A stretch of 64,000 bases of DNA, taken from contig NC_058133.1 in the NCBI RefSeq assembly GCF_016433145.1, forward strand, positions 228,402,803 to 228,466,802. Reading direction: 5' to 3'. Both the position numbers and the translations under genes were made by a program. The DNA is from Gracilinanus agilis (Eukaryota). Positions 1 through 64,000 of this stretch are shown one piece after another. Every line of letters begins with the position of its first letter. The stretch's first letter is position 1. Under the pieces are notes generated by a model. The model saw nothing but the letters and a program-made list of their open reading frames with translations, did not search any database and was not told the origin of the DNA.

Positions 1-1143
1 GATATTTCATGTTTCCTTCTATTTTTTCAGTCTTTTGGCTTTGTTTTATTTGTTCTTGTTGTCTTGAGAGATCATTAGTTTCTACTTGCTCAATTCTAGC
101 CTTTAGGGATTGATTTTCGGCTATAATCTTTCGGTTTTCGGCCATAATCTTCTGGTATTCCTTTTCAATCTGGTCATTTCTGGTGTTCAATTTCTGAGCC
201 TCACTTTCCAATTGCATGATTCTACCTTTTAAACAGTTATTTTCTTGCCAGATCTCTTCCATTTTCCTCAAAATCTCAGTTTTGAACTCTTCCATAGCTT
301 GTGATCCGTTTTCCTTATTTGAGGAGGGTCCGGATGCTTGTTTGTTCTCCTCCTCTGTTTGCTCGGTTGTCTGTATTTTCTCTGTGTAAAAGCTGTCGAG
401 TGTTAAAAACTTCTTTTTTTTGTTGTTATTCTTTCTCTTCTGAACTTCCTGAGACTGAGTAGCCATTGTTACCCCAGCAGCTTCTCAGATTTATCCTCGC
501 GCTCAGTGTCTGTCCGCAATCTATTGGCTCCTGAGGTCTGAGTTCTGGTTTTTTCCAAGGTCAAGCCCCCTGGTCGACCCCCTTGCTTGATCCTCTGCTG
601 GAGGTTCCTTTACAAGTCTCAGGGCGCTGCTTCCACAGTCGTATACCCGTCCACACTGGTTCCCCACTTAGGCTTTAGTTCCTGGCTGTGTCTGCCTCCA
701 CCCATGCCTCCGCAGTGCCTGCGCTCTCAGCCTGCGCTCTGCGCCCTGCGTCCTGCTCCCGCGCTCAGATTTCGCCTGCGTTTTTTGGCTTAATGGGGTC
801 CTAAGTCTTGCTGCTCTCAGGAACAGGCCCCAGAGCTGCCAATGACTCGATGGGTGCCCCAACCTTGCTCTATTTCTTTTTAGCTGGCTTCGGAGCTATA
901 GGTGTTGTGTGTGGAGGGGGTGGGGGTGGGGTGGTTGCTCAGCCCGCGATTTCGTGAGGGCTGTTTCACCCCTTTATAGCATGGAAATGCCTCGATTCCA
1001 CGTACCTTCCATGCTGTGCCCTGTTGTGGGGGTTCCTCCGTTCGTCTGGACTTGTTTTTATGTCCCCTTGAGGAGTTTTGTGTGTTTCGGTCAGGAGAGG
1101 TTAAGAGCTGCTTCTTACTCTGCCGCCATCTTAACCCGGAACC
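1..1143 (-). mobile_element. Young LINE-1 5' end (5' UTR plus ORF1 N-terminus from ATG 466, open to the window edge)
   Basis: Minus strand starts TCCGGGTTAAGATGGCGG (YY1 motif). CpG-rich 5' UTR. 155 uninterrupted codons MATQSQEVQKRK...LKARIEQVETNDL (L1 ORF1 coiled coil). Confidence 0.92.
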
Positions 1144-3254
1144 TGATTATTACCTCTTAATGCTGTCTTCCTCTCCTTCTTATGATAGTATTTATCCCCT
1201 CCCCTTCCCATGCCCTCTTTGTGTGTAATAGAATATCCTATTTTTCTTTTTTACTCAGATTTTTCGTGGTGTCCCCTACTATTCCCCCTCTTTTTCCCTC
1301 CCCCCATGTCATCTTAGACCATTTAGTATCCTGTACTCTCACTATGAATTATTCTTCTGGTTGCTATAATAGTGAATATTATAATAGTGAATAGAGTTCA
1401 CTACAGAGAATTATACATAGCATTTCTCCACCTATTAATACTGATAATTAGATCTTATTTAAGCCCTTAAAGAGTCAAGTTTAAAGGATTATGAGTTTTC
1501 TTTCTTTTCCCTCTGTTTCTTATTTACCTTTTCATGTTTCTCTTGATTTTTGTATTTGGGTATCAAACTTTCTATTTAGTCCTGGTCTCTTTTGTGCAAA
1601 AACTTAGAAATCTTCAATTTTGTTAAATGCCCATACTTTCTCCTGGAATTATATAGTCAGTTTCGATGGGTAGTTGATTCGTGGCTGAAGGCCCAGCTTT
1701 CTTGCCTTTCTGAATATCGTATTCCAAGCCTTGAGGTCTTTTAGCGTGGAGGCTGCCAGATCCTGTGTGGTCCTTATTGGTGCTCCTTGATATTTGAATT
1801 GTCTCTTTCTGGCTTCTTGTAAGATTTTTTGTTTTACTTGAAAGCTCTTGAATTTGGCTATTATATTCCTTGGTGTTGACTTTTCTGTGTCCAGTGTAGA
1901 GGGTGATCTATGGATCCTTTCAATGTCTATATTACCCTCTTGTTGTAGAACTTCAGGGCAATTTTGCTGAATAATTTCTTTAAGTATGGAGTCCAAGTTT
2001 CTATTAATTTCTGCCTTTTCTGGAAGACCAATGATTCTCAAATTGTCTCTTATAGACCGGTTTTCTTGGTCTGTCACTTTCTCATTGAGATATTTTATGT
2101 TTCCTTTTATTTTATCAGTCTTTTGACTTGTTTTATTTGTTCTTGTTGTCTTGCGAGATCATTGGCTTCTAATTGTTCGATTCTAGCCTTTAAGGACTGG
2201 TTTTCAGCTATAGTCTTTTGGTTTTCAGCCATAATCTTTTGGTTTTCCTTTTCATTCTGGTTATTTCTGGTCTTCAGTTGACTTGCCTCTCTTTCCCATT
2301 TCGAAATTCTGCCTTTTAAACTGTTATTTTCTTGCCAGGTTTCTTCCATCTTCCTCAACAATTCATTTTTGAACTCTTCAATAGCTTGTGACCAGCTTTC
2401 ATTTTTTGGGGGAGGTTTGGTTATTTGTTTGTCCTCCTCTGTTGTCTGGATTTTCTCTGTGTAAATGTTGTCTAGCGTTCCAGAGTTTTTCTTGGTAATC
2501 TTTTTCTTCTGGGCTTCCCTATGGCTTGCCATTATTAGCCCCACCCCTTTTCAGCTTTGTCTTCACACTTAGGGTCTGCCTGCGCTTTCTAAGCTCCCGA
2601 GGTCTCCCGTCTTCTTGCCTCGGGGTCAGGCCTCCTGGTAGTCCCCGGTCTGCCCCTCTGCCCGAGGCTCCTTCAGTGGTCTCGGGGGCTGCTTCCACAG
2701 CTGCACTCCCGTCTGCACCGAGTCCACTGGCGCATATGCTCGGGGAAAGTCCCTGCTTTATAGATCTTTATTCGCGCCCGGGGCAGAGCCTTCACCCGGG
2801 TAGACGCTGGGGAAAGTCCCTGAGTTAGCAATCTTTCTTTGCACCCGGGGCAGAGCCTTCACCGGCTTATATGCTTGGGGAAAGTCCGTGTGTCCCCCTA
2901 GCCTCTTGGGGTCCCACGTCTGGCAGCTCACAGGTACAAGCCCTGGGGCTGCTAGTGATTTACTGGTTGCCCCAATCCTGTTTTCACTCTTGTGCGTTGG
3001 CCTTGGCGCTGTGCATGGTGTGTGTGTGTGTGGGGGTGCAGGGGCTTCTTCCTCTCATGTTTTAGTGAGAGCTGTTTCACCCCTTTATAGCGTGGAAATG
3101 CCCCAATTGTGCATACCTTCAATGCTGAGCCCTGTTGTGGGGTTCCTTCATTTGTCTGGGTTCGTTTTTATGTCTCCTTGAGGAGTCCTGTATGCTTTGG
3201 TTAGGAGAGATTGAGCAGCTGCTCCTTACTCTGCTGCCATCTTAACCGGAAGTC
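1144..3254 (-). mobile_element. Older LINE-1 5' portion (5' UTR, frameshifted ORF1, inter-ORF spacer), cut off by the younger L1
   Basis: Starts GACTTCCGGTTAAGATGGC at 3254. ORF1 ATG 2532 is split into ORFs 2107-2544 and 1649-2077 (NLRIIGLPE, IERIHRSP, YPSKL motifs). Confidence 0.92.
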
Positions 3255-5540
3255 TGGGGGAGACTCTGCTCCATAAATTTTAAGAAAATCAAAGTGCTTT
3301 TGGAGCCTAGGAAGATTTTAATGCCCACCTGTCAGTGCTGCATCCTTTATAGCAGATTTTGCTTAGGTTTTGAGTTCTACAAAGTGAGCAGCTTCATATA
3401 GGTTCACTTTAGGAAATCATTTCTATCATTTGAAGCTTTCTGGGCCAAATGACGGTCACTGCCTAAGGTGCCAAGCTGGGCTTGCTGTGTGTGCTGCAAG
3501 TCAGCATTGCTCTGCATCGGTAATGTGGCTGGGGGAAAGAGCCTGCCCTGCATTCTTCTGGACCCTGGGGAGTATTATTAGCTCTTTGCTTCCATGAGCA
3601 CTGAAACAAGCTCACCATTTCTGGTAGGGTAGGAAAAGAAAAAAAAATCTTAAGTGGACTTTTCTGGAGCTTTTAAAAATGATAAGCACAAAATTTGGGA
3701 TATGGCAGGTCCTTTTTTTCCCCATGACAATCTAATTCTGGGATTGTTTGGGGCCCTAGAAGTCTTCATTATTTCTTTCTCAGTTATTATTTTAAAGAAT
3801 CAACAAGAAATAGATTTGAAATCTGCTACCCTGAGACCAGTGTAAAGATTTCATGAGGATAAAGATACAAATCTCCTTGGATTATGAGGGGGGAAAAAGC
3901 ATTGACCATTTATTTGCAAAATTTTGGAAGCAGTAGCTACAAACCCCTCTGGTGAAAGGGAACCAGATGTGATTCAAGCTTTTAAGTGTGCTATAGTACC
4001 ATTGCTACCTGAGGAAAATAGGAGCTCTGTGTGTATTGTAAAATATGAGGAAGTTGGAAGGTGGTTGAATAGAGTAGCAAAGGAAATATTTATTCTTATA
4101 ATATGGCTGTTTTACCAAGTTAATGAGGGCAGCTTTTATGTCCAGTTTCATAAGCCTTCAGAAATAGTGAATCAAAGCAGGTTAACAATTAATTATAGTT
4201 TTATGGCAAAACACTTGGAGGAGTGACTGAAAAATCAGTGGTACCTTAAAGCTCAATTTTACTGACAACAGAGATTGGGCACAACCTGACAGAGTAGTTT
4301 AAGCATAGGTACTGGTGAAAAGAGGAATCTGGGGCTAGCAGAGATTTGTCTTTTTGAAAGGGACTCACACCCATCACTCTTCTTTTCTGATGGATACTCT
4401 GTTCATTTGCTTTATTAGTCAGTCTTCTGTGTCAGTCTTTTTTCCCCCCTCCAGACTGGGTGCATTGCCTCTGAAGCAGTCTTTACTTGTGCCAGCTCTA
4501 GAATGATGTTGATACCAAAGTTAGACTTTAAACTTGGATGACTTGAGTTAAATCACATCTTGTTATTACTAGACAGTTTGTGTCCTAGCCTTGATTCCCT
4601 CACTCTGATGACTTGTACCAGAATAGTTATCTTTACAGAGTTGAATTTTGTATATGTAAACCTATAGTGTTTTGGGGGGTGAGACGATATGGTGAGTATG
4701 AAGGCTGAATTTGGGAGTGACCTTGAGAATCTTATTTCTAGCTAACAGAGTTAAGAGGTACTTGATTTCTCAAATGATGTTGGAAGGTTCACCAAGTAAT
4801 TCCCGAAAGTCTTCTCTCTACATGAGACCTGGTAGATTTGTATTGATCTCCAGGAGGCAGTGAGGCATTTCCCATTTCATACGCCACTGCCCTCCTGTTT
4901 TTAGTTTTTTCTTTGTACCTGTTCCCAATACCTGCCCTCTACATCCCTCTCCCTTTGAAGGGAGCAATGAGGAGAGGCTCCAGCCAAATTATCATTCTTC
5001 CTACCCCTTTTCCCCCTCCAATCTCTAAATCTGGCTTTTTGAGAAGTTCTGTTGATGATTCCTGATTGAGCAGCATTATTGATATGTAGACCAGGTTCTA
5101 ATGATAATTATAATGATCAGGTAAAAAATAATACGTCAGTGTTTAATTAAATCTCCTTAACTGTCAGTGTTGTTAGCCAGAAATCTATCCAATAGTCCCT
5201 TTCTGCAGATAATTTTTCATTTGGAGCATCAGCCAGTCATTTGGCAGTTCTGGTGCTTAGAGGAGGCTGATAGGTCCCTGCACACACATTCCTTTTCTCC
5301 CCTCTCTGTTTTAGTAATGGTTTAGCTTTTCTTTTTTTTTTTTTTTTAATACCCTTTCCCCTTATTGAAAATATATACACATATTCACAAGCCAAACCTA
5401 ACCTCCTTCCCCCATTACACCAAAAGATTTCATAGATCTCAAGAGATCTCTAGTTGCTAAAAAGTAAAGATGTTGGCTTTAGACCTTTTGGAGCATTTAC
5501 ATTTGTTCACTGATTCTCATGTGTTCTTTACATCCTATAG

Positions 5541-5688
5541 TTCATTCTGTGGATAGGCTTGGGAATTCTGCTAATTAGTACCTATACTACCCTGTCTGTG
5601 AGTGAGGAGGCCCCTGTGAAAGTTGAAGCTCCTGGTCATTTTGGAGAAGTAAAAAATCTGATGGATTCAGATTCTGCCAAAATATCAG
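5541..5688 (+). CDS. SLC38A10: SLC38A10 exon (human exon 11 equivalent), last TM helix
   Basis: cctatag|TTCATT ... ATCAG|gtatgt; 148 nt, phase 0 to 1; [25 protein letters not shown]. Confidence 0.93.
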
Positions 5689-8600
5689 GTATGTATGCCC
5701 ACTTGTTTTTTTCCCTACCCCCTCCTCATCATTTTTTTGGGGGGGGAACCTTGTAGCATTTGCAGTGACTTTGTCTTGAGAGCAATCCTGCTATCTCAGA
5801 AAGTAGTGTAGGTGTCATTTTCAGACAGGTCTTGGGGTTCCTGAGGATTTCATTTGCTTTGCCTGCTGCCATTTGCTTTATGGGAAAAGGATGGAAGGCT
5901 TTGAGATTGCTCTCAGTGGAAGAGTTTGGGATGAGTACAAATCTTGCTAATAAAGGAAGCTTTGTAAGGCTGAAACTAGAGATAGCACTGTTCTGGCCAC
6001 CTGTATGAAGAGTATGAGGAGCCAAAATAGGGCTGCTCTCAGCATTTCTGCCAGCATATTGGACAAGATTTCAATAATAAGCCATTCAACACACTAAAAG
6101 GTATGTAAATTTATGGGTGCAGCTTTTTAATTTTTTTTATTTTGAGGATATAAATTTTGAGCCAGTTTTAATCTCGACAAAGCTTGTGATTATGCTTCAA
6201 CTCTGTTTACTGTTTCGCATTATTTATTATTTGTTTACTAGGACTCTTGATAGAATCTTAACTCCCTTACATGGCTTAAGGACTGCCTCACAAGGCCATC
6301 TCTAGCAGGTGCTATATGACCCCTTTTCTGTTCTCATCTATGACTGTGTCCTGGGGTTGATGGGGAAGGGTTTAAAAATCTGATTTTCCATGTGTAGTAG
6401 TGGCCTTAACTAAATGTGTTTATAGGTTTATTTATTTGGAGGTCTCTTTGAGGCCTTGGAATATTTACCATAGATTGGTGGGAGAGTGAATAAAAAGAAA
6501 GGTTTTATGCAAGAGATTATACTCTCTTGAGTCTCTGGACACATTCCTGCAGAACTGCTTTGAGTGACTGTCAGGAGCAATAACTGGTAGGTTGGTGCTG
6601 TCTGCGATAACATTCATTTCTGGGGTCTTCTGTCCCTGACAATAATAGGGTTTTATAAATTCACATTAATGGTGCACCCATGCATGTCCAGCTCACACCT
6701 CCCCTACAAAGAGACACAACAGTTCTGATTTAAATTCGCTAGGCTCTCAGTCCCTTAATCATGCTCTCTGTGTGGCTGGCCTGGGAGGAGGAATGTAATC
6801 CATTGCTCTTGAATATTGGTTCACTTTTGAGTGGTAATGGCTAAATAACATCTGTTCCTGGTAGGAACTCTAGTCTCCCCACCTTCTGTAATTGACAAAA
6901 TAAAGTTTTGTCAAAGATGAGAGTTAGCAAATACTATCTTGAACACTAGGCAGAAGTATATATGGTTATTTTAACCCGGTCAAGATGCTGAGGAAAGTGC
7001 TACATACAGTTAAGAGTACGGCCAATCCTTGGATTTGTTGTCCTCTTCCTTTCCCCTAATTAACATCCCTGTATATGAAAAATGTACTCTCACTAGTATT
7101 AACACCTCATAAAAATTCCATATGAGAAAACAGTCCCTCACAAGGGAAGCTCCCTCCTTTGGGAGCCACTGTGAAACTATTAGAAATGCCTAAAGATGCT
7201 TCATTTTGCCTCATTTGGTTGCACAACCCAAGTCAGCATGGCTTCCCAATCTAATGCCTTATTCTTCTGGCTGTTCCTGTCTGGCATGGGGTAAGAGTAG
7301 CCCGATTTAACCACTTAGAGGTGCTGAATCTGGTTGGGTCTCAGGGGACCAAAACAGGTGCCAGCTCTGACTGTAGAAGAGTCAGCAGGAAGAACAGTAT
7401 GGACTAAGGGAAAGAGAAATATAAGTAATGACTGTGAAAACTGAGCCCAGTCTTCACAGCTTTGCCAGCTACAAAAGTGCTACTTCGTATTATGTGAAAC
7501 ACTGTATACTAGGTCCCCTCTAACCTACTTGATGAAGCCCATGCAGTACAGGCAGAACTTTGGCATTTCTCCGTTCCTCCCTCCGTTTCAGCATGTGATA
7601 GGCCTATCCAGTAATGAATTACTCTGCATTAATCAACACCCCCTTCTCCCTGCATTCCCTTCATTTTGTGAAAGGCTACTGCTTGTGGCTCTCTGCACTC
7701 ATCAGCAGCTGCATCCTGTCATTCCAAGCATGTGCAGGACATGAGCCTGCCCTGTGCTCACCTGGGTGTCCTCCACTGGCCAACATCTGGTTTTGATTTT
7801 TTGTAAGAGGCTTTAACAGAAACACATGGCTCTTCTCTGAGCCACATGCAGTTTGGTTTTAGCGTGTTCTCAATTTTTCTTCCCCCTCTTCCCCTTTAAT
7901 TGATGGGTTGCCTTGTTGAAGCAAATCTTGGAACTGTGCTGGGCCTTTAACTGTTTTGTGTTCACCATCTGACTTTTGCCTGTCAGCATGTGAGAGGAGT
8001 TTTATTGGTCTCTTTGATGTTGCAGAGGCCAAAACTGTACAGACTTTCATTAAAACCCTGCCCTGTGGGCTCTGGGATTATGAATATTAGAACATTGCCC
8101 TTTTATGTGAACACGTATTGACCAGCAAACTCTGAATAGTGTTTTCTCTAATGACACCCAAGTGCACATTATGGACCCTGACTGTATTGCTGGAGGTTTA
8201 CTATCAGTGGCTCTTCGGGAGGGTATAAAACCCCTTTCAGAAATGTTCTGGTATTACATACAGTGAGAATGTATGTTAAAAGGTTGCTAAGCCTCCTGTG
8301 AAAGCTCATGAAAGCAATTACCCATTTTTTAAAAAAGCTAATTAGGCAATTTATCTTGGTGTTTGATAGCACCCTTGAGGGTCTCCTGGGTAGGATTAAG
8401 ATTTTGTAATATTTTTCAGTTCTTTACTTGAATGTTACTACCTTCATTTCCACCTCCCTCCCCCTTCATTGTGCAATATTGTGTAATGAACTTTATTTGT
8501 GCCCTTTGTACATCTAGTCTCCTTTCTTCCAATAGGATTAGAAAACAATTGTACTCCTTAGTAGGCAGGAAAGATGAGCAAGGAATTGCCCATTTAGATT

Positions 8601-11600
8601 TTTTGAAATTAGATGATGGAAAGACATGCCTGAGCTGTTTTTTTTTTTTTTTTTTTGTATGCTCATGGATACAGGTGGTGGTATTATGGCCACATTGTCT
8701 TCTATACCCTTGACTTTGCCTTTCACATATCCAGATCTGGTAGCCATGATAACTACATTCATGACATCAGTATGGCTTCCAGTTGGTTTGTACTTTCTCA
8801 GTCCTATCTTAATCTGCTTTCTCCAAAAATGAGATCTTCCTTGATTGCCCCTGCTGCCTTCTACCAGCTGCTTAGCAAAAAGAGGTGGTGAAGTTTTAGA
8901 ACTCTTTGACAAAGTGACAAAACGAGTGAGAGTGGGAAGAGACATTGACTCTGCACACTTAAGCCCTTCTCTCCTAAACTGTTAGAACAGCTTGATCCTG
9001 CTACAGCTCTCCCTTGCGCTTTGTGAGAAGTCTTTTAATAGTTCCTTTTCTGTGTCACAGGCGTTCTCCTCCTGATGTGATTTTTGTTCATTTTTACTGC
9101 TTGTGTGTCAGGAGACAACAGTGAACTAATTTCACTGATGCAATCCGATAACCTTGCTGAGCATCATAAGCAGTGCAAAAATTGAGAGGCACCACTTTCT
9201 GGGTCAGAAGGGAAAGTTCTTCCCTCTGGCTGCTGCTGGCATTTGGTGAGCATGGCTCCTTGGCCAAGACTGGTGCTGATCATGCTGATCATTGGGTTTA
9301 ACTTGATATTTCCTACAGGTGGCCTGGACTGTCCCACTTAGCTAGCTGTTCCCTATTTATGGAAAAATCCATGCTTAGTGAATGGAGAGCTCTTATATTT
9401 TACTGATCTGAAGAGGAATGGGGAGGTAGATTTGGTGATGCTAATTTATCAGAGCATCACAAAGGAGGGATCCATTTGATCTTAACTCAAATGAGCCAAG
9501 AAGTGATACTATATTTGTCTGGCTCTGTCTTCCCCATTATTTTATTTCCTTCCCACTCCACCACATTTTGAAGAAAATAGAAAAGATGTTTCCTTTATAG
9601 CAACCGTAGTACACATTCTGTCTCCTCAACTTGTCCCACAACGCACGCTCTCACACACACACACACACACACTCTTATTCATTTTAGTTTTAAAAGGGCA
9701 AGTAGAATGGAATTTGTTCTAGGTAGGGCCAACAGAGAGTTAAATTTAAGGAGCAGAAGATAAAATACTTAGGCTTATTCTACCTTTGCCTTTTTACACA
9801 CCTCACATTTCCTTGCTTCCTCCTCTAGAAAGGAAATTTGGAATGTAGGGCAGTTACTCTGCCACTGTTGGGGTAGCTCTAACTCTATCTATTTGATTCT
9901 TTCCTCTTGGCCAAAGATAGAACTTGAAAGAAAATCCCAATGTAAATACTGCCTTTCACTCACTTGCAAATTATCTCCTCTTTATCTCTCTCAAGATCAC
10001 CTGGATTACTGAAGTTTTTAGCTATAAGCAGTAAGGAAGTGTTGAAGGAAAGGAGACCTTGGGAAATGTTGATTTTTCTTACCTTTGCCACTGACTATTG
10101 CAGTGATGGGCAACCTTTTGAGCTTGGTGTGTCAAAATTCACCAAAAAACTGAGCATAACTCAGGTGGTGTGTCATTTTGAGAAAAAAACCATAATTTCA
10201 TGATATTTATAGTTTAAATTACAAAAATGTATGTGTAATATATAACTATATTTAATAAACCAAAATAGGTAAATTAATATAGGTAGAATTGTCATCTATT
10301 GAGTGTCTATACTATACTACAGCAAATGTTTCATCCTCAGCATGCAGCCCCATACTTCTCTGTAAGCGGCCCGCATGTCATAGGTTTGCCATCACCAGAC
10401 TATTGGGCAAATAATCAGTGTTTTTCAGTCATATCCAACCCTTTGTGACTCCATTTGGGTTTTTCTTGGCAAAGATACTGGAGTGATTTGCCATTTTCTT
10501 CTCCAGTTCATTTTACAGATGAGGAAACTGAGGCAGAGTGAACTGACTTACCCACTATCACATGGCTAGTTAAATATCTGAGGTTGGATATGAATTCATT
10601 AAGATGAGTCTTCTTGACTCCAGGTCCAGAATTCTATCCACTGTACCATCTAGCACCCCAGTGGGCAAATACTTAAATAGGGATGATTTTTTTTAGAAAA
10701 ATTATAATTTTTTGTTATTTTCGACTTGATAAACACCAACGAACATGAATTTCCCCATATACAAATAATAAAAAAAGAAAATTGCATAGGAAATTGTAAA
10801 TCTCTACTACACTGAGATTTTTTCTTCTTTTTTTTTCCAAGTATACAATATATTCAACATGCTGTCTAATCTGTTGCCAAGCTTTCACAGTATCTCTCAT
10901 ATACAATCCCTTTTCTCCATTTAGACAGCCAGAATCCATGTGAGACCTTTATTACTGCTTTCCTGGGATATTGTAATCACCTTCCAACTGGTCTCCTCAC
11001 TTCAAATTTCTCCACACTCTAGTCCATCTTCCACTCAACTTCCAATCAGCTAAGGTGATTTTTATGCAGTTCAGGTTCCATTGTGTTCTAGTTGCTTCTT
11101 CTCTTTGGCATTTAAGGCCTTTTACCACCTAGCCCCTTCCTAATCCATCAGTCTTCTTATCCTTCATATAATCTGTGATCCAACTATGTTGGCCTTCTTA
11201 CTGTTCCTCACACAAGACACTCTATCTCTAGGTGCTATGCTAGATGCCTGAAATACTCTCCCTCCCCACCTTCCTTGGCTTTCTTCAAGACTCAGCTCAA
11301 ATCTCACCTTCTGTAGATCTTTCCCAGTCTTTTCCCCAACCTCTTTTCTCTGTGATTAACTGACATTTACTCTGCATTTGTTCATATTTTTATGTAGTTG
11401 TTTGCATGTTGCTTAGATTGTGAGCTCCTTGAGGGCAGGGTCTGTATTTACTTTTCTTTGTATCCTTGGCTTTTAACATAGTTCCTGCCACACAGTAAGA
11501 GCTTAATAAATGCTTGTTGACTTACCGACTACTCTTTCTATCTGTCTCTGGTCTGTTTCATCTGAACATTCTTTTAAATGTATTATTTTTTTAAACCCTT

Positions 11601-22400: not shown

Positions 22401-24249
22401 TAAGTCAAATAAATAAATGGCAAGCAGCTTTTTTTGGTCTCACCTACATTAAGTTATTAAATGTGAATAAATGGAGTAGTAATTATTTGCAAAACATATA
22501 TAAGAAAAAAAATTACTTGTGGGCACAAAGAAAGGAAAGTTCACAAATAACCTTTTTACAAACGGTCCTTGTGTCTGTCTCCAGCAGTCTGTTTTTATTT
22601 TTGTTTGAATGTCAGAAGCTGGCAAGGCAGAAATGCTTGATCATGCGGTCCTGTTGCAAGTAATTAAAGAACAGCAGGTGCAGCAAAAGCGACTGCTGGA
22701 CCAGCAGGAGAAGCTACTTGCTGTGATTGAGGAGCAACACAAGGAAATCCACCAGCAGAGGCAAGAAGAAGATGATGATAAGTCAAGGCAAGGTGAGGCA
22801 GTGGGCACAGATTTTGGTGCACTTGTTGATTAGAACTATCCAGGTCCTATCAAGAAAAGCAACAAAAGACAGTTTTGGTGATTAGCATGTGGATGTGGTC
22901 ATATAGACTAATTTCCCTTCACTCCTTGTCATTTTGCCTATATTTTCCATAAACCACCTTAATTTTACTAATGTCATAGGGTTATATTTGATGACAGTGA
23001 GCCTCAGTTGCCTGACATGCTATGGGGCATCTTTTGTTTTCTATCTAGTATTCTTATTTACCTGCTGTTGGATTCTTTCCATCCCTATCCTTAGAACTGT
23101 ACTTACTGGCATCCATTGTGTTTGTTTGTTTTGTTTTGTTTGCCATTAGAAATGCAACCTGAAGCAGGTGGTGGCATTCCTGTGAGTATAGAGAAGGAAA
23201 GTCAAGACTCAAAAGTTGGGGAACCACTCAAGAATGCTCTTAAACAGGGTTTAGAAGCTCCAGCCCATCCCAGAGAGCAGCAGCAGCATCCTGGTGAGGA
23301 GCCCGATGGGACTTTGGTGAAAAATAAAGCTACTTCTTCTAGCATCATCGCTGGCCCAGAGCCCCAGGTTCCCAAGGCCAGGCCACAGGACAGCAGGAAG
23401 GATAATGTTCATCCTGAAGTAGTCAAAGTGGGTAACCCTGAAGAACACATAGAAGATGCCCTTCATAAGAACTTGGGACAAGTTGATATGATTCATCTTG
23501 GTGGGCCTGCAGAAAACCCAAAAGAGAAGAAACTTGGAGTTCAGGAATTGCCTGGAAAAAGTCAAGAAGAACAAGCGAGAAGCTACCAAGAAAGAAGGAA
23601 AGCTGTAAAGGGGGTAACAATACTTTCTACTATAGCCATTTCCAAAGAGGAGAGAGCAGAAATTGAAGACTCTGAGGTGAAGACCCAGAAAAGAAGCCAA
23701 GATATAGAATTTCTAGCAGGTTATCCAGACAAATTTAAAGTTACCATCACTCGGGCCCAAGAATTGCTGCATCAGCAGAAACGCCAGAGCATTTCAAATA
23801 TTGACAGGAATGATGGCCTTCGAGGTAATCATCAACACCACCAGCTAAATTATGCTAGTCATGTGGAGACAAGAGAAGATGCCCTTGCTGCTAACAGTGA
23901 TCCTGTTATAGAGGATCAGCAGAGACCAAGGGAAGAGAATGTCCAAAATCCTGAGCAGCTAGATCCTGAGCATGGACCAAAATTGCCCAATCAAAAGTCT
24001 GACAATGGAAAACTGAACCGGGAATTAAAATCTCAAGTTGGTTCTGACCTTCAGAGGAGACGACGAGATTTGTCCCCTTATCCTGTGGAGGAGACAGGTC
24101 AGAAAGATGGTGTTATCATCAGCTTCCACTCCTTGCCAGTTGTGAATGTGGACAGTCTGAGAAGTGCATTGGACACTCAACTTCAGGTTTTGCAGGTGGT
24201 TCAGAGTAGACAAATTAAACAGTTGCCAGTGACTCAGAAAGAAGTGTGA
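5541..24249 (+). CDS. SLC38A10: SLC38A10 (putative sodium-coupled neutral amino acid transporter 10), 3' partial gene: join(5541-5688,16122-16289,16669-17127,17786-17905,[20477-20500 optional],22616-22792,23150-24249)
   Basis: All introns GT-AG with consistent phases. 2172 nt = 723 aa + stop (731 aa with microexon). Peptides [75 protein letters not shown] and RRRRDL match human SLC38A10. Earlier exons lie left of the window. Confidence 0.96.
10101..10397. mobile_element. hAT (Charlie-group) non-autonomous DNA transposon with perfect 8-bp TSD
   Basis: TIRs CAGTGATGGGCAACCT / AGGTTTGCCATCACCA; TSD GACTATTG at 10093-10100 and 10398-10405. Confidence 0.9.
10418..10659 (-). mobile_element. Mar1-like marsupial CORE-SINE
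   Basis: RTE-like tail (ttcttggcaaagatactggag...gccattttcttctccag) plus MIR core gaggaaactgaggc. Confidence 0.8.
10945..11525 (+). mobile_element. L2 3' end fragment
   Basis: gattgtgagctccttgagggcaggg ... cacagtaagagcttaataaatgcttgttga. Confidence 0.75.
11587..11960 (-). mobile_element. Opossum-type SINE split by an approximately 265-bp LTR-like insert (11614-11878)
   Basis: SINE tail aaacccttactttctgcctta resumes as caatatcaagtattgattccaaagcagaagagc after the insert. Confidence 0.6.
12065..12760 (-). mobile_element. Old L1 3' fragment
   Basis: tattatattcatataccataatttgttcagcc; ttccaaattgctttccagaatgg; tgtgcctgtcctcccacatccc. Confidence 0.7.
14390..15200 (+). mobile_element. Degenerate L2 fragments
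   Basis: Pyrimidine-rich L2 ORF2/3' motifs (cttaaattcagtatgttcaaa, ctgccaagatgattttcctaaagc). Confidence 0.55.
16122..16289 (+). CDS. SLC38A10: SLC38A10 exon 12 equivalent
   Basis: ttatag|TCCAG ... TCAAG|gtagtg; 168 nt; QNPVVEV...QIKGPVNVP...QLDRPDQG. Confidence 0.92.
16669..17127 (+). CDS. SLC38A10: SLC38A10 exon 13 equivalent
   Basis: ttttag|GTATT ... ACTG|gtaggt; 459 nt; [28 protein letters not shown]. Confidence 0.92.
17687..17760 (+). repeat. (CA)n/(CAAACA)n compound microsatellite
   Basis: Directly visible; ends 25 nt before the exon 14 acceptor. Confidence 0.97.
17786..17905 (+). CDS. SLC38A10: SLC38A10 exon 14 equivalent
   Basis: ttatag|GTGGG ... AGAAG|gtaagt; 120 nt; [10 protein letters not shown]...GSKLE. 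Confidence 0.9.
18950..19152 (-). mobile_element. Young L1 3' end running into the gap
   Basis: Poly-T, then aatcatttattaatattc, then a C-rich tract (G-rich L1 3' UTR on -). Confidence 0.7.
19153..19418. other. Assembly gap (N run), followed by (AT)n to about 19457
   Basis: N bases. Confidence 0.99.
20477..20500 (+). CDS. SLC38A10: SLC38A10 24-nt microexon (AEIKKLVA)
   Basis: cctaat branch point (20431), pyrimidine tract, TGC at 20453, aacag|CTGAGATTAAAAAGCTAGTAGCAG|gtatga. Phase 1-1 and in frame between flanking exons. Confidence 0.85.
22616..22792 (+). CDS. SLC38A10: SLC38A10 exon 15 equivalent, coiled coil
   Basis: gtcag|AAGCT ... GCAAG|gtgagg; 177 nt; near-identical to human [21 protein letters not shown]... 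Confidence 0.96.
23150..24249 (+). CDS. SLC38A10: SLC38A10 terminal coding exon
   Basis: cattag|AAATG; 1100 nt open to TGA; ends [11 protein letters not shown]...DGVII...LRSALDTQL...VVQSRQIKQ. Confidence 0.95.
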
Positions 24250-24410
24250 TCTGTCCATGCTCTGGTTGAGCTGATAAATTATGGGCATTTCAACATTCAG
24301 GAAACAAGCCTGCTGCGCCTGCCCTGACTTTTATGCTAGCTATACCAAGCTTGAAGGGTGGAGCATTGGGAGAGAATATTTGTGAATTCTGGGTACCATA
24401 ATTGGAATGA

Positions 24411-24419
<9 letters not shown>

Positions 24420-24441
<22 letters not shown>

Positions 24442-24566
24442 TTTTTTTTTTTTTTTTTTGCATACTGCTATCAGTATGCTCAGTGCTGTTCCTTTGACCC
24501 AAAGATGGCTACACTGTCTAAGCCTTAAGCTGCCCCTTCTTAAGGATCTCCTAGCATTGTATCAGA
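24420..24566 (-). mobile_element. Unidentified short retroposed sequence with poly(A) tail and 15-bp TSD
   Basis: TSD GAATGATTTCTTCTT at 24405-24419 and 24567-24581; 27-T run 24433-24459; 107-nt body. Confidence 0.82.
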
Positions 24567-25354
24567 GAATGATTTCTTCTTAAATTTTTCCTAACTCTAT
24601 CTGCCTTATGGCAAGTAAAAAAAAAATGTAAACTTTATTCCAAATCTGCTGCACTTTATTGAATTCAGAACTCATGAGGGAAAACTGCTCTGTATATTAG
24701 CTACTTGAGATCATACATAATTTTTAGATTTTTAAGGAGGTCCTTCCCTTATTAAAGCCTTTAAGTTAAATTAACAACTAACCACCCCAGGTTCTGCTGA
24801 TTTTTTTTTTTTTGCTTGTTTCTACATCAGACCAGTCTACATATATGAGAAAGGAAATCCTGAGCATAAGGCATGTAAAATGCTTTTTAGGCCTTAAAGC
24901 ACTATATAAATGTCTGTTAGTATTATCATTAATTGCTTGATCTAGTTAAATGCTTTTAGTTTAGCTGAGATTAGCTCCATTGCATTTGATATACTGAGAC
25001 CCATCAAATTGACCAAATTTGCCATTTCATCATTTCACTTAGTTTATTTTTCCTCTTGAGTTCATATTGTAAGCATTCTGACTAGAAACAATTTCTGCAC
25101 TTATGAATTTTTTTTAATTGGATCTGTGATTTCATTGCTATACAGAGAGCTCCAAATGGGAATTTTCTTTTTAAAATTTATAGTCAGAATTGCTAGGTAC
25201 ACTTGGAGGTTAAGTAACTTGACTAGAGTCACATAACTAGTATGGGTCAGAAGTGGAATGTGAACCCAGTTCTTCCCAACTTGAGGCTAGCATTATTACC
25301 TCTTGAAAACCATTTGATATTTGAGACTTCAGTGAGTTTATATTTGAATGAACA

Positions 25355-25360
25355 AATAAA
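25355..25360 (+). terminator. Candidate SLC38A10 polyadenylation signal AATAAA (an alternative ATTAAA is at 24751)
   Basis: First canonical hexamer I found after the stop codon; usage not demonstrable from sequence. Confidence 0.35.
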
Positions 25361-28300
25361 GACAACTATCTGGAAGAAAGGCAGCGTGACATAGTAGATA
25401 GAAGGCCAGCCTTAGAATCAGGAAGACCAGGGTTTAAGTGTTACCTCTTACACATTCTGGTTTTATGAATAGGCAAGTCACTTAAAATGTTCAGTGATCG
25501 CAATAGCTCTGTAAGACTATAAATCTTTACCTTTTGAAGATATTTCTACTCCAGACTTCCTCATATTGATGGAATTGGACATCTTGATTCCTTCATGGAT
25601 ATTTTTCTTTCCTCCTTTATTTCAAGAAACAAAAAACCCTTACTCTCTGCCTTATCAATTCTATGACTGAAGAGCAGCAAGAGCTTGGAAATCAGGGTAA
25701 AGTGACTTGCCCAGAGTCACATAGCTAGGAAAAATCCAAGGCCAGCTTTGAATCCATGGCCTTCCAAATCTAGGTGCTCTATCCACAGTGCTACCCAGGT
25801 GCCTCTATATCTATATTTTTCAAGATTAAATTCTTCTGAGCTCAGTTTTTAAAATATAAAATACCATTCATGTCTATTTAGATAAATCAACTTAGTATTG
25901 AGTTGAACACTTAAAAAAAGTTCTATAATTCCAAATGTGTAAAGAACAGAGATGATGGTATTCTGAGACTTTTTACGTTGAAGTACTTAAGAGTACATAA
26001 TCTGAATCCAAAAGGACACAATTAAACTTTAGCAAATCTAGTACTGTGATCTTTAGTCATTCTCCCTATTAATATTAGGACTTCATAAACAGGAATGGCC
26101 CCAGAGAGCTTCTTTGCTTCAGGAGAGAATGAAGATGATTATTTTTGGGGATGTTGCTGGTATCTAATGAATCTGTGAGAAAAGAGGAACTATAGAAAAG
26201 GCACTGACAACTGTCTTCAACACTTGCTTGCTCTAATGTATATTTCCATCTCAAACTACAATCATCCTTTTTCTTTTTTATATCATTGTAGCTGTCTTGA
26301 CCTTAATCTTCTGAAGTTAAGCCAAGAAAGTCTGGATATGGATTTTGTTATCAAAGAAGCACAGCTAATCTTGGAATTAGTTTTAAAACATTTTCATCTT
26401 TTTCTATAGGGGCAGAAAAGCTGTGGTGTTTGAGAAAGCTTCCTGTGCTTATGTGCCTCATGAACAACTCGAGTTAGTCATTTGATTTACCTGGGCATCT
26501 ATTCAGATATAGAACACAGATATAGCACACAGAATGGGGAATGGGGCTCTCAACTCTAAAAGCAGAGGGAGGAGGGGGCATTGTTTCTTACAGCTACCAC
26601 CTCTTTATGGTTCTCTAGTTTTAATTAGATATGGATCACTTAAAGCTTTTGGGGGCACATTGGCATGCATTCAGACTTGTTATGGGAAACATTGAAAAAC
26701 CATTTGAATAAGGGCCTGTTCTATTTTCTGCATTTTGAGAGATATGATGTGCATGATAAAAGGACCAAAGACACTTAAAACATTCCTCAGAAAACTTAAT
26801 GTAGCCAAGGGTGCTTAGAAGCCACAGCCTTGGCCTTACAAAGGGGAGACAAAATTAGGAAGCTCCTTTTTTTACCCATGCAACTTTAGAAGTAGTTTTT
26901 ATTTAAGATTTTTTTACATTTGAAATGTAAATTTTTATTCATATTTTGTTTTTCTATCACCTTCACTTTCCATTGTATTCCTATCCATTCCCTTTTACCT
27001 AAGAATAAAAAAGAAGGGACTGGAAATTTCAGCAAAACTAACCACATCATGCAGGTCTAGCTTATGCAGTATTTCTTACCCATCACCTCCCACCTCATTA
27101 ATTTTCACTTTTATTATCATTGCTTAAACTCAATAAGTGTAAGGGGAAAAAAGAACTGAGGATTAGGAAATAAATGTGTTTGTTTTTCTTTTGTTTTTTT
27201 GAAAAGTGAAAGTATTTTGGGCTGAGCTCTGGTTCTTGAACTACAGTTTGTATACACAGTTCCTAACAAATCTTTTGTGTATGTGTGTGTAATAAACACA
27301 CAAAAATCAATCCCATGTTGTATGATACCCATAACATGTACTTTTAAAACTGTAACTTTGATCATTGCATTATTTACAATGAGATTTTTCATTCTAATAC
27401 ACACTTGAACAATTTAACCTTTTTCTTCAATCCCCAGGATTAGGCACCTGGTGGTTCTCATTTATTTCCCAGATTAACTCTGTCAATTAGAACTAAGGGT
27501 CCCAACCATTTGGGCAATAAGGCACCCTTTCCCTAGGACTAGAAAGCTACTCTCAATTCATTAAGAGTTTATTGAATGTGGAAAGCACACACAAAGACCA
27601 TGGCCTTTGAGGAATTTACAATTGTGTGGGAGAAGACAGCATGGCCATATATAAGCATATACAAAGTCAAGGTAATGGCAATAAGGCATTGGGCAATGGG
27701 ATGATCAGGAAAAACCTTTTTTAGGAGGCATCATAATGAAAAGTAGTGGAATGGTCAGATATGAGCTTGAATATAATTTTAATTTATGCTGTTTCCATAA
27801 TCAAGTAACAGATGAAGAAAACCTAAAACTAGGGTAATGACTATGAGTGGAGTAGAACTGGTAACACTTGGCAACTATTTAGTGAGGAAAAGGGAGGGGG
27901 GAAAGGTGGCTCTAAAATTGTGAGCCTCAGTGACTAAGTTTGGTGGTCCTCAACAAAAATGGAGGGAGGAGGGTTGGGGGAAAAGAAAATATGAGTTCTA
28001 TTTTGGGCCTCTGCATAGAGTCAGAAAGCCATGAGTCCATATCCTATCTCAGACACTTTCTGTGCAACCCTGGGCAAGTTACTCAACCTATTTGCCTCAG
28101 TTACCTCATCTGTAAAATGAGGAAGCCAGACTTTTAGACCATTAGTATGTTATGCTAATTCCCACCTCCCTGAGTTCATTTAGGCTCTTGCTCCTTTCTA
28201 GAATACCCTTCATTTTCACATCAGCCATAACTGATCATTTGTTACAATACAGTTATTTTCTCTGCCAATTTTGTCTCCCTTGATTAGATTGTTTCTTGGA

Positions 28301-29740
28301 AAAGACTGATGTGTTCTCAGTGCTTGAATATATACTAGGAACTTAATAAATACTTGATTGATGAAGGGATGGGAACAGATGTGAGGTTTCAAAGGAATAA
28401 TAAGGCATGGTAACCCAATGGATGAGGATGAAGGGATCTGAAAACTTAAAAATATCAAACCTCATTGACCAGGAAGAATAAGAATGGCAGAAATGACAGA
28501 TTGCTAAGGAGGTTCAGTTTGGGAGCGTTTGGGGAAGAAGGAGGGAAATTCAGTTTGGAATTAAAATCCAGACAATTAGAAACATAATGGTAAGATGATC
28601 ATTTTGGGGAGTTGGGAGATAGGTGATGATAGTTGTATCTTGTAAGTGAATTTTTCTTGGCAATACATGTGGAGAAATAATAGCATTTGTATAGCACTTC
28701 ATGGTTTACAAAATGCTTTACAAATAATCTTGTTTTGTCCTCATAACAACCTTGGAGGTAGGTGTTAACCCAGTTATACAGATAAGGAAACTCAGTTCTT
28801 CCTGACTTCAGGTCTACCAACAAGTGGCTGAGATCCAGGTAAGGAGGCAGAGAAGAAAAAAATCTTTTATAAAATTGCAGTTTAGTCATGTTAAAATCCA
28901 AAGCTAAAATAGGAAAACTAGATGGGAATTGCCAACATCATATATCTGTGGAAGAGAAAGTGCCTGTTATCAACATGCTAAGCTTAGTAGCTTCACTTTG
29001 CCTGTACCGTTTTTTCTCTTCCCAAGTCCAAATCAGTATCTATGGTCATTTTGCAGTACATAGAAACCATACTCTAACATCATGGGCTGCTGCCAAGTAA
29101 GTACTCAATCCTAGAAACTTTTAAGCTCTGAATTTCTGTGGTTGTTTTGAAATGGGACACTATAGCATGATAGAAATCTGTTACAGTAGCCTTTGAAAAG
29201 TGATGGGTTCCTTCTCAGAAACATGCTCAAGCTATGGCCCCTCTCTTAGTGGCTTCCCATTGCCAGTATCACAAATTTGGATATTTTAACATTTCTTTTG
29301 TTCCTGGAGTAGTTTGGAAATAGGATTCTTAACTCAAAATTGGACAGTGGGCAAGGTTGCAGAATTCTAGAATTATAAGCTCACTTTCAGTACAAACACC
29401 AGGACTCCAGAAACACTTTAGGTCAAATACCATTAATTCCACTTTTGTCTTAAAAGAGAGGTATCTATTTTTAATGAAAATTTCTTAATTCCCTAAGTAA
29501 TTAATTGAACAGGCATTATGTACATCAACTGAGGCTATTTTATAGTGTTCAAGTCAGTTCATAAGTCTAAAACTAGGTGGGTCCTCAAAAGTCTTTTGCC
29601 TAGTACTCTTATTTTGGAGATGAAGATGATGAAGCCAATGGTGGTTTAGTGACTTCCACAACGGAATACAAATAGTGTCCAAGGTGTTATTGGAATCTTA
29701 GTGTATTTTTCCCATTATACCTTTAGCAAGTAATCTGTAA

Positions 29741-29973
29741 GGGCAATTAGATGGCACAGTGGATAGACTGCTGGGCCTGGAGTCTGGAAGACTCTTCTTG
29801 AGTTCAAATTGAGCCTTAGACATTTAATAGTTACATGACCCTAGTTTGCCTCAGTTTCCTCGTCTAAAAAATGAGTGGGATTAGGAAATGGAAAATTACT
29901 CCAATGTCTTGGTCAAGAAAACCCCAAATGGGGTCATGAAGAGTCAGATACAACTGAAAGGACTGAACAACAA
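29741..29973 (+). mobile_element. Mar1-like CORE-SINE
   Basis: gggcaattagatggcacagtggatag ... aagaaaaccccaaatggggtcatgaagagtcag...gaacaacaa. Confidence 0.8.
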
Positions 29974-30434
29974 TGTAAGGCCTGGTAGTAATTTATAAAT
30001 ACATTTTGTTCTTACCCCAAGGTCTTGTTGAACCAGATATGGAAAACAGCCAGAATTTACCCACACAAGAGTTGTACTTTTTATTGTTATTTTTCTAATG
30101 TAGACTTTGAGAGAACCTAGCATATGCAATATTAGGAGGAGTATTACAAGTCCACGTAAGAAAAATACAAAACGAAACAAAAAAAAGTCCTTTAAAAAAC
30201 AGAATCATGCAGTGGAGGAGCAGAGGGTTTTAAAAACAGTAACAATAAATGGGAAGCCAGGAACACCAAGGCCTTCAACATTGATTATGACACCTCTACT
30301 AATCAATTCTCCAAAACTTAAATAACTGAATTTTCTTTGGAGTTAATCTATTCCTTGTTTCTTGTATAAATGAATCGTGGATTTAGCATTGACTGATATG
30401 GACATCAATATCTTCAGGAAATGGGGCTTGTCAT

Positions 30435-30650
30435 GCCCAACTCTTGACCCCATTTGGGATTTTCTTGGAAAAGATACTTGGAATGTTTTGCCATTTCCTT
30501 CTACTGGTCATTTTACAGCTGAGGAAACCGAGGCAGACAGGGTTAAGTGATTTGCCCAGGGTCACACTGCTAGTAAGAGTCTGAGGTCACATTAGAACTC
30601 AGGTCTTCCTGACTATAGACCTGACCTGCTCTATCTCTACCTACCTGCCC
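30435..30650 (-). mobile_element. Mar1-like CORE-SINE
   Basis: Same motifs reverse-complemented. Confidence 0.75.
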
Positions 30651-31484
30651 CTCATATCAGTCAGTCAATCACTCATCACTAATTGGCAGCATAAAGGAGA
30701 ATTCAAATAACAACGAGGAAGGACCGGTTATAGTGAAGTCATTCCCACTTAAAAGCAAATTGTTCTTGACTAGTCTCAGTCATGGTAAAATTTTTTAAAG
30801 GCATTAAAAAGCAATAAACCTATACCACTTACATGGACCACCACATTGACAAGGTCAGGAAGTCACAGTAATCAGTGCAGTAGTTTTATTCAATTCCTGA
30901 TAATCTACTATATCCCCCAGGTAACTTCTACCTCCTTTGGCAGCCACAGAAACTTATTTATTATAAGGGGATTTGGAATAACATTAGCTTCCTTTATTTC
31001 TATTACAGGGAAGGAAATACCTTTCACCACTACCATATTGTTAACCGTTGGGTGGTTTCAGGCAACTCCTAGGGCTTGGTTTGATTCCTTTACTTTGTTT
31101 TGCTTAGATGTTGATAATCATCATAGGCTTAAAAACTACCATAAACTGCTGTGTGGTACTGACTCACAAAGATTCATAATCTCTATATGCATGATACATT
31201 TTCCAATTGGCCACTCCAACCAAAACCCAGGTTTACTCTACTTGAGTAAAGGTGTTCTTTCCTTTGGTTTCCCCCTCAATTCCCTCAGTGATAAATAGGG
31301 TATCCCTGTGGAACAAATGAGGGTCCCTTGAGTAAACTGACTGCCAGAATTTAGCAGCCCTTTATATAATTGGCAGCATTCCCAACCTACCTCCACCCCA
31401 TGCCTCTCAAAATGGCTATATGACCTTTAGGCCTTTTATGAGCTTAAAATGAGAACAGCACAATCTCAAGGGAAACTGGCTTGG

Positions 31485-31630
31485 GGTTCTTAGCCTTTTT
31501 TTTGTCATGGACCTCTTTAGCAATTCAGGTAAACCTAAAAAATGTTTTCAAATGTGTAAATTACATGAAAACACAAAAGAAACCAATTATACTGAAAGTT
31601 ATCAAAAAAAGTTAAGTTCATGGATCTGTT
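31485..31630. mobile_element. Ancient Charlie4-like hAT remnant (another copy at about 55995-56140)
   Basis: gggttcttagcctttt...gtcatggacctctttagca...aaagaaaccaattatactgaa; family name from memory. Confidence 0.55.
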
Positions 31631-31806
31631 TAAAAAACCTGAAAAAAAGATTCATCCCAACAGTTATCTTACTTAGTACAAAGCCTTAGATGGCTCTGAA
31701 CAAGTAGGCCAAGGGTTTCGAGGATTTTCCAAGTTTGAGTGGGACAGACATACCCTTCTGTCATGATCCCAGATGCTTGGATAAAATTTTATTAAATTCC
31801 TATAGA

Positions 31807-31969
31807 CCCAAACTTTTTTGGCCTACCAACCCCTTTCCAGAAAAAATATTACTTGGCGCCCCCTGTCACATGCTATCACCACCCCCAAATGCACCTGTGG
31901 CCATCACCGCCTCCCTGGATCGCTGCAGCAACCACTAGGGGGTGGTGGCACCCACTTTGGGAATCACTG
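31807..31969. mobile_element. Short hAT-type MITE (right TIR CTTTGGGAATCACTG)
   Basis: Left end CCCAAACTTTTT lacks the terminal CAGTG; flanks ctataga / ctataaa; CpGs retained. Confidence 0.65.
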
Positions 31970-34029
31970 CTATAAAGATCAATCATCTTGAAAACTTCAT
32001 TTCAAGAACTACACCCAAAGTTTATTATGGAAGAGGGCAATCACCCCCTACCTGAGGTAAGGGTACAATGTGTCCATTTCTATGGACAGCCTTATTTGCT
32101 ACACAACTGCTATGAGGGGGTCAGGGAAGGGAGAAGAGCAGGGCACACCCATAGCTAATGCCTACCACTCAGATGGACTTCTGCTTCTCAAGTAGTAACT
32201 ACCAAAATTTTATTTTAGGATTTTTACCTTCCTTCCCTACCTGGGGACCTGGCTGCAAAGGGGATTCATGCTTGTGAGGCCAAATATGCAGAACTCTTTT
32301 TTAATTCCTCTTTTTATCTAAAAATGAGGAAACAGCAACCCCCTTTGGGGGCTTCTGATTTAGCTGGCTTGGCATTAAATCCTCTGTAAACTCCCCAAGC
32401 CAAAGGAATGGTAATTGAAATTCCATATTGGTGTCATCAGACAATACCTTCAATAATCATTCTTCTAGTGGATCTAGTGCACTGGCTTGCAGTTTCCACT
32501 TCTCTGGCAATCTCTTAATTTCCTTGGTGGTGAAAGCCACCTTCAACTCTCCAGAAGGAAGTAGACTACTATCCTGGGAGTTAGTAATGTGGCTTTCTTA
32601 CTAGGGGGCGGGGTATCATCTTCGATTCCTGTTGTCTTCCTTCTCAGCTCAGATCTCATTTGTGCTTCCTACCTGATGTCTGTCTTCACCATAACCTTTT
32701 TTCACCCAAGTAGTTAGTACACATACCACTTCTTCCTTGAAGGCATAATTCTTTAAGAACTCAAAATCCCCATATTCCCAATGACCCTGCATTTCCTATA
32801 TCACTTAGTAAAAGCCAGGGAATATTGTATCACTCCATTTTTATTCTCTTTTAAGGTCCTTAAATATCCACTGGGTAATCCTACAGAGCCAGTGAAGGCC
32901 ATTTCCTTTCATAAGAATGCCTGAAATACCTGGAATCATACAATAATCCAGCTCTCATATTTGACCATGCAGTCCACCCAAGGTACCTTTTTCCACACAA
33001 TTGTCCATCCCTTATATGCCCCATGAATTCTAATCTAAACCTGCTGACAAATGCCAAGTCTTCAAGGCAAGGTTTAATTTGGACCAGTCCAATGATCCAC
33101 ATTAGGGAGTAGAAGCAGCTAGACGGCACAGTGTTTAAAGTACTGGCCTAAAGTCAGGAAAACCCAAGTTCATATTAGGCCTCAGACTCGTAGAAATGCT
33201 AATTGTTACTGTAATTAGTGTAATGCAACACTTATAGACCATAAAACATCCCAACAGGGAATTCAGCTAAATCTTTTCAGTGCAGATGACACATAGGCTG
33301 GGCTTTTTATAACTCCTAGTTGTCCAGACCAACCACTTCCAAGGAAGGGTAAGGGAACACACATTTATTAAACACCTACTAGATGCCAAGCTCTTTACAA
33401 ATATAATCACATTTGACCCAGATGACAGTATTATTCTATTATCATATCCATTTTATAGCTGAGGAGACTGAGGCAGAGAGAACTTGTGACTAGTCCAGAT
33501 TCATACAGAAAGTATCTGGGTCCAGATTTGAACTCTCTTCTTGACACTAGGCTCAGTACTCTTTATCTACCATACCACCTGGCTATTTAAGGAAATTACC
33601 TAAGCAAAATCCTCATCCTACTACAGGAAGAAACAGGACAGAATTCAGAAAAAAGGAAGTGTTCTGAAGGGAATAGAGTTGGAAGTGTGAAAAGCCAATC
33701 TCTGTTTTAACACTTCTCTTTTTTTCCCCCCAGGCATCCACATAGGGATGGCAAATCCTCCATCCTTCCATATCATTCCTACTTTTAAGGTATTTGCCAG
33801 GCCTCAGCCCTTACCAATGAATTGCAGGAAGTTGGCTGAGAGAAGGGTAGGCATGGAGACAGAAATCTTAGTGGAAGTTGAAGCCAGGCAACTATCCATC
33901 AGATCTGAGGGGAGCAAAGAAATACAAATTCATTTTTTTAAATAGGTAAAAGTAGGAGTGGGAGTGATTTATGAGGTGACTTTCCTAGGGTTCTTATTAA
34001 AATTAATAGGTTGGCTCCAAAAAAGCATA

Positions 34030-34400
34030 ATGGTGAATGGCTATACAAAACTGTGGTATAAAAGTAAAAAGGGATAGTATTGTGTTATAAGAAATGACAC
34101 ATAGGAATGGATTAACTTGATAACACTAGAATGAATTGATGCAGGTGGAAGTGAACAGAACTAGAATAATACACACAATGACCATAATAGAAAACAGCTT
34201 TTTGAGATTTCACAGCTTGGATTAATGCAATAACCAATCCTGACTTCTTTGGGCTGATGATTCCTACCACTTGGCAGGTGATAGATTCCATATATAGAAT
34301 GAGATGTACATTTTCAGACATAGCTAGGTATATTAATTTTCCTTAACCATTCTCGTTTGTTAGAAGGGCTTCTATTGTGGGCAAGGAGGGAAGAGTTGAT
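34030..34400 (+). mobile_element. L1 3' UTR fragment
   Basis: gaatggctatacaaaactgtggtata...gaattgatgcaggtggaagtgaacagaac. Confidence 0.65.
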
Positions 34401-34856
34401 GAGCTGTGATAGTGATGCAAAAAAAGCAGAGAATCAGGAAAACCTTTTTAAAAACAAAAAGTTAGTTTGGAAAGGGAAATCAGATTGCCCTGCTCATCTC
34501 TTCTTCTTGTGTTAAATTTATTCTTTAAAAAAAAAAGTTCCATTTCACATACAATCCTTGTTTATTTTGTATATTGAAATATTCATGTTTGACAGCCATG
34601 TTCATAATGAAAAAAAATTTTTAAATACAAAAAGAAGAGCTTAATTTGTAGGGCTATGGCTAATACTTTATCTCTTGTTTTTCAAATCCTTACATAAAAG
34701 TGGATAACTCACTAGCTCTTATTTCCTGAGGGCTACTAAATTTCCTATGGGCATGGCACAATGTCAGAAAAGCCAAGCCACAATATATATTTACACATCT
34801 TATTTAAACTCAAGACTTTACTTTTAATTAAATTCAATTTCACTCTAACCAAAATC

Positions 34857-34862
34857 TTTATT
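34857..34862 (-). terminator. NDUFAF8 polyadenylation signal AATAAA
   Basis: tttatt on +, about 280 nt downstream of the NDUFAF8 stop. Confidence 0.6.
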
Positions 34863-35139
34863 TACAAAAAGTTTACAGAATAACTTCTACCACCATCCTG
34901 GCTAATTGTGTTAGGGTTGTGTATATGTATGTATATGTGTGTGAATATGTGCAAGAGGGCACCAGAACATCTTTAAAACAAAACAAAACAAAACAAAACA
35001 AAACACTTTTGTTTTACTTCTAAGAGCTTCAGGTGTTCCATGCCTTGGTGCTATAGTTAATATTGTTATTTGACTTCATATTGATGGGAAGGACCAAGTA
35101 GAAGATATATTCTGGTGATTTAAAGTCCATCCTAATGCC

Positions 35140-35160
35140 TCAGTTCAAGGTCTTCTTGGC
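35140..35160 (-). CDS. NDUFAF8: NDUFAF8 exon 3 (coding part, AKKTLN*)
   Basis: cattacag|GCCAAGAAGACCTTGAACTGA; matches human AKKTL. Confidence 0.88.
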   Translation of the reverse strand, partial: AKKTLN

Positions 35161-38100
35161 CTGTAATGATAAAGTATTTGATGTCAGTGGAATGTTTTAA
35201 TATTAAACACAACATTCTTTTATGAAAATATAGGGAACAGGGGAAGCTAGGTAGCACAGAGAATGGCACATCAGGCCTTAAGCTGGGAGAACTTCGATTC
35301 AAGTCTGGCCTCAGACACTTCCTAGCTGTGTGACGGTGGGTAGGTTACTTCCATTGCCTAGCCCTTATACGCTTTTGTCTTGGAACTGATACTTTGTATT
35401 GATTCTACGACAGAAGGTAAAGTTTGAAAAAAAAAAAAGAAAAAAGAAAGAAAATATAGTAAACAAAGCATTGTTGGGAAGAGGCAGAATTTGCCTTCTG
35501 TTCACTTTGATAACAATCAGATGAATGGATCTGTTCATCAAGTTTGCCTATAACTCCTAGTTTGATTATGGCACCAAGCCTAGGTCCTGAGTTTGTCCTC
35601 TCATATCCTTATCAGTTTTGGCCTACTGCATAACTATAACCTATTTGCTTCTTAACTCCCTCCCTCCCTCCCTCCCTCCCTTTCTATCTGTCAGCTTTGG
35701 TCATAAGGGAAACCTGTTAAAATATGGATGGAGTAGTGATTCACACAAGAAAAAAAAATTAAAGCAAAATATTACTTAAAAGGGGTGTAGTAATATAATG
35801 TACCCAAGAAGGATGTCATAATTAAAATTATGCATTTCAAGATGGTGGAAATAGATTAATTAATTTCTGAACTCAATTTTTTCAATATGCAGTTCCTAGG
35901 ATGAATAATGTTAAATAAATTCTGACATAAAGGGTAGATAACCAAGTACATCAATCAACTTTTGCTTGACAATAGTAAAAATGAGCATAGGAAAAAACAA
36001 CAAAAAAAAAGCCTTATTTTAGTTGAGGGTTTCTCGATCCTTTCTCACCAAGCCTTTTCTTCCAGTTCTAAATAACTAGATAGAATGACATCCTTCTCCC
36101 TCCCTCTTTCCCTATCATCAAAAAGAGTGTTAACCCAAAGTAGTGAGGTTGTTTACAGGAAAGAGAAAGAAATGGCTTGAGTAGCCTCTGCAATGAAAAA
36201 GCAACCAATGAAGGATAGATTTTCTTGGATGAGAGAAAAAATGAAGGCCTGTAGCAGTACAGGCTGTGTGTGGCCTCTGGCAAGGGCACAGGCTATCTGG
36301 ATCTCTTGATTTTGCTTTTTAATTGAAAGGATATAAACTGCATAATCTCAGTTGCAAAGTAGAATTCATACTTTGATCATCCAGGTGTTCATGAAACACT
36401 CCCTTATGTTCCACTGAAATCTAACCTACTATATATAGTGTAAAAGCATTCTTTGTAGTTTAATCATTGGCGAGTATAACTGCCCAAAATCACTTTGTAA
36501 AAGCCTTTCATGTACAATAATCACATCAGGTCCTACACTGAAGGGCAAATAAAGGCTTCATTTGGTGGATAGTGACAGTCTGTGTGTCTACTATTAGAGG
36601 ACAGCTAAAATTTACAGAGACTCAATTTCAAACTGGCCACAAGGTTGTGAATTTTTTTTTTTATCACAGCAACTCTTTATAGCTTTTAAGATTATTTAAA
36701 TAAATATTACCTGGATATGATGTAGTATATCCACAACCTTTTAAAATGTACCCCCCCCAAAAAAAAATTTAACCCAAAGTGGACATTACATTTTATTAAA
36801 AATCTAACATGAGGGCAGCTAGGTAGCTCAGTGAATAGAGCCAAGCCTAGAGACTGAAGTCCTAGGTTCAAATCTGTCTTCAGATACCTCCTTGCTATTT
36901 GGCCCTGTGTAAGTCACTTAACTCCAATTGCCTGGCCCTTATTGCTCTTGGAACCAATTGATTCTAAGACAAAAGATAAAAGTTTTTTTTTTTTTAAATC
37001 TAACACGGAGGGTTCACTACAGTGTTTACCCAATGAGACACAGATGTGAAAAGAATAATATGGAGAATGAGGAGTCATGGTGATATAACTGTTTATCAGT
37101 CCTGCAAAATGTCCTATATTTTGACATTTAAAGTATCAATTTCCTGGGAGAATCTAACAGGAGTTATTGTTTCATATTTTAAGAGGTTCTCAAAACATAT
37201 CTATGAGTTTTTTGTATTTTAAGTATTTCCTGAGTAGAATAAATAGCAATCTGGGACCTGAAAAAAAAATTTTTTTTTAACCCTGCAATGCTAACTTATT
37301 TGTTTGTTCATTCTCGGAAACACTGTTATCCAAAAACTCACTTCAGAGATAAATAGCAGAGGATGACTTAGCAGTAAGGAAACCACATTCCTTTTCAGTA
37401 AATCCAGGTCTAGGGTATTTTCTTTTTGTTTGTTTTGTTCTTAGGACTAATTGCTCCAGCTGTCTTTTTGCCTAATAAAGCTTTGTTTAGATGAATAGGC
37501 TTCTAATCACTTTTATTGGTGAAGTGATGGTCCCTTGGAAGCAAGGTAGTAGAGTTAAAGCAATAAATCATGGGACTGGGGGTTCACATCCTGCTTCTGA
37601 ATCCTTACTACTAGAGTAACTTGGACAAGTCACCTAATCTCTTTAGCTTTCAATCATTTGTGAAATAAGCAAGTTTGCCTGGATGGTCTTTCAGGTCCCT
37701 TTCTAGCGCCAGATCTATGGTTCTACGATCCTTTATATTAATCTGGAAGATAGAAAGAATTTTAGTGCTTACTTCCAAACAAGCCTTAGCTATATCTAGG
37801 GGACTGGGAAGGAAAAAGATAAATAGCAAAAAGAAAAAAAGTCTCTGGCTTTTTTATCAAGTAAGATGTTACTGATAGGTGAAATAACTAGCAGGACAGA
37901 ATAAGTGCACAGGAGTACAAAGATTGATGTTTCAATCGTGAGCAATGAAGCTGGTGGAGGGAGCCTAGATAATCGGTCTGCAAGAGCAAGTAGTCAAACC
38001 TCCAAAATGTACTCCACTACATCTCCCTACCCACTCCACCCCCCTCCATGCCAACAAAAAGTATATACAACATAAAGTTCTAGTATATTCTATTCCCTTC

Positions 38101-38642
38101 GAAAGGTAGGAAGGCTTCAAGAAATTATGGTGTCGCGCTGCCGCAGAGATTCGTGCTTCTTTCAGGGGACTGGAATAAATGAAATGGATCCCTTTTCACA
38201 TCTAAGCCCCACCCACCTCCCAGACTCAACGCCCAGGGTGCCTGCAGAGTCTGCAAGAGCTGGGGGTTGGTTTCGGAGTGGGGAGCAGTAACAAGGCCCG
38301 ACGGCCACACGTACAACCGCCAGGAAGCAATTCCGCAGGGCTTCGAACTCCTTGGCACAGAGATTCCTCCTCAGGTCCCCGCCAGGGGCCGTGGCGGCCT
38401 GTATACACTTCCCATAAGCTGCTGCCTGGAAGGAAGCGAAATGAGACGACGGAAATTGGCATTTGCAAGGTGCCCGGGAACGCCGCCTCCCCGGTCACCG
38501 GGCCCGGGAGAATAGTCTGCGCGCTGCAGCCCGGAATCCGCAGAAGTACCCCTCTCACCTCGACTCCACAAGTGGCCAGCCTCTCCGGAAAGCTCTGTAT
38601 CCGGCTTCGCACTCGGCCCCACACAGCTCCGGTCCCCGACAT
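35140..38642 (-). CDS. NDUFAF8: NDUFAF8, complex I assembly factor 8; complement(join(38559-38642,38315-38425,35140-35160)), 71 aa
   Basis: MSGTGAVWGRVRSRIQSFPERLATCGVE|AAAYGKCIQAATAPGGDLRRNLCAKEFEALRNCFLAV|AKKTLN*. Twin CX9C motif, GT-AG introns, matches human C17orf89/NDUFAF8. Confidence 0.96.
35240..35445 (+). mobile_element. Opossum-type (SINE1_Mdo-like) SINE
   Basis: gctaggtagcacag ... ggcctcagacacttcctagctgtgtgac ... agaaggtaaag, A tail. Confidence 0.8.
36812..36997 (+). mobile_element. Opossum-type SINE
   Basis: gggcagctaggtagctcagtg ... cctaggttcaaatc ... ccaattgcctggcccttattgctc. Confidence 0.8.
38315..38425 (-). CDS. NDUFAF8: NDUFAF8 exon 2
   Basis: ttccag|GCAGCA ... GTT|gtacgt; 111 nt. 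Confidence 0.95.
38559..38642 (-). CDS. NDUFAF8: NDUFAF8 exon 1 (coding part)
   Basis: ATG at 38642; 84 nt; donor GAG|gtgaga. Confidence 0.95.
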
Positions 38643-39024
38643 GAGAAGCTTGTCCTTTTCCACCAGGGCGCTGCCATCTTGGTTCCGCCTACTTCCGACT
38701 TCCCTCCACTGCCAATAGGGTGAAACATCTGTCTTTAACTTTAGACTAGCTCTTTTATTGGTTTAATGATAATTTCCCCTCCCCCTGCCCGCCATCACCG
38801 TGACCCGCTTCCCAGTCGGATTCACTTGCTTCTCTCAGAGTCTTGCCATTGGTTCGTTTCCCTCGTCTGTTTCCGTTCTCCGACTTCGGATTGGTCTGGG
38901 ATCAATTTGTTTATTAAGAGTGCCCTCGGGGTTCCGCCCCACCATGAGCTATTGGTCTATAGTGCCCGCTCCAGTACGGTGATTGGCGGAAGTTAGTGCC
39001 GGCTGGTGAGGGTGTCCGGGCATC
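38643..39024. promoter_or_regulatory. Bidirectional NDUFAF8/TEPSIN promoter in a CpG island (about 38130-39360)
   Basis: Divergent ATGs 382 bp apart. Six CCAAT/ATTGG boxes (38712, 38757, 38848, 38890, 38951, 38982), YY1 motif GCCATCTT (38673), ETS cores (38691, 38987). Confidence 0.88.
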
Positions 39025-39069
39025 ATGGCCGCTCCGCAGCTCCGGGACCGGCTCAGCTTCTTACACAGA
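39025..39069 (+). CDS. TEPSIN: TEPSIN exon 1
   Basis: gcatcATGG; MAAPQLRDRLSFLHR|gtgagt. Confidence 0.94.
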
Positions 39070-42000
39070 GTGAGTACCAGCCCGGATCCGAGCCCCGGAA
39101 TCCAGGCCCATGAGTTCACCCGATACCCAGGAGACCTGGGCTTCGGCCTTCACGCTGCCCTCGCCTCCAACCGGAGCCGTTTCTCCGGCAGAACTCACCT
39201 GACCTCCCGTTCTCGGGCAGAAATCCTGGCAGGGCCTTAGGTCTCCTGCGGCCTCTGACCTCCCGCCTTTCCTGCCCTTCTCAGCCAAGTCTGCAGTCTC
39301 AGGCCTCCCTAACTAAGGTTGAGAGCCCCTGTCTTCCCCACTTCAATCGGCTACACGTGCCGAAAACATCTGGGTCTCAGTTTTCACCTCTGTAAAATAG
39401 GTTGGGTAGGCTAGAAGGTCTCCAGTCTCCTCTCTAGCACCAGCTCTTGTTGTCCTGTGATCCTCATCATCCCCTTCCACTGTCATCCAAACAAGGCTTT
39501 AATTCCAAGATCCTCTCCTTTTGATAAGGGTTTGCTCTCCTAACCCATTCCACTGCTGGACCCGAAGTATGGTTCCTTTCCTCCTAGTCAGTGTCTCCAC
39601 ACAGTATTTTCCTATTCTGGATCATTTGGTCTTCTTTCTTCCTTATCCAGACCTAGAACCCTCCTCTTAGTAATTACTTCTCTTTTTATGTCCTCTCCAA
39701 GTATCTCCTCTCTTCTCACCTGAACCAAGAACTCTTAACTTCTTAAGCCTGAAGTTCTTAGCTGTGATCCATGAACTTTGTTTTCTAAAATAGTCTATAT
39801 TTCAGTAGAATTAGTTTCCCTTATAATTCTATTTCATACATTTAAAGGAGAATCACTCAAAGTACTTTAAAGTTTTATTTTGTTTGAGGGTAAGGACAAA
39901 TCATGGCATGACAGGGAAAGACCGTTACCCAAGTGCCTTAGTTGTGAGAAGACAAAGAAGGTATATCTATAACAGTGTTAAAGTTTGGTTAGCAACAAGA
40001 CAGAGATTGTCCAGCATCCAAGAGGAGGACAGTCAGTTTTGTCTGGCAATTGAAAGTCTTTTAATGACAGAGCCATGTTGCTTGAGATGCGGTCCATGCA
40101 GGTGTTCTCCATTACTCAGAGCTGACATGTTTGGTCTGAGTTGGCCCATGGTTCTGTTCTGGTATATGATTTTGACAGTAACAGATTGATAGCAGCAGAG
40201 TTCATCCTGAGTGTACACCTGCAAAGGGCTATTATGCCAAGCTCATAGCACATCTTGATTGATTGAGATATGCTAGGTTTGTTCCTGGTGCTGCTAGGTC
40301 TGGGCCTGGGGAACATGACAACTCAGGAAAATGAAAAGGCATTAGCAAGGGGTTAATTTTGGAGTCTTGACAGTTCTTAGAAAGGGGTCCATAGGCTTCA
40401 CAAAACACATGGAGAAAAGATTCAAAATAGTCATTACTCTGAGAAAGAAACTCATAGGCTTTACTAAGTCAGTATTGACCAAGCACCTGTGATGTGCCAG
40501 CTACTTGGGGATACAGAGAAAGGCAAAAACAGCCCTTACCCTCAAGGAGCTAATAGTCTAATGTGGAGACATAGCAACACCAACATGGTAGAGGTTCACA
40601 TTCTTTGGTGACAAGACCTCCCATGCATGGAAAGAACTGTTCCTAAATAGCAGATATAGATATATAGGGGTGTTTGTGTGTGGAAAGTTTACCAATGGAG
40701 TGTGGTTCTCTTGCTTTTATCTAGCTCCCAATTCTGATGAAAGGGACGTCTGATGATGATGTCCCATGCCCTGGCTACCTGTTTGAAGAGATTGCTAGTA
40801 TCCTTTTCCCAAGAAGGAAAGAAAAGCAGGTTTTGGGACAGGCCATAAAAAAGCTATGGGGTTTGGTTAGCAACAAGACATCTTGGAACCCATTATGTAT
40901 TGGTTCAAAGGCAGAATAGTTGTAAAGTAGGTGATGGGAGTTAAGTGACTTGCTCAGGTTTACACAGCTAGTAAGTATTTGAGGCCAGATTTGAACTCCC
41001 ATTTCTAGGACTGATTAGGACTCCATCCACTGAGCCACCTAGCTGCTTCCCAGCTACAGTTTTTGGTAGGATCACCTATTGTGGATTATTGAATTACTTA
41101 GGCAGCACTTTGAAGTGGTTGGGTGATGGGGCCAGGAAGACAGAAGAAGCCTATTTCCTGTGTCTTCAACTAAACCTAAGTTATAGTTTTTCCTCAAAAG
41201 AAATGACTATAGAAAAAAAGTAGATTATACTTGGAAGGCCCAATTTTCCCATCCCCTTCAGTGCAGTTTGGAACCTGATTGTCCTTTCCCTAACATGATT
41301 GCCTCCCAGAAATTTCCCACGAGTCAGTGGGAAGCAGCCAGTGTCTGTTGGAGTACCTCCTGAATCGCTTGCAGAGTAACTCCTGCCATGTTAAACTTAA
41401 GGTAAGCAGGATTGAGGAAGAGGGGGGGGACCCCTGACTGGTTCTCAGGGCCCTGGTTGAATCAGACAAGCCAGACCAGAGCCTAGACAGGACTCAGTTT
41501 CCAGAATGGTCCCAGGAGAAGCAAGAGGATGATGGTATGGCTACCAAGCCGGGATGTTTGTGTATGCTAGAGTAGGGCATGAGACTTTCTAGGCCCTGGG
41601 GCTATGTCATTGTGTTTGAGGTACAGCCCAATGTGGCCTTTTCACATTTTCTCTTCCCAGGCCCTGAAAATCTTGCTGTACATGTGTAGCCATGGCTCCA
41701 CCTCCTTTCTGCTCTCACTCAAACGCAATTCTTCCTTCATTCAGGAAGCAGCAGGTATCAAAATTTTAGCACTAGTCCCTATTGGGGGATCATAGAGAAA
41801 AGAGGGGAGGGTTCAGGTTGAATATTCAGTTTCCTTTCCCTATCAGTTTTAGATTGGAATTTGACCCTTTCCTAACATTAATTAGGAAACAGTATTGTCA
41901 TTTCACAGAAATCTGGATGGTAGGGAAGACTATAAAAGTTTGGTTTCAGAATGGAGAAGGTTTGAACTCCATCCTACATCCCAGACCCTCAGCCTGGTTT

Positions 42001-42776
42001 GGCCCCTTTCTACTCCTCTGGGACTGTTACCTGGAGCCAGTTGAAGGGGGAAATTGAATGACAATCTGAGCCAATGAAGGGACAGTTACTGATTAAGATA
42101 AAGCCTGCCTAGGAGCTGGGGAAAGGGAGATTCTGAGCAAAAAAATAGGTTGATCTAGAATTGGGTCTTCAATTCTTAACTCTTAATTTTGGTTCCATCA
42201 GTCTTTCCACATTAAATGTCTGTACTCAGCACTGATTAAACTTTGTCCTCTTGGGAAGAGAGAAATGAAAAGCACTGACAAGAGCATCTCCCTGGAAAAA
42301 TGTTAAAGGCTCTTAGTGGTATGTCCTTGAGTAGTGTTGGCAAACCCCTCTCTGTGGGCACTAGCTTTCACCCCAACATAGAGTTCACTATAGAAAGCCA
42401 GAGGGATCCTGGGCTGGCTGCTCCCCTCCCCCTCTCCATGCAGCTTGCAGTTTGGGTACTTGGTCTCTAAAAGGTTCGCCATCACTGTCCTACAGAATAT
42501 ATCTCTAGGATGGGCATCATTGCTGCTGCCTGTTCCAGCCAGCTGCTCTGTGACTGGAGGAGTGCAATGGTAGTAAGGCCCCTCCAATGTCTCCTAATCT
42601 GTGCCTTTGATCAGGACCTCATTTAAACTTGGCACTGATAGATAGTTAGCTCTCTAGTTCCTGAAAATCCCCAGAGAAAGAAAGTTCACAAATTTCCTGG
42701 AGGCTAACCCAGAGAGATCCAAGTGCTTGAGGGAAAGAAATCTTAGAGCAGTGATGGCAAACCTTTTAGAGACAGA

Positions 42777-42819
<43 letters not shown>

Positions 42820-45800
42820 GGACTGAGTGCTGTGCCTCCCCATCTCACCTCCCCCCACTTAACCCAGAAGGGGGAGGGAGGAAGTGTTCCCATTGGCTGC
42901 TGGGCAGAGGTGCAGTGAGGAATGTCCTCAGGCATGGAGAGGGTTTGAGGAACAGCTTCACCCTGAGTACCTCTGGCTTTCTAGTAAGGAATTCTGGCAA
43001 GGGACTGCAGCCATGCCCACAGAGAGAGGACTCTGCATGCTCTTTTTGGCATCCATGCCATAGGTTCCCCATCACACTCCTACAGAGTGGAACAGAGAGA
43101 CTGCAGAGAAGTTATTGAGGAATGCAGGAAGTGGGGCTTTTTGGAGCAATCTAGTGCTCATATACAGAGAATCATTTCTAAATGGACTGGAATCAAGAAG
43201 TCATTCTATACATTTGGGAGTAAATGGCATCTAAACTCAGAGCCTCAGGTTTTTTTTTTTCCTTCTATTCCCTGTCTTCTTTGTTTTGTAGTATTTGGGG
43301 GTCTTCCAGATCCTCTTCATGGAAACAGCTTGTATCAGAAGGTCCGAATGGCTGCTCAGGTGAGTCTCAAAGCTAGGGTTTAAAGTTAAGCAATGTTGGA
43401 CAAGGAGGCCTCCCTCTGGGTCCTAGCCTATTGAACATTCTAAGTTTGGGGAGAGTCATTCTGGGGTCTCAGAATTGGTCTTCCAGTTTCCTTTTCTTTC
43501 TCACCCAGACAGTGAGATCATCTTTGAGGTGTTGCTTGCTGATATGAGGACTCAGGGACAGAATTTCCATTCATTATTGTTTATTCAGGCCCCTTTAGCT
43601 TCTCACTCAGTAAGGAAGAGATCCTGGGGCTGGGGGCTCCAGAGCCCAGAGTGGAGACCTGGAAGGACAGCAGAAGGCAGGACCTAGAGCTGTGGTAGAC
43701 ACTAATGGACACTGATATATTTTCCATCCCTCTTCTAGGACTTGGCAAGTGCTTTGTTTTCTGATTCTCTGTTGCCATTGCCTTCCACTCAGTCTCCTAG
43801 GCCCCTTCCTTCAACAGGTAAAGTAGATACTCCCTTCTCATCTTCCTTTCCCTTTCAGTCAGTTTCCAGCCCCTTTTATCCCTGGGCCCTTTTAAGTCAG
43901 TTCTTACTGAGACAAAATGGAGAGAATCTATCATCTCTCTTTGTTCCCTTCTCCCTGGAGATCCTCTATTCAGTGAATGTAGAATTGCTCCTTAGAAAGA
44001 CCAGCCTCATTTCCAACTGAAAGTGTTTTTCTTTCTCCCAAGGTATGGGCTCCCAGGCCAGTTCCTATAGCACCCTCCAAGGCTTTGGCTACACCAAAGA
44101 CAGGGGAAGTTCTGGTGAGTATTTACAGTGGAACTCCATTTCCAGCCCTCTTAGTTCAGAGGCTTCTCTTGCTGATCTTACTGCTCTGTCCATCTGAAGA
44201 TGGCATGGGCCAGGCAGCCAGAGGGTCTTTTGGAAAACCAATCAACAGAAATAAGGTAGGTAAGGCTTTATTTGCAAAATTTCAAGTGCTATATCAGGGA
44301 GAGAAAAAAGCCTAGGGTATCTTGATTTCTCTGAAGCACAGTTCATAGAAATAAAGGCTAAGGACTTTGAGGACTAAGGATTTGGCAACACTGTTACCAG
44401 GGTTTAGAGCCATGCTCAGGAAATGGGCACTGTGGCCTTGACCTAAGTTCAAGAAAGTTGAGAGCTGAGTCTTGGGTTGGTCAGAGAGGAGGCAACCTGA
44501 GGCTTGACTTCCAATAATATCTGGGACTATCGAAGTGGTCCTCTGACCTTCCCTTCTCCTCACTAGATTCACATTTATTTTGTCTTGTTTTTTTAAATAA
44601 GATCAAAGAATGTTGAAGGGTGGGAAGAGGGGAAGAGTGAGAAAGTGAGAGTGAGCTGTGGTATAATGCTATAAGGAGTGTCAAATTAGAGTCAGGAAGG
44701 CCTGGATTCAAGTCCTTCCTCAGAAACTTACTAGCTGAGAGACCATGAGCAAGCCACATAAACACTCTGCGCCTCTCTTTCATTATCATCAAGAGAAGTG
44801 TAGTATAGATTAAACTGTTATGAACACAAGAGGATTGTGTTATTAACACAATCAGAGAAGTACTGTTGTTTAGCTAAGATATAGGAGCAGAGATTTGCTT
44901 CCCACACTAGCCTGACAAAGCTTCCCTGAAGGAGTTAGAATTCTCAAGACTGACTTCAAACCCTAGTAACAGCTCCTAGCTGTCTGTTGGATTAGATGTA
45001 ACTAGGAAGTAGGTCTTGACTTCCTAGGACCTTAACAATGTTTATGGGTTTAGCACCAGCTTGATCTAGATGTAATTTGATCAACTAGGTTGTTACCATG
45101 ATCTGATTAGGATTATCTGTTGTCTTTAATAAGGTAAGTTGTCTAACTCTCTCTCTCTTTTTTTTTTTTTTTTTTTTTTTAATTTTTATCCTGGGACTCC
45201 ATTCAAGGAGCATAGGGCCACAACCAGTAGGCAATGGGACACATAGTCGCTCAGGGTCACCCAGCTGGGAAGTGTCTGAGCCCGGACTTGAACCTAGGAC
45301 CTTTCGTCTCTAGGCCTGGCTCTCAATCCACTGAGCTAGCCCAGCTGCCCCTACTTGTCTAACTCTTGAATAAGACTATTAGAGACTTGAAGATTAACTG
45401 GGTTTATTTGGGTAATTTGACAGGAAGGTAAACTGAGAGATGGAAGAGAGGGAAGTAGGTGAACCCTGATTAATCTTGCCTAAAAGTATAATAAGTTATG
45501 TTAATATTTAAATATAAAGATGTCCTAGGTGCAGAGATCAAGGGACTTTTGAGAGTCTCCCTTGACTCTGAAATTAGTATGGAATCTGTTTGATGCTGAG
45601 CCCAGGGAACTATAAAGTCTCCCTAGGTCAGAGGCTATTTTTGATTCTTGATAGTTTAATAAGGTGATTTTATTTGGTAAAGTTCATGTAGCCTATCAAT
45701 ACTATGATTATTGATATAGTTAGCAATGTAGTTAACCCTGCTTGCCTGCCTATATCAATCTCTCTCCTCCTGAGGCCCAGATAGCAAACACCCTCCTGCC

Positions 45801-48800
45801 TCCCCACTATTAATATTAAAAATGATAAAGGCTGGTATAAATATATAAATTAGTATTTTAATTAAAGCCATGTTTATAGATAAAGTTATCAGACCACGCG
45901 CTTGTAAGCATTCAAAACTGCCGCCTCCATTACTGTCTCCTCTTTCCTGGCCATGGCCTACTCGCAAAAGAGACCACTCCCTCCTAACCCAGGAGATTTA
46001 AACTCTTCCTGCGTCGACGTAGACCTCCCCATGCCCCCAAAGACCCGGAAACGGAAACAGCTGGACCACGGGAAATGTAGTTTTGATACATTTCCCATGT
46101 CCATAGAAATATATACACTTCTAGATGGCTTTTCCCAATTTTCACTTTTACACAACCCAAAGAAGAAGAAGTGGGGTTGAGGGGTCTGTGCACCTCAATT
46201 TATACTCCTTTCCTAACTGTCAGATTGGCACATGCCCAGGGCTGCTTTGCCAGGTTCTGAGTTCTAAAGGGGCAAATTGCTTTCTGCACCTACAGAAAAT
46301 GGTTGACTATTTCTATACATTACAGTATGCCCATTTTGTCTTATGTGGATCTGCACCTTGTAGCATCTCATGTATCCATGTTCAGATGTTATTGGCATGT
46401 AATGTCTATTCAATGGGATTAAAGGAAATATATGCAAAGCAATTTGTAAACATAAATAAATATGTGTGTGTATATACATATATATATGTATATATGTATG
46501 TATATGTATATGTATAAATCTCAGCTATGAATATTCCCTGGAAAGGCCAACAGATACCCTCTGCTCTAACCTGCTGGAGCAACCTCAGGCAGCTGAAACC
46601 AAGTGATTCAGAGACTTCCCAAGGGTCAGTCACCCAGGGAATTCTAATGAATCAGGGAAGATGACTTCACTTCTTTCTCTTCTGTTTCTGTTACTTTTTT
46701 TTCTTTCTTCCCCCCTATCTATGCTTTAATAATAATATCAGTCCCTTAAATTTGTATATCTTTAACTTTTCAAGATACTTTCATACCTGTCATCTTGCTT
46801 TATCTTTATATATGAGGAAACAGAATACCTAGAATAATCAAGTGATACCTTTAATTTGAAGCAGAGCAGATACTAGAAGTCAGTCAGTTCCCTCCAGCTG
46901 CTGCTGCTTTTTTTTTTTTTTAAACCCTTACGTTCTATCATAGAATCAATACTATATATTGGTTCCAAGGCAGAAGAATGTTCAGGGCTAGGTAATGGAG
47001 GTAAAGTAATGTTTCCAGAATCACACAACTAGGAAATATCTGAGGTCAGATTTGAACCCAGGCTCTCCATCCACTGAGATTCCTAGCTGCCCCACCTCCA
47101 GCTTATTTCTTAGCCTGACTGTGTGTGCGTGTGTGCGCACATGCATGCATGTGTATTTTCTTAGTTGCTGCTCCTTAGCCCTGGGGTAGAGATTCAGTGT
47201 TTTGAGGGAGCACAAAAATACAGTCCTACTATAGCTTTGGGAATACTAAGATGTTGTCCTTGTGGTCAGATGTGGCTAAGCCTGGGCTTGTCGGGTTCAA
47301 GAATCAGGGATTAGGCAGAGCATACTGGGAAGGATATAGTGCCAGAATTATCTTCTTGTCCTACATGACTTCTAGTCCCTCCTAAACTTGGATCCCACCC
47401 CGCAGAGGCCTGATGTCCCTAGGTAACATCAAGTGACTCAGCTTTCATTTCCTGAGTTCTAGAAGCAGAGAGCAGACCACACACACAGTCCTGGAGGAAA
47501 ACATCTCTTCCCTCCCTGTCTCCATTCCCAAATCTTAAGTCAGAACTATAAATTGGGGGTTTGGATCAGACTGTGATCCTCTCTTCTCTCCTCTGGCACA
47601 GGCTCTGCAGGTGAAGCCCTTCTTAGCACCATCCAGAAGGCTGTTGAGGTGGTGGCTAATGCTGTGCTCCCTGGGCATGAGAGCTCCACTATCCAGAGTC
47701 AGGTGCTGAGGGAAGACACCTACCAGCCTGTAGTGGCACCCTCTGCTGGCCACGGTCACTTTGCTCCTAGGAAACCGCCATCAGTGCCCACCCAGAGTGT
47801 CCGAGGTATGATCCCATGGATGCTTCTCCTCTTCCTGTTTGATTCTCTCGCCACCCATCAATGAGCAGATTTAGGGAGAATGACCACCCCACAGAAGAGA
47901 ATCTAGGTTCCATTCCTTGCCATCAGGCAAACTTTTCTTCTCTCCTAGGACCAGAAGTCCATAAGGATAGGGATAGAACATTGCCTTTCTTAAGCTAACA
48001 TTGTATAGACAACCTACGGGTTGAGGGTAGAGTGTAAAGAAAGAGCTGCATGAGGACAGCTAGGTGGCACAGTGGATAGAGTGCCAAGCCTGGTTTTGGG
48101 AGGTCTTGGGTTCAAATGTGATCTTTGCAGCTATGTGACCCTGGGCAAACTACTTAATTCCTTTTATCTAGCCCTTGCCCTTCTGTCTTAGAATTGTTAC
48201 TAGAATAGAAATAATGGTTTAAAAAAAAAAGCTGCAAATTCAGTGATGTGAACTCAATGACCCTCAGCAATTTAGTGAAGGATAAAGAGATGGAAGGTAA
48301 GGACATGGAATCTTCTATATGATAACAGTGAGTTTCCACTTATATTGTCCTTGCTGGGGCTAACTTCATAAGTTAGTGAGTGAGGAGATCTAGGGAATCC
48401 CATATCTCAAAGGTTCTTAGCCTGATTTCTCCTGTGTTCTGCCTCACCTTGTGCTCCTCAGCTATTTTCATCCCTTAGCTCTTTACAGAATGTATTTGTA
48501 AAAGTCTTCCCAGTTCTCTGGAGAGGTTATCATCATCAGTCCCATTTATAATGACAAGACTTGGCCTCAGGAGGGTAGGCCTTGTCAACATTGTATAGAG
48601 CTTCAGTGGCAGGACCTAGACTTCAGGGCCTCAGGGTTGACCTCATGCCCGCTCTCCTTTTGAGCCTCACTTCCTCTTTGGTCTGCCTCAGCAAAATAGA
48701 AAAAAAAGGCATCTTTAGGCCTTTGAGCAGAGCCGGCTCCCATACTCTACCTGGCACAGTGCCTTGTACCCAGCAGATGCTTTAATAAATCTTTGTTGTA

Positions 48801-51800
48801 TTGAATTGACTTGAATCCAGCAGATCAACACAGACCCTTCTCCTCAGGGGCTCTGCCCTTTATGGCTACTCCCGTGGAGTCTCCGATGGATGGAGTCCCC
48901 ATAGAGCTGAGGAGCGGGTGACATGGGAAGGACTGAGGCTCTTTTTGGGGCTTATCTGACATCCCCATTTCTGCAGTGAGGCACCAGCCTGGGCAGGCGG
49001 GGGGCGGCTGGGAGGAGATGGACAGTGACCCCAGCTCCCAGAACTCATCTCAGGAGAACGGGGAACTCAGCAGAGCCTCCGACTCTGGAAGCAAATCTGA
49101 CAGCGATAGCCACTCAGGAGCCAGCCGGGAGATTGGAGATATAACAGAGAGGTAAGCCATCACTGGTAATTTGGGAAGTTGATGGTCTGAGCTACTGCAG
49201 CAGAAGGGGTCTGTCTTTGTCAGGTTTCCCTTTTATTTCTAGGCAGGGATCAGTGGTCAGAGCTACTTCTGTTTTAGTTGTCTCTCTAGAAATCTACCTG
49301 GAGAGACGTCTACCTTTTTTCAGCAGAGGGGTGGTAGACTGTAGGAATGGGATGAAGCATACGTTTTCAGACATGGGCAAATTGTTGGTTTGTTTTGTTT
49401 GACTATACTAATTTGTAACAAAGGGAGAGAAAGTTTTATTGTGGGAAAGGAAGAGAGTGTATGTATATCTGAATCTTTAGGAAGAACAATCACAACAATA
49501 ATAAAAAGAATCTCTCCCAGTATGAGAGACAGACAGACAGACTCCAACCAACCAACCTAGAAACTTTCCTGGTCCACATCTTTTCTTTCCAACCAACTTT
49601 CCCTTTACTAACATTGAATTTTTTGGGACCTGAAATTGGACATTGGATCTAGTTCCACTCTCCCAAATTTGACCACTAAAGGGAGATACTAGGAAGGTGA
49701 AAGAGAAGACAATTCCCTTCTGACTGCCTAGATGCCCCTTTACTCGTGACTGTTATTGTCCAATGACTACCCCTGCTTGCCCACTGCCTATACTCCTCAA
49801 AAAGAAGTACATTTCAGCACAGCAGCTCATTGTCTAGGTGTGCATCTGACTTGATTTCCTCTTCTGTTCCACTGCCTTGATTTTATTTTGCAAAGGTTAC
49901 ATCCATGTATCCCCAGTTGGGTTAGGAAATAAAAGTCAGAGTTTAAGATAGGGTCCAAACAACCATGTGACCTAGTGCCTGTAAGGTCACTTGCTGATGA
50001 CAAGGGGATGAGTCGGAACTCTTGAACCTTTCCCTCTGTGACTCCAGCCACCCAAAATTCTCAGCCTCCAGTTTCTGGGGAAAAGTTTACATGAAATTAT
50101 GCTTTCTGACAGGGTAGAGGCTGTACCACTGAGTGACTGTCTACAAGAGATGAGCCTTGTGAGCACCGTGACCCAGGGACCTCGGGTCTTTCTGACTCGA
50201 GAGGAGGTGCAGCATTTCACCAAAGAGTGAGCCACTCACACCTTCTCTGCACTCATTGCTGCTTCTTCCCAGGCCTCTGTTTCCCTGAACTGGGGACCTG
50301 ACCAGTTCTTGGAGGGAGGTGGAGAGGAAATAGGGGAGATGATCCTAACTTTTGGAAGCATAAGACTGACTGAAGCCTGAGCCTGGGCTAAGTGCCATCA
50401 TTCTTCTGGAATTAATATTCTGGATGATCAGAGTCACTTCCTACTTCCATACACTGCTTTCCTTTCCTGGTCATGCTAATGCCCAGAGCTTTAACACCAG
50501 CATCAGAGGCATAGTCATATATTTCCCCCTGTGCTGGCCTTCCCCAGGCCTGTGGCCTCCCTCCTTGGTCTGTCTCCCTGATGATGGCCACCCCCTACTC
50601 TCCCCAGCATCCTGAGCCTTCTTTGCTAGATCTTTTTCAATAGAATCACTTACCTTTTCTCTCCTATAGGTGTGGGCTGCTCAATTGTGAAGCAGTATTG
50701 GAACTCTTGAACCGGGAACTTGGAAGAACCAATGAATGTGTTCAGATGGTGAGAGGGATAGGTAGAGAGTGGGAGGCAGGGAAGAAAAGGAAGGGAATAA
50801 GCATGTATTAAGTGTTTACTATGTGCCAGATTCTATGCTAAGAGCTTTGTGAATATTATCTCATCTTATCAACAACTCTGTGAAGTGGGTTCTATTATGA
50901 TCCTCATTTTACAGTTGAAGAAACTGAGGCAGATAGAGGTTCTCTGATTTGCCCAGGGTCACACAGCTAGTATGTGTCTGAGGCTAAATTTGAACTCTGA
51001 CCTTCATGATTCCAGGCCAAGTGCTCTATACTGTGTTGCTTAGGAGCCTATAGTGACCACCCAGATTGTCTCTCCAATTTCCCTGAACTTTCCCCAGGCA
51101 TGTATAGCTCCTTCTTTTCCAATCAGAATGCTGATAGCTTTGGTGGCTGTAATTCAGCATGATCAAAATAGGGAGGCCTTGCTAAACTGTTTGTCCTTAT
51201 CTCTGTCATTTTCCTCTCACCAAGTAGTTGGAGAGAACATTAGGAGTTGGAGAATTGTCCATTAGTCACTTCTGGAACTTTCTTGATTCATTACCATTTG
51301 GCAAGCCCTGGGCACTAAGAAATTAAATGGTCAGGAAGGATGGGAGTATGGAGGAGAAGGCTTACTCTGTGTCCTCCCCTCACTCTTGGGTGAGAGAAGA
51401 AAAGCCAAGAAGGGAGCCAGGCAAGCATGAAATCAGGCTGACCCTGGGAGTGGTCTCTGAAAAAGGCAGCAGGTGCCAGCTCTCCTCTTTTGCCCCATGG
51501 GACAGACATGGGTTTGGCAGCACTTTGGGGAACTGTATGATTGACCTTCCCTCATCTTCTCCTCAGAGAGCCATGTGTGCCATCTTCTCCCTCATGTGCT
51601 CCGATCTGCTTTCTCAGGACCATATTTTCTTCATCATCCAACCCAAGCTGCAACAGCTTAGTGAAGGGAGCCCTGGCCCTGTGACCAACAAGGCAACCAA
51701 GGTGGGTAGCTCTCTGGCTTAGTTTTGCCTGCAGGTGTAAGTAGGCTGTTGGGCTTGAGTGTAGGATAACTCCTTTTTCTTGGGTCATCATGGAGGCAGC

Positions 51801-52906
51801 ATCTTTGTGGTTTCTCAAATTATGCAAAGAAACATGAAGCTATTAAAGGGATTGGTTCTTGCTCCTTCTGTTGCTTAAAAGAATGAATGAAAAAACATTT
51901 GTTGTTATTATTTGTTAGATCTGCTAACCCAGTCCTCTTAATCAAAGTACCCAGGGATGGCAATGATGAATGTGACAAGTAGAAACAACCAGATGGCTGT
52001 GGAGGAATGATTAATCTGCTTGTTCTACTCTCCTTGGAGCCATAATTCATATTTCTTTTTTTTTTTTAAATTTTAACTCTTAACCTTCCATCTTAGAATC
52101 AATACTGTGTATTAGTTCCAAGGTAGAAGAGCAGTAAGGGTTAGTCAGTGGGAGTCAAGTAATTTGCTTAGGGTGCTAGGAAGCATCTGAGACCAAATTT
52201 GAACCCAGAACCTTCCATCTTGAGGCCTGGCTCTCAATCCACTGAGCCACCAAGCTTCCCCTTTCATGTTTCTTTAAACCACAGATGATTAAGTTCTGCT
52301 TTCTCTCCCTGTTTCCAGATTTTGAGGCAGTTTGAGGCCCTGTGCCGAAACCATCCCTCCCACAAAAGACCCCTGTCACAGGCCAGCGCCAGTTCATCTC
52401 ATCCCGCTCTTTGCCCAGCTGACCTGCTGACAGATGTTGCTCCTTTAGCTGGAGGCGAGTCATTTCTGCAGCCAGTGAGTTCTTCCTCTTCCCTGCCCAG
52501 GGGCACAGCCACAGCATCCCCAGCAGACCAAGAAATAACAACTATCTCAGCACAAGGAGATATCACTCCTGCTAAAAGAGGTCTGGAGGAGGCTGAGCCC
52601 AGATTGGTAGGTGAACATGGGACTGGATCTAGCCAAGATTCTTCAGGCACTAATGCTGCAAATGGCACGTTGGAGCCAGACATTGTTCCTGAAAGTGGCC
52701 TTTTGGCCTCCCCAACCATCCCCTGCTCTTTGTTTGCCGGCCTGGAGTTGGTGGCTCACACAGGTGTGGTTGTGACTGGGGCTGCTAGAGAAGAGCCTCT
52801 CCAGCTAGCATCAAGTTCTGAGGCTCCATGGAGATTATCTAGAGGAGCCACCTCACAGGAGGCTCCTAGTCCAGAACTATCTGCCTTCGCCTTCTTAAAT
52901 GCATGA
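39025..52906 (+). CDS. TEPSIN: TEPSIN (ENTHD2), AP-4 accessory protein; 13 exons, 1818 nt, 605 aa
   Basis: join(39025-39069,40725-40797,41310-41401,41661-41754,43292-43359,43739-43817,44043-44114,47602-47805,48977-49151,50113-50226,50670-50748,51567-51701,52319-52906). All phases consistent. ENTH N-terminus LRDRLSFLHRLPIL; AP-4 ear-binding motifs LFAGLELV and SAFAFLN. Confidence 0.96.
40725..40797 (+). CDS. TEPSIN: TEPSIN exon 2
   Basis: ctag|CTCCCA; LPILMKGTSDDDVPCPGYLFEEIA; donor gtatcctttt (U12-type). Confidence 0.95.
41310..41401 (+). CDS. TEPSIN: TEPSIN exon 3
   Basis: cccag|AAATT; KISHESVGSSQCLLEYLLNRL...KLK|gtaagc. Confidence 0.95.
41661..41754 (+). CDS. TEPSIN: TEPSIN exon 4
   Basis: cccag|ALKILLYMCSHGS...FIQEAA|gtatca. 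Confidence 0.95.
42332..42487 (-). mobile_element. hAT MITE, internally deleted
   Basis: TIRs TAGTGTTGGCAAACC / GGTTCGCCATCACTG; degenerate 8-bp TSD tccttgag/tcctacag. Confidence 0.75.
42749..43077 (+). mobile_element. hAT MITE of the same family with an internal (AC)n expansion
   Basis: CAGTGATGGCAAACCTTTTAGAGAC ... TAGGTTCCCCATCAC; flanks tcttagag/tcctacag. Confidence 0.78.
43292..43359 (+). CDS. TEPSIN: TEPSIN exon 5
   Basis: tgtag|VFGGLPDPLHGNSLYQKVRMAAQ|gtgagt. Confidence 0.95.
43739..43817 (+). CDS. TEPSIN: TEPSIN exon 6
   Basis: ttctag|DLASALFSD...PST|gtaaag. Confidence 0.93.
44043..44114 (+). CDS. TEPSIN: TEPSIN exon 7
   Basis: cccaag|GMGSQASSYSTLQGFGYTKDRGSS|gtgagt. Confidence 0.93.
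45151..45354 (-). mobile_element. Young SINE with an atypical 3' tail and 12-bp TSD
   Basis: TSD TTGTCTAACTCT at 45139-45150 and 45355-45366; long poly-T; CpGs intact. Confidence 0.88.
45499..46452 (-). mobile_element. Outer, older solo LTR interrupted by the 345-bp LTR (5' boundary approximate)
   Basis: TATAAA at 46199-46204 and AATAAA at 45669-45674 on -, on opposite sides of the insert; ends ...AAATATTAACA at 45499. Confidence 0.5.
45808..46152 (-). mobile_element. Solo ERV LTR (345 bp) nested in an older LTR
   Basis: Minus strand TGTAAAAG...AATATTAATA; TTTAAA and ATTAAA signals; 4-bp TSD ccac/caac (1 mismatch); 10 CpGs in 45895-46075. Confidence 0.7.
46905..47093 (-). mobile_element. 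Opossum-type SINE
   Basis: Poly-T then aaacccttacgttctatc ... ctagctgcccc; TSD cctccagct. Confidence 0.82.
47602..47805 (+). CDS. TEPSIN: TEPSIN exon 8 (204 nt, symmetric, probable cassette)
   Basis: cacag|GSAGEALLSTIQKAVEVVANA...EDTYQP...|gtatga; phase 1-1. Confidence 0.9.
48053..48230 (+). mobile_element. CORE-SINE
   Basis: gacagctaggtggcacagtggatagag ... ggttcaaat ... tagcccttgcccttctgtcttaga, A tail. Confidence 0.78.
48977..49151 (+). CDS. TEPSIN: TEPSIN exon 9
   Basis: ctgcag|VRHQPGQAGGGWEEMDS...SDSHSGASRE|gtaagc. Confidence 0.94.
50113..50226 (+). CDS. TEPSIN: TEPSIN exon 10
   Basis: gacag|VEAVPLSDC...GPRVFLTREEVQHFTK|gtgagc. Confidence 0.94.
50670..50748 (+). CDS. TEPSIN: TEPSIN exon 11
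   Basis: tatag|CGLLNCEAVLELL...ECVQM|gtgaga. Confidence 0.94.
51567..51701 (+). CDS. TEPSIN: TEPSIN exon 12
   Basis: ctcag|RAMCAI...GSPGPVTNKATK|gtgggt. Confidence 0.94.
52055..52262 (-). mobile_element. Opossum-type SINE just upstream of the last TEPSIN acceptor
   Basis: cttaaccttccatcttagaatcaatactg ... ctcaatccactgagccacc. Confidence 0.82.
52319..52906 (+). CDS. TEPSIN: TEPSIN terminal coding exon
   Basis: ccag|ILRQFEALC...LFAGLELV...SAFAFLNA*. Confidence 0.95.
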   Translation: MLRQFEALCRNHPSHKRPLSQASASSSHPALCPADLLTDVAPLAGGESFLQPVSSSSSLPRGTATASPADQEITTISAQGDITPAKRGLEEAEPRLVGEHGTGSSQDSSGTNAANGTLEPDIVPESGLLASPTIPCSLFAGLELVAHTGVVVTGAAREEPLQLASSSEAPWRLSRGATSQEAPSPELSAFAFLNA

Positions 52907-54614
52907 ATGGCCAATGCTGCAGATTGGGCCATTGCCCCTTGTCTTCCTTGTCTTGAAAAGGACTTTGCACATCCGGCTGCCTATGACTATCCCCTGGCTT
53001 CCTTCTCACCATGTATGTTACTAATCTGTTCACAGGCCCTCTGACTGCCCCCAAAACGTGATTTCCCCTCTTGTATTTCTGTCATCTTCCATTGCTGTGT
53101 CTGCATTCCCCCTCCCAGGGGAATTCTCACCACCTCCAAGCCAATTCCTAGTGATGGCAACCCTATACTAACTAAGCAGACCACTGGAATAACTAATTAG
53201 AAACAGAAAGGACCAGTGCTCAGCATGGGGTTTTTTGATCAGCAACAGGAAGAGGAAACTATTTTAGATATACAAGGAATGCCCTATGTGGTATTTCCAA
53301 AGCATTCAGAAAGAACTGAAACTGATCAATGCTAAACTTTATTCAAACATTAAGATGAGTGAGCAAATATGATCCCTTTTCAAAACCTGTCGTTCCACCG
53401 TTAATGTTTGTTTCCCTCTAGTAGAGCTGGTTTCATATTTCATAATCTTACATGCCTTATATCTGTGTAGTTTTCCATGGAACTTTTAAAGAATTGGGCC
53501 ACTAGTTAGGCCAATCAGGATTATTGTTGGACCCTCATAAAGTGCCCCAGCCACAGAAGGAGCTCTGGCCCTCTCTAACAGTCAAGGACTCTGTTTAACA
53601 ATACTTTATGGCCTTAGGAGAGAGGGTGAATCCTAGACCACATTGTTGGACCTTCTTGACTTTGGGAAAGGGGAACAGTAAGGAAACTTGGCTTTCTTGA
53701 GCTATACTTATCTCAGAGACACAGTTTGTGAACTCTCCCCTCTCCTCAGAGCTTATACCCAGGCAGGCTCATGGTTAGTGTGTCTCCAGATCCTTTAGCC
53801 AATTTAATGATCTTCTGAACATTCAACCAATCCCTTTCTGGCTCTGTCTGGGAGTACATATTAGTACTCAGTTGCACAGTTTCAGGTAGAGCATTATAAA
53901 GTAAAGAGCTCATTAAGCAGAAAAAAGAGGCCTTCAGTCCTCATAAGATGTGCCTATCTTGGCTCCTTAATGATCAGGAGGGTTTGGAGAGGAAAAGCTC
54001 CTATAAATCCATAGAATCTGAGTAGAGAATCTTTTGGTTGAGTTCCCTCCTGGGAATCCATTCTATATCCAGCAAATACTTCCTTTATCTATTTCACACT
54101 GATAGCTCAACCCTGAGTCACATTGAGGGCTAAAGATACTTGAATAAGTGGAGTAGAGAAGTTGTATTTAATCTCAAATGGCCTTTGGGTATGTTTTAAG
54201 GTCTGTTAGGTAAGAAAACAGAAATCTCCTATCCATAGGTGAAGATAACAGGCCATAGGCTTTGGCCAGAGCTAGTATAATTTCTAGATCATTTGAAATT
54301 GGGTGGGGGAGCAAGATGGATGGGTCTTACCTTTTTTTTGGAAGGCAGCAACTGATATTTGATGGAATATAGCCCACTGCACTGTCCTCTTTTCCTTCCA
54401 CATCTCTCTTCTAGCTTTGGCCTGCTCATTTGGATTTGGATTCCTATGGTGCTCACGAGCAGGTTGCAAAGGTGCTTCCAGAAACACTGGCCTTCTACTT
54501 GTTGGCACTAGGCCTAGCTAGGTAGGGTCACTCACCAACTGCTCGGTCAATACCTCTAGAGCAAGAGAACTCTAGGCAGTTTTGCTCTTTGTGATTTAGA
54601 AACCCCTAGAAATC

Positions 54615-54772
54615 NNNNNNNNNNNNNNNNNNNNNNNNNNNNNNNNNNNNNNNNNNNNNNNNNNNNNNNNNNNNNNNNNNNNNNNNNNNNNNNNNNNNNN
54701 NNNNNNNNNNNNNNNNNNNNNNNNNNNNNNNNNNNNNNNNNNNNNNNNNNNNNNNNNNNNNNNNNNNNNNNN
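54615..54772. other. Assembly gap (N run)
   Basis: N bases. Confidence 0.99.
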
Positions 54773-56639
54773 AAAATTATTTTTTAAATGCCTTGCCATT
54801 CTGATGAAAATCTTCCTTGCTTACATGGTGATCATAATATCTGGAAACTGTACCTCTATCTTCCTCACTCCCAAGGAATGGAGATTTCACAGTTAAGTGT
54901 TTAATTGAAGAAGTGGACTTGAATTAGATTCTGGATCAAGGTTGCATCTTGTGGTCTAGCCTCCTGTTTTCTGACACTTTTTTATTCATGTGATGGTCTT
55001 CTGTTCAATGTCTGTCTATTTTTCGGCCATACTTACTCTTGCCATAAATTGTTGTTTAGAGTTGTAAGGGTTGGGGAAAACCCTGGAGGGAGCATCCCAT
55101 CTCTGTGGAACTTGTGGGGGGTGCTGGTTGTTTACACTTTCTTAATAAACACTATTGGATATTTACACAGAGTTGGAATTTCTTTCTTAATGTGCTGTTA
55201 TGGGGCTATGATGATCATTCTACTGCTCTAACATTAAGAAGGTAATATATCTGCTTCAACCTCCTAACTGAATGTTGATGAACTCTCTGAGCTTCAGTTT
55301 CCTCATCTGAAAAAATGGAGATCACAATACCCATAGGACTTACCTGAAAGGATTGTTGTGAAGATAAATAAGAACTATATTGCACTCTGAAAATGATTAT
55401 TGAGATTGTGCGATGCACATATACACCAAAATATCAATGGCAGCATTTTTTTGAAGTAGTAAATGAAGTGGGTACCCACCAATTGCAGACTAGCTAGATG
55501 AATTGTGATTCATTCATGTAATGGAATATGATTGTGCTGCAAGAATAAAATCAATAAGCATTTATTAAGCACCTGAGATTTGCCAGGTATTGTGCTAAGC
55601 ACTGGAAAATACTTATTGGTCATAAATAATATAAATGACACAGATGAATAGAAAAACATAAACCAAATACTTTGGTAAGCAGAACCAGAGAAACAATATG
55701 GACAATTATTACTATAGTATAACTGAGAAGAATAAAAATAAAAGCAAAGCCACACTTTGATTCTCTACTCTTGGTTCCAAAGAGAAGAAAAGCAGAGACT
55801 ATGGGTATAGAATATTTCATGTGCCGTCAGGCTGCTGATGTGTGGGTCAGTAATCCTGAAGCCTTTTTTCTCCTTTGTTAAAAGGGATGGTTTATTGGGG
55901 TGAAAATTTGGGAACCTTTCAATCAAGAATTAGTGGTACAAAAGGAAAGGAAAACCATCCCACAGATTTGTACCCTAGATTTAAGATGAGTAGATTTCAA
56001 AGGGTTTGGTTTTGTTAACTATTTGAATATAATTGATTCCTTTTTGAATCCTATGTATTTCATTATATGCATTTAAAAATATTCTAAGAAAGGGTCCATA
56101 AACTTAACTAGATTTGCCTAACTCAAAAAAGGGTTAATAACGCCTTTTAGTGGCATTGATTGTACTTTGGCTTCTCTGAAGAGTCTTCTTTTAATTCTGT
56201 ACTTCTGGCTACCAACTACAATCTAACTTAAACAAATATGCTTCTATTTTTAAAAAAAGATCCCCAAATTTGACTAGGTGTTAAAGAATCGGCATACCTG
56301 TCAGTCTCCTTGCTCCATTGACAGGGAAGGCTTCATGACCATTTTATTCTCTGGAACAAAGTCAGCACAGCAACCCTTCCCAACCTTCTTGAAACCAGTT
56401 GTTTAAGCATGGACCTCTTGGGTCCTCATTGACTCATCTTAAAGACTTTTCTTCCATCATCACCTCTCCTAGATTCTTTGCTCTCTTAAGGCCTCCCAGT
56501 CCTCATTCTCTGACCTTTCTTTCTTAATTTCCCTCTCTTCTGCCTCATGCCTTTCCTTTTTTCCTCTTTTTTTCCTTTTCCTCCCTAATTTTCCCCCTGA
56601 TCCTTTGGCTTCACAGGTCACCATACTCTCCAGCTTTGG

Positions 56640-57370
56640 CTCCCACCCCCAATAGAGATCTCTTCTCTCCCCGCTCTCTCCAGGCCGGGGCCACGCCTCC
56701 TCCGCCTCAACCAATCGCAGATCTTCCCCTCTCTGCGTGCCTCTCCCGCCCCCGTGGTCCCCCAATGGACTGCAGAACTGGCCAGTGAATTCCTGGGATC
56801 TCCATAATCGGGGCCTGGCCTCAGCCAATAGAAATGGAGAAAAGAGGAGGGCGGGCTCGGAGGGAGTGACGCGGTGGGTGGTGCCAGGCGGGTTGCTAGC
56901 TGCCAGCGCTACTCTTTCCCTCCTCCCACCTCCTCTCCTCGCCTGTCGCCCCCGTTACCCCTCTCCCGCCCTGGTTCATTGTTCCCGGGGGGGGGCTCCT
57001 CGGCCGGGAGCTGCTGCTCGGGCCGGGTTCGAGGAGACACCACAGGGGGAAGGTCGGGTCCTACGCCGGCCAGACTCGATCCCCCTTCGAGGGTGCCCCC
57101 CGAGCCAGGCCTGGGGCTGTGGAGCCTGACCGCAGGCGGACTCCAGTGAGGTCGAGGGAAAGAAGAAGAACGTGGGGAGCCGGTCCGGACCTCTTCTCCT
57201 CTGGCTCATATTCTGCCACACCCGAGGACAGGGAAGGGGAGGGTGTCCTTTCTTCTCCTCCCCGACCCCGGGCTCCTGCATCATTACAGGGCTGAGCAGG
57301 TAAGAGCTACTCGGGGTCCAGAGGTGCTGAGGGTCGAAGTGGGGTGATTGTGGAGGATGAGACATCCACG
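56640..57370 (+). promoter_or_regulatory. CEP131 CpG-island promoter and probable non-coding exon 1 (strong donor CAG|GTAAGA after 57299)
   Basis: Dense CpG; CCAAT at 56711, 56762, 56825; GC boxes; lies 1.3 kb upstream of the CEP131 ATG exon. Confidence 0.75.
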
Positions 57371-58631
57371 TCCCAGGGCGAAGGCGTAGTGTGCAAGCTG
57401 ATTACCTCCTTTTGGTGGTGGTGGTGGTGGTGGTGGGGGGGGTGTTAAGCTCTTAAATAAAAGGATGTGAAATAGCCACAGGTTGGGCAAACCTAAGATC
57501 TGCAGGGGGAGGAGTGCCGAATAGAACCAACTGTATGGACGAAAGAAAAGAAAAATTAGAATGAAAAGATAACCCACATCTGTGGTCTCAGCAATTATGC
57601 CGAGACAGACTAATGATTAATTTCATTTATGTGCCCTGGCTTTGGTCTGTGTTCTCTTGACCTGAACGACTCTCCCCTCTTTTGCTCAACAGTGAAAGAT
57701 TTCTAAGGTTCTTTTATGTTAGTGAGGATGAGATAACTTGCTTAAAACGTTTTCTAAACCTTAAAGCTTATATAAATGCTAGTTATTGTTATTTTAGCCT
57801 ACAGCACAGGGCCTGGCACATAGCAAGCATTTAATATGTGCTTCTTGACTTGATTTCGACTTATTGTTTGTATAAGTGGCTCCATATCCATCAAAAGACA
57901 TCAGGGAAAGAAAAGAACAGTGGGCAAAAGAGTCTTTTTCTTAAGATGAAAGATTTTAAGCTTTTTGAAATTTTTGGTATTTTTCTGGTTGGTTTCTTTT
58001 CCTCTTTCTCTCTTCCCTTTCCTCCCCCTCTTCCCTTTGCTGTCACCTGTTGAGCGTCAATATGATTTCTGGCTTCCCTGCAGTAATAAAGAAGTTGGTA
58101 TGGTGGTTTCCATAGTGAGGGTTGTGTTTATGCTACCATCCAGGGGCCAAGCAAATCACAAATGTCTTTGAGAAAACTATAGAAAGAACCCCAGCCTGGA
58201 CCATTTCCTTGTTAAATTTCACTGCACAGCAGGAAACAACTGAGGGACTCTATATGCATTGTCTGGTGATAGCAGTAGTTTCTGATACCTTGAATCATGG
58301 AGCTTAAGTTAAGGCAAATGGAAACTGAATTGTTGCCCCCCAAAAAGGCAAAGTGACTGGATTTAGGAGTGCTAAACACATAGTAAGTATTTTGTAAATA
58401 CTTATTGAATTGAAGGAAGAAACTAAGTATCTTAATTTTGACTCCCAGGAAATGCATGTCCACTAGAGAAGTTTGTGATAGAATTCAGATGTTAGTGTTG
58501 CTGGGTTGCTTAAGTCAGAGCCAGATGATGACATTTTCCTGGACAAATAACAATCTCTCTTGGAAGAAGATTTGATTTTCTATAATGATTCCTCATATCT
58601 GCTTTCTTGCTTTAGGTTTGCTGTAATCACA

Positions 58632-58817
58632 ATGAAAAGTACCCGGGCTTCCAGTAGCCCTGCCTGCTATCCAGAAGACAACATAGAAGGAATGGACTTG
58701 AGCTTGACAGGCCTTCCCCTTCTTTTGTCCAGACGACCCAATAGTGCATCCCCTGCAAAGCCCTTTGCCCGTTCTGTCTCTGTTATCACTGAAGACAAAC
58801 CCAGGAGGAATGCTCTG
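58632..58817 (+). CDS. CEP131: CEP131 (AZI1) first coding exon; gene continues beyond the window
   Basis: Acceptor tttag| at 58615, ATG 58632, donor CTG|gtgagt. MKSTRA...MDLSLTGLP...SRRPNSA...RSVSV matches human MKGTRA...VDLSLTGLP...SRRPGSA...RSVSV. Confidence 0.92.
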
Positions 58818-59574
58818 GTGAGTGCCCGAAGCTATAGAATGCCATACAGGATAGTTTCACTCCCTCCAGTATGAAGCTGGGTAAAGAGATTTAAAAAAAA
58901 AAAAATCTGGATTGTTAGGGGAATAAAGATAACTTTCAGATTAGGTGTTGTGTACCTCCCCTCCCTTCTGCAGCATAATTATTTTCACTCCCTTATTGGC
59001 AAATAAATTGCTCCTATTTTAATTCATACAGCTTGTAAGTTTGTTGAGATTTTGTTGTAAATTTGTTGAGATCTGCCTCTACCTTTCCTTAATGTCTTAT
59101 CTCATTTTTTGTTTTAGTTGTGGTCAGTGCTGAATCATCCATTCTCATTTGTTTCATTTCACCTCATGGCCAATCGTACATGTTTACAGGGTGGTTAACT
59201 AGACTTAGGTGTGCAGTCAGTGGTCACTGAACAGTCTGTACAAAACTTAGCTGCCCTATTTTGGGACTGAGTTTATGAATCCAAGTTCATATTTATTTTT
59301 ATTAGAAGTATTATCTGAATAACTGAGCTAATTCTCCCACACCCGTAAATTTGAATGTTACTTTACTGCTCCACACCTTCAATTACTTACTACTGCTTTA
59401 CTACCAAGTACAATGCATCCGTCTAAGGCATTTTCTAGCCATTCTATATTATTCTCCCCACCAAATATACCAAGTTTTCCTACCTCTTTGTCCATATCCC
59501 AAATGCCTTCCCCCTTTCCATCTTCAAATCGTGCCTTTCAGAGTTTAATGTAAATGCCTCCTTTATTCCTCCCT

Positions 59575-59890
59575 CCCTCCCTTACCTTCTGTCTTAGAAT
59601 TGATACTGAGTGGGAACAGTTAGATGATTAAATAGATACTTACCACTCTTCTGCCTTGGAACCAATACTTAGTATCAGTTCTGAGATGAAAGGTAAGGGT
59701 TAAAAAAAATTTGATACTGAATGTCAGTTCCAAGGCAGAAGGGTAGAGGAACAGCAAGGGTTAGGCAATGGGGATTACATAACTTGTTCAGGGTCACACA
59801 GCTAGGAAGTATCTGATTCCAGATTTGAACCCAGAACTTTTGTCTCTAGGCCTGGCTCTCTGTTCACTGAACCACCTAGTTGCTCCAGTG
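59575..59890 (-). mobile_element. SINE carrying a nested antisense SINE-tail insertion (59610-59710)
   Basis: TSD TTGATACTGA at 59600-59609 and 59711-59720. Confidence 0.8.
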
Positions 59891-60649
59891 CCACCTCTTT
59901 CATAAAGTCTTCCTTCATTCCTTTAGCCAAAAGGGTCTTCTCCCTCCCATGAATTCTCAGAGCACTTCCAGGGTAGGTCTTGGGTTCTTATATTCTCCTC
60001 TATATTATTGTTATTAAAGTTGTTAACTATATTAAAGTTATTGTAAGCTCCTTGATGACAAGGACCACATATTATTTATCATTATTCTCCCTCTCCACCT
60101 GCCTTTCTCCAATCCTTTTTGAGGCCTTTGTTCTTAAATTGTTTTTAAAGATTTTTGAGTGCTGATTAGCCAGGGCTTAGCTTATTTATAGAGCATCTTT
60201 ACTATATTTATATCATAAGATGGGTTTCTGATCCCCAGTAGCCTCAGATGTAGGTACTCAGTAGCCCCAGATGTAGATACTTATTGTCTGGAGAAGTTGT
60301 GATAGATTGGTTGTCATAATTAAACTAAAGATTATATATGGTCAATGACATTAGGAAGCAGGAGTTTTATTAGTATGGATAATCTGCTCACCTTGGATTC
60401 TAATTAATATTTTGAAAATGTCCTTGACTGGAGCTTCAGCTTCAGTGTTTGAAAATTATTAACTCTTAACAGAAAACCAAAAGGAAGACAGTAAACCAGA
60501 CTCAATACAAAAGTGTATTCTAATAATAATAACAACAGTAGCTAGCAGTTAGGTTAGCACTTTAAGGTTTGTCAAAAGGCTTTTCATATGTTAGCTCATT
60601 TGGTCCCTTTACAACTATTCTGTGAAGATAGTGCTATTATTATCCTCAT

Positions 60650-60885
60650 TTTTGTTGTTCAGTCATTTTTCAGTCAGGTCTGACTCTTCGTGATGCCATT
60701 TGGGGTTTTCTTGGCAAAGATACTAGAGTGAGTTGCCATTTCCTTCTCCAGTTCATTTTACAGATAAGGAAACTGAACCTCAGAAATGTTAAGTGATTTG
60801 CCCAAGGTCACACACACAATAAAATTCTAAGGTAAGATTCAAACCCTGTGATTCCTGACTCTAAGCCCAACACTATCCATTGCAT
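60650..60885 (-). mobile_element. Mar1-like CORE-SINE
   Basis: ttgttgttcagtcatttt...ggggttttcttggcaaagatactagagtg. Confidence 0.8.
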
Positions 60886-62762
60886 TGGAGTTACAGTAGA
60901 CAATAATAATACTAATAGCAATAAAAAAAAGGAGTCTAGTTTGCCTGGTATATAGAATAACATGTAAAGAGGAGTGATATGAGATGATATAGGTTAGTTA
61001 TTGGGAGCACTGAATTTTGAGTCTAGGAGTTTATAGTATTTAAGTGGGGAATCAGAGGAATGGCATGATCATAGGCATGCATTAGGATAATTATTCTGGT
61101 AGTGAGGGGAGGATGCTTGGAGAGATGTTACAGACCAACTGGAAATAGAAAGACCAGTTAGGAGGCTTTTAAATGGTCTAGTTGAGAATGAGACAAGAAC
61201 GTGAAAGGAGTGAATGACTATGAGAGTGATTTTAGAGGTGGAGATGTCAGGATTTGGCACCTGATTAGTTGTGTGGAGTTAGGGAGATAGAAGATAAAAA
61301 AATTAATGAAAGATTATAGTCATTGGAGGAGGAGGGGCAGGTTTGGGGGGCCTGGTTAAATTTTCTTTTTGAATATGCTAAGTTTGAGGGACTACCAGGA
61401 CATCAAAATGGAAGTGTCTATCAGATCCTTGGAAACATGGGACTGGACTTCTGAGGAGTAATTAGGGATGGGTATTGAGATTTGGATATATCTCTTAAGA
61501 TATGGGAATGGATGAATTGATGATCCAAGGTAAAAAATAGAGATAGAAAGAAGACCTTTCATAGAACTTTCTTGGTTTATGATATTTTGATAGATCTCTG
61601 TCCAGATGTCATTCATACCTTATCCTTAATGATTCCTGTCTGCTATGCCACTATAGCCCTCTTTCTAGCTATCTCTCCTTTGCTCCTGCTACAAGACTGG
61701 ATCATTTTTTCTGGCTTTACTTGATGGTATGGAATATGGAATACTTGATAGTATAATGGTATGGAAAGAGTTCTGGCTTTATCCTGGGTTTATCTCTTAC
61801 CTCAGGCACACATTGCATTGGTTGACAATAAAAAAACATAGTTCCTGCCCTCAGGAGTTCATATTCTAATGGAGGAAACAACATTTCCAAAACTATGTTC
61901 AATCAAGAGATAGACAGTACAGATGGAAAATAGTCTCAAAGGGAAGTCCCATAATAGTGGGTTGAGGCACTTAGCCCCTCAGAGCCTTGGTTTCCTTGTG
62001 GATCAAATGGAACAAAGATGTTGTTAAGAAGAATGCTTGGCAGTTCTTTAAAAATTTTATATATATGTATATATAATTTTAGGATGTTGTCATTACTCCA
62101 CTTCTGTCATGCAAGCCATTATTGGTAATATGCTGTAACCTATAAAACCTAATTTTAGGTTTTATGCACCTTTTCATCACCCTTTGGGTGACTTATAATC
62201 TTGATTATATAAGATTCCTTTAAAGCTACAACTACAAAGATACTTTTGTTCTATAATCTCCCTAAGTTTCAGTATCAAGTAAGGGAAACTTACACTCGAT
62301 GCCAATCAGCGATATGGAGGAAATCGTTTACCAAGTCTAAATGGAAGAGGAATTTCCAATAAATTTTGAGGTTCTTCAAATACTCTTGTTTGCATGTGAT
62401 ATTGCCTTAAATAAATTGAAGCCTAGAACATTACCAGGGATTCCTCTGTAATGTGAGAGCTGCTACCTTTCCAAATAGGTTAGCCTTTCAGTCCATACAG
62501 GAAAAATTAAGTTGATAAGGAATTTATGTTGTCAAGATTATGACATGCAATGCAGTTGGGTGGACTGTCCATTCAGTTAGTCCATTGAGTCAGAACATCT
62601 GACTTGGACAGACTGTTCCTGAACAATTAGTTGGACCCAGAATTGAATAGGAAAGAAGGCTGAATTGCACTTGGGGAATTTCCCAAGTACATAAATTATT
62701 TAAAGTAACTCCCTGCTTCAAAAGCCTTTTTCCCCCATTAACACTAATATTACCTTGACTTT

Positions 62763-62967
62763 TTAATTTTTTTAAACCCTTACCTTCCGTCTTGGAGTCA
62801 ATACTATGTATTGGCTCCAAGTCAGAAGAGTGGTAAGAGCTAGGCAGTGGGGGTTAAGTGACTTTCCCATGGTCACACAGCTCAGAAGTGTTGGAGGCCA
62901 GATTTGAACCTAGGACCTCCCATCTCTAGGCCTGGCTCTCAATCCGCTGAGCCACCCAGCTGCTCCC
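62763..62967 (-). mobile_element. Young SINE1_Mdo-like SINE
   Basis: Near-consensus body; TSD TTACCTT(G/A)ACTTT at 62750-62762 and 62968-62980. Confidence 0.88.
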
Positions 62968-63269
62968 TTACCTTAACTTTAGATCATGTAACACTTCAGT
63001 TTCTCAAAATCATGATAATAATTTTAATTTAATAATTTAATTTAATTTAATAATCAATCAGTAATAATGGAAAGAGTGCTTGGCTTGGAGTCAGAAGACT
63101 TCATTAAGTTGACAACTTGGTTTGGCCATTTACTTTGTAACTTGGAAAAATTAATTTATTCTCTCTGAGACTCAGTTTACTAGTCTGTAAAATGGTGATG
63201 AATCATAAGAATTTATTCAGAGCCAAATACATGCTAGATGGTGGAGATTGACAAAGACAAGAAGTCAAA

Positions 63270-64000
63270 AAATCTAATGGGAAGAAATCACACACTTATG
63301 TAGCTCTATGCAAAATAGATGCAAGATAAACTTTGTGGGGAAGGTAATATAACTAGGGAAACTGGGGCAGACCACATAAAGAAAGTGGCCAATTTTTAAA
63401 GGAAATGAGGGATTCCAAGAAGTGAAGGTGAGAGGAAGGACATTGTAGCCATGGAGGACAGTTAGTGCAGAGGCACTGAGGTCACAGAAGAGTAGCAAGA
63501 ACACCCTTTGTCTGGGCCATGAGAGAGAGCAGTGCTCAGGTTTCTTCTCACTTTGACCCATCTTCCATACAGCTACCAAAATTCAGATTATGACTGGGTC
63601 AACCCCCTCGTCAAAAAACTCCAGTGGCTTCCTAATCAAATACAAACTCCTTTTTAGGCATATTTAAAGTTTTTCAGAAGCTGACCCCAAAATAGCCTTT
63701 AGCCTTATTATGCACTGCTCTCTCCCATGGCCCTGGCTTCAATGGGAGCTGATGAGGTCACCAAATGAGAATATAGAGTGAGAATATAAGAGAGTCCCAG
63801 ACAAAACCTTGTGAGAAACCCTCAGTTAGGGAGTAAGATATGGATGGTGATGCAGCTTTAGGAGAGTGAGTATGGTCAGATGGGAAGGAAAACCAAGAAA
63901 AAAGTGTCATGAAAATCCAGAGAGGAGAGGATAGTCAACAGCGATAGTGCTGCAGAATGGTCAAGAAGGATGAAGAAAGAGAAAAGGCCATCAGATTTGG
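63270..64000 (-). mobile_element. L2 fragments (also about 61030-61600)
   Basis: Purine-rich antisense L2 motifs (ggagtaagatatggatgg, aggatgaagaaagagaaaaggccatcagatttgg). Confidence 0.55.

What the first reader, a model, noticed from the sequence alone, without database searches (positions are those of the whole stretch)
24405..24581. Unidentified hairpin-rich RNA retroposed antisense into the SLC38A10 3' UTR
Exact 15-bp TSD, poly(A) tail and a TTT|AAGA target site on the minus strand are L1 TPRT hallmarks. The 107-nt body matches no SINE, LINE end or snRNA I recognise and has no poly(A) hexamer before the tail, so it is probably not an mRNA end. It ends in a perfect hairpin GCATACTG-ATAG-CAGTATGC abutting the tail, with further stems CCTTAAG/CTTAAGG (24523-24545) and CTTTG/CAAAG. 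It may come from an undescribed marsupial small RNA or SINE family. It also places a 27-U tract about 180 nt after the stop codon.
Basis: partly seen in the sequence, partly recalled or inferred. Interest (0 to 1): 0.7.

Follow-up and report, generated by a model that had tools for sequence, protein, structure and literature searches.

The report
Old orphan insert in transporter UTR
A 107-base piece with an A-tail and short flanking repeats sits behind the stop codon of an amino-acid-transporter gene; it is likely an old, one-off copy of some ordinary RNA pasted in by LINE-1, it is shared with a related species, and it shows no sign of being a new small RNA or mobile-element family.

Summary
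The anatomy is real: an exact 15-nt direct repeat, a 27-T run, an endonuclease-like site and an 8-bp hairpin. The tail is compound, (TTC)7.7 running into T27, and the TTC array overlaps the left repeat copy. The insert is not young. Contigs of related organisms B and C (about 94% identical) carry the body, with a net 24 nt less in the tail region. An older copy of this UTR elsewhere in the genome (L002, about 84%) already holds the body, a 9-nt tail and both repeat copies, the left one decayed. No empty site, source gene, family or Rfam match was found. The proposed RNA folds no better than shuffles (z -1.25), all 3 paired positions that differ in B break its stems, and L002 lacks the terminal hairpin. 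Best reading: a likely old, single L1-made retrocopy of an ordinary transcript end, whose tail later grew into a microsatellite. Native UTR with a chance repeat is the main rival. Low interest.

The parts
23095..24249 (+). Open frame holding the last coding exon of the host gene (Aa_trans-family transporter, SLC38A10 by recall); stop at 24247-24249
   Evidence: Pfam PF01490 match at G000:C4:228381456-228381719 (+), 21 kb before the window start; contigs of B and C run through it
24405..24419 (-). Direct-repeat copy behind the tail (putative 3' target-site duplication); its last 8 letters on the plus strand overlap the TTC array
   Evidence: decayed in L002: first 9 letters exact, 11 of 15 ungapped
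24412..24434 (+). (TTC)7.7 microsatellite, likely seeded by the repeat end and the tail
   Evidence: absent from L002
24433..24459 (-). 27-A tail of the insert (a U tract in the host transcript if this is in the mRNA)
   Evidence: 9 nt in L002; region 24404-24467 net 24 nt shorter in B and C
24460..24566 (-). 107-nt body of unknown source
   Evidence: 2 matches in the own genome, itself and L002; no Rfam match near a gathering score; no tRNA
24460..24479 (.). Perfect 8-bp hairpin, perfect only in this genome
   Evidence: 24476 differs in B and C and breaks a pair on the minus strand; absent from L002
24567..24581 (-). Direct-repeat copy before the body (putative 5' target-site duplication), preceded on the minus strand by TTT: an L1-endonuclease-like site
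   Evidence: 15 of 15 kept in L002
24390..24781 (+). Stretch of the UTR that was copied to L002 (G000:C4, 23.66 Mb); the copy ends 25 nt behind ATTAAA at 24751-24756, a likely poly(A) signal of the host gene

Best explanation
The 107-nt body is likely an old, single-copy retrocopy: LINE-1 machinery likely nicked the T-rich site behind the transporter's stop codon, copied the A-tailed end of some ordinary cellular transcript into it in the antisense direction, and left a 15-nt duplication. This happened before the UTR was copied to L002 and before this species split from organism B (inferred from the shared body and the pattern of differences). Afterwards the tail and the repeat end likely slipped into a (TTC)n-T(n) microsatellite of lineage-variable length, and a substitution at 24476 made the end hairpin perfect in this genome only. 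The piece likely now travels as passive 3' UTR sequence; the source has likely diverged beyond what the searches can see.
For: Shown: exact 15-nt repeat, A tail and TTT|AAGA site in the TPRT order; L1 hallmarks are a 5'-TTTT/A cleavage site, poly(A) and TSD (PMC4476161, passage), TSDs 8-30 nt (PMC5322556, passage). The same order is present in L002 with a 9-nt tail, the right copy 15/15 and the left copy 11/15 ungapped. A 12-nt or longer repeat beside a T run was found for 6 of 41 runs, a 15-nt one only here. Age: body present in contigs X5, X10 (organism B) and X6 (C), 91-92 other letters over 23700-25297 in X5 and X6; at 8 alignable sites where this genome and B differ, L002 sides with B at 4, with this genome at 3, with neither at 1, as an outgroup to both would. 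L002 is the derived copy: its two flanks are 13 nt apart in another copy of the host repeat, L048, against 390 nt in L002. No extra conservation: body 13 of 87 differences to L002, right flank 32 of 199, P 0.86. GAA arrays commonly arise from retroposon A tails (PMC3812793, passage).
Against: No empty site was seen in any of the three comparisons, so insertion itself is not shown. No source locus was found in two DNA searches and four pattern searches. No poly(A) hexamer in the body. Eight letters of the left repeat copy overlap the microsatellite, and in L002 only the first 9 letters are exact. The letters of B and C in 24404-24467 were masked by the tool, so their left repeat copy and the first hairpin arm could not be read. 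B and C show the same differences in nearly all visible rows and count as one lineage.
Confidence: 0.6

Rival explanations
1. Nothing was inserted: the body is native 3' UTR, a 9-nt chance repeat lies beside a short T run, and microsatellite growth in this lineage extended the match to 15 nt and the run to 27.
For: No empty site and no source; body and flank diverge alike; the left copy in L002 is exact for 9 letters only and has no TTC array; the 9-mer occurs 7 times in 248 kb of both strands, 4 of these being the copies in question.
Against: The repeat abuts the tract on one side and an endonuclease-like site on the other; the L002 left copy still matches 11 of 15; only 2 of 41 T/A runs had a 9-11-nt partner without a longer one; the array would have had to be TTC to match the other copy.
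Confidence: 0.25
2. The body is the retrocopy of an undescribed marsupial small RNA or of a low-copy SINE whose source is lost, unassembled or diverged.
For: No poly(A) hexamer; hairpin abuts the tail in this genome and 7 of 8 pairs would remain in B if the masked arm is unchanged; A-tailed snRNA retrocopies with TSDs are a known product (PMC4476161, passage); pattern searches would miss relatives more than about 20% diverged.
Against: Only 2 loci by DNA search; 27-nt patterns with 3 mismatches found 1 and 2 places, all self or L002; the other 28 of 30 matches and the third match share nothing outside the motif; Rfam best E 1.4 and 0.54, all far below gathering; z -1.25 and +0.39; 3 of 3 paired differences in B break the stems.
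Confidence: 0.07
3. A repair-type templated insertion, not L1 reverse transcription: a stretch ending in a genomic A run was patched into a staggered break, which also leaves a short duplication.
For: No hexamer; short tail in L002; the same genome shows a tail-less patch of this very UTR at L002.
Against: A run exactly at the 3' end and an endonuclease-like site at the duplication fit L1 better; no donor found in the window or fetched loci (nhmmer).
Confidence: 0.08

Closest known systems
5'-truncated L1-made processed pseudogenes (retrocopies of mRNA or lncRNA 3' ends)
   Same: Short unique body, A tail, 15-nt duplication, TT|AAGA-type site, single copy.
   Different: No parent found, no poly(A) hexamer, no empty site seen.
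Poly(A)-extended snRNA pseudogenes (PMC4476161, passages read)
   Same: A tail plus TSD plus L1-like cleavage site on a short RNA-sized body without hexamer.
   Different: Body matches no Rfam family; no structure kept between lineages.
Retroposon-tail microsatellites, GAA arrays from A tails (PMC3812793, passages read)
   Same: (GAA)n fused to an A run at the end of a putative retroposed piece, variable in length between lineages.
   Different: Parent here is not an Alu, L1 or other catalogued repeat as far as tested.
Marsupial SINEs (SINE1_Mdo and CORE-SINEs; names recalled)
   Same: Size range, A-rich end, TSD.
   Different: No family, no tRNA-like head, no match to the SINE-like repeats of the window.

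Membership tests
L1-mediated retrocopy (TPRT product) | Target-site duplication of 8-30 nt | tested here: met
   15 nt exact; decayed but present in L002; partly overlaps a microsatellite
L1-mediated retrocopy (TPRT product) | 3' poly(A) tail | tested here: met
   A27 plus (GAA)n here, A9 in L002
L1-mediated retrocopy (TPRT product) | Endonuclease site like 5'-TTTT/A | tested here: met
   TTT|AAGA on the minus strand, one letter off the consensus
L1-mediated retrocopy (TPRT product) | Empty site in an outgroup | tested here: inconclusive
   B, C and L002 are all filled; no deeper outgroup was reachable; run X16 laid nothing
L1-mediated retrocopy (TPRT product) | Identifiable parent transcript | tested here: inconclusive
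   None; these searches miss diverged parents
SINE family | Many dispersed copies | tested here: not met
   2 loci, the second a copy of the whole UTR stretch
SINE family | Head derived from tRNA, 7SL or 5S RNA | tested here: not met
   ARAGORN 0 genes; Rfam none; a 5'-truncated copy would lack the head
SINE family | Match to a Dfam/Repbase consensus | not testable with these tools
   No repeat library is offered
Known small RNA (snRNA, snoRNA, Y, vault, 7SK) pseudogene | Match to an Rfam family | tested here: not met
   5 and 10 rows up to E 10, none near gathering
Structured non-coding RNA | Fold better than shuffles and kept between lineages | tested here: not met
   z -1.25, +0.39 in L002; 3 of 3 paired differences in B break pairs on the minus strand; plus strand 4 of 6 kept, three by G-U
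Structured non-coding RNA | Expression as a discrete short RNA | not testable with these tools
   Only assembled contigs were offered, no raw or small-RNA reads

The most novel reading that the evidence does not exclude
The body is the fossil 3' end of a marsupial-specific structured small RNA that was A-tailed and retroposed once, early in opossum or marsupial evolution, and whose antisense copy was then kept in the transporter's 3' UTR as a U-tract plus stem-loop control element (the sense strand folds at z -2.1 and keeps 4 of 6 changed pairs).
Probability: 0.06. Interest if true: 0.5.

Novelty: new member of a known kind. Interest (0 to 1): 0.13.

Why it matters
Little as it stands: mammalian genomes hold very many old orphan retrocopies and tail-derived microsatellites. 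If an empty site turns up in another marsupial order, the insert is one usable presence/absence marker for marsupial phylogeny, and the tail array is a length-variable marker in an expressed UTR. Only if a conserved source RNA were found would it point to a new small RNA.

Tried and rejected
Rfam at E up to 10 on the window stretch and on L002: chance-level rows only. L002 as the tail-less source locus: rejected, it holds both flanks, tail and repeats and is itself an insertion. Excess of matches (30 against 7 control): all 28 other places were read, 5-20 of 55 and 5-12 of 31 letters alike outside the motif; several belong to an unrelated dispersed repeat. L007: motif only. Search for an older retrocopy with an empty site: none, with UTR or last exon as query. 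A sequence-only model of the body was built but could not be run on the whole genome, so the most sensitive source search is open; a profile over the window and fetched loci found only self and L002 above motif level. Runs X15-X20 held about 2 words each; only X16 was laid and gave nothing: no evidence either way. Protein atlas gave no usable hit for the last exon. Earlier scan notes: nothing on this place or sequence. Paper searches listed no paper on this insert; I saw listings and abstract starts, and passages of three papers; supplements were not opened and repeat tables there could bear on the family question.

Full report
Observation. The run starts 184 nt behind the stop of a long open frame that belongs to an Aa_trans-family gene (Pfam match 21 kb upstream, same strand); the name SLC38A10 is recalled from the protein's C-terminus and came from no call. 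Tandem Repeats Finder adds a (TTC)7.7 array at 24412-24434 that overlaps the last 8 letters of the left repeat copy. A repeat of 12 nt or more beside a T/A run was found for 6 of 41 runs in 124 kb, and a 15-nt one only here, so the arrangement is not ordinary chance, though part of the match could be owed to the array.

Copies in the own genome. DNA searches with the body, with the L002 version of it and with the whole UTR gave 2 places each: the window and G000:C4 at 23.66 Mb, L002. Patterns from the 5' part, the middle and the 3' end gave 3, 30, 1 and 2 places; every place other than the window and L002 was read and shares only the motif. The tool warns that DNA searches skip common words, and patterns miss relatives beyond about 20% divergence, so a small old family or a diverged parent is not excluded; a young or large family is.

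What L002 is. It is not a tail-less source. L002 1275-1655 matches window 24390-24781 on both sides of the insert. Its flanks are two halves of one old dispersed repeat: 13 nt apart in L048, 390 nt apart in L002. So L002 is a derived copy of the UTR. It ends 25 nt behind an ATTAAA, which suggests, but does not show, that it came from the host mRNA. It carries the body, a 9-nt tail, the right repeat copy intact and the left copy with 9 letters exact and 11 of 15 ungapped, no TTC array, 20 extra letters in the body and no terminal hairpin.

Relatives. Contigs of organisms B (X5, X10) and C (X6), guessed by the tool to be RNA, run through the whole region, X5 and X6 in one piece from 23700 to 25297 with 91 and 92 other letters. 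They hold the body. From record positions and bin depths, 24404-24467 is net 24 nt shorter there; the tool masks those letters, so the left repeat copy could not be read. B and C share nearly all visible differences and count as one lineage; table 3 showed 40 rows and left 81 out. At 8 alignable sites where this genome and B differ, L002 sides with B at 4, with this genome at 3 and with neither at 1, as expected if L002 split off at or before the species split. The insert is therefore older than both events. No empty site was seen.

Structure. The proposed RNA folds at z -1.25; the L002 version at +0.39. Of 8 differences to B in the visible body, 3 fall in pairs and all 3 break them, one in the terminal hairpin; 5 fall in loops, which is no significant depletion (P 0.22). 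Against my reading: the plus strand folds at z -2.10 and keeps 4 of 6 changed pairs, three through G-U; this is weak and would concern the host mRNA, not the retroposed RNA. The body differs from L002 at 13 of 87 letters, the right flank at 32 of 199, so nothing marks it as more conserved. Rfam and ARAGORN give nothing.

Mechanism. Shown: repeat, tail, target-like site, presence in B, C and L002, variable tail. Inferred: insertion by L1 target-primed reverse transcription (hallmarks as in PMC4476161 and PMC5322556, passages read); an ordinary transcript end as template; later growth of the tail into a GAA/A microsatellite (PMC3812793, passages read); a late substitution that perfected the hairpin (direction not provable without an outgroup). 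I put 0.6 on this, 0.25 on native UTR with a chance repeat, 0.08 on a repair patch and 0.07 on an unknown small RNA or SINE.

Verdict. It works like a 5'-truncated L1 retrocopy and meets three of five features of that class, with empty site and parent open. It fails the tests for a SINE family and for a structured small RNA. Four paper searches listed nothing on this insert, which says little for so small a feature. That the genome is a marsupial's rests on recall of its repeats and on earlier scan notes. A new member of a common kind; interest 0.13.

Noticed in passing
L002:1275-1655 (G000:C4, 23.66 Mb): About 380 nt of the transporter's 3' UTR inserted into an old dispersed repeat (L3/CR1-like by recall), with no evident tail or duplication, ending 25 nt behind ATTAAA: a likely RNA-templated or repair-type patch.
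   Followed up: partly
window 24751-24781 and beyond: Likely proximal poly(A) signal at 24751; contig X10 ends at 24843 while X5 and X6 run past 25297, a weak hint of more than one 3' end.
   Followed up: no
window 24254-24291: This genome has 19 letters more than organisms B and C right behind the stop codon.
   Followed up: no
G000:C13218:919-2067: Intron-less, near full-length Aa_trans match with one stop on a small contig: likely a processed pseudogene of a transporter.
   Followed up: no
window 1649-2550, minus strand: Two open frames that look like a broken LINE-1 ORF1 (by recall) inside an intron of the host gene.
   Followed up: no
window 45139-45366: SINE-like repeat with A tail and a 12-nt or longer duplication, a local example of the same insertion footprint.
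   Followed up: no
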